Made by a program: the position numbers and the translations under genes. The notes under the pieces are model-generated. The model did no database searches. It was not told where the DNA came from and saw nothing but the letters and a program-made list of their open reading frames with translations. Of a DNA stretch of 64,000 nt, positions 1-64,000 are shown in pieces; the first letter of the stretch is position 1; each line of letters opens with the position of its first letter. Origin of the DNA: Candidatus Spongiisociaceae bacterium (lineage in GTDB: Bacteria; Actinomycetota; Acidimicrobiia; Spongiisociales; Spongiisociaceae); the NCBI GenBank assembly GCA_965262915.1, contig OZ253564.1:3104001-3168000 (forward strand), in the 5' to 3' direction.

Positions 1-342
1 GCGCTCTCGGGCAAGTACTGCAACTGGTCGGGCCTGGTCGGTCTGGCCGGCAAGCCCCCCGTGCTGTGGACGCATGGCTCGGCCGACATCGTGGTGTCGG
101 ACGGCTCGTTCTGGGAGATGGGCACCCTCGGCCAGATGGGTGTGATACCCGGCTGGCCGGGCGAGGACGCCTTCCCGCCCCAGCCCATGGTGTCCCAGAT
201 CAGAGACATCCTCGATCAGTACTCCGAGGCGGGAGGCCGGGTGAAGACCGAGATCCTCGAAACCTCAGGCCACGGCCCCCACATCGACGCCGCCGACCGT
301 TGGTCCGAGACCTTCTTCGCCTTCCTGGCCTCCATCGACTAG
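1..342 (+). CDS. Alpha/beta hydrolase, C-terminal part (5' end outside window)
   Basis: Frame open from base 1. KPPVLWTHGSADIVV (acid-residue strand) and SGHGPHID (catalytic His) fit the fold. Confidence 0.7.
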   Translation, partial: ALSGKYCNWSGLVGLAGKPPVLWTHGSADIVVSDGSFWEMGTLGQMGVIPGWPGEDAFPPQPMVSQIRDILDQYSEAGGRVKTEILETSGHGPHIDAADRWSETFFAFLASID

Positions 343-405
343 GAGGGTGGTCCAAAACGGTGGGGAGCAACGGCCCGTCTTCCTCTGAACATGACACCCG
401 CCTAT
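342..405. repeat. Short dispersed repeat, copy 1 (degenerate MITE/REP-like)
   Basis: GGAGGGTGGTCCAAAACGGTGGGGAGCAACGGC (342-374) closely matches 8581-8612 and follows CTAG. Confidence 0.55.
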
Positions 406-420
406 CGGGGATCCAGGTGT

Positions 421-512
421 AGGCGAGAGCGGTACCGACGAACGTGCAGACAGCGTATCTATAGATGTGCAGAAGCGGTATAGATAACTGTGCGAAAGTG
501 GTAGTGTACATG
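421..512 (+). repeat. Four degenerate direct repeats with 23-bp period upstream of the AAA+ gene
   Basis: Units start at 421, 444, 467 and 490 with core about GTGCRRAAGCGGTA followed by 9 variable nt. Confidence 0.7.
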
Positions 513-517
513 CTACT

Positions 518-1744
518 GTGGACGGATACCTGACGCGCCTCGTGGATCCCTGGATCGCGGAGCTACTCGCCTCGGCCCCTGCGGTGATGATCACAGGGGC
601 GAGGGCCGCAGGTAAGACCACGACCGCGCTCCGGCACGCGTCGAGTGTCGTTCGGCTCGACAACGAGCAAGAAGCCGGCCCCTTCAGGGCGGACCCTGAT
701 GCTGCATTACGAGACCGCCCCGAGCCGGTGCTGTTGGATGAGTGGCAGGAGTGTCCCGAGGTGCTCGGCGCCGTGAAGCGGGCAATCGACACCGAACGAC
801 GGGCGGGCCGGTTCATTCTGACCGGTTCGGTCCACTCTGATACCGATCCGGCTCTGTGGCCGGGCGTCGGTCGGCTCATCAGAGTCACGATGCACCCGTT
901 GGCTGTCCGCGAGCAACTCTCGTGTAGAGGGCGCCTGTTCCTCGACCGGCTCCTCACCGATGACCCGACGGAGCCGCCCGCGGACACTCCCGACTTGCGC
1001 GGATACGCCGAGATCGCCTTGCGGGGCGGATTCCCCGAGCCGGCCATCCACCTTCGAGGCCGGGTCCGCGACGGCTGGCTCGCCGCTTACGTCGAGCAAC
1101 TCACCCAGGGCTCACCGAGACCCGGCAGAGTACCCGACGCCGCCCGGCTCGGCGCCTTCTTGCGGGCTTATGCCCTGAACTCGGCGGGTGTCGTCAGCGA
1201 TACGACCCTCTATCAGGCCGCCGGAATCAACCGTCGTACCGCCATCGGCTACACGAAGCTGCTCACCGACCTCGGCGCCATCGCCGAACTCCCCGCATGG
1301 AGTAGCAACCGCATCAAGCGTCTAACCCGAGGACCGAAGCGATACATCGCCGACACGGGGCTGTGGGGAGCGGCCGTTGGAGCGGATCCCGCCTTGGTCA
1401 TGAGTGACGGACTCCTTCTGGGCCGTCTTATCGACACCTTCGTGACCAACCAACTGAGGGCCGAAGCCGCGGTCGATCCGAACCGGCCACACCTCCACCA
1501 CCTGCGGGATCGCGAAGGTCGGCACGAAGTGGATCTCATCGCTGACCTGGGAGCCCGAGGGCTGGTCGCGATCGAGGTCAAGGCCCACAGCGCGCCGTCG
1601 CTCAAAGCGGCTCGGCACCTCGTCTGGCTACGCGACCGGCTGGGCGACCAGTTCCTGGCAGGCGTTGTCCTGCACACGGGCCCGGAGCCCTTCCAACTTG
1701 CCGACCGGATCCGGGCTATCCCGATTAGCGCACTCTGGAACTGA
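518..1744 (+). CDS. AAA+ ATPase (AAA_14) with C-terminal DUF4143 / PD-(D/E)xK-like domain
   Basis: Walker A GARAAGKTT, Walker B LLDEWQ, FILTGS, C-terminal EVDLIA...IEVKA; 408 aa. Confidence 0.9.
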   Translation: MDGYLTRLVDPWIAELLASAPAVMITGARAAGKTTTALRHASSVVRLDNEQEAGPFRADPDAALRDRPEPVLLDEWQECPEVLGAVKRAIDTERRAGRFILTGSVHSDTDPALWPGVGRLIRVTMHPLAVREQLSCRGRLFLDRLLTDDPTEPPADTPDLRGYAEIALRGGFPEPAIHLRGRVRDGWLAAYVEQLTQGSPRPGRVPDAARLGAFLRAYALNSAGVVSDTTLYQAAGINRRTAIGYTKLLTDLGAIAELPAWSSNRIKRLTRGPKRYIADTGLWGAAVGADPALVMSDGLLLGRLIDTFVTNQLRAEAAVDPNRPHLHHLRDREGRHEVDLIADLGARGLVAIEVKAHSAPSLKAARHLVWLRDRLGDQFLAGVVLHTGPEPFQLADRIRAIPISALWN

Positions 1745-1864
1745 GTCAAACCCGCAGGACTGCAGGGTCGGCGTTACCCGCGGCTGCCCAGTCCCCCACT
1801 AACCTCGACAGCGCGATTGGAAAGAAGCCGGTCGGACCCGACAATCACATCACAGGAGTCTCTC

Positions 1865-3289
1865 ATTACCTCACACCCTCTCTACTGCGATCTGCTCGTT
1901 ACGGGCGGAGTGGTGGTCACTGTGGACGACCGGCGCCGGGTGATCGATCCGGGAGCGGTCGCCATTGCCGGAGAACGGATCGTCGCGGTCGGTAGCGCCG
2001 CCGACCTGGGCGGTTACCGGGCGAAGCGCGTCATCGATGCCAAGGGGAAGGCGGTACTCCCTGGCTTGATCGACACCCACCAGCATCTCTTCCAGTACCT
2101 GCTGCGGGGTCTGGGCGAGGGACTGGAGCTATGGCCGTGGCTGTCCGACTTCATGTGGCCGGTCACCACCACGATCTCCACTGACGAGGCCCGGATCGGA
2201 GCACAGATCGGAGCGGTGGAAGCGGCCCGCTCAGGAGTCACCACGGTTCTGGACAACCACTACGCACCCACCGATTTCGACTCGACGATGGCGGTGGCCG
2301 GCGCGATCGAGGAGGTCGGGATCAGGGGCGCGGTCGCGCGGGGCATGACCGGAGAGCTGACCGGGATGGCAGCCAAGCATGGCCTCGCCGGTGAGTTGTT
2401 CCGATACTCGAACCGCGAGGAGATCGAGATCAGCCGGGCGTGCATAGCGGCGCGACCGCCGACCAGCCGCGTGGGGGTCTGGCCGGCGCCGCTCAACATC
2501 ATCTATGTGGACCAGCGTCTGGTGGTGGAAGCAGTGGCTCTGGCCCGGGAGAAGGGCACCGGCTGGCACTCGCACTGTTCGGAAGCCTCCAACGATCCGG
2601 TCTTCTACCTCGAGGAATACGACCGCCGTCCGGTGGTATGGATGGCGGAGCAGGGTCTGCTGGGTCCCGAGACCACGCTGGCACACGGCATCTTCCTGGA
2701 CGATCAGGAGGTTGAACTGGTCGGGGACTCACGCACCGGCATCGCCTACTGCCCGATCTCGCACCAGTACATCGCGCTAGGCGTCATGCGCCTGCGCGAC
2801 CTGAGGAGCGCCGGGGCGACCGTGGGTCTGGGCCTCGACGGGGGCAGCGGCCACCGCTTGGACATGTTCGCCTGCATGAAGCAGGCGGTACTCCTGCAGC
2901 GTGTGCACTCGCAGAACCCCACCGAGTCGAACGGCGAGGAGGCCATCGAGCTCGCCACCCGCGTCGGCGCAGAGTACATGGGGATCGACGCCGGGGTCAT
3001 CGCGCCCGGAAAGCTGGCCGATCTGGTGATCGTCGATCAGTCCGGTCCGCACCATGCACCGCTCCACCGCACCGTCGCGTCCGTCGTCTACTCCACGAGC
3101 GCCGCCGACGTGACCCACACGATCGTCGGTGGAGAGGTGGTCTTCGAGGACGGCCACTGCACGAAGGTGGACGAGGCGGAGGTCATCGAGGAGGCGAACG
3201 GTCGGGCGGCCGATCTCGTCGTACGAGCCGGACTGGGCCCGCTCCTGGAACCGTGGCGGATGGGACCGGCACCCGGGGGGAGCCGGTGA
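1865..3289 (+). CDS. Metal-dependent amidohydrolase/deaminase (MTA/SAH deaminase, Atz/Trz-like)
   Basis: PGLIDTHQH, HSHCSE, LAHG, GLGLDG, PGKLADLV. Start is either TTG 1817 or ATT 1865 (AGGAG upstream; aligns with paralog start). Confidence 0.85.
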   Translation: MTSHPLYCDLLVTGGVVVTVDDRRRVIDPGAVAIAGERIVAVGSAADLGGYRAKRVIDAKGKAVLPGLIDTHQHLFQYLLRGLGEGLELWPWLSDFMWPVTTTISTDEARIGAQIGAVEAARSGVTTVLDNHYAPTDFDSTMAVAGAIEEVGIRGAVARGMTGELTGMAAKHGLAGELFRYSNREEIEISRACIAARPPTSRVGVWPAPLNIIYVDQRLVVEAVALAREKGTGWHSHCSEASNDPVFYLEEYDRRPVVWMAEQGLLGPETTLAHGIFLDDQEVELVGDSRTGIAYCPISHQYIALGVMRLRDLRSAGATVGLGLDGGSGHRLDMFACMKQAVLLQRVHSQNPTESNGEEAIELATRVGAEYMGIDAGVIAPGKLADLVIVDQSGPHHAPLHRTVASVVYSTSAADVTHTIVGGEVVFEDGHCTKVDEAEVIEEANGRAADLVVRAGLGPLLEPWRMGPAPGGSR

Positions 3290-3708
3290 GACCCCAACCG
3301 GACTCGGTCCGGATGGTGGCCGTCGTGGGGGCGGGCGTCATGGGCCACGCCATCGCCCGGGTCTTCGCGCAGGTCTGACCGTCCACCTGGTCGATCCGCC
3401 AGACCTGATTCCCGAGAGCCGCCGGAGCATGGGCCTCGACGGGTCGCTCTAGGAAAGTGCTGAGAAACCCCCGTTGGCTCGACGGTCGATGACAAAATGC
3501 CACGTCAGCGGACGACGGGCCAACCGATTCCCCGTTTTCCAGCATTCTCCTACCTGGCGGACCCGGTGGAGCGCGGCTACTTCGGTCCCGCGCGGGCGCC
3601 GGATTCTAGGACTACTGCGGCCGCGCGGAGGTGCTGCGCAAACGGGACCTGGCACACCCGGCGGTCGTCGACACTTTCGAGGCGGCCGATGCTCTCGACC
3701 CGGTGTGA
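3286..3708 (+). pseudogene. 3-hydroxyacyl-CoA dehydrogenase family pseudogene with central part missing
   Basis: GTGA overlap at 3286. VAVVGAGVMGHAIARVFAQ then frameshift to GLTVHLVD. C-terminal remnant YLADPVERGYFG / RAGAGF*DYCGRAEVLRKRDL ends at TGA 3708. Confidence 0.8.
3453..3549. mobile_element. 97-bp MITE-like element with imperfect 15-bp TIRs
   Basis: CTAG-GAAAGTGCTGAGAAA ... TTTTCCAGCATTCTC-CTAC (11/15 TIR match), with internal IR GTTGGCTCG/CGGGCCAAC. Confidence 0.55.
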
Positions 3709-3746
3709 GTTTCCCCAGCCATTCCCTCGGAATGTAAGGTGCGAGG

Positions 3747-4562
3747 GTGACTGCAGACACTCCCCTGCCCGCGGGCTCGCCATCCGGCCTCGCCCAGGCC
3801 ATAGAGATCGCAGGTGTTACCAAGCGGTTCACGATGTCGAGACGGCAGTTCCTGGTGGCGGTCGACGACATCGATCTCTCGGTGGCGCAGGGAGAGTTCG
3901 TTGCCATCATCGGTCCGTCCGGATGCGGCAAGTCGACCATCCTCCGGATGCTGGCCGGTCTGGAGAGGCCGACGGCGGGAACCGTGCAGCTCAACGGGGC
4001 GTCGCCCGCCGAGTTGGTGGCTGCCCACCGCCTCGGGGTTGCCTTCCAGGAGCACGCCCTCCTGCCATGGCTCTCCGCATGGGACAACATCGCCCTCCCG
4101 TTCCGGGTAATGGGCGCCAAGCCCGACGCCGACCGCATCTCCTCCCTCATCCGTCTGGTGGGGTTGAGCGGTTTCGAGAGGGCCCGACCCAAACAGCTGT
4201 CCGGCGGTATGCGGCAGCGGGTCGCCATAGCCAGAGCGTTGGCTCTCGAGCCCGAACTGCTGCTGCTGGACGAACCGTTCGGGGCGCTCGATGCGGTGAC
4301 GAGGCGCCGGATGAACCTGGAACTCCAATCCATCTGGGCGGAGCAGCGCATCACCTCCGTCCTCGTGACGCACTCCGTTGACGAAGCTATCTTCCTGGCC
4401 GACCGGGTCATCGTGCTCACCGAACGACCCGGCCGGATCAAAGTCATCGAGAAGGTCCCCTTCGGCCGGCCCCGGAGCCGGGAGTTGATGACCACCGAGG
4501 AGTTCCATTCCCTCGCTGACAAGCTGATGCTCGCCATCGACACCGGTGAGGGGACCGATTGA
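3747..4562 (+). CDS. ABC transporter ATP-binding protein, NitT/TauT/SsuB type
   Basis: GPSGCGKST, LSGGMRQR, LLLDEPFGALD, VTHSVDEAIFLADR. Confidence 0.92.
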   Translation: MTADTPLPAGSPSGLAQAIEIAGVTKRFTMSRRQFLVAVDDIDLSVAQGEFVAIIGPSGCGKSTILRMLAGLERPTAGTVQLNGASPAELVAAHRLGVAFQEHALLPWLSAWDNIALPFRVMGAKPDADRISSLIRLVGLSGFERARPKQLSGGMRQRVAIARALALEPELLLLDEPFGALDAVTRRRMNLELQSIWAEQRITSVLVTHSVDEAIFLADRVIVLTERPGRIKVIEKVPFGRPRSRELMTTEEFHSLADKLMLAIDTGEGTD

Positions 4563-4841
4563 CGGGAGGAGCCCGGTGCGCCGTAGCCCGGTCCGGGCCT
4601 TCCTTCCGATGCCCGCAGGCCGTCTGGCCGGTCCGGTCATGGTCGGGGTGGCACTCAAGTAGGATCAAAGAGACCTGTGTCCTGCCGGCTCCTGCCGCGC
4701 CCGGACGGATCGTTCGACCGATCGATGCGACTGTTCGGCCGGTATGCGGGTAGGTTGCGGGACGGCAAGCGCTCCCGGTCGTTCTGCTCCCGGACAGGCC
4801 AGCTGCCCCCGATGCGGCGATATGACTCGAGAGGACTCCCC

Positions 4842-5807
4842 ATGACCGAGATCGAAGCGACTTGGGACTTTCGGGACCCGTACCTCTGGATGCAGAAGAC
4901 GGCCCGAAGTGCGCTGCCGCCCCTGATCATCACTGCCGCGATCAGCGGAGGCGGCCACGGTAAGGAGTCCAACCCGGCCCTCCCCGAAACCCCGGAGGAG
5001 CAGGCGGAGGAAGCGCGCAGGGCCTACGAAGCCGGCGCTTCACAGATCCATGTGCACGCCCGCGATCCGAACGACTGGAGCCAGTGCGCCGGCAACCCGG
5101 AGGACTACGGGCGGGTGAACCGGATGATCCGCGAGCAGTGCCCGGACGTGATCATCAACAACAGCACCGGAGGCGGTCCCACGTTGACCACCGAGGAGCG
5201 TTACTCACCCCTGTTCGCCGACCCGGCCCCCGATGTGGCAACGCTCAACCTCGGCCCGTTCGTCTCCAGGTTCACGATGCCCGAGCGCCCCGCCCATCTA
5301 CCCCACCCGCGCGGGCCTGTCGAGTACGACATGTGCAGCGGGACGACCTACGGCGAACTCAACCACTACGCGTCCGTAATCGCCGAGCGAGGAATGAAGC
5401 CCGAACTGGAGGTTTACGATCCGGGCCAGTACTGGGTGCTCCGAGACCTCATCTACAACCACAACGTCACACCGCCATACATGGTGCAGTTCGTCCTCGG
5501 CGCCCAGACCGCCTCGTTCCCGACCCCTGCCAACCTCACGTCGCTGATCAACGAGCTACCGGCCGGAGCTCTGTTCTCGGTGATCGGCACGGGCCCCTTC
5601 CAGATCCCTATGAACGTCCTCGGAATTCTCCTTGGAGGCCACGTTCGGGTGGGACTCGAGGACAACATCTACTACCGGAAAGGCGAGAAGGCGACCGGTA
5701 ACGCCCAGTTGGTGAGCCGCATCCGCCGTATCGCTGAGGAGATGAACCGCGAGATCGCCACCCCGGCCCAGGCACGCAGGATGCTGGGCCTTCCCCAGGT
5801 CGCATGA
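4842..5807 (+). CDS. Beta-keto acid cleavage enzyme (BKACE / DUF849, Kce family)
   Basis: LIITAAISGG, GASQIHVHARD, STGG, PELEVYD, GGHVRVGLEDN. GAGG SD before ATG 4842. Confidence 0.92.
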   Translation: MTEIEATWDFRDPYLWMQKTARSALPPLIITAAISGGGHGKESNPALPETPEEQAEEARRAYEAGASQIHVHARDPNDWSQCAGNPEDYGRVNRMIREQCPDVIINNSTGGGPTLTTEERYSPLFADPAPDVATLNLGPFVSRFTMPERPAHLPHPRGPVEYDMCSGTTYGELNHYASVIAERGMKPELEVYDPGQYWVLRDLIYNHNVTPPYMVQFVLGAQTASFPTPANLTSLINELPAGALFSVIGTGPFQIPMNVLGILLGGHVRVGLEDNIYYRKGEKATGNAQLVSRIRRIAEEMNREIATPAQARRMLGLPQVA

Positions 5808-5835
5808 CCTCGACCGAGACGGCCCGGGCGACTGA

Positions 5836-7173
5836 GTGAACAGCAGCAGCCCGCGCCGCCAGGTTCTCGATGTCGGATCGTTCGAGGTCCGCGAGGTGAA
5901 TGCAGGTTCGACAACGTCGTTGCGCGACGGAGTGCTCACCATCGACACCGACGACCTCGCTGGGAGACTGGTGGACGGGACGAACTTCGCTTCGGTCTCG
6001 GTGGACATCGTGCGGCCCGGCGACTCCGTGCGGGTCATCAACGCTATCGATGCCGTGGAACCTCGTATCAAGGTCGATCCCCCCGGCACTGACTTCTCCG
6101 GTCTGCTGACGGGTCCGCGGCAGGTGGGCCTGGGCACCACTCATGCGCTCAAGGGCGTGTCGGTGGTCGAGACCGCGCTCCCGGTTCCGGGCGAACCCGT
6201 CTACTGGCGGGAAGCGGTCTTCGACATGGCGGGAACGAGCGCGAAATACTCACCGTTCTCGGATCTGGCCAACGTGGTGGTGTCCTGCGAACCGACCAGG
6301 GACCTGCTGGAGAGCAGCGGACGCCCCACCAACCTGTTCGAAGGGACACCGGAGGCGGTCGAATACAACAGGGCCGTCCGCTTAGCGGGGCTCAAGGCTG
6401 CCAAGTACCTGGCCGCGACGACGCTCGGACAGACACCCGACCGGGTGGATACGTTCGATCTGGCACCGTTGCCGGACAGCGAACTACCGGCCGTGGTCTA
6501 CCTGTACCAACTCGCCATCCCCTACCTGCACGGGGAGATCGCACCGGGTGCCGGCGCTATAGGTGGAGCGGCGCACCTCCCCACCCCTATCCACCCCAAC
6601 GAGTTGCTGGACGGGGCCCTGGTGTGCGGATGGAACGCGATCGCCTGCATGCGGGAACTCACCTACACCGTCCAGAACCACGCCATCGTCAAGGATCTGT
6701 ACGCCCGCCACGGCAAGGAGATCGACTTCCGCGGGGTGGTGCTGTTCACCAACGGGGACTCGCGGGCCAGCAAGGAGCGCCTCGCCAACCACGCAGCCGG
6801 CCTGGCGATAATGATGGGCGCCGAGGGTGCGCTGATCAACTACGCCGGGGGCGGGCATCCCGCCGTCGACGCCATGATGATCTGTCGGAACCTCGAGAGG
6901 AGAGGCGTGACCACCACCATGCTGTCCATGGAGATGGCTGCCAATCCCGGAGAGTCGGGGTTCGTCCATTTCGTCCCCGAGGCGGACGCCATCGTGAGTA
7001 CCGGGAACTACGAGGAAACCGTGACGTTCGAGGCGGTCGACCGGGTGATCGGCGGCGATTCCCTCATCCGGATCGATGGTGATCCCGCCGGGGCGTTCGA
7101 CGCTCCGCTGGCCATCGTGCTGGCGAGCACCCACCAGTTCGGTCACACCCGTATAAGGGGAGAGGAGTACTGA
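5836..7173 (+). CDS. Glycine/sarcosine/betaine reductase component B proprotein-like subunit (GrdE/GrdG/GrdI family)
   Basis: DIVRPGDSVRV..DAVEPRIKV, HPNELLDGAL, LYARHGKEIDFRGVV, EADAIVSTGN; directly upstream of GrdB-like gene. Confidence 0.88.
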   Translation: MNSSSPRRQVLDVGSFEVREVNAGSTTSLRDGVLTIDTDDLAGRLVDGTNFASVSVDIVRPGDSVRVINAIDAVEPRIKVDPPGTDFSGLLTGPRQVGLGTTHALKGVSVVETALPVPGEPVYWREAVFDMAGTSAKYSPFSDLANVVVSCEPTRDLLESSGRPTNLFEGTPEAVEYNRAVRLAGLKAAKYLAATTLGQTPDRVDTFDLAPLPDSELPAVVYLYQLAIPYLHGEIAPGAGAIGGAAHLPTPIHPNELLDGALVCGWNAIACMRELTYTVQNHAIVKDLYARHGKEIDFRGVVLFTNGDSRASKERLANHAAGLAIMMGAEGALINYAGGGHPAVDAMMICRNLERRGVTTTMLSMEMAANPGESGFVHFVPEADAIVSTGNYEETVTFEAVDRVIGGDSLIRIDGDPAGAFDAPLAIVLASTHQFGHTRIRGEEY

Positions 7174-7182
7174 GAGGCGCCC

Positions 7183-8511
7183 ATGGCCGGCATAGTTCAC
7201 TATCTCAACCAGTTCTTCGGAGGTCTCGGCGGCGAGGACCGGGCCGGAATCGGACCTGTGAGCGAAGCGGGCCCGGTCGGTACGGGCAGGGGCCTGGTCC
7301 GGTTGCTGGAAGGAGGCAACCGGATCGTAGGAACTGTCATCTGCGGCGACAACTACATCGCCCAGGGCGGCGAGGCGGTGGTCGACGAGGTCCTTGATCT
7401 GATATCGGCCCACGACCCGGATGTGGTAGTGGCCGGACCGGCGTTCGGATCCGGACGGTACGGCCTGGCCTGCGGCGCGGTCTGCCGGGCGGTGATCGAA
7501 CGGCTGGGCATACCGGCGGTGACGGCCCTCCATGCCGACAGCCCCGGCGCCCACGAGTTCCGCCCTTGGGTACCCGTCATCCCCACCGCCCAGACCGCGG
7601 CGGGGATGGGCGCGGCCCTCCGCGAAATGGCCCGCCTGGCGAACAAGCTGGGCCGGGGCGAGGAACTGGGCGGCGCCCGGGAGGAGGGTATCCTCACCAA
7701 GGGCCTCCGGCGCAACATCTTCGAGGATAGGAGAGGTTCCACCCGGGCAATCGAGATGCTGCTCGCCAAGATGCGCGGCGAGCCGTTCGAGACCGAGTGG
7801 CCCCTGCCCCGCTACGAGCCCGCCGAACCCGCCGAGCCGTTGGCAAAGGGCCGACACTTCCGGCTGGCGCTGGTGACCGAAGCGGGAATAGTCCCGGCAG
7901 GCAACCCCGACCGGCTGCCTTCGGGATGGGCTAGCGACTGGCTGAAGTACCCGATCGAGGGCAGGGACGGTTTTGCAGAAGGCGAATTCGAGTCGGTGCA
8001 CGGCGGGATCGACACCAGTCTCGCCAACCGCGATCCCGACCGCCAGGTCCCTCTGGACGCCACCCGGTTGCTGGAGACCGACGGCCGCTTGAGCCTTCAC
8101 GATGAGCTGTTCACCACCACGGGCAACATGGGTTCGCTCCGGGACATGACCCGTATGGGCGCCGAGATGGCACGGGCGCTGGTGGCGGACGGGGTCCAGG
8201 CGGTGATCGTGGGGGCCACCTGAGGGACGGGTACGCGTAGCGGGTCTACGCTGGCGAAGTCGATCGAGAACCAGGGAATCCCGGCCGCGCTGGTCACGGC
8301 TCTGGTGCCCCTGGCCGAGTCGGTCGGCGTCCTCCGCATCGTGGCGGGCACGGCCGTCACGCATCCGTTCGGGGACCCTGAGTTGGAGACCGCCGACGAA
8401 CTCGATTACCGCAGGCGGGTGGTGGAAACGGCCATCGCAGCACTCGAGGCGACCGTGTCGGAACCCACGGTGTTCGAAGTCGGCCGCCCGGCGCCGGCCG
8501 CGGTGTCATGA
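7183..8511 (+). CDS. Glycine/sarcosine/betaine reductase selenoprotein B family (GrdB/GrdF/GrdH-like), 442 aa, Sec at TGA 8221-8223
   Basis: IVHYLNQFFGGLGGED, AGPAFGSGRYG, HGGID. After the in-frame TGA the homology continues (GTGTRSGSTLAKSIENQGIP...RIV...VTHPFGDP) to TGA 8511. SECIS-like hairpin present. Confidence 0.9.
8235..8251 (+). promoter_or_regulatory. Bacterial SECIS-like hairpin
   Basis: GCGTAG-CGGGT-CTACGC: perfect 6-bp stem with G-containing loop, starting 11 nt after the UGA as in E. coli fdhF. Confidence 0.8.
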
Positions 8512-8577
8512 GCTGTTTTGGTGGCCGCATCGGGCTCGCAGCCGACCCCGGAAGGGGGAAAGTGTGGTGCGCCCGGC

Positions 8578-8641
8578 CTCGGAGGGTGCTCTAAACGGTA
8601 GGGAGCAACGGCATTCCAGCCGTTCCTGTGCACCCTTCTAA
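8578..8641. repeat. Short dispersed repeat, copy 2
   Basis: GGAGGGTGCTCTAAACGGTAGGGAGCAACGGC (8581-8612). Ends GAGGGTGC / GCACCCTT form an inverted pair. Confidence 0.55.
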
Positions 8642-8666
8642 GGTGAGGCAGCCGAGAGGAGTGACG

Positions 8667-10139
8667 ATGGCTCGACGCCCGAACATACTGTTGCTCCAAG
8701 CCGATCAACTGGCCCCACACTTCCTGCCCGTATACGGCCATCCGGTCACCCTGGCGCCCAACCTCTCGGAGCTGGCCGGGAGCGGCGCCGTGTTCGACTC
8801 GGCCTACTGCAACTCTCCCCTCTGCGCTCCGTCCCGTTTCTCGATGATGACCGGGCAGATGCCGTCCGACATCGGCGCCTACGACAACGCCTCCCCCCTC
8901 TCCCCTGCCGTCCCCACCTTCGCCCACCACCTCCGGCGGGGTGGGTACCGGACGGTCCTGGCCGGGAAGATGCACTTCGTCGGACCCGATCAACTGCACG
9001 GCTTCGAGGAACGCCTCACCACCGACATCTACCCGGCCGACTTCGGGTGGACACCGGACTGGGACGACGCGGACCGAGATCCGGTCCGCTCCTACCTCCG
9101 CCAGGCGGCCCGTGACCTAAAGCGGGCCGGCGTATCGGGACCCACCCTGCAGATGCATTACGACGACGAGGTGACCCACCGGGCGGTCCGGTGGCTCCGA
9201 GGACCGGGCGACGGGGACAGGCCCTTTGCGCTGACCGTGTCCTTCATCCATCCACACGACCCGTTCAACATCACCCGAGCGTACTGGGACCGCTACCGGG
9301 GCCGTGCGATCGACGATCCGATCACCCCACCGGCGGCGACGGATGTGCCGCTCGACGAGCCTTCCCGGCAGCTGCGGGCGGCTCTCGACCTCGACGGCCT
9401 GGACCTGAGCGGCGCCGAGGTGCGCACCGCCCGCCGCGCCTACTACGCGGCCATCAGCTACCTGGACGACTGCATCGGTAAGGTCCTGGCCGCCCTCCGC
9501 GAGCGCGACCGTGGCCGGCCCACCGCGATCATCTTCGTGGCCGACCATGGAGAGATGCTGGGCGAGCGCGGGCTCTGGTTCAAGATGAGCTTCTTCGAGC
9601 GTTCGGCCCGGGTACCGATGATCATCACCGGTCCTGGCATAGCACCGACTCGAGTTGCTACGCCGGTATCCCTGATCGACCTCCTACCCACCCTCCTCGA
9701 CATCGCCGGCGTCGGTGCGGACAGCGCCGGTACCCCCGGAAGGAGCCTGGTCCCGCTGGCGTGTGGCGAACGGGAGACGAGCGCGCCGCCCGTCTTTGCC
9801 GAGATGCTTGGAGAAGGTGTGACGGACCCTGTGGTGATGGTCCGGGAGGACCGCTTCAAGTACATTTCCATCCCCCGAGCAGCTGCGGGCCTCTTCGACG
9901 TCGTCTCGGACCCCGAGGAGCTCTCGGATCTGGCCGGTGCCACCCGCTTCAGGGACGTGGCCGAGCGGCTGGCTGCTCGGGCAGGTGCACGCTGGGATCT
10001 CGCGAGGCTGAGGGCGGAGGTGGTGGCGAGCCAGAGGGACCGGAGATTGGTCCACCTAGCGCTGATCGCCGGCAAGCACACTCCGTGGGACTACTCGCCG
10101 GCGACCGAAGCGGCCGGCTCGTACATACGCAACGTCTGA
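8667..10139 (+). CDS. betC: Choline-sulfatase
   Basis: RPNILLLQADQL, AYCNSPLCAPSR (formylglycine motif), GKMHFVGPDQLHGFEERLTTDIYPADFGWTPDW, C-terminal SQRDRR...PWDY. Confidence 0.92.
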   Translation: MARRPNILLLQADQLAPHFLPVYGHPVTLAPNLSELAGSGAVFDSAYCNSPLCAPSRFSMMTGQMPSDIGAYDNASPLSPAVPTFAHHLRRGGYRTVLAGKMHFVGPDQLHGFEERLTTDIYPADFGWTPDWDDADRDPVRSYLRQAARDLKRAGVSGPTLQMHYDDEVTHRAVRWLRGPGDGDRPFALTVSFIHPHDPFNITRAYWDRYRGRAIDDPITPPAATDVPLDEPSRQLRAALDLDGLDLSGAEVRTARRAYYAAISYLDDCIGKVLAALRERDRGRPTAIIFVADHGEMLGERGLWFKMSFFERSARVPMIITGPGIAPTRVATPVSLIDLLPTLLDIAGVGADSAGTPGRSLVPLACGERETSAPPVFAEMLGEGVTDPVVMVREDRFKYISIPRAAAGLFDVVSDPEELSDLAGATRFRDVAERLAARAGARWDLARLRAEVVASQRDRRLVHLALIAGKHTPWDYSPATEAAGSYIRNV

Positions 10140-10474
10140 CGCGGCGACGGAAAGGGGTCCTGGCAGACCGGCGAGCCTCGGATCGGCCGACTCGTGCTCG
10201 CGACATCCCGAGACCGGCACGAACCGCCCACGTGCTACGAGATGCGCATAGCTAGGCATGGTCTATCGGCTGTATTGGCTAGGGCGAGATCGATCCGGGC
10301 CGGAACGCCTCACCGAGTCGGCCCCGCTTACTCGGGCCCCCACCAGCCAACCGGATGGTCGGTGCTCAACCAGAGGATGGGATCCCGCGCTCGACGTCGG
10401 TCGGGTTGGTAGCGAGCTCCCCGGCCGGGGAGCGAGACAGGGCGCAACCCGCGCCCGGTCCTCCCGTCGGGCGC

Positions 10475-11878
10475 TTACCGCCGCCACGGTACGAGCAGAC
10501 CGTGTAAGCCGGCTCGGTCGATCAGGTCATCGGCCCGGGCCTGCGCTTCGCTCATCACCGCCTCCTCGTCGACCATGGTGCAACGGCCGTTCTCCAGCAC
10601 GACGTTGCCGTCGATGATCGAATACGCCACATCCGATCCCCTGACACAGTAGGTAAGGGCGGAGACAGTCCTGTGCCACGGTGTGAGATGGGGACTGCGC
10701 ATGTCGACGACGATGATGTCGGCCAGCTTGCCGGGAGCGAGCACACCGGCGTCGATCCCCGCGTAGCGCGCTCCTTCTCTCGTGGCCATCTCCAATGCCT
10801 CTTCACCGTTGCTGATGGTCGGATCCAGGGTATGGACACGCTGGAGCAGGATGGACTGCTTCATCACCTCGAACATGTCCTGGCGGTGGTTGCAGCACGG
10901 ACCGTCGGTGCCGAGACCGATCGGCGCTCCGGAGGCGCGCAGGTCGCGCAAGCGCATGACGCCAAGGGCTATGTACTGGTGGGATATGGGGCAGTAGGCG
11001 ATCCCGGTCTCCGTCTCGCCCACGTGATCGATCTCGGTATCGTCGAGGTAGATCCCGTGAGCGATGGTCGCTTCCGACCCCAGGAGACCCTCCTGGTAGA
11101 GCCATTCGACCGGCCGGATGCCGTACTCCTCGAGATATGTGGGAGGGTCCTCGAGGCGCTCGGAGCAGTGCGTGTGCCACCCAACACCCGCCTCGCGGGC
11201 CAGGGCGACGCTCCGCCGGACCAGGTCCTGATCGTTGTAGATGATGTTGAGGGGCGCCGGCCACACCTCGACGCGGCCTCCGGCCGGGTACGACTCAATG
11301 GCCGTCGTAGTGATCTCGATCTCCTCGTCGTTGGAGTAGGAGAACAGCTCCCCGGCCAGGTTGGACCTCCGAGCGATGTCGGTCGCCTCCCCCGCGATTC
11401 CTCGGGCCACCGCTCCCCGCAGCCCCACCTCGCGGATGGCGCCGGCCACCGCCAGGGTCGTGTCGAGGTCGGACGGCGCGTAGTGGTGGTCGATGACAGT
11501 GGTGGTGCCCGCCTTGACAGCCTCCACCGCCCCCAGCTTGGCGCCGATCCGACCCTCGGCCAGGTTGATGGAGATCGAGTAGGGCCACATGAAGTCAGTC
11601 AGCCAGGTCCACAGCGGCATGCCCTCGCCCAACCCGCGCGCCAGACCCTGGAACAGGTGGTTGTGGGTGTCGATCAGTCCCGGCAGCACGGCGTGGCCGG
11701 TGCAGTCGATAGTGCGGCGTGCCCGGTAGCCGGCCAGGTCAGCGACCGGCCCGACCGCGACGATCCGGCTGCCCGTCACCGCCACGGCCCCCGGTTCGAT
11801 GACCCGGCGGTCGTCATCGACGGTCACCACTGACCCTCCGGTGAGCAGGATGTCGCAGTCCTGGCTTCTCTGGTTCAT
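10475..11878 (-). CDS. Metal-dependent amidohydrolase/deaminase, close paralog of 1865-3289
   Basis: PGLIDTHNH, HTHCSE, GTDG. Shares long blocks with the paralog (WPAPLNIIY, GIAYCPISHQYIALGVMRLRDLR). GGAGG before ATG 11878. Confidence 0.88.
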   Translation of the reverse strand: MNQRSQDCDILLTGGSVVTVDDDRRVIEPGAVAVTGSRIVAVGPVADLAGYRARRTIDCTGHAVLPGLIDTHNHLFQGLARGLGEGMPLWTWLTDFMWPYSISINLAEGRIGAKLGAVEAVKAGTTTVIDHHYAPSDLDTTLAVAGAIREVGLRGAVARGIAGEATDIARRSNLAGELFSYSNDEEIEITTTAIESYPAGGRVEVWPAPLNIIYNDQDLVRRSVALAREAGVGWHTHCSERLEDPPTYLEEYGIRPVEWLYQEGLLGSEATIAHGIYLDDTEIDHVGETETGIAYCPISHQYIALGVMRLRDLRASGAPIGLGTDGPCCNHRQDMFEVMKQSILLQRVHTLDPTISNGEEALEMATREGARYAGIDAGVLAPGKLADIIVVDMRSPHLTPWHRTVSALTYCVRGSDVAYSIIDGNVVLENGRCTMVDEEAVMSEAQARADDLIDRAGLHGLLVPWRR

Positions 11879-11895
11879 CGGGCGGAACCTCCCTT

Positions 11896-12828
11896 TCATC
11901 CGGCGGCCGCGCCGTCCCGGTCGACTTCGGGGGCCGGGATCTTGAGCAGCCGACCGGCCGTACCCCCCATGATGGCTTCCAACTCCTCGGCGGTGAGTTC
12001 GGGCCCGCCAACCTGTTCGGCAACCCGGTTGACGCTCCGGAAGATGCCCGAAGCCACCCCACGGGAACCGGACTTGTGCTTGTCGTTGTTGTCCGACCCG
12101 TAGACCGCCCGATCCAGCGCGCCCAGGCTTCTCAATCTGCCGAGCACCCGGTACAGGTCACGGGGGTCCCCACCAGCGTAATAGGACAGGTCGGCGTAGA
12201 AGTTGGGATGGCGGGCCACGACCGCGATTCCTTCATCGACATAGGGAAAAGCCAGGTAGACGAGGACTTTGAGATCCCGGTAGCGAATGCCCAGTTCGTC
12301 GAGGAGCAGCGGCCGGGCGTGGTGCATGGGAGCGTTGATGATCGGTGTGAAGCCGGTGTGGGTGTGAATGGGGAGGTCGAGGTCGAGGCACTTCTCGTAG
12401 ACCGGCGCCAGCCTCGGGTCAGCAGGATCGTGGTGGTGGTAGGTGGGCAGTAGCTTCATCATGCGGAACCCGTACTCCCGGACGCAACGCTCGATCTCGT
12501 CGGTGGCCTCCCGCACGTCACGCAGCGGATCCACGCACACCACCCCATACAGACGGCCGGGGTGGGCAGCACACTGGGCCGCCGTGTAGTCGTTGGGTAC
12601 GTGCACCTCGTGCTCATCCGGGAACCGCGGATGGTAGGTGGTGCGGCGTAGGTCCGATCCGTGGGCCAGACCGACATCGATACCTGCCTGATCGAGCAGT
12701 TCCACCAGGGCTGCGCCGTCCGTCCACCGGTAGTCCCCGCCATAGGGCCGATACAACTCCTCCATCCACCAGACCGGTGCGTGGCGAGGGGTCTCGGTGA
12801 GGTAGAGGAGCACATCGACGGTAGGCAT
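11896..12828 (-). CDS. Amidohydrolase_2 family protein lacking the N-terminal HxH
   Basis: MPTVDVLLY, NDYTA, KLLPTY, IHTHTG, HPNFYADLS, YGSD. Start set by alignment to the neighbouring paralog. Confidence 0.8.
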   Translation of the reverse strand: MPTVDVLLYLTETPRHAPVWWMEELYRPYGGDYRWTDGAALVELLDQAGIDVGLAHGSDLRRTTYHPRFPDEHEVHVPNDYTAAQCAAHPGRLYGVVCVDPLRDVREATDEIERCVREYGFRMMKLLPTYHHHDPADPRLAPVYEKCLDLDLPIHTHTGFTPIINAPMHHARPLLLDELGIRYRDLKVLVYLAFPYVDEGIAVVARHPNFYADLSYYAGGDPRDLYRVLGRLRSLGALDRAVYGSDNNDKHKSGSRGVASGIFRSVNRVAEQVGGPELTAEELEAIMGGTAGRLLKIPAPEVDRDGAAAG

Positions 12829-12832
12829 CGGA

Positions 12833-13732
12833 TCAATCCATCCGGTACAGCCTGGCGGCGTTGCCGCCCACGATCGCGTCGATCTGCCCGGACGTGAAAG
12901 GCTCCCGGTCCGTACGCTGGGCCACATCGGCGAGTTCCTCCATAAGGTGGGTCCCGATCTGCTGGCCTCCCCCGGTCCGATCCTTGTCGTTGTTGTCCGA
13001 GCCGTAGACCACCCGGTCCAGAGCATCCAAGCCCCGGAGTTTGTCGAGGGCGTCGAAGAGGGGCTCCGGACCGGCCCCGACAAAATAGGCGATATCCGCG
13101 TAGAAGTTCGGATGCCGCGCCACCACCGCGATGCCCTCGTCAACGTACGGAAAGTTGATGTACGCGAGAACGCGCAGGTCGCGGTAGCGGATGCCGACCC
13201 GGTCGAGCGGTTCGGGGTGACCGTACCGGAGCGCCGCCGTGATGATCGGCGAGTACCCGGTGTTCACATGTGCCACGATGCCGAGTTCCAGGCAACTCTC
13301 GAGCATGGGCGCCACCGCCGGGTCGTCGATGTAGTAGTTCTGGTAGGTGGGTAAGAACTTCGACGACCTGAACCCGTATTCCTTCACGCAGCGACGCTGT
13401 TCGATCACCCCGGCTCTGACATCCCGCAGGGGATCGATGTTGGCCACACCGATCAGCCGATCGGGGAACCGGGCCACCTGGCGAGCGGTGTAGTCGTTGG
13501 TTACGAACAGGTTGCGCTGATCGGGGAAGCCGGGATGGTAGGTGGTGCGGCGGATGTCGGAGCCCTGGACCATCCCGATGTCTACCCCGGCCCGGTCGAG
13601 GATGCCCACGATCGCTTCGCCGTCGGTCCAGATGTAGTCGCCGCCGTAGGGCCGGTACAACTCTTCCATCCACCAGAGCGGAGCCTGCTCGGACGACTCG
13701 GTCAGATGGAGATGGCAATCGACCGTTATCAT
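12833..13732 (-). CDS. Amidohydrolase_2 family protein
   Basis: VDCHLH, NDYTA..FPDRLIG, KFLPTY, HPNFYADIA, YGSD. Confidence 0.85.
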   Translation of the reverse strand: MITVDCHLHLTESSEQAPLWWMEELYRPYGGDYIWTDGEAIVGILDRAGVDIGMVQGSDIRRTTYHPGFPDQRNLFVTNDYTARQVARFPDRLIGVANIDPLRDVRAGVIEQRRCVKEYGFRSSKFLPTYQNYYIDDPAVAPMLESCLELGIVAHVNTGYSPIITAALRYGHPEPLDRVGIRYRDLRVLAYINFPYVDEGIAVVARHPNFYADIAYFVGAGPEPLFDALDKLRGLDALDRVVYGSDNNDKDRTGGGQQIGTHLMEELADVAQRTDREPFTSGQIDAIVGGNAARLYRMD

Positions 13733-13825
13733 CAGGCTGCTCCCCCATCGACCCTGCGGATGCCGCGATGGCCGCCTCCAGAGTGTGTTCCGGGTCCGAG
13801 GGGGGCGCCCGCCATGGGAGCGGAG

Positions 13826-15049
13826 CTACGTATAACTGATGACTCCTTCCTCGGCCATATGTCTCAACTCAGCCTCCCCGTACCCTATCAAGCCTCCCAG
13901 GATCTCCTCGTTGTGCTGGCCGAGGGCAGGCCCGGTGGTCCGCACCTGTCCAGGAGTCGCCGACAGACGGCCGACCAGGTTCTGCATGCGCACAGGCCCG
14001 AGGACGGGGTCCTCGACGGTGGTGACGCTCTCGTTGTGGGCGAATTGCGGATCCTCGAAGATACCGGCGATATCCAGTATCGGGGCGATGGCCGCTCCGG
14101 CGGCCCCGAACGTGGCCACAACCTCGTCGGCATCCCTCTCCGCCACCCACGCTCCAATGACCTCGTCCAACTCGTCTTGGTGCTGGAGCCGTCCGGTGTG
14201 GTTGGCGAACCACTCCTGCTCGGCGAGTTCGGGATGCCCGACCAGGTCGACCGTCCGTTCAGCGGTCGACTGCGAGGAAGCCGACAGTCCCAACCAAACG
14301 CCATCTCTCGACAGGTACGCGTTGCGCGGCGCGGTGAATGGGGCCCGGTTGCCGCTCCGGCCCTGTGCGACTCCTAGCTGGTCGTACACACTGGCCTGCG
14401 GTCCCAGCAACCAGAAGATAGGTTCGTATATCGACAGGTCGATCATCTGCCCCACCCCGGCCTCCGCTTCCCTGGCCCGGAGAGCCGCCAGGGTCAGGAA
14501 GGCGCCGCTGATCCCGGCTATGCCGTCCGCCAAGGCGAACGGCGGCAGGGTCGGTGGCCCGTCCGGATACCCGTTCATATGGGCAAAACCCGACATCGAC
14601 TCGGCCAGAGTGCCGAAACCTGCACGCTCCCGGTACGGACCGGTCTGACCGAAGCCGGTCACCCGTACCATCACCAGCCGCGGGTTTATCTCGCGCAGGT
14701 CGTCCCAACCGAGGCCCCACCGCTCCATGGTCCCCGGACGGAAGTTCTCGACGAGGACATCGGCCCCCTCCACCAGCCGCAGCAACGCCCGTCGCCCGAG
14801 ATCGTGGGAGAGTTTGAGGGTTACGGCCCGTTTGTTGCGGTTGACCACCGCCCACCACAGCGAGACCCCGTCCTTCTCCCAGCCCAGGTTCCGGAGGCTG
14901 TCCCCGCCGGGATGCTCCACCTTGATGACATCGGCGCCGAAGTCCCCCAGCAGGGTGGCCACCATCGGCCCGGCGAACAGCGTGGCCGCATCGACGACCC
15001 TCAACCCCTCCAGGGGGCCTTTCACGTCGTTGTTGAGGTTCTCTTGCAT
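13826..15049 (-). CDS. CaiB/BaiF family (class III) CoA-transferase
   Basis: PLEGLRVVD, LGDFGADVIKVEHPGGD, NRNKR, ENFRPG, GFGQTGPY, PALGQHNEEIL. Confidence 0.93.
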   Translation of the reverse strand: MQENLNNDVKGPLEGLRVVDAATLFAGPMVATLLGDFGADVIKVEHPGGDSLRNLGWEKDGVSLWWAVVNRNKRAVTLKLSHDLGRRALLRLVEGADVLVENFRPGTMERWGLGWDDLREINPRLVMVRVTGFGQTGPYRERAGFGTLAESMSGFAHMNGYPDGPPTLPPFALADGIAGISGAFLTLAALRAREAEAGVGQMIDLSIYEPIFWLLGPQASVYDQLGVAQGRSGNRAPFTAPRNAYLSRDGVWLGLSASSQSTAERTVDLVGHPELAEQEWFANHTGRLQHQDELDEVIGAWVAERDADEVVATFGAAGAAIAPILDIAGIFEDPQFAHNESVTTVEDPVLGPVRMQNLVGRLSATPGQVRTTGPALGQHNEEILGGLIGYGEAELRHMAEEGVISYT

Positions 15050-15173
15050 CGGGCGAGCCTACCGGTTCGGTGTCCTGGTACCACAGCCGTGTCGATGACG
15101 CCGATCGCTGCTCGCCTTCCCCTTCCGGTGCGATGCATGAGCGTCGGGCCCGGTCGCCGCCGCTGCAACGACC

Positions 15174-15617
15174 CTATTCGACCTGCCCGGGGGGACGTCG
15201 CAACCGCTTGGTCTCGGCGCGTTTCCGCTTCTCCTCGAGCCGCCTGCGGTGAGCGGCTGGCCCGGGTCGCATTGCCCGGCGCGGGGGCGGGTCCGGCGCC
15301 AGTGCATCGTCGAGCAGGGCGCGCAGGCGTCGCCTGGCGACCTGGCGATTCCTCCATTGGGAGCGGTGGTCGGCCACCACCAAACGCACCGAGCCGGAGC
15401 GTATCCGGGTGGCCAGCCGCCGCTGCATCCGTCCCCTCTGCGCTTCGGACAGGGCGTCCGATCCAGCGATGGAGAAAGACAGGCCGACACGGGTGTTGGC
15501 CCGGTTGACATGCTGGCCTCCCGGCCCCGAGGCGGGCCCGAAATCCCAACGGAGTTCCCGGGCGGGAATCACCGGACCCCGCTCCAGGTGGAGGTCTCGT
15601 TTCGCGTCGGGCGTCAT
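15174..15617 (-). CDS. arfB: Alternative ribosome-rescue factor B (peptidyl-tRNA hydrolase)
   Basis: SGPGGQHVN, HRSQWRNR, basic C-terminal tail RRRLEEKRKRAETKRLRR. Confidence 0.92.
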   Translation of the reverse strand: MTPDAKRDLHLERGPVIPARELRWDFGPASGPGGQHVNRANTRVGLSFSIAGSDALSEAQRGRMQRRLATRIRSGSVRLVVADHRSQWRNRQVARRRLRALLDDALAPDPPPRRAMRPGPAAHRRRLEEKRKRAETKRLRRPPGQVE

Positions 15618-15636
15618 GATGATGCAAACTACCGGT

Positions 15637-16524
15637 ATGAGCACCGATACACCCAACTCCTGGATCCTGGCTGCCCGGCCCCGGACGCTCTGGGCCGCGA
15701 TCGCGCCGGTACTGGTCGGTTGCGGTCTGGCGCTCGGAAGCGGCGTCTTCCGGGCGGATGCAATGGTTGCCGCCCTGATCTGCGCCGTCGCCCTCCAGGT
15801 CGCGGCCAACTTCGCCAACGACGCCTCGGACGCCCGCCGGGGCGCCGATCCCGAGACGAGGATCGGTCCGACGCGGGCCGTGGCGACCGGTCTCCTGACC
15901 TCCCGGCAGGTCTGGATCGGCGTGTGGGCCATGTTCGGGATGGCTGCGGTCTGCGGCCTCTACCTGGCCTTGATCACCAGTTGGGTCATCGTCGCGGTGG
16001 GCGCAGCTGCCATCCTGGCCACGGTCACCTACACGGGCGGCCCGTCTCCCTACGGGTACCGGGGATTCGGCGAGATATCGGTGTTCGTCTTCTTCGGCCT
16101 CACCGCCACCGTCGGGAGTCGCTACGTGCACGACGGATCGGCACCCCTCGAGGCGTGGCTGCTGGCCATTCCGATCGGATTCACCGCGTCGGCCATACTC
16201 GTTGCCAACAACGTGCGTGACATCGAGACCGACGCGGTAGCCGGCAAGCGAACCCTGGCGGTGATGCTCGGCCGCGACCGTGCCCGAAGGCTGTACACGG
16301 TGATGTTGAGTGCGTCCTTCGCGGTGATCGCAGGAACGGCGGTGATCGGGATCGTTCCGCGCTGGACAGCGCTGGCGTTGCTGGTCTCGCCGTTGGCGTT
16401 CCCACTGATTGCGACCATCCGCTCCACAACGGACGGTCCAATGCTGATCAGAGTTCTCGAAGGGACGGCTCGCCTGCATTTGCTGGTAGGTCTCGGGCTG
16501 GGAGTCGGGGCAGCACTCGGATGA
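15637..16524 (+). CDS. menA: 1,4-dihydroxy-2-naphthoate polyprenyltransferase
   Basis: WILAARPRTL, NFANDASD, YTGGPSPYGY, NNVRDIETD..AGKRTL. Confidence 0.93.
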   Translation: MSTDTPNSWILAARPRTLWAAIAPVLVGCGLALGSGVFRADAMVAALICAVALQVAANFANDASDARRGADPETRIGPTRAVATGLLTSRQVWIGVWAMFGMAAVCGLYLALITSWVIVAVGAAAILATVTYTGGPSPYGYRGFGEISVFVFFGLTATVGSRYVHDGSAPLEAWLLAIPIGFTASAILVANNVRDIETDAVAGKRTLAVMLGRDRARRLYTVMLSASFAVIAGTAVIGIVPRWTALALLVSPLAFPLIATIRSTTDGPMLIRVLEGTARLHLLVGLGLGVGAALG

Positions 16525-16649
16525 CAGCAGTCTCAGGTTTACCCGGAGCCGCTTCGTGTCCATTGGTACCGGCAGGCTCCAGAACCCATCCGCCTGGAGC
16601 TATTTCCGGGAGACGCGCGTATGGGACGCTTCGACAAGAACCGAAGCAT

Positions 16650-17474
16650 TCAGGTGAGTGACAGTTCACGCAGGAAGTCGGCGATCTCCGCGGCTACCAG
16701 ATCGGGACGTTCCATCACCACCATGTGGGACTGGCCCATCAGGAAAGAGGTCTTGGTGTTGGGGAGTCGGCCCTCCAGGGCGTCCATTACCGCCTCCAGT
16801 TCTCCGGGATAGTCGGAGATCAACAGCCTGATCGGCGCGGTCAGCTCATCAAGGCGTCCGTACAGGCCGGTCTCGGTGCTCGCCGCGAAGACAGCCGACT
16901 CCACCTCGGGACGGCAAGCCAATGCGACACCATCGGCATGGGGCGCCAGACCGCCCTCCAGGTACCCGGAGAAGGCGTCCGCATGCCACCGCTTGAACAA
17001 CGGTTTCGAACGGTAGGAGGCAGCAGCAGCCTGGCGGGACGGGAATGTCGGGCGACGCATCGCCGCCATCATCGCCAGGGGGTGATCTCCGGAGGAGCGG
17101 AAATCCGGCGGGATGATGACCGGCTCGATCAGGACCATGCCGGACAGCAACCCGGGGCGGATCATCTCTGCCATGACCGTGGCCGATCCGCCCATGGAGT
17201 GTCCGACGCCTACGACAGGGGCGGTCGGTGACAATCCGTCAACCAGATCGACCAGATCGCGTCCGAATGTCCACCACGTGATCGGTGAGCCGAGCGGAGG
17301 AGCGCTTCCATGGCCCCTGGCATCCCATGCCAGGGCGGTGGCGCCCACTCCCTGCCTCCGGAGTTCGGCCACGACCGGTCGCCAGACCTCCTTGCAGAAT
17401 CCCGTAGCGTGACCCAGCAGCAACAGCGCGTCACTTGAACCCGCGTGCCACTCGAGCCCAGCATTGTTCATCAC
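16650..17474 (-). CDS. Alpha/beta hydrolase
   Basis: HATGF, DARGHGS, GHSMGG nucleophile elbow, C-terminal SHMVVMERP. Confidence 0.88.
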   Translation of the reverse strand: MMNNAGLEWHAGSSDALLLLGHATGFCKEVWRPVVAELRRQGVGATALAWDARGHGSAPPLGSPITWWTFGRDLVDLVDGLSPTAPVVGVGHSMGGSATVMAEMIRPGLLSGMVLIEPVIIPPDFRSSGDHPLAMMAAMRRPTFPSRQAAAASYRSKPLFKRWHADAFSGYLEGGLAPHADGVALACRPEVESAVFAASTETGLYGRLDELTAPIRLLISDYPGELEAVMDALEGRLPNTKTSFLMGQSHMVVMERPDLVAAEIADFLRELSLT

Positions 17475-17606
17475 TGGATGTCCTCGATCGGCCCGATCCC
17501 GCATGTGCTCTCGCCTCCATGGGGCCTTCCGCTCATGAGGCGTAGCCAGGGTCGATCAGCCCGTTCATACCGCAGCCCGTCTCCTCGGCCCGACAGTGCG
17601 CGTCGG

Positions 17607-18846
17607 CTACTCGACGTCGTCGGTCAGAGTCCAGATCTGCTTCAGCGGGAGCTCGGTCTGGATCTCCTTCGGAAGACGGTCGTAGCTCTCGGTGATCTTG
17701 CGGATCAGATCGCCCGAGCTCCAGGTGCGAAGGTTGAACCATTGGTCCCGCGCCAGTCTTTGCGCACCCCGGTTGAAGCCGCTCCACGACACGAACAGCG
17801 CCTTATCGGCGCCGAAGTTCCTGGCGGCGTCTAAGCCTGAATCCACCGATGGGGAGCACGCAGCGGACATGGAGATATGGTGGAAATGCCTCCTGATCTG
17901 CGGCGATAGCTATTGGTAAGCATGGTTCGGTCCTGGGAAGAGGAGCAACTTCCTGTGAGTGGTGGATCCCGGAGATCGCCCTGGTCAGGATTGGTTTTCG
18001 GAACATGAATCGGTGGATTCAGGCTAAGAGGTTGCGCACCGTGGGCGCGTCCACGGCCATCTGTCCTGACTTGACCTGGACCGCGATCCTCGGCGCATTC
18101 AAACCGAGTGGCCCTGAGCCAGCCAGCATGTCGACCCCGCCGTCGGGACCGGCCGGGGACCGGTTGGTGATGTAGCCCTCCGCCCTGAGAATCGCCTCAA
18201 CCAATCTCTCCAGCCCATGTCCTTTGAACGTCCGGGCTATGTGGGCCGCGATGCGGTCGGTGGCCAGCTGCTCCATATCCACCGCGCCTTCCTCGTCGAT
18301 GGAGTCCGTGCCGTCCTCGTGAGACACGTCGTCCGAGTGACGGAGTTCTGGATCGCGCCCGGTCCGAGAGAACTCGGCCAGACGGGCGACGGCGTTGTTC
18401 CGCTTGGGCCTGAAGACTGTATGCAGGCCGCCCAACGTGTGGAGAAGATCTTGGCGGAGTGAACTTCGTGGTTGCTCAGTCCGTAGCCAGTCCACGGGGC
18501 GAACGTGACGGCAGCCGTCAGGGTTGTCAGGCCGGAACTCGTATCCGCCCGCGTAACGTCCTACTGCCAGGGTCCTCGTCCTCTTGGCGGGCAGCACCAC
18601 CAGATCGCCGGTGTCGATCTCATGGACGAAGCGGAAGATCTGCCCGGCGTGGTTCGCCAGCCTGTTTCCCTCGGCGTAGCCGGTAGCTGTGAGCATCTCG
18701 CGGACCTGATCGCGTGTCGTGACGGCCGACAAGTCCCCCAGGTCATCCCAATCGATAACGACTACGCCCTTCTCCAAGGCGAAGTCCTCATACTCACCGT
18801 CCTTGCCGGCGCGGACCACCCATGCTCTCATCGTTCGAGCCTCCAT
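17607..18846 (-). pseudogene. Mrr-family restriction endonuclease interrupted by a MITE (348 aa when restored)
   Basis: WVVRAG N-terminus, GPDGGVD...IAVQVKS, C-terminal ALFVSWSGF...LPLKQIW. Removing the element and one TSD restores VRNLLDAARNFG in frame. Confidence 0.88.
17836..18023. mobile_element. 188-bp non-autonomous element (MITE), IS1380-like ends
   Basis: Perfect TIRs CCTGAATCCACCGAT (17836-17850) and ATCGGTGGATTCAGG (18009-18023). TSD CTAAG at 17831-17835 and 18024-18028. Confidence 0.93.
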
Positions 18847-18848
18847 TC

Positions 18849-21548
18849 TCAGTCGTCGGCGTGCCAGGGATCGACGACATCCGCCGGGATGTCGTACCGG
18901 TTGATGGCCGCAGCCACCACCCCCGGGTCCACCATGCCTGAATCTGCCAGATGGGCCAGCACGGCGACGACGATGTGGGGACCGTCTACCTCGAAGAACT
19001 TGCGCAGGGACTCACGGGTGTCGGAACGACCGAATCCGTCGGTACCCAGCGACGTGTAGGGCTGGGGAATCCAGCGAGAAACCTGGTCAGGGACCGCCCG
19101 CATGTAGTCGGTAACCGCCACTACGGGACCTCCCACCCCGGCAAGGCGCTCGGTAACGGCCGGACGGCGGGGGGTCTCGCGTGGATGGAGACGGTTCCAC
19201 CTCTCGGTCGATATAGCGTCGTCCCTGAGGGAGCCGTAGGAGGTTACGCTCCACAATTCGGTCCCCACGTCGTAACGCTCCGCCAATTCGTCCCTGGCCC
19301 ACCGAGCCGCAGCGTGGCTAGGTCCTGAGAAGAGAACGGCAGCTCGATGAGTGGCGTCCTGCGGTGCCTCGGAAAACCGGTACATCCCTTCGACGATGCC
19401 CTGGCGGACCCCTTCGGGCATCTTCGGCTGGGGATAGTTCTCGTTATATATCGTGATGTAGAAGATTATGTCATCGTGGGCGACACACATCCGTCGGAGA
19501 CCGTGTTCGATGATCACCGCCAGTTCGTAGGCGAAAGCGGGGTCGTAACAGACAACACCCGGGTTGGTACCAGCCAGAATCGGGCTGTGGCCGTCCTGGT
19601 GCTGTAAACCCTCTCCCGCCAGCGTCGTCCGCCCGGCGGTCGCTCCCATTAGGAAGCCACGCGCTCGGGCGTCGGCAGCCTGCCAGATCAGGTCGCCGAC
19701 CCTTTGGAACCCGAACATGGAGTAGAAGGTGAAGAACGGAACTGTGGGCACGCCCCTATCCGCATAGGATGTGCCGGCGGCGATGAAGCTGCACATGGAT
19801 CCCGCTTCGGTGATGCCCTCCTCCAAGATCTGCCCGTCCTGTGCCTCCTTGTATGAGAGAAGCATGTCCGCGTCGATCGGCTCGTACTTCTGACCTGCCG
19901 ATGCGTAGATCTTCAACTCACGGAACAGACCGTCCATCCCGAACGTACGGGCCTCATCCGGCACGATCGGGACAAGACGCTCACCGAAGTTCTCATCCCT
20001 GGCCATGCTGCGCAGCATGCGGACGTAAGCCATGGTGGTAGAGGCGGCGAAGGCGCCCGTTCCGGCGTGGAACTCCTCGTATATCGCGGGATCGGGTAGC
20101 GGCGCAGGCCGCCGGATCCGCACGGAACGGCTCGGGAGTGTCCCATGCAGTGCCTTGCGCCGGTCCATCATGTACTGGTACTCGGGTGAGTCCACCGAGA
20201 ACCGGCAATAGGGAAGCTCCCGACCATCCTCGAGCTGCTCGGCCGCAATGTCATCCTGCAGGCTGAGCCGTACCCGCAACTCGTGGAACTGCTCGTTCGA
20301 CATCTTCTTGATCTGGTGCGTCGCATTGCGGCCTTCGATGTCCGGCCCGAGGGTCCAGCCCTTGATGGTCTTGGCGAGGATCACCGTGGGTGCCCCCTCC
20401 TGCTCGGTGGCAGCCTTGTAGGCCGCGTATAGCTTCTTGTAGTCGTGGCCCCCGCGGGGTAGTTTCTCAAGGTGACGGTCCGAGAGGTGAGCGACCATTC
20501 GACGAAGTCGAGGGTCGGGTCCGAAGAACTTCTCCCGTATCTCCGAGCCGGGCGCGACCTGGAGTCGCTGGTACTCACCGTCCACCGTGTTGTTCATGCG
20601 ATGAAGAAGGACGCCGTCCACATCGCGAGCCAGGAGTTCGTCCCAACCCCAACCCCAGATCACCTTGATGACGTTCCAGCCCGCGCCACGGAACACCGCC
20701 TCCAACTCCTGGATGATCTTGCCGTTGCCGCGGACAGGACCGTCTAGACGCTGCAGGTTGCAGTTGACCACCCAGATCAGGTTGTCCAACTGCTCGCGGG
20801 CCGCCAGCGAGATCGAGCCCAGGGTCTCCGGCTCGTCGCACTCGCCGTCACCGAGGAAACACCAAATGCGCGACTCGCTGGTGTCGTCGAGGCGGCGGCT
20901 GTGGAGGTAGCGGTTGAAGCGGGCCTGGTAGATGGAGGCGATCGGTCCGAGCCCCATCGAGACGGTGGGGTACTCCCAGAACTCGGGCATCAAGCGGGGG
21001 TGCGGGTACGATGACAGGCCGCTTCCCGACAGCTCGCGGCGGAAGTGGTCGAGGTTCTCCTCGTCCAAGCGCCGCTCCAGGTACGCCCTGGCATAGATCC
21101 CCGGAGCAGCGTGGCCTTGGATGTATACGTGGTCGCCGGGCGTGCCGTCGGCCTTGCCGCGGAAGAAGTGATTGAATCCGACTTCGTACTGGGCCGCGGA
21201 CGAAGCGAAGGTGGACAGATGCCCGCCTATCCCCTCTGCCGCCTTGTTGGCCTTGACAACCATGACCGCGGCGTTCCACCTGATGAAGCGCCGGATCCTC
21301 TTCTCCAGGTACTCGTCACCGGGGAACCACGCCTGCTCTTCCGCGGGGATCGTGTTGACATACGGGGTGGAAACGGAAGCCGGATAGCCGACCTGGAGCT
21401 GCCTGGCTCGTTCCAGCATGGCCCGCATGAGGAAACGGGCGCGCGTCTTCCCGCGTTCGTTAACGACCGACTCCAGCGAGTCGAGCCATTCCTGGGTTTC
21501 CTCCGGATCGATGTCGGGAAGTTGGTGGAAGAACCCGTCGATCATCAA
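18849..21548 (-). CDS. aceE: Pyruvate dehydrogenase E1 component, homodimeric type
   Basis: DIDPEETQEWLDSL, GGHLSTFAS, SSYPHP, GDGECDEPE, NCNLQRLDGPVRGN, GEGLQHQDG. Confidence 0.97.
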   Translation of the reverse strand: MMIDGFFHQLPDIDPEETQEWLDSLESVVNERGKTRARFLMRAMLERARQLQVGYPASVSTPYVNTIPAEEQAWFPGDEYLEKRIRRFIRWNAAVMVVKANKAAEGIGGHLSTFASSAAQYEVGFNHFFRGKADGTPGDHVYIQGHAAPGIYARAYLERRLDEENLDHFRRELSGSGLSSYPHPRLMPEFWEYPTVSMGLGPIASIYQARFNRYLHSRRLDDTSESRIWCFLGDGECDEPETLGSISLAAREQLDNLIWVVNCNLQRLDGPVRGNGKIIQELEAVFRGAGWNVIKVIWGWGWDELLARDVDGVLLHRMNNTVDGEYQRLQVAPGSEIREKFFGPDPRLRRMVAHLSDRHLEKLPRGGHDYKKLYAAYKAATEQEGAPTVILAKTIKGWTLGPDIEGRNATHQIKKMSNEQFHELRVRLSLQDDIAAEQLEDGRELPYCRFSVDSPEYQYMMDRRKALHGTLPSRSVRIRRPAPLPDPAIYEEFHAGTGAFAASTTMAYVRMLRSMARDENFGERLVPIVPDEARTFGMDGLFRELKIYASAGQKYEPIDADMLLSYKEAQDGQILEEGITEAGSMCSFIAAGTSYADRGVPTVPFFTFYSMFGFQRVGDLIWQAADARARGFLMGATAGRTTLAGEGLQHQDGHSPILAGTNPGVVCYDPAFAYELAVIIEHGLRRMCVAHDDIIFYITIYNENYPQPKMPEGVRQGIVEGMYRFSEAPQDATHRAAVLFSGPSHAAARWARDELAERYDVGTELWSVTSYGSLRDDAISTERWNRLHPRETPRRPAVTERLAGVGGPVVAVTDYMRAVPDQVSRWIPQPYTSLGTDGFGRSDTRESLRKFFEVDGPHIVVAVLAHLADSGMVDPGVVAAAINRYDIPADVVDPWHADD

Positions 21549-21749
21549 TGCAGCGACCCTCCTGCCATTGTGCCTAGAACCTACTCTATCGCCTCCGCGT
21601 GACAGTGACGCACCGTTATGAGACAGGGAGGGTCGTGAAATCAGCCCTACGTGTTTCGGGTGTCGGCCAGGTGTGTCTCATGGCGCCGCTCTGGCTTGAT
21701 CAGGCATTTGAGGGGCCAATCCGACTCCGGTCCGCCCTGAGTCGACGGC

Positions 21750-22340
21750 TCAGCGCAGCCCGAGTGGCGGGTACCGGTCGGTGAGCAGGTTCGCATAAGC
21801 CAACGTCTGGACGTGGAAGCGATTGACGCCGACTATGAGGTTGAGCATCCCGATAGGCCAACGGCCCATTAGGAGCACGGCAAAGAGTCCGATGAATTCA
21901 ACGACACCAGCCACGACGTTCCACACGACCCACATGACCGCTACGGGAATCAGCAGGATGGGGCGGAAGAACACACTGGCCCTGCTCCGATTTTCTAACT
22001 CGGGATGGAAGTTGACAACCACCTCCGGGTCGCCACCGTTGTCGGCTGCGGTGGCATCAAAGTCGAACGGCGGGTAGGAGTTCCGTAGAAAGCTGGCGAA
22101 CGTCGCGACCCGGATGTTGTATCGGATCAGCATGCAGTTGAAGTTGGCCAGCCCCTCCGGTAGCCGGCCAGTGAATACGATAGCGATCCAAGAAAAGACG
22201 GTGACTACCGAGTCGATGGCTCCGACCACCGACAACACGATAAGGTGTGGAATCGACAATATGGCATTCCCGATGACCCGCCAGCGGTTGACCTTCTCTG
22301 GTGCGTTGAACTCGAACGTGGCTGGATAACCCAAGAACAC
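21750..22340 (-). CDS. DUF4389 membrane protein
   Basis: Two internal repeats ending RVATFASFLRNSYPPF and AYANLLTDRYPP. Confidence 0.82.
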   Translation of the reverse strand: MFLGYPATFEFNAPEKVNRWRVIGNAILSIPHLIVLSVVGAIDSVVTVFSWIAIVFTGRLPEGLANFNCMLIRYNIRVATFASFLRNSYPPFDFDATAADNGGDPEVVVNFHPELENRSRASVFFRPILLIPVAVMWVVWNVVAGVVEFIGLFAVLLMGRWPIGMLNLIVGVNRFHVQTLAYANLLTDRYPPLGLR

Positions 22341-22526
22341 TCTCCCTAGATTGCTCTTGTAGTGTACCAGAACTACGTAGCACGGTTGGGAAGGGTGGGA
22401 TTCTGCGATCCGGTACTAAACGGCTCCACCGAAGACGAGTGCAGCACCAAGAACGCCACCAATCGGAACCCGATGCAGAAGGGTAATCGGCCGACCTGAC
22501 GAGATCGGGTCGGGAGCAGGTAGCCT

Positions 22527-23702
22527 ATGGGGGTGAGCGTTTGGTGCCTGGATCCGTCCGTCAGCCACCTCAACCACGGGTCGTTCGGCGCCACGCCCGC
22601 GACCGTCCTCGAAGCCCAGCAGAGGTGGCGCGACCGTCTTGAGTCCAACCCGACTCGATTCATGCTGGAGCAATACCAGCCGGCTCTAGACCGGGCTCGA
22701 CACCAGGTGGCCGCCTTCGTAGGAGCCGAGCCGGCCGGGCTCGTGTTCGTCAACAACGCGACAACGGGAGTAAACGCGGTTCTTCGGTCCCTGGAGGCGA
22801 CCCTGCGACGGGGCGACGAGATCGTGATCACCGACCACGGCTACAACGCCTGCCGGAACGCCGCTGCGGTCACCGCGGCCCGTACCGGCGCCCGGGTGGT
22901 TCTCGCAGCCGTCCCGTTCCCGGTCGATGGGCCCGACGCCGTGATCGAGAGCATCATGGAGGCGGTCACCGGCCGGACCCGCCTGCTGCTGATCGACTCG
23001 GTTACCTCGCCCACCGCGCTCGTCCTCCCGGTCACCGAACTGGTAGCCGCCCTCGAACCCGACATAGCGGTGCTGGTAGACGCCGCCCACGCCCCCGGGA
23101 TGATCGACTTCGATGCCTCCGCGATCGGCGCTTCCTACATCACGGCGAACTGCCACAAGTGGATGTGCGCCCCCAAGGGCTCGGCGTTTCTCTACGTGCG
23201 GGAGGATCGCCGGAGCCGGATCTACCCGGCCGTGATCAGCCACGGATACAACGGCGCCTGGCCCGCGGAGGGAGGACACCTCCATACCCAGTTCGACTGG
23301 ACCGGCACCGACGATCCCACCGCGTGGCTGGCTGTTCCGGACGCTCTCGACGCGGTGGGCGCGCTCCGGCCGGATGGTTGGGAAGGTGTACGGCGCACCA
23401 ACCGGGAACTCTGCCTGGCCGGGAGGGACATCCTCGTAGATTCGCTCGGCATCGAGGCGCCTGCCCCCGACGAGATGATCGGGTCGATCGCCTCGGTGCC
23501 GCTCCCCGACTCGTCCGTACAGGACGCAAATATCTTCGACTCCCTGATGGTGGCGTTGCGGTGCAATTGGTCCATCGAAGCGATGGTCTTCAACTGGCCC
23601 CGGCCGCCCCGCCGCCTGCTTCGCATATCGGCCCAGCAGTACAACCGGATCGAGGAGTTCCATCGTCTCGCCGAGGCGGTCGCGACCGAACTGTCGGCCT
23701 GA
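22527..23702 (+). CDS. Class V PLP enzyme (isopenicillin N epimerase / cysteine desulfhydrase-like)
   Basis: HLNHGSFGA, VNNATTG, VDAAHAPG, NCHKWMCAPKG, WTGTDD. Start may be GTG 22533. Confidence 0.88.
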   Translation: MGVSVWCLDPSVSHLNHGSFGATPATVLEAQQRWRDRLESNPTRFMLEQYQPALDRARHQVAAFVGAEPAGLVFVNNATTGVNAVLRSLEATLRRGDEIVITDHGYNACRNAAAVTAARTGARVVLAAVPFPVDGPDAVIESIMEAVTGRTRLLLIDSVTSPTALVLPVTELVAALEPDIAVLVDAAHAPGMIDFDASAIGASYITANCHKWMCAPKGSAFLYVREDRRSRIYPAVISHGYNGAWPAEGGHLHTQFDWTGTDDPTAWLAVPDALDAVGALRPDGWEGVRRTNRELCLAGRDILVDSLGIEAPAPDEMIGSIASVPLPDSSVQDANIFDSLMVALRCNWSIEAMVFNWPRPPRRLLRISAQQYNRIEEFHRLAEAVATELSA

Positions 23703-23916
23703 CAGGCGCCCACCGGACCGGACGGTGGGCGACGGTGGCGCGTCCACGATACGCACCTCGGCACTCTCGAAGGCCCGAGTTGATTCTTCCGTCCACCGTC
23801 GAGCCATTCGAGGCCTCGAACCTCTCCCGCCCGTGCCCCCGGGACGAGATCGGGCAGTCCAAGGTATCGGTATAGGGGCCGACGTCGGGGTGGGCGACGC
23901 AGCGAAGGACCGGCGC

Positions 23917-24762
23917 TCAGCGTATGCCTATGAAGAGGTCGTCCTCGCGGAAGGGAACGTGAACCCGCGAATACAGGCGCTGGAAGGCCTCCGTACCGAG
24001 CGCGCTGGGCATATCGTCCTCGGGCACCTGGAGCATGAACCAGTCTTCGGGGATCTGGGAACGATGGGCTCGCAGGGCCTCCACCTTGAGATCCACCCAG
24101 TCGGTCACATCGACCAAAGCAGTTATGTCCCCGTCCGGGGTACCCCAACCTTCCGACTCCTTCGCCTCCTCTTCAGTGATCAGACCGGCCCGGCGCCGGG
24201 CAGCGGTCATGACTGCCACCCTCGATCGGGGCCAGGTACTCATGTAGAGTTTTCTCACCCGCCAGGGCTCCTCGTCCTCCTCGAGCGGAAAGCGCCTAAC
24301 GTCGTCGGTACCGAAGTAGGCGGCCAACCCGACCCGGTGGACCTGGATATGGTCCGGATGCCCGTAACCCCCGAACGGGTCGTAGATGGTGAGCACCTCC
24401 GGGGTGTACCGACGGATGAGATGCACCAACCGGGCAGTCGCGTCCATGAAGTCGGCCTGCCAGAAGGACCCCGGATGGCGGTTGGGATCGGTCCCCATCA
24501 TTCCGGAGTCGCGGTATCCCAGGAAGTGGTGGTTGGGTACACCGAGGATGGCCAGGGCCTTGGCGATCTCCTCCGCCCTCAACTCCACCAACCGGGGGCG
24601 GAGTTCGTCCGGGTTTTCGTAGTTGTGGATCTCTCCCTCCGCCCCGTCGGTAGCGGTGACCACCGCCACCTGCTCGCCCGACTGCGAGTACTTGGCGAGC
24701 ACACCCCCGGTCGACGTGACTTCGTCGTCGGGATGGGCATGGAAGGCAAGCAGTCCGGGCAT
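23917..24762 (-). CDS. PIG-L family deacetylase (MshB/Mca-like)
   Basis: HAHPDDE, LGYRDSGM, YDPFGGYGHPDH, ALRAHRSQ. Confidence 0.88.
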   Translation of the reverse strand: MPGLLAFHAHPDDEVTSTGGVLAKYSQSGEQVAVVTATDGAEGEIHNYENPDELRPRLVELRAEEIAKALAILGVPNHHFLGYRDSGMMGTDPNRHPGSFWQADFMDATARLVHLIRRYTPEVLTIYDPFGGYGHPDHIQVHRVGLAAYFGTDDVRRFPLEEDEEPWRVRKLYMSTWPRSRVAVMTAARRRAGLITEEEAKESEGWGTPDGDITALVDVTDWVDLKVEALRAHRSQIPEDWFMLQVPEDDMPSALGTEAFQRLYSRVHVPFREDDLFIGIR

Positions 24763-24885
24763 AGGTTCTCCGGTGAGGGGTCAGCGATTTCGATGCGTCA
24801 GGATAGAGGGAAGGAAACAGATCCCGGTCACGTGCGATCCGGCGAGGCCGTTCGAAGGAGAGATTCGACGCTCGGCGGGAGGGAC

Positions 24886-25893
24886 TCATCCCCCGATGTA
24901 GCTCATCTCGACTTTCGGAAGAGCTACCGTGGCCTCCGAGCGGATCTCCGAATAACGGTCTGTCCTTGCCTCCCAGATCCGCTGCACGGCTCGCACGATC
25001 TGCTCCTCGTCTGCCCCGGCCCTCAGCAGCGTGCGCAGGTCGGTGCCGTCGGTGGCGAACAGGCAGGTGTAGAGCATCCCCTCGGCGGAGATGCGAGCCC
25101 TCGTGCACGTAGCGCAGAACGGCTGGGTGACCGAGGCTATAAACCCGATCTCCCCCCGGCCGTCCACGTACTGCCAGCGCCTGGCCACCTCCCCCCGGTA
25201 GTTGGGCACCACCGGCCGGATCGGGAACACGGCGTCGATGGCTCGTATCAACTCGGCAGCCGGTACCACGTCGTCCAGACACCACCCGTTGGTGGCTCCC
25301 ACGTCCATGTACTCGATGAAACGCAGTATGTGACCGGTCCCGCGGAAGTAACCGGCCATGTCGACCGCACCGTGATCGTTGACCCCGCGCTTGACGACGG
25401 CGTTGACCTTGACCGGCAACCCGGCCGCCGCGGCCACCTCGATCCCTTCGATCACCGCTCCCACCGGAAATCCGACATCGTTCATCGCCTGGAACACATC
25501 GTCATCGATGGAGTCGAGGGAGACGGTGATCCGGGCCAACCCCGCGGATGCCAGGGCGGCGGCCTTGCGCGCCAGCAGCGATCCGTTGGTGGTGAGGGTG
25601 ACCTCGCATCCGGTCGCCTCCACGAGCATGGCGACCAGATCCTCGATGCCTTTCCGCAGTAGCGGCTCGCCTCCCGTGAGCCTGATCTTCTGCACGCCCA
25701 ACTGCTGGAAAGCCCTGGCCAGCGTGGTCAACTCCTCGAAGCTGAGGAGCAGATTGCGCCTGAGAAAGACGTAGTCGCGGTTGAATATCTCCGCAGGCAT
25801 GCAGTAGCGGCACCGGAAGTTGCACCGGTCGGTTACGGACAGCCGCAGATCTCGGAGGTAACGCCCTCGGGTGTCGACGACCACGGACTTCAT
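24886..25893 (-). CDS. moaA: GTP 3',8-cyclase
   Basis: LRLSVTDRCNFRCRYCMP, LTGGEPLLR, FCATCTRAR...CLF, terminal MSYIGG. Confidence 0.97.
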   Translation of the reverse strand: MKSVVVDTRGRYLRDLRLSVTDRCNFRCRYCMPAEIFNRDYVFLRRNLLLSFEELTTLARAFQQLGVQKIRLTGGEPLLRKGIEDLVAMLVEATGCEVTLTTNGSLLARKAAALASAGLARITVSLDSIDDDVFQAMNDVGFPVGAVIEGIEVAAAAGLPVKVNAVVKRGVNDHGAVDMAGYFRGTGHILRFIEYMDVGATNGWCLDDVVPAAELIRAIDAVFPIRPVVPNYRGEVARRWQYVDGRGEIGFIASVTQPFCATCTRARISAEGMLYTCLFATDGTDLRTLLRAGADEEQIVRAVQRIWEARTDRYSEIRSEATVALPKVEMSYIGG

Positions 25894-26095
25894 GGCCATA
25901 GACTACCGCTCTTCCGCACCGAGCAGTACGAGCAGCAGACCTGCCCGTAGTGCTCGCTACCACTTGATCATTACATAGTACTGATCTATCTTATCCAATG
26001 TGGACATGATCAACCATAGCAAACAACGCATAGACACTGGCGGTCTCGAAGTATCTATCGGCTGCCCGGTGGGTGGGCACCCGCCCGAACCCGGT

Positions 26096-26521
26096 ATGAG
26101 CGTGGGTGGGGGTCTGCTCCGCCGGTGGCCATCGGCCCGCCGTCGGGACGCGGGGCGTGAGAGGGGATCCGCTACGGTCGAGGTGCTGATGGCGATGGGA
26201 ACCGCGCTGGCACTCACCGTCCTTCTGGTCAACGCCCTCCTCATGCTCTATGCCAGATCCGTCATCCAGCACGCTGCCGATGTCGGGGCCCGGAGCGCCG
26301 CCCGATCCGGAGGCAGCGCATCTGTCTGCGAGACCCTCATCACCGCTACCATCGGGGATCTCGCCAGTCTCTACCGCGACGACACCGCGGTGCAGTGCTC
26401 GAGGGGCGCGACGACCACTACGGCCACGGTCTCCGCAGACCTCGATCCGGTGTTCCCCGACCTCGGACCGGGATGGAGCTTCACCATCCGGGCCACGACC
26501 GCGACCGAGCCGGCACCTTGA
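26096..26521 (+). CDS. TadE/TadG-like pseudopilin
   Basis: ERG/SATVE prepilin motif, hydrophobic helix, AADVGARSAA. Confidence 0.75.
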   Translation: MSVGGGLLRRWPSARRRDAGRERGSATVEVLMAMGTALALTVLLVNALLMLYARSVIQHAADVGARSAARSGGSASVCETLITATIGDLASLYRDDTAVQCSRGATTTTATVSADLDPVFPDLGPGWSFTIRATTATEPAP

Positions 26522-26958
26522 CGCGCCGCACGCTTCGGTCTGTTCGCCGGAGCCAACGGGGCGCCGCAGCGGTGGAACTGGTTCTGGTAGCGGCATTCAT
26601 ACTGATCCCGTTCGCAATGCTGATGCTCGGGCTGCCCATCCTGGTGGAATACCGATCGATGGGGGACGCCGCAGCCCGGGAGGCGGTGCGGGCCTGCGCG
26701 AATGCATACAATCCGTCCACCGGGCAGCAGCGCGCCCACGACATCGCTCACCAGATCCTGGACGAGCGAGGCATCGCAGCGGAAGGCGCCTCCGTCTCGG
26801 TCGACTGCCTGCGCGCCTGGGAACCCGGCGGCGTGGTCACCGCAACGGTCTCTTTCGATGTGCCAGTGCTGGAAGTGGTCGGAATCGGGGATTTCGGTTC
26901 TGTGACCATCGAACGGACCTACTGGGAACAGATCGAGCCCTACCGCAGCGCGCCGTGA
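26518..26958 (+). CDS. TadE-like pseudopilin
   Basis: TTGA overlap; QRG/AAAVELVL, AAAREAVRA, C-terminal IEPYRS. Confidence 0.8.
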   Translation: MTRRTLRSVRRSQRGAAAVELVLVAAFILIPFAMLMLGLPILVEYRSMGDAAAREAVRACANAYNPSTGQQRAHDIAHQILDERGIAAEGASVSVDCLRAWEPGGVVTATVSFDVPVLEVVGIGDFGSVTIERTYWEQIEPYRSAP

Positions 26959-27398
26959 AGCGGCCGGCCGGCAACCGGAGTCCGTTCGGGGACGACCGAG
27001 GGACGGTCGTCCTGTGGAGCCTCGGCCTGCTACTGCTGCTCTTCTTCTCGGGCGGCCTGGCCTTGGATCTGTGGCGGGTCCTCTCGCATCACGGAACCCT
27101 CACCGGCATCGCCGACAAGGCGGCGGTGGCGGGCGCGGCTGAGATAGATGTGAACGCCCTTTACTCGAACCGGCTCGTGCTCGTGCCTGGCAGAGCAGTG
27201 GGCGCGGCCGAGGCTTTCGCCCGCGCCCAGCCGGGGTGGGAGGGTGGTTCGATGACCGTCCGGGCTTCGGCCGGCCCAAGGGACGTCTCGGTGGAGTTGA
27301 CCGGTACCGTGGAACTCACGCTGCTCAGAATGTTCGTTCCTCCCCAGGGTCTCCTCGTCACGGTCTACAGCCGGGCCTCGCCGATCCTGTTCGAGTAG
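26955..27398 (+). CDS. TadG-like pilus assembly protein
   Basis: GTGA overlap; DDRG/TVVLW, GLALD, ADKAAVAGA. Confidence 0.78.
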   Translation: MKRPAGNRSPFGDDRGTVVLWSLGLLLLLFFSGGLALDLWRVLSHHGTLTGIADKAAVAGAAEIDVNALYSNRLVLVPGRAVGAAEAFARAQPGWEGGSMTVRASAGPRDVSVELTGTVELTLLRMFVPPQGLLVTVYSRASPILFE

Positions 27399-27542
27399 CG
27401 GGTCGAGATCCGGTTATGCCGGCTGGCGCTATCACGCGCAAAGCGCCGTAGGCAGAGGAGCGAGGGACCCACTCCTTCGACGGCGGGGTGATCTCCCGAC
27501 GGGAGATCAGCAACGGTGGAATGATGTCCCGTTCGAGACCGC
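27398..27542 (+). ncRNA. Candidate structured RNA, rod-shaped with central bulge (6S-like architecture)
   Basis: Nested helices GCGG/CCGC, UCGA/UCGA, GUUAU/AUGAU, GCCG/CGGU, GCUGG/UCAGC, AUCAC/GUGAU, CGCCGU/ACGGCG, GAGGAG/CUCCUU. G-U pairs favour the + strand. Confidence 0.45.
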
Positions 27543-27732
27543 CCCGATGTTTGGTACGTCCATCGCGCAATGCGACTGTGACAGGATCAACCCCCACAAG
27601 ACCCGGTCTTCCCGGTACGGCCTCGCTCCGGCCGCGCATCTTCTCTCAATGAGCCCCAACGCTCCCGCAGGGGTGGCACGGAGGGGCACGCCTATCATCG
27701 GTCGAGCACGAACGGCGCGGGAGGTCCCGTCA

Positions 27733-28749
27733 ATTAAGGCTGCCCTGCTTACCGCCTACGGGGAACCGTTGGAGATCAGGGATGTCCCCACACCCAGGCC
27801 GGGACCCGGCCAGGTGCTGGTACGCGTCGCCGGGGTGGGCGTGTGCCACTCCGACCTCACGGTGGTCTCGGGTCGTTCGAGGATCACCTTCGGCCTTCCG
27901 TTGATCCTCGGTCACGAGGTCTCCGGCTATGTGGCCGCACTGGGAAAGGGCGTGACAGGGATCGAGGAAGGTGATCCGGTCGCGGTCTTCGGTGCGTGGG
28001 GATGCGGGCAGTGCCGGTACTGCGTCCGCGGGGACGAGCAGGCGTGTGACCAGTTGCGCTGGGTCGGACACGGCCCTCCCGGTGGCTACGCCGAGTACCT
28101 GATGGTCCCGGCTGCCCGCCACCTCGAGCTGATCGGGAAGCTGGATCCGGTGGAAGCGGCGGCCCTCACCGACGCCGGTCTCACCCCCTACCGGGCGGTG
28201 CGGCGGGCGCTGCCCCGACTGGTTCCGGGTTCGGTGGCGGTGGCGATCGGGATCGGAGGCCTAGGGCACTTCGGGTTGCAGTACCTGAGGATCCTCTCTG
28301 CTGCCCGCGTGGTGGCCGTGGACACCTCGCCGCTTGCCCGCCGCCTCGCGACGCGCCTAGGCGCCGACCTCGTGCTCGACCCCGCCGACGACGTGGCCGG
28401 CATGGTGCGGGACCTGACCGGGGGTGACGGCGCCGACGTGGTGCTCGACTTCGTCGGGTCCAGCGCCACCATGGAGCTCTCGGTTCGTGTGGTCGGCCGT
28501 TTCGCCCTGATCGTCAACGTGGGCCTCGGAGGCGGCGTCCTGTCCTATTCGCCCTACGGCTACCCTGCGGAGGTCGACCTGACCACCGCGTGGTGGGGCA
28601 GCCGCAACGACCTTCACGAGGTGGTGTCTCTGGCCCGCGCCGGCCGGCTTACCCCGTCATTGGAACGCCATCCACTCGGAGAGGTCAACGAGGTCCTGGC
28701 CCGCCTCGAGGCGGGGAAAGTGGAGGGCCGGGCAGTCCTGATCCCCTAG
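27733..28749 (+). CDS. Zinc-dependent NAD(P) alcohol dehydrogenase (MDR family)
   Basis: GVCHSD, ILGHEVSG, CGQCRYC...C, GIGGLG, GRAVLIP. Start ATT 27733 (GGGAGG upstream) or ATG 27649. Confidence 0.92.
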   Translation: MKAALLTAYGEPLEIRDVPTPRPGPGQVLVRVAGVGVCHSDLTVVSGRSRITFGLPLILGHEVSGYVAALGKGVTGIEEGDPVAVFGAWGCGQCRYCVRGDEQACDQLRWVGHGPPGGYAEYLMVPAARHLELIGKLDPVEAAALTDAGLTPYRAVRRALPRLVPGSVAVAIGIGGLGHFGLQYLRILSAARVVAVDTSPLARRLATRLGADLVLDPADDVAGMVRDLTGGDGADVVLDFVGSSATMELSVRVVGRFALIVNVGLGGGVLSYSPYGYPAEVDLTTAWWGSRNDLHEVVSLARAGRLTPSLERHPLGEVNEVLARLEAGKVEGRAVLIP

Positions 28750-28901
28750 CCGGACACCGGCGACATTGCCGAATCCTTCCGGGAGGCCGTCCCCGGACCC
28801 GTCCCGGACGCCGGATGACCCAGGTATGTAACATGTCGTGCGATTGCCCGGGACGGGCCGGACTGTGTGTGCCTTCCCGGGATCCAACGAGAAGGAGACA
28901 T

Positions 28902-30734
28902 ATGTTGATCCATCGAACAGCCCGCTGGTGGGCGCTGCTGCTGACGCTGGCATTGTTCGCCATGGCTTGCGGCTCGGACGATACGGAAGAGGCCGCGCCT
29001 GCGACCACCGCGGCGCCCGCGACCACTTCCGCACCGGCCACCACCGCTGCTGCGGCGGAGGTAACGACTGCTACCACGGTCGTCGAGGTGGGCACCACAA
29101 CCACGACCCAGGCCCCGGAAGGCGCGACCACAACGACGGCTGCCCCGACCACAACCACAACCGAGGCGATGGCCGAGCCCCTGACAGGCCGCGAGGCGAC
29201 CGTGGTGGTCGGCAAGAAGATGGATGCCGACACCAAGTTCGACCCGGCCCGGGCCTTCGAGGAACTGTACGTACTGGTACTCGGATCCGCTTACGACACG
29301 CTGGTGCAGTGGGCGCCGACCGAAAACGGGTATGACTACCAGAAGCTGATTCCCGAGTTGGCTACCGAGTGGTCGTCCAACGCCGCCGCCACCCAATGGA
29401 CCTTCACGCTGGACCCGAACGCCCGCTTCCACGACGGGGCGTCGGTCACCTCCGAGGATGTTGCTTTCTCGTTCATGCGCCTGAAGAACGTGGCCGGTAC
29501 ACCCTCCTACCAGGCGGCCAACATCGACAGCGCCGATACGCCCGACCCCCAGACCGTCGTGTTCAACCTGGCCGCGCCCGACCCGGAGTTCCCAGGCCTG
29601 ACCACCGCTGCCGCTTTCAGCGTCCTCAACAGCGCGCTCGTGAGGGCCAACGGCGGTACGGACGGGGAGGACGCCGCAGAGACCGACACCGCCGAGGAGT
29701 GGTTGGCTCTCAACAGCGCCGGCTCCGGTCCGTTCACCTTCGACTTCTCCGACCCGGGCAACCGCCTCGAGATCGTCCGAGTCGACGACTACTGGGCTGG
29801 TTCGCCCGCCGTCATGGAGCGGGTCATCTTCGTGAACATCCCCGAGGCGCAATCGCGCATCGACGCGCTGAGCCGCGGCGATATCGACCTGGCGTGGACA
29901 GTGATCCCGCATCAGGCCGCGTCGTTGGGAGAGAACTTCACGATCCTCCAGGCCAACACCAACCATTGGTACTACGTGATGTTCACGACCGATCCGAACA
30001 ACAACGCGTTCGTGGCCAACCCGACGGTCCAGAAGGCGCTCAAGTACGCCATCGACTACGACGGCCTCCAGCGACTCTGCCCCGGCTACACCGCCAACCG
30101 GGTGTACGGGCTCGCACCGATGCGGCTGGGCGGCATCACCGAGGGTTACGAGCGCGACCTCGACAAGGCCCGTGAGTTGCTGGCAGAAGCGGGCTATCCC
30201 GACGGCTACAACGACTCGGAGAACCCGATCCGTCTCCAGACGTTCCAGTGGAGCGGGTTCTGTCCCGGATTCGGCGACGTGGCCCAGAAGTTGGCCTCCG
30301 ACTTCAACGACATCGGCGTCGTTACCGAGGTGCAGATCCGGGACGCCGGCGTCTTCTTCACCGACTTCCGCAAGGGTGACCTCGACATCAACGTGAGCGA
30401 CTGGTTCCCTGAGTACCCGTCAGCGGTGAACTCGGCACAGGTGTCGTTCGCCGACGGGTTCCTGTCGTGGCAGCGGTCGCTATGGCCCGACAATTCGGAG
30501 GGCTGGCCTCTCTATGAGGAAACCCTGGCGGCTGGCCACGCCACGCTGGAGGCCATCGATCCGGCAGAGCGGATCAGGCTTCTGAACGAGACCGAGCGGT
30601 TCAGCCTGGAGAGCAACCCGACCCACCTGATGGTCGAGATCCCCGAGTGGTACCCGCACGTCAACACACTGACCGGCGTCTACTACCACGCCGTCTATCG
30701 GTTCGAGCCCTACCGGATGGGGCGGTCCCGGTAG
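28902..30734 (+). CDS. ABC transporter substrate-binding lipoprotein, family 5 (peptide/nickel)
   Basis: AAGGAG SD, lipobox AMAC, Thr/Ala-rich linker, PELATEW, FHDG.SVTSEDV.FS, GSGPF, DKARELLAEAGY. Confidence 0.92.
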   Translation: MLIHRTARWWALLLTLALFAMACGSDDTEEAAPATTAAPATTSAPATTAAAAEVTTATTVVEVGTTTTTQAPEGATTTTAAPTTTTTEAMAEPLTGREATVVVGKKMDADTKFDPARAFEELYVLVLGSAYDTLVQWAPTENGYDYQKLIPELATEWSSNAAATQWTFTLDPNARFHDGASVTSEDVAFSFMRLKNVAGTPSYQAANIDSADTPDPQTVVFNLAAPDPEFPGLTTAAAFSVLNSALVRANGGTDGEDAAETDTAEEWLALNSAGSGPFTFDFSDPGNRLEIVRVDDYWAGSPAVMERVIFVNIPEAQSRIDALSRGDIDLAWTVIPHQAASLGENFTILQANTNHWYYVMFTTDPNNNAFVANPTVQKALKYAIDYDGLQRLCPGYTANRVYGLAPMRLGGITEGYERDLDKARELLAEAGYPDGYNDSENPIRLQTFQWSGFCPGFGDVAQKLASDFNDIGVVTEVQIRDAGVFFTDFRKGDLDINVSDWFPEYPSAVNSAQVSFADGFLSWQRSLWPDNSEGWPLYEETLAAGHATLEAIDPAERIRLLNETERFSLESNPTHLMVEIPEWYPHVNTLTGVYYHAVYRFEPYRMGRSR

Positions 30735-30761
30735 TCGAGGTGTCGCGGGAGACCGGACAAC

Positions 30762-30798
30762 GGATCGGGGGGCGGCCCAGGCGGTCGCCCCCCGATCC
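30762..30798 (+). terminator. Strong GC hairpin between SBP and permease (mRNA stabiliser or partial terminator)
   Basis: GGATCGGGGGGCGGCC-CAGGC-GGTCGCCCCCCGATCC, 16-bp stem with one G-U pair; no U tract. Confidence 0.55.
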
Positions 30799-30838
30799 CC
30801 TTCTCGCGCGACGTACGCCATGACCTTGAGGAGTTGAG

Positions 30839-31876
30839 GTGCGCTGGTTCGCGCTGCGGCGCCTCGCCCTAGCCCCGTTCGTGCTGCTGGGCATGACCGG
30901 CATCACCTTCTTGGTGTCCCAGCTGATCCCCATCGACCCGGTGGCGGCCTACCTGGGCGGTCGGGGGGCGGCCCACTCCGACGCGGCCGAACAGGCGATC
31001 ATCGACGCCCTCAACGCCCGCTGGGGATGGGACAAACCGATCCCGCAGCGCTACTGGATCTACCTGACCAACCTGCTGCGGGGTGACATGGGCGATTCGA
31101 GCCACACGGCGCGTGCGGTCAGCACCGACTTGGCCAACGTGGTGCCCCCCACCATCGAGCTGGTGGTGGCGGCTCTCGTGATTGCCCTTGTCTTCGGTAT
31201 CCCGCTCGGCGTGTTCGCGGCGGCGCGCCGGGGGGGTGTCTGGGACGAGGCCTTCAAGGTGATCTCGACCCTGGCGATATCGGTCCCGGTGTTCTGGCTG
31301 GCCATCGTCGGGTTCACTGTCTTTTACGGACGGCTCGGCTGGGCGGCCGGGCCGGGCCAGCTGGACATCTTCACCCGCCCGCCGCCGGAGGTGACCCGGA
31401 TGGTCGTGGTCGACTCCATACTCGCCCGCCGATGGGATACCTTGGTGGACACCCTCCACCACCTGGCCTTCCCCGCTCTGTTACTGGGGTCGGTCATCGG
31501 CTTCTACTTCGCCCGGGTGGTCCGCTCCGAGATGGTCGAAGCCTTGGAGTCGGACTATGTCCGCACCGCCCGGGGCAAGGGCCTGCGCCGCCGGCTGGTC
31601 CTCTACCGCCACGCCCTGCGAAACGCCCTCATCCCGGTGATCACGCTCTCGGGCCTCGCCTTCGGATCGCTGCTAACCGGGGTCATCGTGGTCGAACACG
31701 TGGTGGGGTGGCCGGGCCTAGGCCAGTACGCCTTCGTAGCGGCCACCCGCTTGGACCTCAACGCCATAACGGGCGTGGTGCTGGTGATCAGCCTGGCCTA
31801 CGTCTTGGCGAACCTGGCGGTCGACCTGCTGTATACGGTGGCCGACCCGCGGGTGCGCGACGGGATGAGGTCGTGA
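30839..31876 (+). CDS. ABC transporter permease (DppB/OppB type)
   Basis: RGDMG.S, SDYVRTARGKG, HALRNALIPV, WPGLG, DPRVR. Confidence 0.93.
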   Translation: MRWFALRRLALAPFVLLGMTGITFLVSQLIPIDPVAAYLGGRGAAHSDAAEQAIIDALNARWGWDKPIPQRYWIYLTNLLRGDMGDSSHTARAVSTDLANVVPPTIELVVAALVIALVFGIPLGVFAAARRGGVWDEAFKVISTLAISVPVFWLAIVGFTVFYGRLGWAAGPGQLDIFTRPPPEVTRMVVVDSILARRWDTLVDTLHHLAFPALLLGSVIGFYFARVVRSEMVEALESDYVRTARGKGLRRRLVLYRHALRNALIPVITLSGLAFGSLLTGVIVVEHVVGWPGLGQYAFVAATRLDLNAITGVVLVISLAYVLANLAVDLLYTVADPRVRDGMRS

Positions 31877-32751
31877 CATCGGGCCGGGTACGCCGACTGG
31901 AGGAGGCGGCTGCGCCGACCCGCCTCGCGACAACCCTGGCGTCGCTTCGGCCCCGGACGTTCCTCGAGACCTACGGCGTGTTGGTGATCCTGGTGATGGT
32001 GGGGGTGATCGCCGCCGCGCCGCTTATCGCCCCCGACCCGCTCGCCCAGGACCTGACGTCGCCCCTGGCCGGCCCGAGCGCCGGACACTGGCTGGGTACC
32101 GACAACCTGGGACGCGACCTGTGGTCGCGGATCCTCTACGGGGGTCGGGTGTCGCTCGTGATCGGCATCTTCGTCCTCCTGACGGCGGGCGCGGTCGGCG
32201 TGCTGTACGGCGCGGTGTCCGGATACGCGGGCGGGATGGTCGACGCGGTGATGATGCGGATCGTCGACATCTTCCTGTCGTTTCCTTCCATCATGCTGGC
32301 CCTTCTGATATCCGCCGCCCTCGGTCCGAGCATCCGCAACACCATCATCGCTATCGCTACCGCGTGGTGGCCCGTCTACGCGCGCCTGGTACGCGGCCAG
32401 GTAATAGCCGTCAAGGAGCGGGAGTTCGTGACGGCTTCCCGGGCGCTCGGGGCAGGCCCGATCCGCAACCTGTTCCGGACGGTCCTCCCGAACAGCTTCG
32501 GGGTGATGAAGACGATCTTCGTCCTCGACATCGGCTACGCCATCCTGGCCGGTTCCACGCTCAGCTTCCTGGGTCTCGGCGTCTCGCTGCCGACGCCCGA
32601 GTGGGGGGTGATGATCCGGGAGGCCCTTCAGTACCCGACCCACTGGTGGTTCATCCTTAGCCCCGGTCTCGCCCTGCTGCTGTTCGTGTCGGCCATCAAC
32701 TTCGCCGGGGGTATCGTGACCCGGTCGGTCCATGAAGTCCCCGGTCGCTGA
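31873..32751 (+). CDS. ABC transporter permease (DppC/OppC type)
   Basis: HWLGTDNLGRD, ARLVRGQ, LSFLGLG..PTPEWG; GTGA overlap. Confidence 0.93.
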   Translation: MTSGRVRRLEEAAAPTRLATTLASLRPRTFLETYGVLVILVMVGVIAAAPLIAPDPLAQDLTSPLAGPSAGHWLGTDNLGRDLWSRILYGGRVSLVIGIFVLLTAGAVGVLYGAVSGYAGGMVDAVMMRIVDIFLSFPSIMLALLISAALGPSIRNTIIAIATAWWPVYARLVRGQVIAVKEREFVTASRALGAGPIRNLFRTVLPNSFGVMKTIFVLDIGYAILAGSTLSFLGLGVSLPTPEWGVMIREALQYPTHWWFILSPGLALLLFVSAINFAGGIVTRSVHEVPGR

Positions 32752-33856
32752 ATCCCGCGCGGAGGCCGCCGCGTCGCCCGGCCCGGACCGGCCCCTGCTG
32801 TCGGTAAGGGATCTGAACGTCACCTTCCGGGCGAAGTCGCGGGTACGGGCGGTGCGGGGGGTCTCCTACGACCTGTCGGCAGGCGAACAGGTCGGCCTGG
32901 TCGGTGAGAGCGGATCGGGCAAGAGTGCCGGAGCTCTCGCGCTGGTGCGGTTGTTACCAGACTACGCCGATGTGTCCGGGAGAGTGATGCTGGACGGCGC
33001 CGATCTGTTGCGGTTTACCGAGCGTGAACTACGGGAAGTCCGGGGTGACCGCGTGGGGATCGTCTACCAGGACCCCTTCAGCTCCCTGAACCCGGTACTG
33101 ACGATCGGGAAGCAACTCACCGAGGTCCTCCGCACGCATAAGGGGCTCGGAGCGAGGGCGGCGCACCGGGAGGCGGCCCGACTGCTGGGAACCGTGGGGG
33201 TTCCCAACGCGGAGGAACGTATCTCCGACTATCCCCACCAGTTCTCCGGAGGCATGCGGCAGCGCGCCGTCATAGCCATGGCGGTGGCACCCCGGCCCGC
33301 ACTCCTGATCGCGGACGAGCCGACCACCGCCCTCGATGTCACTGTACAGGCCCAGATCCTGGAATTGCTCCAGGATCTGACTTCCGAGCACGAGACCACG
33401 ATGCTGCTCATCACCCACGACCTGGGTGTAGTGGCCGGCGTCACGCAGCGGGTGATGGTCATGTACGCGGGGCGCATAGTCGAGTCCTCCTCCACCGAGG
33501 ACGTGTTCACGAGAGCATCCCATCCCTATACGGTCGCTCTTCACAGATCCCTACCACGGATCGATGTCCGCCAAGAGCGGCTGGTGACGATCGAGGGCCA
33601 GCCTCCCGACCCGACACAACCTGTCAGGGGATGTCCCTTCGCTGCCAGGTGCCCTTCCAGGATCGATCGATGCGCCGACGAGGACCCGCCGTTGATGACC
33701 ATCCCCACCGCCCGTCGTGCCGCTGCCCGGGGTTGGGACATCCCGTCGATCCGCGAGGAGGACGGAGACCAGGTTCCGGGACCGGCGAGCCCCCACCTGA
33801 CCGCCTGCTGGAACCCTCCGGAACCTGCAGGAGACGAACGAGGATCGGCCCGATGA
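32732..33856 (+). CDS. ABC transporter ATP-binding protein (DppD type)
   Basis: [41 protein letters not shown]. Confidence 0.94.
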
Positions 33857-34950
33857 GCACCGAGCAGGTTGCGAGTCCGGCCCTGGTCGAGGTCCAGGAC
33901 CTGCGGGTTTGGTTTCCGGCAGGGCGGGGATCGTCGACCAAGCGGCGCGGCTTTATCAAAGCGGTGGACGGGGTTACGTTCAACGTCCGTCGCGGCGAAA
34001 CCCTGGGTCTGGTGGGTGAGTCGGGATGCGGCAAGACAACGACCGCCCGGGCGATCCTCAAACTCCTGGACCCGACGGAGGGACGCGTCTTGTTCGACGG
34101 CGTCGATCTGTCAACCGTCTCGCGTAGAGAACTCCGGCTGATACGACGCCGGATGCAGCCGGTATTTCAGGACCCGTTCTCCAGCCTAAACCCGCAGCGC
34201 ACGGTGGGGGGGATAGTCGCTGAGCCGCTCGTCATCCACCGCCAGGGATCGGCATCGCAGCGCAGGGAACGGGTCTCCGAACTGCTCGATACGGTCGGGC
34301 TGCCGCCTGACGCCGTCGGCCGCTACCCGCACGCGTTCAGCGGAGGCCAGCGCCAACGCATCGCCATAGCCCGGGCCATGGCCCTGCAACCGGACCTGAT
34401 CATCGCCGACGAGCCGGTCAGCGCTCTCGACGTGAGCATCCGTGCCCAGATACTCAACCTGCTCAGCGACCTCCAGCGGGAGTTCCACCTCACCTACCTG
34501 GTCATCGCGCACGACCTCGCCCTCGTGCGCCAGGTGACCGACCGGGTGGCGGTGATGTACCTCGGGAAGATCGTCGAGTTGCGGCCCACCGAGGACCTTT
34601 ACCGGCGACCGCTCCACCCGTATACGGTTGCCCTCCTGTCGTCGGCGCCAATTCCCGACACCAAGGCCGAGGCGACCCGGCAACGCATAGTGTTGGAGGG
34701 TGACGTACCGAGCCCTGCCAACCCGCCGACGGGTTGCCGCTTCCACACCCGTTGCTGGCTCCGGCGGAATCTGGGCAACCCGGAAGTATGCACAACGGAG
34801 GCACCTTCTCTGGCTCCGGCCGGGGAGCAGGCCGCCTCAGGAGCAGTGGCTTGCCACTTTCCCGACGAGGTGGAGAACTCCCGCGAACGGCGCGAGACGT
34901 TGGTGGCCCTCACCGGTTCGAGGGGATCCTCCCCTGGTGAGAGCCACTAG
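33853..34950 (+). CDS. ABC transporter ATP-binding protein (DppF type)
   Basis: [41 protein letters not shown]. Confidence 0.94.
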
Positions 34951-34994
34951 TCAGAGCGGGCACCGGAATCCATGCTTCGCGGGTCGCACTGGCC

Positions 34995-35297
34995 TCAGGA
35001 GGTTCCGTCCTGCTCGTCTCCAAGCCAGCCGGGGCTCGACGACTCGCCAGCCGGGGCCTCGCTCGCCTCCCAGGGCTGATTGCCATGACCACTCTCCTCC
35101 GGGCCCCTCTTCTTGTTCTCCTTGGAGGTGAACAAGGGACTCATCAGCGCGGCACCGACGAGGATCACCGCTGCTGGCAGGAGCCAGCGCGGAGGATCGA
35201 ACAACCATCCTTGGTCGGGGACGGCGATCCAGGCGGCGAGCAGGATCAGGATGATTCCGAACGCCAAGGGAAAGACATTGAATGGATGGCGCTTCAT
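34995..35297 (-). CDS. Small membrane protein coupled to the PspC-domain gene
   Basis: MKRHPFNVFPLAFG, two hydrophobic helices, ATGA overlap with upstream gene. Confidence 0.7.
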   Translation of the reverse strand: MKRHPFNVFPLAFGIILILLAAWIAVPDQGWLFDPPRWLLPAAVILVGAALMSPLFTSKENKKRGPEESGHGNQPWEASEAPAGESSSPGWLGDEQDGTS

Positions 35298-36469
35298 CGC
35301 TCCTCCTCCATGATCACACTCCTTTCGACCGGCCAGGATTTCACCTCGACCCGGCCTATGCCAACGTCTGCGTCGAGCAGCAGCGTGCCCGCTGAGCCCT
35401 CCAAGCGGTAGGAGCCGTCGAGTCCGAGGCCGTGTTGTTCCACGTCGCCTACCTGCAACACCCCTATACCCACGTCGCCGGTTACGCTCGCGGACACGCC
35501 GTCCGGAAGCCGGACCAGTACCTGACCGATTCCCACGTCGGCTTGCGTGGCCACGGTCTGACCGGCGAAGTCGACATCCCTCAGGTCGATAAGCAGCGAA
35601 CCTATACCCATCTGGTACTCATCGAGTATCTCTCCCACGGAAGTGGGCCGATGGTCGGACCGCTCGGTCGATGTGAAGTCGAAATCGATAGACGATTTCT
35701 GGTCGACCAGCTCCGGTATCGGTGACAGGACCAGGAAAGGTACCAGGAGGACGCCGAGCACGATCAGGCCTCCCGGGCGACCGAACCAAGCCCCGACAAC
35801 CAGACCGACGCCTATGACCGCTACCAACAACGCCACGTAGTGGCGGAACTGGGGATGGAAACCGGGAACGATACTGTCGAATAGGCCGAGCACTCCCAGC
35901 GCCAGCACGGCGAACCCCACCGACACCCTGCCAAGAAGCGAAGTCTCCTGCACCGGTGGTGGCGTCCGCACCGGCGGCACGGACGGGGTCCCGACCGGCG
36001 GGTCGTTGGCCGTACTGGAGGGCATGGCCTGCGCGGACGACGATGCAGCAGGTTGGGCATGCGGCAGGGCGGAGTCCTGCTGGCTGTCTCCACGGCTCAA
36101 GTCTCCGCGGTAGAGCATCACGCCGATACCGATCAGTACCACCGCGAACGCCAGGTCACCCCTGATGAGGCCTGTCTCGCTGACCAGGATGATGACGGCG
36201 AGACCGACAAGAATCACGCCCACCCACCGCCGGGCCTGGCCGGTACCCAACCAGCCCTGCACGATCGCATCGGTCTCACCCTCACCGGGGATCAGCAGCC
36301 AGCCCGCCACGTACAGGAGGGCTCCCAGCCCGCCTGCGAAGCAGAGCAGGGCGAAGGCGATGCGGAGGATCCATACCGGGATTCCGAAACGCCGGCTCAC
36401 ACCGGCCGCTACCCCTGCCAGCCAGCGGCCCTCGTCAGGACGGTGAAGTGATGTGGTTCTGTTAGTCAT
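35294..36469 (-). CDS. PspC-domain membrane protein with C-terminal LiaF-like beta domain
   Basis: GRWLAGVAAG...LYVAGWLLIP; C-terminal GIGSLLIDL / GIGQV / GIGRV repeats. Confidence 0.85.
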   Translation of the reverse strand: MTNRTTSLHRPDEGRWLAGVAAGVSRRFGIPVWILRIAFALLCFAGGLGALLYVAGWLLIPGEGETDAIVQGWLGTGQARRWVGVILVGLAVIILVSETGLIRGDLAFAVVLIGIGVMLYRGDLSRGDSQQDSALPHAQPAASSSAQAMPSSTANDPPVGTPSVPPVRTPPPVQETSLLGRVSVGFAVLALGVLGLFDSIVPGFHPQFRHYVALLVAVIGVGLVVGAWFGRPGGLIVLGVLLVPFLVLSPIPELVDQKSSIDFDFTSTERSDHRPTSVGEILDEYQMGIGSLLIDLRDVDFAGQTVATQADVGIGQVLVRLPDGVSASVTGDVGIGVLQVGDVEQHGLGLDGSYRLEGSAGTLLLDADVGIGRVEVKSWPVERSVIMEEER

Positions 36470-36505
36470 GCCGTTACTATCCGGCAGTTCGAACGGATTG
36501 TCTAT

Positions 36506-36552
36506 GGGGTATCACCCTGGTCTATCCCTGAGGGCCTAGGGGCCGGTAGGGG
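36506..36552. promoter_or_regulatory. Putative response-regulator sites in the divergent promoter
   Basis: CCCTG at 36515 and 36526 (11-bp spacing); TAGGGG at 36537 and 36547 (10-bp spacing). Confidence 0.35.
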
Positions 36553-36599
36553 TATGTCACCGGTTGTTGGCGCCAACCTGCGGTGAGACAATGTTCGGC

Positions 36600-37787
36600 A
36601 TGGAGACCACAGGATCAGCCCGCTTCCAGCTCATCGGCGGCATGATCTCGAGACGGCAGCAGGGCCGCCTGATCGCCGGCGTCGCCGGCGGAATCGCCGA
36701 TCGCCTTGGCGTCGCTGATCTGTACGTTCGTGCCGGTTTCCTGGTTCTGGCACTCATATGGGGCATCGGAGTGATCGTCTACCTGGTGCTATGGGCGGTC
36801 ACCCTGGACCGCACCGACCATCCGCCGCCGTCCCAACCCGTATCGGCAGAGCGGAGGGCAGGGTACCTCCTGATGTTCGCGGGCGGTCTGCTGGTACTCC
36901 GCACCATCGGGGTCTGGAGCGGCGACCAGTTGGTTTGGCCCGGGGCAGCGGTGATTCTCGGTGTCGCATTCCTGGTGGACCGGCGCGATATCGATCCACG
37001 TTCCGCGATCCTGGCACTCTTCGATCCGAATAGCGGCAGGTTCCGGAGCCGGACCATCATCGGGATCGTGCTCCTAGTGGTCGGATTGTCGATCCTGGCC
37101 GCGGCCGTCCCCGCGGTGGAGACGGTGGTGCTGGCGGTGCTGGTGACAGGCGTCGGGATGGCGGTGCTGTTCGGACCATGGGTGTGGAGGCTGGTGGCCG
37201 ACCTGGGCGCCGAACGGAGCAAGCGGATCCGCGAGGAGGAGCGAGCCGATATGGCCGCCCACCTGCACGACTCCGTACTGCAGACCCTGGCTCTGATCCA
37301 GCGGACCGACGATCCTAGGCGGGTGGTCACCCTGGCCCGTGTCCAGGAGCGGGAACTGCGCCGCTGGCTGTACAGCTCGAGGCCGGCTGACGGCCAGGAG
37401 CTACTGTCGGGCGAACTGCAGAAGGAGGCGGACCGCATCGAGAACACCTTCGACGTCCCCGTGGAACTGGTAACGGTCGGTGACCGGCCGATCGACGATC
37501 ATGTCCGGGCGATGGTGGCGGCGGCGGGCGAAGCTCTCACCAACGCCGCCCGGCATTCAGGAGCCGATCAGATATCGGTCTACTCCGAGGTGACCGAAGG
37601 ATCATCCGATGTCTGGGTCACCGATCTGGGCAAGGGTTTCGACACCCGCCGGGTTGCCTCGGATCGCCGTGGTATAGCCGAGTCGATAGTCAGCCGGATG
37701 CAGAGCCACGGTGGGATCGCCACCGTCTCATCCGAACCCGGGGAAGGCACCGAGGTACACCTCCAGCTGAGGGGGGAACGACAATGA
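36600..37787 (+). CDS. PspC-domain sensor histidine kinase (NarQ/NarX-like)
   Basis: IAGVAGG (PspC), AAHLHDSVLQTL H-box, EALTNAARHS, DLGKGFD, PGEGTEV. Confidence 0.92.
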   Translation: METTGSARFQLIGGMISRRQQGRLIAGVAGGIADRLGVADLYVRAGFLVLALIWGIGVIVYLVLWAVTLDRTDHPPPSQPVSAERRAGYLLMFAGGLLVLRTIGVWSGDQLVWPGAAVILGVAFLVDRRDIDPRSAILALFDPNSGRFRSRTIIGIVLLVVGLSILAAAVPAVETVVLAVLVTGVGMAVLFGPWVWRLVADLGAERSKRIREEERADMAAHLHDSVLQTLALIQRTDDPRRVVTLARVQERELRRWLYSSRPADGQELLSGELQKEADRIENTFDVPVELVTVGDRPIDDHVRAMVAAAGEALTNAARHSGADQISVYSEVTEGSSDVWVTDLGKGFDTRRVASDRRGIAESIVSRMQSHGGIATVSSEPGEGTEVHLQLRGERQ

Positions 37788-38422
37788 TCAAGGTGTTCTT
37801 GGTAGATGACCACCGGCTGTTCCTCTCCGGAGTCAAGGCCGAACTGACGGGCCGGGACGGCATGATCCTGAGCGGCACCGCTCAAGACGTCGACGAGGCT
37901 ATCGACGCATTGCGGCAAGACCCCCCGGATGTTGCTTTGGTGGACGTCCACATGCCGGGAGGCGGTGGTCTGGCCGTAGTCGAGAATATCCGAGAGACCA
38001 ACCCCGACGTGAAGTTCCTCGCTCTTTCGGTTTCGGACGCGGCCGAGGACGTGATCGCCATGATCCGGGCCGGTGCCAGAGGGTACGTCACCAAGTCCAT
38101 CGGACCCAACGAACTGGCCGACGCCATCACGAGGGTGCACGCGGGCGACGCTGTCTTCTCCCCCATGCTGGCCGGTTTCGTCCTCGACAGGTTCGCGGCC
38201 AATGTTCCCCCGCCGTCCGATCCGGAACTCGACCGGCTCACCGCACGCGAGAAGGAGGTCCTCCGCCTGATCGCCCGCGGCTATCCCTACAAGCAAGTGG
38301 CCAAACGGCTCTACATCAGCGTCAAGACGGTTGAGTCCCACGTCTCGGCCGTGCTACGGAAGCTGCAGCTATCCAGCCGCTACGAACTGGCCCACTGGGC
38401 GAGCAACCGCCGCCTCGTCTGA
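37784..38422 (+). CDS. NarL/LuxR-family response regulator
   Basis: VFLVDDH, DVHMP, GYVTK, LTAREKEVL...SVKTVESH. Confidence 0.95.
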   Translation: MIKVFLVDDHRLFLSGVKAELTGRDGMILSGTAQDVDEAIDALRQDPPDVALVDVHMPGGGGLAVVENIRETNPDVKFLALSVSDAAEDVIAMIRAGARGYVTKSIGPNELADAITRVHAGDAVFSPMLAGFVLDRFAANVPPPSDPELDRLTAREKEVLRLIARGYPYKQVAKRLYISVKTVESHVSAVLRKLQLSSRYELAHWASNRRLV

Positions 38423-38438
38423 CCGGCCGGGCTACCGG

Positions 38439-39182
38439 CTAACCGAGCATCTCCCCCCGATCCACCACGGCGACCTCACCCGTGATCGAATCGTTGGTGA
38501 TCAGCCCCATAAGAGACCGCACCACGTCCTCCACCGGTACGAGAGGCACCGCTCCGGACCGGATTTCACGGGCACGATCGTGTGGCACGTAACGATCGAT
38601 CCACTCGGTATCCATCCATCCAGGCGCAACCGCGTTGACCTGTACCGCGGGTGCCAGCGCCAAGGCCATGCACCGGGTAAGAGACACCAGAGCCGCTTTC
38701 GATACCACGTAGGGAATGGAACTGCCCGTGCTGGTCAAAGCGGAATTGGAGGCCACATTGATGATCTTGCCCGCGCCCCGGGCTTGCATCCCGGATGCCA
38801 CCGCCTGCGAGCAGAGGAAGGCACCCGTGACGTTCACGTCCATGATCCGCCGCCACTCCTCCACCGCCAGTGATTGGAGTTCGTCGAACGGCAGGTAGTG
38901 GGTGGTACCCGCATTGTTGACGAGGATCTCCACCGGTCCCAACGCCTTCTCGACCGAAGCCACCATCGCAGCGACGGCGGAATCGTCGCTGATGTCGGCC
39001 TGGACTGCCAGGGATCTCCCTCCCCGGCCCTCGATCTGCTGGGCAACTCGCTCGGCCGCAGCGCGTGACCTCGAGTAGTTCACGGCCACCAGACCACCGA
39101 CCTGAGCCAATGCGAAGGCTGTCTCGCGCCCCAGACCGGTACCGGCGCCGGTCACCAGCGCCACTCGTCCGTCCAAGTCCAT
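38439..39182 (-). CDS. Short-chain dehydrogenase/reductase
   Basis: TGAGTGLG, NNAG, YVVSK, VNAVAPG; GGAGG SD. Confidence 0.92.
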   Translation of the reverse strand: MDLDGRVALVTGAGTGLGRETAFALAQVGGLVAVNYSRSRAAAERVAQQIEGRGGRSLAVQADISDDSAVAAMVASVEKALGPVEILVNNAGTTHYLPFDELQSLAVEEWRRIMDVNVTGAFLCSQAVASGMQARGAGKIINVASNSALTSTGSSIPYVVSKAALVSLTRCMALALAPAVQVNAVAPGWMDTEWIDRYVPHDRAREIRSGAVPLVPVEDVVRSLMGLITNDSITGEVAVVDRGEMLG

Positions 39183-39620
39183 CGCTACCTCCTCGGTGTT
39201 CGGCTCGGGCGACAGGCCAGGTCCGCAACGACCGCGCCACACCACACTGCCGGCAAGGAGATTGACCCTGTCACACCCTCACTGCATGGTACGTATCCCA
39301 AACACCCGGTGGCTTGAGATCCGACGTCACATCAGCCATCCGAGGGGATCATCAAAGATCGGAACCAGCAGCCCCACATCGGGCCGGACGGACCACGTTC
39401 CGATCCCAGGCACGGTGGTGGAGGGGGCGGGCCCAGCGGGCGGATGAGCCGCGCCGGTCTTGGCGACCTGCTCGCCCGAGCGGTCCTTCGTCAAGCGAGC
39501 TTGCTCTCAGCCTCGCCCGGTCCGATTCGATACCTTTCCGCGGTAGGCCGGACGGCTTCGCTATCCAGGGCTCTGATCTCTTGCAACCCATGCCGGCGGG
39601 CCATACCCCACCGCTCCGGG

Positions 39621-40781
39621 TCATACCTGACGACTCGCCCCTCGGCGACGGTAAGCGTCGATACCTGCCAGCAGGCGCTCAACATCGCCTGAGGTGTTGT
39701 AGAGGTGGGGGTCGGCGCGGACCCGATCGTCTTCGGGATAGCCCCAGACGTCCACGCCCAGCTTCCGCAGATAGCGGCACAACGGCACCGCACCCCCGAA
39801 GTGGAAGGCCACCACCCCTGCCCGGTCGGCCCGGCTCGCCGGCGTGAGTATCTCGATCTCCCGTTCGGCCAACCCATCGATCATCCGATCCGTCAGGTCC
39901 AGGACGTGGTGTTCGATGGCGGGGATGCCTGCCTCGAGAATGATGTCCAGTCCTCTGCGAGCTGCCGCTATACCCGGAAGGTCGGCGAGACCGATCTCGT
40001 GGCGGGCCGCTCCCGGGCGGAAGGAGAGGTGCCCGGGCTCGTCAAGCCCTTCCTTCCAGTGAGCACCGATGTATCCGACGTGGGGCGGCGGTAGGGCTTC
40101 GAGGTGTTCCCTGCGGCTATAGATGAAACCCAGCCCGGGCGGACCGAGCAACCACTTCATCAGCGTGCCGCTCATGAAGTCGACTCCATCTTCCGCAGCG
40201 TCGATGGGAACGGCGCCTGCGGACTGGGCAGCGTCGACGATCAGGTATCCTCCTGCTCCGTGGGCGAGGTCGGCAAGACGGCCGAGGTCGTGACGGAACC
40301 CGGTGCGAGCGTCGACATGGGAGACGATCACTGCGACAGTGTCCTCGTTCACGCGTTCCTCAATCCCGGCCGCCCAACTCGACGGCGGTCCGACGGGAGC
40401 CTTACGGACCTCCACGGGGCTCCGGCCGGGCAGCAGCCAGGGCCAGACGGCGCTCGGATGGGAGGTCGGATCCGTGACGATGTTGGCACCGGGAGGGGAT
40501 TCGATCATCTGGACCGCCAGGTTCGATCCCCTAGAGGTATTGTCGACTATGGCGATCTCGCCAGCATCGGCTCCCAACACAGCTGCTAACCGGGCCTTGA
40601 GGATCTCCCACTCGTCGAAGTAGCGCGCCCGGTGATAGGCCGGATCGAACATCCACCGATCGGACCACTCGTCGAGCGCCGCCTTGACGGGGATCGCAGC
40701 CGGAGCAAGACCCCCTGCGAACAGGTAGGCACGGGTCTCGGTGATCGGGAAGAGCGGGCGGTAGCGATCCGTCAGGACCAC
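39621..40781 (-). CDS. Class V PLP enzyme (cysteine desulfurase-like)
   Basis: NTSRG, VDAAQSAG, KWLLGPPGLG, VRADPHLYN. Confidence 0.85.
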   Translation of the reverse strand: MVLTDRYRPLFPITETRAYLFAGGLAPAAIPVKAALDEWSDRWMFDPAYHRARYFDEWEILKARLAAVLGADAGEIAIVDNTSRGSNLAVQMIESPPGANIVTDPTSHPSAVWPWLLPGRSPVEVRKAPVGPPSSWAAGIEERVNEDTVAVIVSHVDARTGFRHDLGRLADLAHGAGGYLIVDAAQSAGAVPIDAAEDGVDFMSGTLMKWLLGPPGLGFIYSRREHLEALPPPHVGYIGAHWKEGLDEPGHLSFRPGAARHEIGLADLPGIAAARRGLDIILEAGIPAIEHHVLDLTDRMIDGLAEREIEILTPASRADRAGVVAFHFGGAVPLCRYLRKLGVDVWGYPEDDRVRADPHLYNTSGDVERLLAGIDAYRRRGASRQV

Positions 40782-42343
40782 GCGGGAATCTCGACGATCG
40801 TGGGACCGTCCACCGATAAGGCAACGTCCACCGCCAGAGCCAGGTCGTCCGGTTCGTCCGCCCGGGTCCATCGGATGTTGTAAGCCGTGGCCAGGGCGGC
40901 CAGATCGGGAACGTGGAGGTCGGTGGCCAGAGGCTCGAAACCGCGCTCGCGCATCAGTCGGCGTATCTCACCGAAGGCGCGGTCGTTCCAGACCACCACC
41001 GGCAGAGTGAGATCGTGCTGTACGGCCACCATCAACTCGGACATCGTGAACATGAAACCGCCGTCTCCCACCAGGGCCGCCACCGCTCGCTCGGGTCGAG
41101 CGATCTTGGCGCCGATCGCCGCCGGCAGCGCGTATCCCAACGTTCCCAGGCCGGACGGGTTCATCCAGGTGCGTGCTCCGGGCAGGTCGTAAAAGGGATA
41201 GGCGCCGAAACCGGCCACCATCGCAACATCCAATGCGAGAGTGGAGTCGTCGGGCATGGCGGCGCGAAGGGCCTGGATCCAGGGAAGGTACGAGTGTCCC
41301 ATTACCAAGGCCTCCTTGTAGGCCGCGGCGCGCACCTCGGCGGCGCGCTCCCAGCCGTGCCTGGAAGCCAGACGAGACGCCTCCTCGATGAAGCTCGCTG
41401 CGGCGCGGGCATCCCCCACCACGGGAAGGTCGACCGGGTGGTTGACTCCGATCTGGTCCGCGTCGATGTCCACCTGGATGAGCTTCCCGCCGAGCCGGAG
41501 GGGCCCGGTCCAGAAGTCCGCCGGACTGAGTTCCGTCCCGAGGGCCAGCACCACGTCGCACTCCTCCAGGAACCGGGCCACCGACCGGTGGATAACCGAC
41601 GAGGCGGCCAAGGCATGGCCGGTGGGGATGACCCCCCTCCCATTCAACGTGGTCACGACGGGCGCGTCGATCCGGTCGGCCAGCCGGACCACCTCCTGGG
41701 CGGCCGCCACCGTCCCGCCCCCGACCACCACACCGGGACTCTCGGCCGACTCGAGCAACTCTGCCGCCCTATGCAGGACATCATCGTCGGGAGCAGGCGG
41801 ATCATCGTCGGGAGCGGGCGGAATCCGGGCGGTGGTCGGCGCCTCCTGGACGTCGACCGGAACGGTGAGGCATATGGGTCGGGGCCGCCCGGTGCGGAAA
41901 CGGCGGAACGCGGCGTGGACGGCTTCCGGGATCCGGTCGGGCGAGAGGATGAGGTGCGCTTCGTCGGTGATTCCCTCCAGGACCCTCTCCTGGGACCGCA
42001 GTTCGTGGGAGTGGCCCCTGGCCCGCCCGATGTCCTCGGTGACGATGTGGGCAGCGATACACAGCACGGGGACCGAGTCGGAGTAGGCCTCGGCGATCGC
42101 GGTCGCGGCGTTGGTCACTCCCGGCCCCGCGGTTACCAGGCACACTCCCGGCCGCCCTGTAGCGCGGGCGTACCCGTCCGCCATGAACGCGGCGCCTTGC
42201 TCATGGGTGGTCGTGACGTGCTCGATCTCCTTAACCTGTCCCAGCGCCCGGTAGATCTCCAGCGTGTGGGTGCTCGGAATGCCGAAGATGTGGCGGACCC
42301 CGTTCACCCGGAGCGATTCGATCAGTGCTTCGGCGCCGGTCAT
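40772..42343 (-). CDS. Thiamine-diphosphate-dependent enzyme (2-ketoacid decarboxylase / ALS-like)
   Basis: [40 protein letters not shown]...WND. Confidence 0.9.
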
Positions 42344-42373
42344 CGAGGACCTCCCCCCGGGTAGGCTCGGCGC

Positions 42374-43996
42374 ATGGTCGATCTTCTCCTGCGGAATGCG
42401 ACGATCTACCCCGGCGATGCCGAGCCTCGACCGGGGGATGTCGCAATCGACGATGGTGTCATAGTAGCGGTGGGCACCGGACTGCGACCCGAAGCCACCC
42501 GGACCATCGATCTCACGGGGCTTTCTCTGGCTCCCGGGTTCGTGGACATGCACGCCCACAGCGCTCTGCGGTCCTTCCAAGACCCCATCCTTGCCCCGAA
42601 GCTCCTCCAAGGCTTCACCACAGAACTCATCAACCCGGACGGGATGGGTCCAGCGCCCGTAACAGACGAGCGGCTCGCTGACCGGATGACGCAATTGGCT
42701 CTGTCCGAAGGGCCGGGCCCGCCCGAGTGGCCCTGGCGATCCATTGACGGGTACATAGCCGAACTGGAACGGACCCGACCCGCCATCACCCTGTGCCCCT
42801 TGGTACCTCATGGCGCGGTCCGCGACGCCGTGCTGGGCGGCGCGCAGCGGGCGCCCGGCTCCGGCGAGTTGCGTGCGATGAGGCGCGAGGTATCTAGAGG
42901 CATGGAGGCGGGGGCATGGGGGATCTCCTTCGGCTTGGTGTACACGCCGGGCGCCTACGCGGACCGCGAAGAAGTGGTGGCCGTATCCACCGAGGCGGCA
43001 CGATTCGGTGGGCTGATCTCCGTTCACATGCGGGGCGAGAGCCACAACCTTCTCGAGGCCGTCGAGGAGATGATCGACGTATCGCGCCGCAGCGGTGCGC
43101 CTGTGCATCTCTCCCATCTGAAGGTGCTCGGACAGCGCAATGCCTGGAAGCTGGAACCCCTGCTCGAGATGGTCGACACGGCACTGGCAGACGGGATAGA
43201 TCTCACCTTCGACCAGTATCCCTACGGTGCCGGTGTGACCCTGCTCTCGGCACTATTGCCTCCGTGGGCACACGACGGTGGCATCGTCCGGATGACCGCT
43301 CGCCTCCAAGACCGTTCGACGGTAGATCGCCTGCTCAAGGCACTTGAGGATCCGAATGCAGGCCCCGAGAGCTTCTACTACCAGTGCGGCCCGGAAGGGA
43401 TCGTGGTGATCGACTGCGGCCCGGACGGTCCCGAAAATGCGGTCGGCCGCACCCTGGCCGAGATCGCCTCGGCCCGCAATGTCGAACCCGAGCGGGTGGT
43501 CATCGACCTGTTGTTGGAAACGGGGATGAGCGCCCTGGTCATCCTGCACTACGCCGACGAATCCGTCGTGAAGGCCATCGCCCGGCACCCGGCCATGCTG
43601 GTGGGTAGCGACGCGGTCTTCGCCGCCATCCCCCACCCCAGGTTGTGGGGCACAGCACCCCGGTTTCTGGGCCGCTACGTCATCAGGGATCGCATCGTGA
43701 CCCTACGTGAAGCCATCGCCCGGCTGTCCTTCCGGGCGGCCCGGCGGGTCGGGCTGAACGACCGAGGTGAGATCTCCCAGGGACAGAGAGCCGACCTTGT
43801 CGCCTTTGATCCGGACCGGCTACTCGACCGGGCAACCTACGACGAACCTAGGCTTTCACCTTCCGGTATCGAATGGGTGATCGTCGGCGGCGCGGTGGCG
43901 GTGGACCCGAACGGCCCTACCGGAACCCGCCGGGGCCACGTAGCCCGAATGAACGCCCCGCGGATCCGACTGGGAGCCGATCCGGCCGGCCTCTGA
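42374..43996 (+). CDS. N-acyl-D-amino-acid deacylase (D-aminoacylase family)
   Basis: PGFVDMHAHS, HMRGE, HLSHLK, DQYPY, GSD, PHPRLWG, ADLVAFDP. Confidence 0.9.
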   Translation: MVDLLLRNATIYPGDAEPRPGDVAIDDGVIVAVGTGLRPEATRTIDLTGLSLAPGFVDMHAHSALRSFQDPILAPKLLQGFTTELINPDGMGPAPVTDERLADRMTQLALSEGPGPPEWPWRSIDGYIAELERTRPAITLCPLVPHGAVRDAVLGGAQRAPGSGELRAMRREVSRGMEAGAWGISFGLVYTPGAYADREEVVAVSTEAARFGGLISVHMRGESHNLLEAVEEMIDVSRRSGAPVHLSHLKVLGQRNAWKLEPLLEMVDTALADGIDLTFDQYPYGAGVTLLSALLPPWAHDGGIVRMTARLQDRSTVDRLLKALEDPNAGPESFYYQCGPEGIVVIDCGPDGPENAVGRTLAEIASARNVEPERVVIDLLLETGMSALVILHYADESVVKAIARHPAMLVGSDAVFAAIPHPRLWGTAPRFLGRYVIRDRIVTLREAIARLSFRAARRVGLNDRGEISQGQRADLVAFDPDRLLDRATYDEPRLSPSGIEWVIVGGAVAVDPNGPTGTRRGHVARMNAPRIRLGADPAGL

Positions 43997-44012
43997 GTGC
44001 CCGAGTCGTGCA

Positions 44013-44649
44013 TCACCGAAACAGTCCCTTGGCGATTTCAGGCTGGCGACGTTGCCAGTACCGAGCGACAGTATCCAACAATCCCGGTTTGCCAAGGCTT
44101 GCCGAGAGCCACGGATCGTCGGCCACGTCGTTGAAGGAGCCCAACGCCCGAACGATGTGATAGACGCTCTGGTGCGTCCTGCTCACTCCGTATCGGATGT
44201 AGTACCAGTCCAGCATCGCCATTACGTCCGTATCGCCCATCATTTCGATACACATCAGGTCGTAGTAGTCGCGTAGTTCCCCCGATCTCCCACAACCTTC
44301 AGCTTGGTTGCAACCACGTCGGCGAACGACCCGACCGCCATCTCCCCGACCTTCTGACCGCGTTCGATCTGCTGCTGTCCGGTAGCAGAGAGGAATTGAA
44401 GTTTGACGTTCTCGAAAACGCAGTTCAGCGTAGCCTCGGACCAGTAGTCGCCCTCCACTGTCGCCGGAGCAGACTCAGGGGATCGAAAGGACTGTGGACG
44501 AATACATCCAGATCCTCCGACTGCCGATGTTCCAGGTATACAGCCAGGGCCGTCCCGCCCATGAGTGTCCCCGATGGTGGAGACAACGAACCCACCAAAT
44601 CCCAGATCCTCATCATCGCGGGAGTCAGGACGCCGTCAGCGACGGGCAT
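44013..44649 (-). pseudogene. AbiEii-type nucleotidyltransferase toxin, two frameshifts
   Basis: LMGGTALAVYLEHRQSEDLD, then ATKLKVVGDRG, then ELRDYYDL, in successive reading frames. Confidence 0.82.
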
Positions 44650-44878
44650 CGAGGGCGTTGACGATCAGGTCTCGGGTGGCCGGTTTGGTGGATCGCAGGG
44701 TCAGGCAGTATTCGAGCACCTCAATAGGGAGATGTACCGATGCCCAGACCGCGGCATCCGGCCAGGGACCGTTGAACATCCGTCCGGCTACGTACTCGGC
44801 ATCACCCGGCAGGCGGAGCAAGCCAGGTTCGGGGTGGTTCCAGAAGGACTTCCAGAACCTCTCAGGAATACGTCCCAT
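44636..44878 (-). CDS. Small protein upstream of AbiEii, putative antitoxin (DUF6922-like)
   Basis: 80 aa, IPERFWKSFWN...YVAGRMFNG; overlaps the toxin start. Confidence 0.55.
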   Translation of the reverse strand: MGRIPERFWKSFWNHPEPGLLRLPGDAEYVAGRMFNGPWPDAAVWASVHLPIEVLEYCLTLRSTKPATRDLIVNALDARR

Positions 44879-45031
44879 ATTGAATACATATGTTCCCTGA
44901 CATCGGACACCTGACTCCGACCGCCAGCCCGGAGGAGGCTAGACCGCCCCACTCGGCCCGGCCGCTTCGGACTGGACGCTGTACGAGAGCATTCGTCGGT
45001 CAACAGTCACTCGGCTGCCCTTACTGCTAGC

Positions 45032-46405
45032 GTGCCGGACGCAGTGCGCAACTTCGACCTGATGATCATCGGCACCGGATCGGGCAATTCGGTGATCGGA
45101 CCGGAACACGACGATTGGGACATCGCAATCGTGGAACGGGGTCGCTTCGGCGGCACCTGTCTGAACGTGGGCTGCATACCCTCCAAGATGTTCGTGTACG
45201 CCGCGGAGATGGCCGAGTTGGCGTCCGACAGCGAACGGCTTGGCGTTCGGACCCGCTTCGATGGCGCAGACTGGTCGTCCATCCGCGACCGTGTATTCGG
45301 GCGGATCGACCCGATCGCCGAGGGAGGTCGCGTCTACAGGGAGGAACTTCCCAACGTGACCGTGTACTCCGGTACGGGGCGCTTCGTCGGACCGAAACAG
45401 GTAGCGGTGGGCGACGAGGTCATATCCGCTGATCGGATCGTCATAGCGGCGGGCGGACGGCCCACCGTGCCCCCTGTGCCGGGCCTGGCCGAGTGCGGCT
45501 ACCACACCTCGGACACGATCATGCGCCTCGACCAGCTGCCCGACCGGTTACTGGTGATCGGAGCGGGGTACATCGCGGCGGAGTTGGGCGGCGTGATGGG
45601 AGCGTTCGGCTCGAAGGTGACCTTCCTGCTGCGGGGCGACACCTTCCTGCGTCGGGAGGACCACGACATCAGCAGCCGGTTCACCGCCGCCTACTCCCGA
45701 CGGTTCGAGGTGCGTACGCACACCCGGCTGCTCGAAGTCCGCCGTGACGGAGACGAGGTGGTCATCAGCTTGGACGACAAGGAGGGGAACCGTGCCGAGT
45801 TGAGGGGCGATGAGTTGCTGGTCGCCACAGGCCGGAGGCCCAACACCGACCGGCTCGACCTGGCGGCGGGGGGAATCGAGGTCGACAGTCGCGGTTTCGT
45901 GATCACCGACCGCCAACTCCGTACCAACGTCGACGGGGTTTGGGCTCTCGGTGACATCACCAATCCCATCCAACTGAAGCATGCTGCCAACCACGAGGCT
46001 CGGGTGGTGCGTCACAACCTGACCAACCCGGATTACCCGGCCACCGTCGACCACCGGTTCATTCCCCACGCCGTGTTCGGCTATCCCCAGATCGCGAGCG
46101 TGGGCCTCACCGAGCAGGAATGTCGACGACAGGACATTCCCTACGTCAGCCACACCCAACCCTATTCCGCGGCCGCCTATGGCTGGGCAATGGAGGATAC
46201 CGACAGCGTGGCGAAGGTCATCGCCCACGCCGAGACCCGCCGGCTACTGGGCGCCCACATCATCGGTCCGCAGGCGCCCACCCTGATCCAGCAACTCATC
46301 CAGGGTATGCACTTCGACCTGACCGTCGACCAGATGGCCCGCGGCCAGTACTACATCCATCCCGCCCTGCCCGAGGTAGTGGAACAGGCTTTGCTGGGGC
46401 TCTGA
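45032..46405 (+). CDS. mtr: Mycothione reductase
   Basis: IIGTGSGNS, GGTCLNVGCIPSKM, QLKHAANHE, AYGWAMED, QYYIHPALPEVVE. Confidence 0.92.
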   Translation: MPDAVRNFDLMIIGTGSGNSVIGPEHDDWDIAIVERGRFGGTCLNVGCIPSKMFVYAAEMAELASDSERLGVRTRFDGADWSSIRDRVFGRIDPIAEGGRVYREELPNVTVYSGTGRFVGPKQVAVGDEVISADRIVIAAGGRPTVPPVPGLAECGYHTSDTIMRLDQLPDRLLVIGAGYIAAELGGVMGAFGSKVTFLLRGDTFLRREDHDISSRFTAAYSRRFEVRTHTRLLEVRRDGDEVVISLDDKEGNRAELRGDELLVATGRRPNTDRLDLAAGGIEVDSRGFVITDRQLRTNVDGVWALGDITNPIQLKHAANHEARVVRHNLTNPDYPATVDHRFIPHAVFGYPQIASVGLTEQECRRQDIPYVSHTQPYSAAAYGWAMEDTDSVAKVIAHAETRRLLGAHIIGPQAPTLIQQLIQGMHFDLTVDQMARGQYYIHPALPEVVEQALLGL

Positions 46406-46437
46406 CGGATTCCGGGTTCGGTAGTCGACGGCTGGTT

Positions 46438-47748
46438 TCAGTTCACCAGAGCCGCAGCCAGGTCCTCCAGTACTCGGGCCGCGATGTCCAGCACGAACTC
46501 GATGTGATGTTCCTCCATCACCGATGATGTTGACAGGTACGGGAACCCGAACACGCCCCGGTTTCCGAACGCCAGCGAAAGGCCGGTCATCAGCACGTCC
46601 GGTTGGGCCACCTCCGGCTCGCATGCAACGCTGAGCAGGGAACCGCCTCCCTCGACCTGCAACGGCAGCCCGAACTCCCCTACCGCTCCGGCCAACCCCT
46701 CGCGTAGCAAACCGCCCAGGTGGTCGATCCATTCGTAGACCTCGGGTGTCAGGAGGCGCAAGCCGGCCACGCCCGCCGCGGCGGTCATCGGGTTGGCGTT
46801 GAACGTCCCCGCCAGAGCCACCTTCATGTCACCTAGCGGGTCCGTGACTGCCATGATGTCAGCTCTCCCTCCGAAGGCCCCGACCGGCAGTCCACCCCCG
46901 ATCAGCTTGCCGAGGGCCGTCATGTCGGGGATCACCCCGTAGCGCCCCTGAGCGCCTCCCATCCCCAGGCGTAGCGAGATCACTTCGTCGAAGAGTAGGA
47001 GTACACCCTCGTTTGCCGTCACCGCTCGTAGGGTCTCCAGGAACCCATCGGGTGGAGGAGCGAATCCGCCGGCCGAACGGAAGGGTGTGAGGATCACCGC
47101 GGCAAGGCGTTCGGCGTTCTCTCGCACCAGGCCGGCAACGCCTTCCGCATCTCCCCAGCGACCCAGGATGACGTTGGCCGAAAGGTTGGCAGGGACGCCG
47201 CCGGTACTCGGCAAGATACCGTCACTACCCGCGGAGGCAGCGAACTCGAACCCGTCGTAGGTGCCGTGATAGGCGCCGTCCAGCTTGAGGACGAGATCCC
47301 TGCCGGTGAATGCACGGGCCACCTTGAGCATGTGCATGTTTGCCTCGGTTCCCGAGTTGGCGAAGCGCACCCGTTCGATGGAGGGAACCCGGTCGCAGAT
47401 GATCCCGGCCCAGTCGACTTCGGTTGGGTTGTGCCCACCCCAGGCGGTGCCCTGAGCGGCTTGAGCACGGGCAGCTGCCACGATCTCGGGATGGGAGTGG
47501 CCATGGACGAGAGCCGTGGAGTTGTTGTTCAGGTCCAGACGCCGATTGCCGTCCACGTCCCATATGTAGGGACCTTCCCCCCGTTCGAAGTAAGGGGGGT
47601 GCGGGCGCGTGGTGATCGAGTAGCGGGTATCCCCACCCGGCAGGACACCTCCACCTTGCTTGAAGAGGGCCGCCGACCGGGGGGTGAGCCGGCGGTACTC
47701 CTCGACGATACCCTGGTACCAGCGCAACAAGCACTCGTCCGTATTCAT
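46438..47748 (-). CDS. Class III aminotransferase (glutamate-1-semialdehyde aminomutase-like)
   Basis: RFANSGTEA, GAYHG, FDEVIS, PDMTALGKLIGGGLPVGAFGG, GTFNANP. Confidence 0.88.
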   Translation of the reverse strand: MNTDECLLRWYQGIVEEYRRLTPRSAALFKQGGGVLPGGDTRYSITTRPHPPYFERGEGPYIWDVDGNRRLDLNNNSTALVHGHSHPEIVAAARAQAAQGTAWGGHNPTEVDWAGIICDRVPSIERVRFANSGTEANMHMLKVARAFTGRDLVLKLDGAYHGTYDGFEFAASAGSDGILPSTGGVPANLSANVILGRWGDAEGVAGLVRENAERLAAVILTPFRSAGGFAPPPDGFLETLRAVTANEGVLLLFDEVISLRLGMGGAQGRYGVIPDMTALGKLIGGGLPVGAFGGRADIMAVTDPLGDMKVALAGTFNANPMTAAAGVAGLRLLTPEVYEWIDHLGGLLREGLAGAVGEFGLPLQVEGGGSLLSVACEPEVAQPDVLMTGLSLAFGNRGVFGFPYLSTSSVMEEHHIEFVLDIAARVLEDLAAALVN

Positions 47749-48686
47749 GTTCCCGTCAACCAGCGTCGCGGGTTGTCATGGGTGATGGTCCTGATGGTGG
47801 CTTCGGGTACGCCCTTGGCGATGAGGGCGGGAAGAAAGGTCTCCGACAGGTAGACGAACCCGGTACCTCCATGTATCCGTAGCTGCCCCAACTTGCATAC
47901 ATCATGGGACAGCATCAGCCGGTCCTCGAAACCCCGCTCGATCAACTCACGGATCAGGTCGAGGATCCGGTCCTCGAAGCGGCCCATCCCGCGGTACTGG
48001 CCGCAGTTGTCGAACATGATATAGACGCCCCGCGCCAGGAGTCCGAGCAGGTAACGGAGATGCGGGTAGGCGTCGCAGTGGGCGACCGCCACCCGGGTCA
48101 TGTCCACATCCTCCTCCTCGAGGATGGTGAGTTGCGCCGGGGCGACGGGACCGATGGCGTGTAGGGCCCCGATGCCCAGCCCGGTCGCCTTGTGAGCCCG
48201 TGCGACAGCACGCAGGACCCTCTCCTCGGCTGGCGATACCCAGTCCTTCTCGGATCCGATCTCACCGATCACACCGGGGCGGATCCCGGTATCGCCCACC
48301 CCGTCGGTGATCTCCCGGATCAGTTCCTCGGCGAGATCGTCAGCCGATCGACGGTCGATCCGTTCCTCCGGTAGGTAGTAGTTGCCGCGATACCAGCCAC
48401 AGCCCATGACGAAATGCATACCGGTCCGCTCCGACAACGTACGCAGCCGCTCCGGGGAACGGCCGTTGTCGGGAACGCTCAGGTCGAAGATCGTGTCTCC
48501 CCCGAGATCGGCGAAGGCCGCTATCTCGTCCGCCATCACGTCCTCGTCCACGAACTGGTCGGCCACGTCGTAGCGGTAGTCGGCGTGGCGCAGGGTGCAG
48601 TAGATGTGCTCGTGGGGAAGCGTAAAGCCGAGGTCCGTACCCGCTACCGGTCCGCGTACCGTCATTACGCTTCCGGGATCGCTCAT
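47745..48686 (-). CDS. Phosphotriesterase-related protein (PHP-like)
   Basis: TLPHEH, GVIGEIG, AHCD, LSHD, NPRRWL. Confidence 0.9.
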   Translation of the reverse strand: MSDPGSVMTVRGPVAGTDLGFTLPHEHIYCTLRHADYRYDVADQFVDEDVMADEIAAFADLGGDTIFDLSVPDNGRSPERLRTLSERTGMHFVMGCGWYRGNYYLPEERIDRRSADDLAEELIREITDGVGDTGIRPGVIGEIGSEKDWVSPAEERVLRAVARAHKATGLGIGALHAIGPVAPAQLTILEEEDVDMTRVAVAHCDAYPHLRYLLGLLARGVYIMFDNCGQYRGMGRFEDRILDLIRELIERGFEDRLMLSHDVCKLGQLRIHGGTGFVYLSETFLPALIAKGVPEATIRTITHDNPRRWLTGT

Positions 48687-48834
48687 CCGACCTGCCTCCT
48701 ATCCCGGCCCCTTCGGTGTCGGCCGGCGACTGTGGACTTTACCGCCCCCTCGGCTGTCTTGGCGCACTCCGTAGCATCCCCGTAGGCTGGACGCAGGAGG
48801 TGGACACATAAGGGAGGACGCCGGAGACGAGGCC

Positions 48835-50250
48835 GTGGTCGATCTGCTGCTCAGGCACGGTCGCATCCTGACCATGGATGCCCGGCGCCGCATCCTCGTG
48901 GACGGCGCCATAGCCATCCGGGACAGAATCATCATCTCGGTCGGCCCGGATCGGGAGATCGGCGCTGGTACCGCGGCGGCATCCACCCGAGACCTGAAGG
49001 GGGCACTGGTCCACCCAGGGCTGATCGACGCCCACGTCCACGCCGGCAACTCCGAGTTGAGTCGCGGAATGGCCCCCAAGGACCACGCCGACTATGGGGC
49101 GGTGGACGACTGGCTGTTCACCTTCCGCAAGCCGGAGACCGACTACCTTGGCGCCCTGCTGTCCTGCATGGAGATGGTCACCAACGGCACCACAGCCTAC
49201 AGCGATACGGGCGGCTCCTTCTACCTGGACGAGACCGTGCGGGCTATCGAGAAGGTCGGGATGCGGGGTATGCCCGGATACTCGATGCTCGACTTCAACC
49301 CACAGGTTCCGGGTCGTGACACCTCCGCCGGCGCGATGTCCGAGGAAGAGGCGGAGATACTGCGGACTCCGACACGAACGTGCGTGGAACGGCTGGAGGA
49401 ACAGATGACCCGCTACCCGTTCCGCAACGGCGGGCGGGTCCGGGGCGGAGCGACAATGTACGGCTGCATGCGCTGCTCTGACGAGTTGCTGGTCGAGGCT
49501 CAGGCGCTTGCCAGGAAGCACGGGGCGCCGATGCTTATGCACCAGTCCTGGGATCCCGAAGAGGTGACCATCTCCGAGGCCCTGTACGGATGCCGCCCGA
49601 TCGAGCATCTGGCAGACATCGGCGTGCTGGACGAGAACCTGACCCTGGTGCACATGAACCACCTCTCCCCGACCGAGGTCGATCTGGTGGCCGACTCGGG
49701 CACTCGGGTGGTGCACTGCCCGGCGGCATCGCTGAGACGCGGGATGGGTGCGATCAGGAACGGCTCCTTCCCCGAAATGCTGGCCAAGGGCGTCCCCGTG
49801 GCACTCGGCTCCGACGGCTACAGCGGGCGGAGGGACGTGATGCGCCAGGCTTACCTGGCCGCGGTCGGTTTCCGCGAGTTCCGGGGTGAACTGCCCGTCC
49901 TCACCGGAGAGACCGTCCTCGAGATGGCTACCCTTCACGGAGCAAGCGCGCTGGGTCTCGAGAACGAGATCGGTTCGATCGAGGTCGGTAAGCGGGCCGA
50001 CCTGGTGATCCACAGCCTGCATAGACCCGAGGCATATCCCCGCTTCCGTGACCCGGTCGACAACCTCGTGTACTTCCGGTCATCGAGCACTGTCGACACC
50101 GTCTTCGTCGATGGGGAAGCAATTCTCGACAACGGTCGCTTCACCCGCTTCGACGCGGCATCGGCCTACCGGATGATTGAAGCAGCTGCTGCCGAGTTCG
50201 AAGCCGGCGTGGGTGCCTCCACCTACGCCGTATGGCCGCTGGTCGACTGA
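48835..50250 (+). CDS. Metal-dependent amidohydrolase
   Basis: PGLIDAHVH, LVHMNH, HCP, ALGSDG, GSIEVGKRADLV. Confidence 0.88.
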   Translation: MVDLLLRHGRILTMDARRRILVDGAIAIRDRIIISVGPDREIGAGTAAASTRDLKGALVHPGLIDAHVHAGNSELSRGMAPKDHADYGAVDDWLFTFRKPETDYLGALLSCMEMVTNGTTAYSDTGGSFYLDETVRAIEKVGMRGMPGYSMLDFNPQVPGRDTSAGAMSEEEAEILRTPTRTCVERLEEQMTRYPFRNGGRVRGGATMYGCMRCSDELLVEAQALARKHGAPMLMHQSWDPEEVTISEALYGCRPIEHLADIGVLDENLTLVHMNHLSPTEVDLVADSGTRVVHCPAASLRRGMGAIRNGSFPEMLAKGVPVALGSDGYSGRRDVMRQAYLAAVGFREFRGELPVLTGETVLEMATLHGASALGLENEIGSIEVGKRADLVIHSLHRPEAYPRFRDPVDNLVYFRSSSTVDTVFVDGEAILDNGRFTRFDAASAYRMIEAAAAEFEAGVGASTYAVWPLVD

Positions 50251-50308
50251 ACCACACTCCGACCACCGCCTCGAAAGCTCGGAGAAAGCCCTTTGGTACT
50301 GTTGGGCG

Positions 50309-51532
50309 ATGACGGTCTCTCTCGACGTTTACGATCCGGACTTCCTTCGCGACCCCTACCCGGTCTTCGCTCGGATCCGCGAGCAAACCCCCATCTTCCG
50401 TGGTTCGGGCCGCGAGGGTGAACGGCCCATCTGGTTCCTGACCCGCTATGCCGATGTGCGCCGTGCCCTACGGGACCGCCGGCTCGGCCGCATCGACCAA
50501 CCCACCGTGGACCGCGCCGCTTGGGGACTCCCCCCGCTCCACGACGGGTGGGCGCCTTACTACGACGTGGAACACTGGGCGCTGGTGTGGTTGGAACCAC
50601 CCAACCACACGAAGATCCGCCGGTTGGTGTCGAAGGCTTTCACGCTGCGCCGGGTGGCCGGCCTGCGACCGCGTATAGGCGAACTCGCCGACCGGCTCCT
50701 CGATCCGATCGTGGAGCGGGGCCGTATGGACCTCGTGAACGACTACGCGGCGCCGTTCTCGGTCCAGGTCATCGCCGAGTTGCTGGGCGCGCCCACCACC
50801 CACTGGCGACAGATGCTCGACTGGTCGTCCAGAATCACCAGAATGTACGAGTACAACACCGACAATGCGCAGACCCGCTCGGCCGTGGACGCCAGTCTCG
50901 AGTTCACCCGATACTGCGAAGAACTCATGGCCCGCCGTCGGGCCGAGCCGCGCGACGACCTGATCACCGCCCTGTGTTTCGCCAGGACCGACGACGGGAC
51001 ATTGACCGACATCCAGATAGTGTCGATGATCATCACCCTCCTCAACGCCGGCCACGAGGCCTCGGTGAATACGCTGGCCAACGGCATGTTGGCATTGATG
51101 CAACATACGGACCAGTGGCTTCTTCTTACCGACGGAGAAGTCGACCCGGCCGATGCCGTCGAGGAGTTGTTCCGGTGGGACGCACCCATCCAGACCTTCG
51201 ATCGATGGGTCGTCGCCGATGGCTACGAAGTCGGCGGGCAGCGGATCGCCCAGTACGAGCAGGTGACCGTGCTGCTCGGATGCGCCAACCGCGACCCCCG
51301 CCACTTCGAAGACCCGAACTCCTTCAGGATCGGAAGGGACGACCCCACCCACGTCAGCTTCGGCGGCGGGATCCACCACTGTCTCGGCGCCCCTCTGGCC
51401 CGACTCGAGGTAGACGTCGCACTCGACAGACTCGTAAAGAGGTGCCCGAGACTGCAACTGGCAGAAGACCCGGTTCGTCCTCCACGGTTCGTCCTGCGCG
51501 GCTTCAACTCCCTCGAACTGACCCTAGGCTGA
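50309..51532 (+). CDS. Cytochrome P450
   Basis: NAGHEAS (I-helix), EELFR (ExxR), ANRDP, FGGGIHHCLGAPLAR heme motif. Confidence 0.96.
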   Translation: MTVSLDVYDPDFLRDPYPVFARIREQTPIFRGSGREGERPIWFLTRYADVRRALRDRRLGRIDQPTVDRAAWGLPPLHDGWAPYYDVEHWALVWLEPPNHTKIRRLVSKAFTLRRVAGLRPRIGELADRLLDPIVERGRMDLVNDYAAPFSVQVIAELLGAPTTHWRQMLDWSSRITRMYEYNTDNAQTRSAVDASLEFTRYCEELMARRRAEPRDDLITALCFARTDDGTLTDIQIVSMIITLLNAGHEASVNTLANGMLALMQHTDQWLLLTDGEVDPADAVEELFRWDAPIQTFDRWVVADGYEVGGQRIAQYEQVTVLLGCANRDPRHFEDPNSFRIGRDDPTHVSFGGGIHHCLGAPLARLEVDVALDRLVKRCPRLQLAEDPVRPPRFVLRGFNSLELTLG

Positions 51533-51767
51533 CAATTGCCCTGCTCTGAGATAGTGCTCGAGCCGCGCCACCTGTCGATGCTACACCACCAACAGCCAGT
51601 ATCGGAGAACAGTGTCTACCACTAACACCGCCTGTCACTGCTCATCGATATAGTTTGGCAAGTCAGGGTCGTATTCGGCTTAACCGAGTTGGCACGCACA
51701 TGTGACCTGCTGCCGTCGACTGGCGACCCGACACCCGCACTAAGATTACAGCCATGTAACTCGGGGG

Positions 51768-52655
51768 ATGACGATGGAACAGCCACAACTGATCGTAGAC
51801 GACACAGGACTTCCCCCCACTCACCACCGACTGATCCTCGGTGATGCTCGACAGATGGTCGCGATCCATGATGAGTCGATAGCCCTTGTAGTCACCTCGC
51901 CGCCCTACTGGACACTCAAGAAATACCCTGACAATCCAGCCCAGCTAGGAGACCTTGCCGACTACGAGTTGTTCCAGAAGGAACTGGCCCGGGTCTGGGA
52001 TGAGTGTTATCGAGTGCTTCTACCTGGCGGACGGCTCTGCGTCAACGTCGGTGACGTGACCCTGTCCCGCCGCAAGCACGGACGCCACAGGGTTGTACCA
52101 CTACACGCGGACATCCTCGCGCACGCCCGTCAAGCCGGGTTTGACGTGCTGACCCCGATCTTCTGGTGGAAGCGCACCAACATGACCACCGAAGTGTCGG
52201 GGAACACGTATTTTCTCGGCAAGCCGTACGAACCTAATGGAATCATCAAGAACGAGATCGAGTACATCCTCCTTCTGCGGAAACCCGGTGGCTATCGCAA
52301 ACCCACAGAGGAACAGCGCCGTATGTCCCGTATTCCCAAGGAGGACTATCACGCTTGGTATCGTGCGGTTTGGACAGATATCGGGGGTGCCTCGTCGCCC
52401 AAGCACCCGGCGCCTTTCCCGGTCGAGTTAGCAAACCGCTTGGTACGTATGTTCTCGTTTGTAGCCGATACAGTGTTGGACCCGTTCGGAGGATCAGGCA
52501 CCACTTGCGTCGCCGCCGCCTTGGCAGGACGGAATTCGGTCGGGTACGACATCGAATCCACTTTCCTCGACCTAACCGAGAATCGGCTACGCGCGGCCCG
52601 AGCAGGCTCTCCGGCTACCGTCATCCGTATCACCGATCCCGGAATGGGTCCGTAG
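51768..52655 (+). CDS. DNA methyltransferase, beta class, probably N4-cytosine
   Basis: VTSPPY precedes HPAPFP and VLDPFGGSGTT. Confidence 0.92.
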   Translation: MTMEQPQLIVDDTGLPPTHHRLILGDARQMVAIHDESIALVVTSPPYWTLKKYPDNPAQLGDLADYELFQKELARVWDECYRVLLPGGRLCVNVGDVTLSRRKHGRHRVVPLHADILAHARQAGFDVLTPIFWWKRTNMTTEVSGNTYFLGKPYEPNGIIKNEIEYILLLRKPGGYRKPTEEQRRMSRIPKEDYHAWYRAVWTDIGGASSPKHPAPFPVELANRLVRMFSFVADTVLDPFGGSGTTCVAAALAGRNSVGYDIESTFLDLTENRLRAARAGSPATVIRITDPGMGP

Positions 52656-52658
52656 GCG

Positions 52659-53405
52659 GTGGCTCCTCCCCGAGCTTTCCTCGACCACCTCCGCTCGGAG
52701 GGTTACAACCCACGTTCCAACAAGCACTCCAATTCACTGGCCAACGCGATCGTCGATGACCTGATTGCCAATTGCCCGGCGATGGCTGAACCGGCCGCCG
52801 CGGGCCGGTTGGTCTACTCCTTGAACTTCAACCTCGGGTATCGAACCTCAACCTGGAACGTCGACCTAGTCCTCGGCACGCCGCCGGCTGGTACGCCTCC
52901 GCCCACCAATGGGCCCATCCGAACGACGAGCCCCGCAACGGTCCAGATCGCCATCGAGATCAAGAGCGTCATGACAGAACATCGGAAGGCCGTGAAGAAC
53001 CGGAAACGAGACCTCGAAGCTCATCACGAGCACACCCACAACTATTCGGCCCTCACTATCGCGGGCGGTGTGATGGTCATCAATGCCTCGCCAACGTTCA
53101 AATCGCCCCTCCGTACTGCAACAACGTCACACAAGAACCCTCGCGCGCTTGTAAGGCACTGTGTGAACGAGATGCGGAACGTCAGTATCCGCAGCGGAAG
53201 GACCGGACACGGCTTGGACGCCGGCACAGCTCTGGTGCTGTCCATGGACAATCTCGATTTCGAATCAACCGCCTTTGTGGATACCGATCCGGCGCCGACC
53301 GTAGAAGATCCGCTGCACTACGACTCGTTCATCCAGCGCATGTGCAACGAATACGGGTCCAGATTCCCAGGACCGAACACCCTTGCTCCCGGAGTCCGGG
53401 ACTGA
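52659..53405 (+). CDS. Putative type II restriction endonuclease
   Basis: 3 bp after the MTase; VDLVLG...IAIEIKS fits PD-(D/E)xK. Confidence 0.6.
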   Translation: MAPPRAFLDHLRSEGYNPRSNKHSNSLANAIVDDLIANCPAMAEPAAAGRLVYSLNFNLGYRTSTWNVDLVLGTPPAGTPPPTNGPIRTTSPATVQIAIEIKSVMTEHRKAVKNRKRDLEAHHEHTHNYSALTIAGGVMVINASPTFKSPLRTATTSHKNPRALVRHCVNEMRNVSIRSGRTGHGLDAGTALVLSMDNLDFESTAFVDTDPAPTVEDPLHYDSFIQRMCNEYGSRFPGPNTLAPGVRD

Positions 53406-53413
53406 CTCGGGAC

Positions 53414-54358
53414 TCAGAAGAGCGCAGTTTGCTCGGAGTGAGGGGACTCGACTTTCTCGCGTTGCGGATCGCTCAGGATTGCGTTGACCTGGTTCACCGA
53501 GGCAACCGGTAGGGCGCCTTTCTGTTCGAGTGCCTCGTTTCCGGGACCCTCGCCCGACCCCCTCCATACCGCTACTCGACAGTAGTTGCCCTTCAGCGCT
53601 TCGGTCGCACCAGACCAGGTACCTCCTGAACCGCGATCGGCTGCCACCGCCACGGTGACTGCCGAGAGCGCGTATATCAGTTTATTGCGGCCTATGGCGT
53701 TGCCGACGCTAAACGGTGAGTTAGGTGCGTAGGGAGTACACACCACGGTGCGACCGCCGTAGACCGCCCGACGTACGTCGGGAGCCCTCAGGGTGCGGAT
53801 GAGCGACTGTGCAGGGATTCCGACGACCGTTCCACCGGCTTGGAAGGCCGAGTCCATGGCGAGCTGGTCCACCCCGCGGGCGGCACCCGATACGAGCGGC
53901 ACGCCGAGCGAGGCTGCGCATCGGCCCAGGAGCCGGGCAACTTCGGCGCCCTTCTGGCTCACGTTGCGGCTTCCCACTACTCCAATCCCCGGCTCGTTGA
54001 GGAGTTCGAGGGCACCGGCGACATGGAGGATCGCCGGTGCCTTGGACCCGAGGCGTGCGCGAAGTCGTTGGGGGTAGAAATCGTCAAACGGAGTGAGCGT
54101 CGCTATCCCGGACTGATCGAGTCGTTCCAACTGGAAGGCCATCGCAGTAGCGCGCCCAAGGAGTTCGCCCATCCGACCTGCCACTTCTGCTGTCAACCCG
54201 GAGTCGATCAGATCATCTTTGGTTTGTGAGAGAAGGTCGCCCGGGGCTGGTACCTGTTCGACCAACTTCCAGAATTCCGAAGCTTTGAGCGGAACGGCTC
54301 CATCCTTTGCGATCCGGCTCACGAGCAGAATGGTCGCCAGCGAGTCATCATTCCTCAT
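53414..54358 (-). CDS. DprA/SMF-like protein (RqlI-like)
   Basis: YPQRL, VVGSR, VSGAARGVD, GRNKLIYALS, GGTWSGA; ATGA overlap with the helicase. Confidence 0.88.
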   Translation of the reverse strand: MRNDDSLATILLVSRIAKDGAVPLKASEFWKLVEQVPAPGDLLSQTKDDLIDSGLTAEVAGRMGELLGRATAMAFQLERLDQSGIATLTPFDDFYPQRLRARLGSKAPAILHVAGALELLNEPGIGVVGSRNVSQKGAEVARLLGRCAASLGVPLVSGAARGVDQLAMDSAFQAGGTVVGIPAQSLIRTLRAPDVRRAVYGGRTVVCTPYAPNSPFSVGNAIGRNKLIYALSAVTVAVAADRGSGGTWSGATEALKGNYCRVAVWRGSGEGPGNEALEQKGALPVASVNQVNAILSDPQREKVESPHSEQTALF

Positions 54359-56427
54359 CTAACGGACCTTCCCGCCGTATCGGCCAGCGCGAGCGGGTAG
54401 ACCGGTCCGGATCCTGCCTCCTGCAGCTGCCATCCGATTGCCGTCATTGTCCAACGGGAGTCCACGATGTCATCGATCAGCAAGACCGGTCCCGAAGGTA
54501 CCGGTTGGCGGACCCTGAAGGTGCCTTTGACATTGGCATATTGCTGCTCGATGTTTTGCATCGTTCTCTGAGGTGGGATTTCCCGGACTTTGGTCACCAC
54601 ATCTTTGCACGCCAGATTCAGGCACTCCGCCAGACGCACCGCAAAATGAGACACCAGATCCGGGTTACGGAGCGATGGAACGAATGTAACCCACTCGGGT
54701 GTCCTGTCCCCCCACCATCGTCGTCGGATCAACTGTGCAGCGGCGCTGACCAGACGATCGTCGAAACGCCCGTCTGTCTGCCTCCCTCGGCGGACGAGGC
54801 CCGACCAGCCTCCGTCACCCCACACAGATAGGGCACGACCGACTTGGAGGATACGGTCTGGGCCGATCCGACCGGCGCCGGGTATCAGCTTACGAGGCTG
54901 GATCGAGTGCTCCGAGGCGCGAATGTGCTCGGCTGCCTCTCTCACGTCCCGTGGATCGAGATCGACTGGTAGACGGTCCCCGGTGCAGATATCGCATATG
55001 CCGCACGGTTGCTGGGCGATGTCGTCGAGGAACCGGCGCAGGAGGGTCATGCGACATTGCTCGGTCGACATGTATTGCAGCATCTGGTTCTGCTCCGACC
55101 TTCGCAGCGCAGTGACGGCTTTCATGCGATCGCGGTCATACGACCATGGGCGTAATGTGCGGCGCCAACCTCTTCCCTCCCGTTCCACAGCGCCGTCGAC
55201 CTCCAAGATCTTCAGCAGCTGATTCAGTTGGCCCCATTTGATGTTCACGTCGCGGAGCAACTCCGCCGAAGACATCGGCTCCGCCCTATCTTGGAGAAGC
55301 TTCACCACCTCTGTTGCAAGATCCACCGGTGGGAAAGCCCCTTCGATGAAATAATCCTGGATCTCTCGATCTTCGGATCCGCTTAGAAGGATTCCCCATG
55401 ACCTGTCCAATTGCCGACCGGCTCGTCCAACCTGCTGGTAGTAGGCGATCGGGGATCCTGGTGACTGATAGTGGATCACGAAGGCTAGATCGGGCTTATC
55501 GAAGCCCATCCCGAGGGCCGAGGTAGCTACCACCACCTTGCGCTCGTTAGCCAGCAGTTCCTGCTCGATGGTGAGCCTTAGCTCCTTATCGGTACTTCCG
55601 CTGTACGCGACCGCGTCGATACCTCTCGATTGGAGCCAGGATGCCAGGCGGATGGTGTCCCGGATGGTCAGGCAGTAAATGACACCTGTCCCCTCCAGCT
55701 TGGGGATGAGATCGGCAAGCCAGGCCAAACGAGTTCTCGGAGACGGCATAGGGAGCGCATGTAGCCGGAGGCCTTCTCGACCCAGCGGACCCCTTAACGG
55801 CACAAGCTCGGAGCCGAGTTGTTGCTTCACGTCATCGACGACCCGGTCATTCGCGGTCGCCGTGCAACAGAGCACGGGTACTCCCCGCGACAGGAGGTCA
55901 AGTACTCGGACGATCCGGCGGTAGTCAGGACGGAAATCGTGTCCCCAGTCGGAAATGCAGTGGGCCTCGTCGATTACGAGAAGACCGCTTCGGCGACCGA
56001 CCGCAGGAAGTACTTCGGAACGGAACTTGGAGTTGGCTAGTCTCTCAGGGGAGATCAGCAACAGGTCGATTAGCCCGGCTTCGATTCTAGCATGAACCTC
56101 ATCCCATTCGTCCCGATTCGCGCTGTTGATGGTCGTGGCCCGTACACTCATGCGCTCGGCCGCCGCGATCTGGTTGCGCATCAGCGCTAACAGGGGTGAC
56201 ACCAATAACGTAGGTCCCGCACCTAGATCTCGGAGCAGCCGGGTGGCTATGAAATAGACTGCGCTCTTCCCCCACCCGGTGCGCTGTACCAGAAGTACCC
56301 TGCTGCGATCCCTAACGAGTGCCTGGATTGCCTCCAACTGGTGGGGTCGGAACTCGGCGTCGGATGAACCGGTGAGCTTGCGGAGCAGCAGAAGCGCTTC
56401 TTGATCGAATTGCGGTATCGAGATCAA
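54355..56427 (-). CDS. RecQ-like helicase with C-terminal phosphoribosyltransferase domain (RqlH-like)
   Basis: RTGWGKS, DEAHCISDWGHDFRPDY, YYQQVGRAGR, CGICDIC, VLLIDDIVDSRWT. TTG 56427 has AAGGA upstream; the ORF extends to 56478. Confidence 0.92.
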   Translation of the reverse strand: MISIPQFDQEALLLLRKLTGSSDAEFRPHQLEAIQALVRDRSRVLLVQRTGWGKSAVYFIATRLLRDLGAGPTLLVSPLLALMRNQIAAAERMSVRATTINSANRDEWDEVHARIEAGLIDLLLISPERLANSKFRSEVLPAVGRRSGLLVIDEAHCISDWGHDFRPDYRRIVRVLDLLSRGVPVLCCTATANDRVVDDVKQQLGSELVPLRGPLGREGLRLHALPMPSPRTRLAWLADLIPKLEGTGVIYCLTIRDTIRLASWLQSRGIDAVAYSGSTDKELRLTIEQELLANERKVVVATSALGMGFDKPDLAFVIHYQSPGSPIAYYQQVGRAGRQLDRSWGILLSGSEDREIQDYFIEGAFPPVDLATEVVKLLQDRAEPMSSAELLRDVNIKWGQLNQLLKILEVDGAVEREGRGWRRTLRPWSYDRDRMKAVTALRRSEQNQMLQYMSTEQCRMTLLRRFLDDIAQQPCGICDICTGDRLPVDLDPRDVREAAEHIRASEHSIQPRKLIPGAGRIGPDRILQVGRALSVWGDGGWSGLVRRGRQTDGRFDDRLVSAAAQLIRRRWWGDRTPEWVTFVPSLRNPDLVSHFAVRLAECLNLACKDVVTKVREIPPQRTMQNIEQQYANVKGTFRVRQPVPSGPVLLIDDIVDSRWTMTAIGWQLQEAGSGPVYPLALADTAGRSVR

Positions 56428-56586
56428 GGAATTCCTTACGTTGCCTCCGAGACAACGTAACGTATACGTGTGACACAACCAAGCTTTGATCGTCTGACCA
56501 GACGACTCAACCTGCCATAGCTAGCTAAGAACTGCCGGGCATTCGCTCTAGGCCGATGATGTGAATCTGGCGATGGCGCTCGATCC

Positions 56587-56870
56587 CTAGCCGTCTGGAT
56601 CGCTTGAGAGCCTGGCCTGGTCGGCGAGGACGGTGACCGTGTTGTCGAAGATCTGGAGAAAACCACCGCCTACCTCCACACGAACTCGTTCCTCCGCTGT
56701 CTCGATCTCCACCGTGCCGGTGGCGAGGGCTGCCATAAGCGGTTCGTGGTGGGCGAGGATCCCGATCTCCCCGTCCACCGTCCGGGCTACCACGAAACCA
56801 GCCTCGCCTGACCACAGCACGGCCGCGGGTGATACCACGTCGACCCGCATGAGGGTGGTGGCGGTGACCA

Positions 56871-56871
<1 letters not shown>
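56587..56871 (-). CDS. atpC: ATP synthase epsilon subunit (short form)
   Basis: VVSP, GEIGILAHHEP, GGFL; last gene of the operon. Confidence 0.92.
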
Positions 56872-59196
<2,325 letters not shown>

Positions 59197-59205
59197 TGCG
59201 GAGAG

Positions 59206-60738
59206 CTACTCCCCTCCCCCGAAAGCCTCCGTGAAGGCGGCGATGGCGACATCGAGATCGTCACCATTCGGGAGACTGCCGGTCCGCCGGATGCCTTCCA
59301 GCACGTGGGAGTGCCTGACCCGGACGAAGTCCCTCAATTCGTTCTCGGCCCGGGCGATATCCGCTACCGCTATCTGGTCGAAGTGACCGCGCGAGACCGC
59401 GTAGATGATCAGAACCTGTTCCTCGACCGGCACCGGCGCGTATTGCGGCTGCTTGAGGATCTCCACAACCCGGCGGCCCCGCTCCAGCTGAGCTAGCGAG
59501 ACGGCGTCGAGCTCGGAACCGAACTCTGCGAATGCCTCGAGTTCCCGGTACTGGGCGAGGTTCAGGCGCAGCGTTCCGGCCACCTTCTTCATGGCCTTCG
59601 TCTGGGCATTACCGCCCACACGGGAGACCGAGATACCGGCATTGATGGCGGGTCGGATACCGGCGAAGAACAGATCGGTCTCCAGGAAGATCTGGCCGTC
59701 GGTGATCGAGATCACGTTGGTGGGAATGTAGGCCGACACGTCGTTGGCCTTGGTCTCGATCAGAGGTAACCCGGTCAGAGATCCGCCACCCAGTTCGTCC
59801 GACAGCTTTGCGCAACGTTCCAGCAGACGGCTGTGCAAATAGAACACGTCTCCAGGGAAGGCTTCCCGACCGGGGGGGCGGCGCAGAAGGAGCGATATCT
59901 CGCGGTAGGCTACCGCCTGCTTGGTGAGGTCGTCGAATATGACCAGAGCATGCTGGCCGTTATACATCCAGTGCTGGCCGATCGCAGATCCTGCGTAGGG
60001 GGCGTACATCTGCAGGGCGGGGGGCGCCGAGGCCGCGGCGATCACGACCACGGTGTACTCCATGGCGCCCGCTTCCTCGAGGGAGGCAACCACCTCGGCA
60101 ACCGTGGACGCCCGCTGGCCGATGGCCACGTAGATGCACTTGACCTCGTTCGGGGTGCCCTGGAACTGCTTCTGGTTGATGATCGTGTCCACCACGATGG
60201 CGGTCTTGCCGGTCTGCCGGTCGCCGATGATGAGCTGGCGCTGGCCCTTGCCGATAGGGGTCATCGAGTCGATGGCCTTGATGCCGGTCTGTAGCGGCTC
60301 GTGCACCGGTTTGCGTTGGACTACCGACGGTGCCTGGACCTCAAGCAGTCGGCGCGGGTTCTGTGGGATATCCCCTTTGCCGTCCAGAGGTTGCCCTACG
60401 GGGTCAATCACCCGGCCGAGCAGAAAATCCCCGACCGGCACCGAGAGCACCCGGCCGGTCTGGTGTACCGTGTCGCCCTCCTCGATGTGGGCGGCTTCAC
60501 CCATCAGCACCACGCCCAGGTCCTGCTCGTCGAGGTTTAGCGTCACACCCAGCAGACCACCCGGAAACTCGAGCAATTCGGAGGCTGCGGCGTGAGGCAA
60601 TCCCGAAACCCGTGCCACGCCGTCGGCGACCGACGTGACGTAACCGACCGTCTCCTGCTCGAGGCTGGGCGACCAGTCCGCCACATGCTTGCGAAGCGCG
60701 GCGGTGATGTCCTCGGGACTAATCGTGAGTTGGGCCAT
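59206..60738 (-). CDS. atpA: ATP synthase alpha subunit
   Basis: [29 protein letters not shown]. Confidence 0.99.
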
Positions 60739-60776
60739 CGATATTCTCTCCTACGTCTCGGTTCATCCTCTAGTGG

Positions 60777-61310
60777 TCAGCCTGTCACTGCTTCACGCAG
60801 TTGCTCCAACCGCTTGCGTACCGAACCGTCGATCACGGTGTCGCCTACGCTCGCCACCAGACCGCCCAGGATCGACTCGTCTATCACGACCCGCACCTCT
60901 ACCTGGTTACCGATCCGGGCCGCCAGGGCGCCGGCCAAGCGTTCGACGGTGGCCTGGTCCAGCGGGATGGCGCTACGGACCTCGGCTACCGCGCGGTTTC
61001 TGGCTTGCGCCGAACGGATGGTGAACTCGTCGGCGATCTCGCTCAGGTCGCCACCCTTGCCGAGACCGACCGCGAAACTCACAAAGGCGGTGGTCAGTCG
61101 GTGGGCGCGGCCGCCCAGCAGATCGTCGATCACCGCTTGCTTGCGTTGCATGGGTAGCCGGTTGTCGCTCAGAGCGTCCTTCAGCTCGTCGGAACCTTCC
61201 ATGGCTCTGGCCAAACGAAACAGTTCGCCCTCGACGCGCTCCAGGACGCCCTCGCCCTGAGCCATCTCGAAGATGGCGGCGGCGTAACCCCGGATGGTCG
61301 CGTCGGCCAT
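60777..61310 (-). CDS. atpH: ATP synthase delta subunit
   Basis: GYAAAIF, VRSAIPL, DESILGG...IDGSVR. Confidence 0.95.
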   Translation of the reverse strand: MADATIRGYAAAIFEMAQGEGVLERVEGELFRLARAMEGSDELKDALSDNRLPMQRKQAVIDDLLGGRAHRLTTAFVSFAVGLGKGGDLSEIADEFTIRSAQARNRAVAEVRSAIPLDQATVERLAGALAARIGNQVEVRVVIDESILGGLVASVGDTVIDGSVRKRLEQLREAVTG

Positions 61311-61888
61311 CTAGTCGCCCGACTCCAGCTCCGCCAGATAGCTGTCGACCAATCCGAGCTGGGCTTGGCGATCCAGGCTCTGCCCGACAACCTTCTCGGC
61401 GAGATCGATCGAGAGGTTGGCCACCTGCAGGCGGGCGGCATCGAGAGCGCGCTCGGACTCGGCCCCAGCCTCGTCCCTGGCACGACTTACGATGTCGTCC
61501 GCTTCTTGCTGGGCTCTGGTGACCGTCTCCGCCCTCACCGCGTCGGCCGCCTGCCGAGCCTCTTCGACGATACGGGCTGCCTCTCCCCGGGCTCCCGCCA
61601 ATCGCTCCCGGTATTGAGAAGCCAGTTGCTCGGCCTCCTGCCGGGTGTTCTCGGCGGCTTCCAGCCGTGAACGTTCGGCTTCCTGTCGGCGGGCCAACGT
61701 GGTGCTGAGGGTCGGCACCACCCATCGCCAGATGAAGAAGAAGATGATGGCGAAAGCGATTATGCCCGCGATCAACTCCGACGTTTCCGGCAACAGCAAC
61801 CCGAGACCGCCGCTTTCCTCCCCGCCTTCTTCGGCCGCCAGCAGGAGCGGGGGCGCCGCCATCATGATCCGTGTATCGAGAGCCCTCA

Positions 61889-61889
<1 letters not shown>
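61311..61889 (-). CDS. atpF: ATP synthase F0 subunit b
   Basis: TGATG overlap with atpE; one TM helix then a long coiled coil; LAEKVVG. Confidence 0.93.
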
Positions 61890-62221
<332 letters not shown>

Positions 62222-63049
62222 TTAATGCGCCGGCTCCAGCGACGTTTGTATGTACACCGCAGAGAGCAGGGTGAAGATGTAGGCCTGAAGTACCGCCACC
62301 ACCACCTCGAAGACGAAGATCGCCAAACCGAAGGCGAACCAAACCACTCCTATTCCGGCCTTCGCCCCAATGTTCCCGATGTTGGCCACGAAGATGACAC
62401 CGGAAACCAGCAGGAGCGTGAGCATGAGGTGCCCCGCCACCATGTTGGCGAAGAGCCGCACTGCCAGGGTGATGGGGCGGAGTACGAATATCGACACCAC
62501 ATCGATAATTCCGACCAGCCACCGGAGCGCGATCGGTACGGACTTGGGCCAGATCGTGTCGATGAAGTAGTGCTTGAAGCCGTTCTTGGCGAACCCCACG
62601 ATGACGAACAGGACCCAGGTGACGATGGCGAGGAAACCGGGAAGTGCCATGCGGGAGGTGATCGGGAAGTTGACCAGCGGTGTTACCTCGAAGAGGTTCC
62701 CGACCAGTATGAAGAAGAAGAGCGATAGCAGGTACGGCAGGTACTTGGCACCGTGTTCAACTCCGATCACGCCCTTGGCGATGTCGTCACGTACGAACCC
62801 GACCAGGCTCTCGATCACCAACTCGAACTTGGAGGGAACCACCTGCTGGCGACGGAGCCCGAAGAAAAGCAAGCCAAGAACGATGAGCATCGCGGCGAAT
62901 ATCAGGAACACCGTACGGGTGAAGTGGAACCCGCCGATGGAAAACAGCGGCCTGGTGAACTCGAATAACTCGTTGACGTTGGAAGGAGCGCATATGACCT
63001 CGCCCTCGACGTCGCAACCTGCCACTGCCAGAATCGTCAAGTCACCCAC
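62222..63049 (-). CDS. atpB: ATP synthase F0 subunit a
   Basis: LAVRLFANMVAGH, LQAYIFTLL. Confidence 0.97.
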   Translation of the reverse strand: MGDLTILAVAGCDVEGEVICAPSNVNELFEFTRPLFSIGGFHFTRTVFLIFAAMLIVLGLLFFGLRRQQVVPSKFELVIESLVGFVRDDIAKGVIGVEHGAKYLPYLLSLFFFILVGNLFEVTPLVNFPITSRMALPGFLAIVTWVLFVIVGFAKNGFKHYFIDTIWPKSVPIALRWLVGIIDVVSIFVLRPITLAVRLFANMVAGHLMLTLLLVSGVIFVANIGNIGAKAGIGVVWFAFGLAIFVFEVVVAVLQAYIFTLLSAVYIQTSLEPAH

Positions 63050-63506
63050 GCGACCGGGCTCTCCTTCCCTTAGTTCTTCCGAGTGCCACCGCCTCCCAGA
63101 GCAGCAAGCCGACGTAGGTGGCGATCACAGCCAGCCCGAGCGCCGTCCGATCAACCTCGAACAGGGAGATGACCGCCATCATCGTCGCCGCGATCAAACC
63201 GAGGCGCACGATGAACCCTAGGAGCGCACCGGCATGATAGGCCCCTAGCGACACCCTCGCCAACCACGACATCATGGAGCCGGTGAGCAGGTAGTACCCC
63301 GTAACGATCATCACCCCGATCGCGGCCGCCACCAAGCCGTCGAGGCCTCTGAGCAGACCGAAGAGGGCCAGCATGACCGGACCCACCACTACGGCCCGCC
63401 GGACGATGGACTGTGCCATGAGGAGTTCTACCGCAGGGCGACCGGCAATGTAACGCTCCACCTCCGAGCGTCCCAACCCCTGGGGACCGCGGGTCTCAGC
63501 GGACAC
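63042..63506 (-). CDS. ATP synthase protein I-like membrane protein
   Basis: Four hydrophobic helices directly upstream of atpB. Confidence 0.7.
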   Translation of the reverse strand: MSAETRGPQGLGRSEVERYIAGRPAVELLMAQSIVRRAVVVGPVMLALFGLLRGLDGLVAAAIGVMIVTGYYLLTGSMMSWLARVSLGAYHAGALLGFIVRLGLIAATMMAVISLFEVDRTALGLAVIATYVGLLLWEAVALGRTKGRRARSRG

Positions 63507-63789
63507 TCACCCTCTGCTTCCCGGTTGGCCTTCTCCCCATTTCCCACATCCGGTAGAAGCCGTTCGCCGAACCGACGGTGATCCCGGCCACCAGAAGCCA
63601 CGGCTCCGTGTCGAGCCACCAGTCCGCCAGCCAGCCGAGCAGGGTTCCGGCCATGATCGAACCGAAGAAGGAACCCCCTGCGACCCAGCCGTCCGCAACG
63701 GCCGAGGTGACACCACGGTGCGCCGTCCGGACCGCATCCGCCGGGGCGGTGTCACCACTGGAGCCGCGCTGGCCAACTGACTCGGTCAT
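63496..63789 (-). CDS. AtpZ/AtpI family small membrane protein
   Basis: GTLLGWLADWWLDTEPW; first gene of the atp operon. Confidence 0.82.
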   Translation of the reverse strand: MTESVGQRGSSGDTAPADAVRTAHRGVTSAVADGWVAGGSFFGSIMAGTLLGWLADWWLDTEPWLLVAGITVGSANGFYRMWEMGRRPTGKQRVSVR

Positions 63790-63796
63790 CACCGGC

Positions 63797-63802
63797 ACCC
63801 TA
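63797..63802 (-). promoter_or_regulatory. Putative -10 element (TAGGGT) of a leaderless atp transcript
   Basis: TANNNT hexamer 7 nt upstream of ATG 63789. Confidence 0.5.
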
Positions 63803-63807
63803 CAAGA

Positions 63808-63825
63808 TTGTGATTAGTTTCACAA
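63808..63825. promoter_or_regulatory. Rex operator (alternatively CRP-family site) upstream of the atp operon
   Basis: TTGTGATTAGTTTCACAA matches Rex consensus TTGTGAAnnnnTTCACAA at 13/14 and TGTGA-N6-TCACA fully. Confidence 0.75.
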
Positions 63826-63863
63826 GCTTTCCTGCCGCCCTGGCGTTACCGAAGGTTGAACGA

Positions 63864-64000
63864 TCAGACATGGCCCGGGAAGCCCGGCGGGTACGGAGGG
63901 AAGTCCTCGACCAAGGCCGCCACGTCACGCTGTACCGCTTCCAGTTCATCCTGGTCGGACCGGTTTCGCAGGGCTCGGGCGATCAGGTCCGCCACATGGG
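63864..64000 (-). CDS. glyA: Serine hydroxymethyltransferase, C-terminal fragment (5' end outside window)
   Basis: HVADLIARAL...VQRDVAALVEDFPPY; glyA commonly precedes atp operons. Confidence 0.7.
   Translation of the reverse strand, partial: HVADLIARALRNRSDQDELEAVQRDVAALVEDFPPYPPGFPGHV

Follow-up and report, generated by a model that had tools for sequence, protein, structure and literature searches.

The gene at positions 7183–8512 of the window (the whole 64-kb stretch of DNA analysed here; C1:3104001-3168000 of its genome, G000) encodes a genuine selenocysteine (Sec)-containing subunit of the GrdB family, in which UxxGxxS stands in place of the UxxCxxC motif of selenoprotein B. On the basis of its family assignment, Sec decoding, motif conservation, the co-occurrence and linkage of grdA and grdC, and the absence of GrdD, we consider it likely that this protein provides the Sec-containing part of a protein B with its own substrate specificity, within a glycine-reductase-type system that depends on the GrdA and GrdC encoded 366 kb away.

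A selenoprotein B without cysteines near Sec

The gene and the elements that specify Sec are located as follows:

7183–8512, + strand: GrdB-family selenoprotein B, 442 residues, Sec347, Sec motif U-G-T-G-T-R-S-G
8221–8223, + strand: TGA read in frame as selenocysteine, at the same position in 91 of 91 GrdB sequences collected
8235–8251, + strand: SECIS hairpin GCGUAG-CGGGU-CUACGC, starting 11 nt past the UGA, with covariation over 91 sequences

With TGA translated as U, the reading frame (7183–8512, + strand) runs ...VIVGAT-U-GTGTRSGSTLAK..., placing U347 at 8221–8223. The protein matches the family models PF07355 (E 8.8e-117, 390.7 bits, cut-off 22) and TIGR01918 (427.5 bits, cut-off 65.45, covering residues 4–432), and is 43–48% identical to clostridial GrdB. 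It scores under the equivalog/exception cut-off of GrdB proper (TIGR01917; 407.8 versus 602.2 bits) and under the cut-off of betaine GrdH (NF040795; 382.3 versus 775 bits); among the substrate-specific models those for sarcosine score highest, GrdF (NF040794) at 425 and GrdG at 235 bits, far below their cut-offs of 800 and 780. Since all substrate-specific NCBIfam cut-offs are missed, glycine, sarcosine and betaine are each only a candidate substrate. Gene callers stop proteins of this type at 346 residues, and the best 35 database clusters (73–99% identity, 345–352 residues; P0005-P0037) all end at the Sec site.

UxxCxxC does not follow Sec in the window protein: UGTGTRSG is found there instead, reading G-T-G-T-R-S-G after the TGA where the canonical string is G-T-C-T-R-C-G. 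Three cysteines near Sec are lost, with G350, S353 and T372 at their sites, and the Cys-free motif that the initial annotation had reported in place of STUGTCTRCG is borne out by the comparison with other family members. UGTCTRCG is present in 46 of the 91 full-length GrdB sequences collected, and GrdF/GrdH-type examples also carry it (e.g. GrdH of L097). The first cysteine is already Gly (UxxGxxC) in 15 of the 91; proteins with that motif, from Ca. Formimonas warabiya DCMF, Desulfosporosinus and Desulfobaccales as well as two paralogues in the window's own genome, share this feature with the window protein, but keep the second cysteine and lie on other branches of the tree. The second position is Ser in all 26 members of the S-group and Cys in the remaining 65 sequences. 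A search for a compensating Cys gain in the S-group GrdBs returned none, the sole diagnostic column being the Ser itself; the N-terminal cysteines C54, C97 and C101 of the window protein are conserved.

The SECIS stem covaries in 91 of 91 GrdB sequences. In 85 of them the R3-T1 pair is U-A and in 6 it is C-G; base 1 of the Cys/Ser codon, whose partner is base 3 of the second downstream codon, pairs U-A in 65 and A-U in 26 and is left unpaired in none. The Gly codon GGT (8230–8232) lies within the 11-nt spacer and the Ser codon AGC (8239–8241) within the 5′ arm of the hairpin, just as the initial annotation had placed them when it cautioned that RNA constraints may have contributed to the substitutions. 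That caution survives for the choice of codon, which is AGC in 26 of 26 S-type sequences, with the stem partner changed from GCA to GCU or UCU in every one. It does not extend to the loss of cysteine itself, because the canonical UGC, paired with GCA in 65 of 65 sequences, would pair equally well; the stem sets which Ser codon is used and does not force Ser. In DNA of 64% GC the folding energy, at an MFE of −19.1 kcal/mol no better than that of shuffled sequences (z −0.06), is uninformative, and covariation was used instead.

Contigs from RNA libraries that are identical or near-identical to the GrdB gene, two of them spanning the UGA, cover parts of three genes; these are a weak hint of expression, since DNA carry-over is possible in RNA-labelled runs. 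An AlphaFold2 model of the window GrdB (pLDDT 89.5) retrieved generic two-Rossmann-domain folds only in a structure search (TM 0.15–0.26), and a PDB sequence search with the same protein matched no chain. No solved structure of protein B was found in these PDB sequence and model-based searches.

The GrdE-type subunit and neighbouring genes

The genes surrounding grdB are:

1817–3289, + strand: ATZ/TRZ-deaminase-type amidohydrolase (PF01979; best NCBIfam matches are deaminase/chlorohydrolase families, all below cut-off)
4842–5807, + strand: beta-keto-acid cleavage enzyme (BKACE/DUF849; PF05853, E 1.2e-82; the ORF opens at 4677, with ATG 4842 the likely start)
5836–7173, + strand: GrdE-type alpha/proprotein subunit of protein B (PF09338, E 8.5e-97)
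8628–10139, + strand: choline sulfatase, BetC type (TIGR03417, 587.7 bits, cut-off 433)
10475–11899, − strand: second ATZ/TRZ-type amidohydrolase (PF01979)
11896–13732, − strand: two tandem Amidohydro_2 genes (PF04909)
13826–15049, − strand: family III CoA-transferase, CaiB/Frc type (PF02515, E 1e-119; NCBIfam equivalogs all below cut-off)

Ten large ORFs further along the window, from 15 to 46 kb, showed no link to the reductase system.

Cys271 of the GrdE-type subunit (codon 6646–6648) is aligned with the pyruvoyl-precursor Cys of GrdE and is invariant among six GrdE-type sequences; a betaine-type GrdI (L097:13455-14780) has Ser in the same column. From the alignment, and in line with what Bednarski et al. 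2001 reportedly found, we take this column to be the putative cleavage site.

Conservation of the neighbours was followed across eight orthologous genome loci. The BKACE gene, whose product has as its nearest solved relative a 3-keto-5-aminohexanoate cleavage enzyme (2y7d, E 5e-45), is the gene immediately before GrdE-GrdB in all eight and in the metagenome loci L139 and L141; an ortholog of the first amidohydrolase (83–85% identity) directly precedes BKACE in six. An Amidohydro_2 homolog (50–87% identity) occurs just downstream of GrdB in all eight, and the CoA-transferase is conserved in L023 only. The choline sulfatase is beside GrdB in none of the eight and in the metagenome locus L141; its ortholog (68–69% identity) is found beside grdC-grdA in G304 and G182. 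The second ATZ/TRZ-type amidohydrolase has an ortholog (89–90% identity) flanking grdC-grdA in six of eight relatives (L117, L119-L123).

These neighbours raise an alternative in which the system, still dependent on GrdA and GrdC, would act on glycine betaine or betainyl-CoA with release of trimethylamine, fed by BKACE from carnitine-derived dehydrocarnitine and by the choline sulfatase from choline-O-sulfate. The invariant BKACE linkage speaks for it, dehydrocarnitine cleavage to betainyl-CoA being among the activities of BKACE enzymes, as do the choline sulfatase equivalog immediately downstream of GrdB (here and in L141) and beside grdC-grdA in two relatives, and the CaiB-type CoA-transferase nearby. 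We nonetheless regard it as unlikely. The alpha subunit retains the pyruvoyl-forming Cys where bona fide GrdI has Ser, and imine formation is closed to a quaternary amine; of the three substrate-specific models GrdH scores lowest (382 versus 408 and 425 bits); and among the annotated neighbours no gene was found for betaine transport, carnitine dehydrogenase or the oxidation of choline.

GrdA and GrdC are encoded elsewhere in the genome

Whole-genome family searches found no grdA, grdC, grdD or thioredoxin gene in the 64-kb window, every match lying outside it, in agreement with the initial annotation. The sole GrdA match in the genome (C1:3478236-3478676, 189.9 bits) contains one TGA and a CFVU motif, and the sole GrdC match lies at C1:3480213-3481613 (589.3 bits, cut-off 450), putting both genes about 366 kb from the window GrdB. 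The genome also encodes tRNA-Sec, SelA, SelB and SelD; two further GrdB paralogues, both UxxGxxC, one of which adjoins grdC-grdA; a trxB (398358–399254, 403.6 bits) and trxA (399408–399704) that are unlinked to the window locus; and seven matches to thioredoxin PF00085, the nearest at 3286493. With the GrdD model nothing in this genome exceeded the cut-off of 350, the best match (22.4 bits, at 3032406) being PlsX-like as in control genomes. No grdX was found in the system of this genome.

The same partners accompany UxxGxxS proteins elsewhere. Each of the 24 other genomes with such a GrdB has exactly one grdA (with TGA) and one grdC above cut-off, and GrdA matches occur in none of 14 control genomes. 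In nine of nine Acidimicrobiia relatives the UxxGxxS protein is the sole PF07355 match, so that no other GrdB could account for the retention of grdA and grdC, and CFVU is kept in all ten GrdAs of this clade when the window's own genome is counted. GrdD exceeds its cut-off in none of the 24 genomes, or of the 25 with our own: its absence is a trait of the GrdC/GrdA-bearing lineage at large and not of the window locus alone.

Physical linkage points the same way. In L029 grdA-grdC is divergently adjacent to a BKACE-GrdE-GrdB cluster orthologous to that of the window, whilst ten Dehalococcoidia loci (L031, L103-L111) have the order grdB(UGTGTRSG)-grdC-grdA, which recurs in four of the 27 metagenome loci that extend 2.5 kb or more downstream. 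In seven of eight loci of relatives (L117-L123, not L116) grdC-grdA is flanked by orthologs of window neighbours, namely the choline sulfatase and ATZ/TRZ amidohydrolases. Among the 22 S-only genome loci, grdA/grdC lie within 10 kb in two; for loci lacking adjacent grdA/grdC, including that of the window, the link to the partners rests on co-occurrence.

Known relatives offer two models for such a locus. Glycine reductase protein B (GrdB plus GrdE; Clostridium sticklandii / Eubacterium acidaminophilum) works with GrdA, GrdC/GrdD and thioredoxin, GrdD forming acetyl phosphate, and the sarcosine (GrdF/GrdG) and betaine (GrdH/GrdI) proteins are alternative substrate-specific B components that use a common GrdA and GrdC. 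The window system resembles that of glycine in the Pfam/NCBIfam families of both subunits, in the position of Sec and the SECIS stem, in the aligned pyruvoyl-precursor Cys, and in a genome that holds GrdA (CFVU), GrdC, TrxA and TrxB. It differs in its Sec motif and third nearby Cys, in a GrdB score below the equivalog cut-off, in lacking GrdD (0/25 genomes) and grdX, in its unlinked partners, and in having BKACE and amidohydrolase neighbours where trx genes would stand. D-proline reductase (PrdA/PrdB) is likewise a pyruvoyl- and selenocysteine-dependent reductase of the same superfamily and, to our knowledge, the only one in it to operate independently of GrdA and GrdC. The resolving Cys that PrdB requires beside Sec is missing from the window protein, and the homology is weak and partial (PrdB 64.3 versus 300 bits, residues 268–390 only; PrdA 30.7 versus 700).

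This comparison bears on the proposal of the initial annotation, in which GrdE-like and GrdB-like subunits would form a stand-alone selenoenzyme working without GrdA and GrdC, with another acceptor or a small thiol such as mycothiol or CoA. Such an enzyme would suit a window free of grdA, grdC and trx, the 20 of 22 UxxGxxS loci with no grdA/grdC within 10 kb, the CoA-handling genes close by (BKACE and the CoA-transferase), and the alteration of what the available part of PMC13188914 proposes as a GrdA contact. It fails on the occurrence of grdA and grdC in 25 of 25 genomes, nine of them with UxxGxxS as the only GrdB, on the ten Dehalococcoidia operons and on the adjacency in L029; the loss of the vicinal cysteines would moreover deprive it of the resolving thiol on which a reductase of the PrdB kind, independent of GrdA, depends, and we judge it very improbable. 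The co-occurrence survey that the initial annotation had suggested thus came out against its own proposal, and the situation it had named as the contrary case, an ordinary reductase with grdA, grdC and grdD elsewhere in the genome, largely applies: the Sec-encoding grdA and grdC are there, and GrdD is not.

Distribution and selection

In the GrdB tree the UxxGxxS motif marks clades: a supported one with 21 members, and a further group of five. The branch spans three phyla: Actinomycetota, Chloroflexota and Desulfobacterota. A class-wide survey found a GrdB relative in seven of 301 genomes, our own included, and an ortholog in only one; this being too sparse, comparison was moved to a species-wide genome collection and a pattern scan of metagenomes. 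The Sec motif is identical in eight of eight Acidimicrobiia orthologous loci from the collection and in G182, and the exact degenerate DNA motif was found on at least 120 metagenome contigs, for which reason it is neither a chance occurrence nor a sequencing error. Against five orthologs, dN/dS of the window GrdB is 0.14–0.23 before the UGA and 0.08–0.15 after it, and the protein is under purifying selection including beyond the UGA. That the gene is a decaying or inactive paralogue, as the two additional GrdBs in the genome and the term 'likely a pseudogene' applied in the available part of PMC6778437 to a B component without UxxCxxC might suggest, can be dismissed in view of its intact frame, its conserved TGA and compensatorily changing SECIS, its dN/dS of 0.08–0.23, the persistence of the motif in three phyla and on those contigs, and its position as the only GrdB in nine relatives that retain grdA and grdC.

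Proposed mechanism

The chemical steps outlined here, and the identity of the substrate, are drawn from the established Grd mechanism. The GrdE-type subunit would cleave itself at Cys271 to generate a pyruvoyl group, with which an N-substituted glycine would form an imine through its primary or secondary amine. Sec347 of GrdB would then attack the alpha carbon, with release of the amine, and the carboxymethyl group would be handed to the Sec of GrdA (CFVU motif). The resulting selenoether would be resolved by the GrdA Cys, so that the acetyl group ends up as a thioester on GrdC and GrdA is left with a Se-S bond; the housekeeping TrxB/TrxA pair would then re-reduce GrdA.

As all redox chemistry would take place on GrdA, protein B would need just a nucleophilic selenol, and could therefore lose the three cysteines near Sec with its chemistry unchanged; the sole capacity forfeited would be that of parking Sec as an internal selenenylsulfide. 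In a lineage without GrdD, the acetyl group probably leaves GrdC other than as acetyl phosphate, and most simply as acetyl-CoA. BKACE enzymes consume acetyl-CoA and release an acyl-CoA, and the linked BKACE probably provides an N-substituted glycyl unit as the substrate, uses up the product, or both. Points against this explanation include the separation of grdA and grdC from the window locus and most others, the missed substrate-specific cut-offs, and the published view of UxxCxxC as required. In addition, acetyl phosphate as the classical end product is unaccounted for when GrdD is lacking, and BKACE and the choline sulfatase hint at betaine, which is unable to use a pyruvoyl group.

A more speculative extension, which we put forward as a long shot, is that BKACE-GrdE-GrdB(UxxGxxS), together with GrdA and a GrdD-less GrdC, constitutes a new CoA-coupled reductive pathway of sponge-associated Acidimicrobiia. 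BKACE would split a 4-(N-substituted)-3-oxobutyrate, possibly dehydrocarnitine or a demethylated analogue, with acetyl-CoA to acetoacetate and an N-substituted glycyl-CoA, from which the cysteine-free protein B would reductively remove the amine. GrdC would return the C2 unit as acetyl-CoA in place of acetyl phosphate, closing a catalytic acetyl-CoA cycle.

Implications

In the available parts of PMC6778437 and PMC13188914, the UxxCxxC of selenoprotein B is treated as required, for protection of Sec or as a likely site of GrdA contact or docking, and in the former a GrdB-type copy without the motif is set aside as 'likely a pseudogene'. No description of the UxxGxxS branch was found in the main texts of the literature on glycine/betaine reductase, sponge symbionts, Spongiisociaceae or Dehalococcoidia grdC/grdD, nor in the available portions of the main texts of the selenoproteome papers PMC1088965, PMC10298544 and PMC13188914. 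The initial annotation was right, in our judgement, to call the variant undescribed: as far as sequence comparison can tell, this is a large and widespread GrdB branch that lacks the cysteines near Sec, still keeps GrdA and GrdC, in places within one operon, and is new to the literature.

The branch amounts to a natural experiment on how protein B works. Its retention of GrdA and GrdC despite the missing cysteines would imply, from the genomic evidence, that these residues are dispensable for passing the carboxymethyl group to GrdA. With no GrdD, the lineage either omits the textbook step that yields ATP via acetyl phosphate or carries it out differently. The linkage to BKACE and deaminase-type amidohydrolases suggests that sponge symbionts have a so far unrecognised way of processing nitrogenous compounds from the host anaerobically and, if the CoA-coupled pathway is true, a system of the glycine-reductase type would have both a new class of substrate and a new output of energy or carbon.

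A GrdB-family selenoprotein without companion cysteines

The window ORF at 7183-8223 (+) ends at a TGA, beyond which the frame stays open to 8512; reading the TGA as selenocysteine (Sec, U) gives a 442-residue protein (...VIVGAT-U347-GTGTRSGSTLAK...). Profile searches match it over its full length to the GrdB family (PF07355, E 8.8e-117; TIGR01918, 427.5 bits, cut-off 65), and the substrate-specific models stay under their cut-offs (GrdB 408/602, GrdF 425/800 and GrdH 382/775 bits). Three genes surround it.

Genes around the window GrdB gene (window positions)
ORF from 4677, likely start 4842: beta-keto-acid cleavage enzyme (BKACE), 5' of the GrdE-type gene; PF05853, E 1.2e-82
5836-7173: GrdE-type (alpha/proprotein) subunit, directly 5' of GrdB; PF09338, E 8.5e-97
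8628-10139: choline sulfatase equivalog, 3' of GrdB; 587.7 bits, cut-off 433

The BKACE-GrdE-GrdB core recurs in 8/8 Acidimicrobiia-clade loci and in two metagenome loci (L139, L141); within the clade, an ATZ/TRZ-type amidohydrolase lies directly 5' of the core in six of the eight loci, and an Amidohydro_2 gene lies downstream on the opposite strand in all eight.

The genome encodes tRNA-Sec, SelA, SelB and SelD. Comparison with five orthologs gave dN/dS values of 0.14-0.23 upstream of the UGA and 0.08-0.15 downstream of it, indicating that the C-terminal 95 residues are translated and constrained. The gene is matched by contigs of three runs labelled as RNA, among them a sponge metatranscriptome, and two of these contigs bridge the UGA, which hints only weakly at expression. 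The sponge-metatranscriptome contigs are identical to window 8010-8210, and window 4800-8600 is nearly complete (word share at least 0.91) in 17 public runs from seven studies. A single in-frame TGA is present in each of three thioredoxin-fold matches and in SelD (G000:C1:2053539-2053676, 750044-750193, 751385-751537 and 4560939-4561865), so the selenoproteome of this genome is probably larger.

Distribution of the motif

Passages in the literature searched describe UxxCxxC as conserved or 'required' (PMC6778437, PMC13188914), and in one genome paper a GrdB-type copy without it is called a likely pseudogene (PMC6778437). A read-through extraction from 88 loci gave 91 full-length GrdB sequences, leaving aside two short rows, a frameshifted paralogue from the window's own genome and one locus (L072) without a motif match.

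Motif census of 91 GrdB sequences
UGTCTRCG: 46
UGTGTRSG: 24
UGTGTRCG: 15
UGTSTRCG: 2
UGSGTRSG: 2
UGSCTRCG: 2

The string that the initial annotation took as canonical, UGTCTRCG, is thus the correct one. The nearest relatives of the window protein (76-81% identity) come from eight Acidimicrobiia MAG loci, some titled Candidatus Spongiisociaceae or Spongiisocius, with a further close relative in G182, a genome of the same family; all nine have UGTGTRSG. The 91 sequences were placed in a maximum-likelihood tree by quick search, with SH-aLRT support only and a sample skewed toward the query's relatives. One clade (support 96) comprises 21 UGTGTRSG rows, 10 Acidimicrobiia and 11 Dehalococcoidia, and a second group (support 90) comprises five further rows, three Dehalococcoidia and two Desulfobaccales with UGSGTRSG. 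The UxxGxxS (S-type) label requires two changes on this tree. On these alignments the motif marks a branch rather than one gene. A third Cys, 25 residues past Sec in 90% of canonical sequences, is lost in the S group, and no Cys gained by the group was found in the same sequence set.

Public metagenome contigs scanned with a degenerate DNA motif gave at least 120 contigs, of which 80 loci were analysed; among the matches listed, the GrdB N-terminal part lies 5' of the motif in 66/80, and a GrdE-type gene is present in all 27 loci with at least 1.3 kb upstream. No description of a Cys-free GrdB branch was found in the literature searched, and sequence and fold comparison found no solved structure of the family. 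The window GrdB is a real, conserved and undescribed variant within a known enzyme family.

Two paralogues in the same genome carry UGTGTRCG. The intact one (G000:C1:2787799-2789088; L009 9751-11100) occupies a separate locus, shares 44% identity with the window protein, forms its own long branch and has a GrdE-type gene ~4.5 kb downstream. The other (G000:C1:3481650-3482956; L007 15626-16962, minus strand) sits in a grdE-grdB-grdC ... grdA cluster and is split over two reading frames near residue 235, which points to a pseudogene with a frameshift or to an assembly error in this single-contig genome. Within this cluster, grdC is separated from grdA by an opposite-strand radical-SAM gene and a small aspartic-protease-like ORF, and sugar-type ABC transporter and kinase genes follow beyond grdA.

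The SECIS element

A hairpin (GCGUAG-CGGGU-CUACGC, 8235-8251) lies 11 nt 3' of the UGA, with the Gly codon in its spacer and the Ser codon in its stem, as had been proposed. Shuffled sequences reach a comparable folding energy (z -0.06). Stem covariation across the 91 sequences is perfect: base 1 of the Cys/Ser codon and base 3 of the second codon downstream form U-A in 65 (UGC with GCA) and A-U in 26 (AGC with GCU or UCU), with none unpaired, and the second stem pair is U-A in 85 and C-G in six. Ser is encoded by AGC in 26/26 S-type sequences, and all four GGN codons serve for the spacer Gly. The suggested RNA constraint on the motif therefore holds in part: the stem sets the choice of Ser codon, but a Cys codon is equally tolerated. 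The Cys-to-Ser exchange required a compensating change in the stem and is no artefact of the RNA.

Partner proteins

GrdA, GrdC, GrdD, thioredoxin and TrxB are absent from the 64-kb window, every whole-genome match to these families lying outside G000:C1:3104001-3168000, as the initial annotation had observed for the partner genes. A 457-aa class-I pyridine-nucleotide disulfide oxidoreductase of the lipoamide-dehydrogenase or mycothione-reductase type is encoded at 45032-46405 (+), 37 kb away from GrdB, a linkage that is not conserved. The scarcity of nearby partners is a real trend: a search within 10 kb finds grdA or grdC at only 2/22 S-only genome loci, versus grdA at 41/47 and grdC at 36/47 canonical loci.

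The possible stand-alone, two-subunit enzyme proposed in the initial annotation is not supported. The genome encodes grdA (3478236-3478676, with Sec in a CFVU motif) and grdC (3480213-3481613, 589 bits) ~366 kb from the window GrdB gene, and all 24 other genomes reached via S-type loci carry exactly one grdA, with a TGA in frame, and a single grdC over cut-off; GrdA is rare in general and occurs in 0/14 control genomes. The S-type protein is the sole PF07355 match in 9/9 Acidimicrobiia relatives, leaving no other B component to explain the retention of grdA and grdC, and CFVU is kept in 10/10 GrdAs of the clade, including that of the window's own genome. The genes also adjoin directly: grdA-grdC is divergently adjacent to BKACE-GrdE-GrdB in L029, a UGTGTRSG grdB lies directly 5' of grdC-grdA in L031 and nine more Dehalococcoidia genomes (L103-L111), and the grdB-grdC-grdA order occurs in 4/27 metagenome loci with enough downstream sequence among the matches listed. 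Orthologs of window neighbours flank grdC-grdA in 7/8 relatives whose region was fetched: the amidohydrolase at 10475-11899 (-) in six (89-90% identity), two of which also have the choline sulfatase (68-69%), and the amidohydrolase at 1817-3289 (+) (81%) with an ABC ATPase (79%) in one. A GrdA-independent, proline-reductase-type enzyme would need a resolving Cys, and its loss from S-type GrdB further argues against the stand-alone idea.

No GrdE-type gene adjoins grdB in L103-L111. Upstream of grdB-grdC-grdA in L103 (~3300-4950, minus strand), a peroxiredoxin-like ORF with an in-frame TGA (W-U-P-Y-C) is probably a further selenoprotein. In L112 and L113 (G319 and G321, Dehalococcoidia), a U-G-T-C-N-R-C-G GrdB lies beside GrdE, GrdC and GrdA, with a UGTGTRSG copy elsewhere in each genome.

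Substrate and mechanism

Cys271 of the window alpha subunit (codon 6646-6648) aligns with the canonical GrdE Cys, which we take to be the pyruvoyl precursor; Bednarski et al. reportedly assigned this role to the GrdE Cys in 2001. The betaine-type GrdI of L097, beside GrdH and a betaine transporter, has Ser in this column. The substrate may be an N-substituted glycine with a primary or secondary amine, any particular compound being doubtful. Betaine or betainyl-CoA, the main rival, is hinted at by the BKACE and choline sulfatase neighbours, but the pyruvoyl-type Cys is kept and GrdH is the lowest-scoring model.

The accepted account of the glycine reductase system has protein B binding the amine on a carbonyl group and its Sec taking the carboxymethyl group, which GrdA then carries through a Se-S redox cycle, protein C making the acetyl thioester (PMC10298544, PMC13188914). 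Protein B needs a selenol and no thiol in this scheme, so a Cys-free B fits ordinary GrdA-dependent chemistry. The architecture of the window system is quite probably that of a GrdA/GrdC-dependent reductase.

The possibility that grdA, grdC and grdD lie elsewhere in the genome holds for the first two, with no grdD found, and co-occurrence with S-type GrdB, complete for grdA and grdC in the other genomes, is 0/24 for grdD. GrdD is the subunit forming acetyl phosphate. All 25 genomes (G000, G182, G301-G323) have GrdC and GrdA and none has GrdD over cut-off, the best matches being PlsX-like (22-28 bits), as in control genomes. Of the 80 genome loci, grdC is present in 46 and grdD in 28 of those 46, the grdD loci all being Bacillota-type clusters; contig ends cut some of the grdC loci without grdD. 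By these comparisons, the whole non-Bacillota lineage appears to run the Grd system without the acetyl-phosphate-forming subunit; release of the acetyl unit from GrdC would take a non-GrdD route, possibly as acetyl-CoA, which BKACE may consume.
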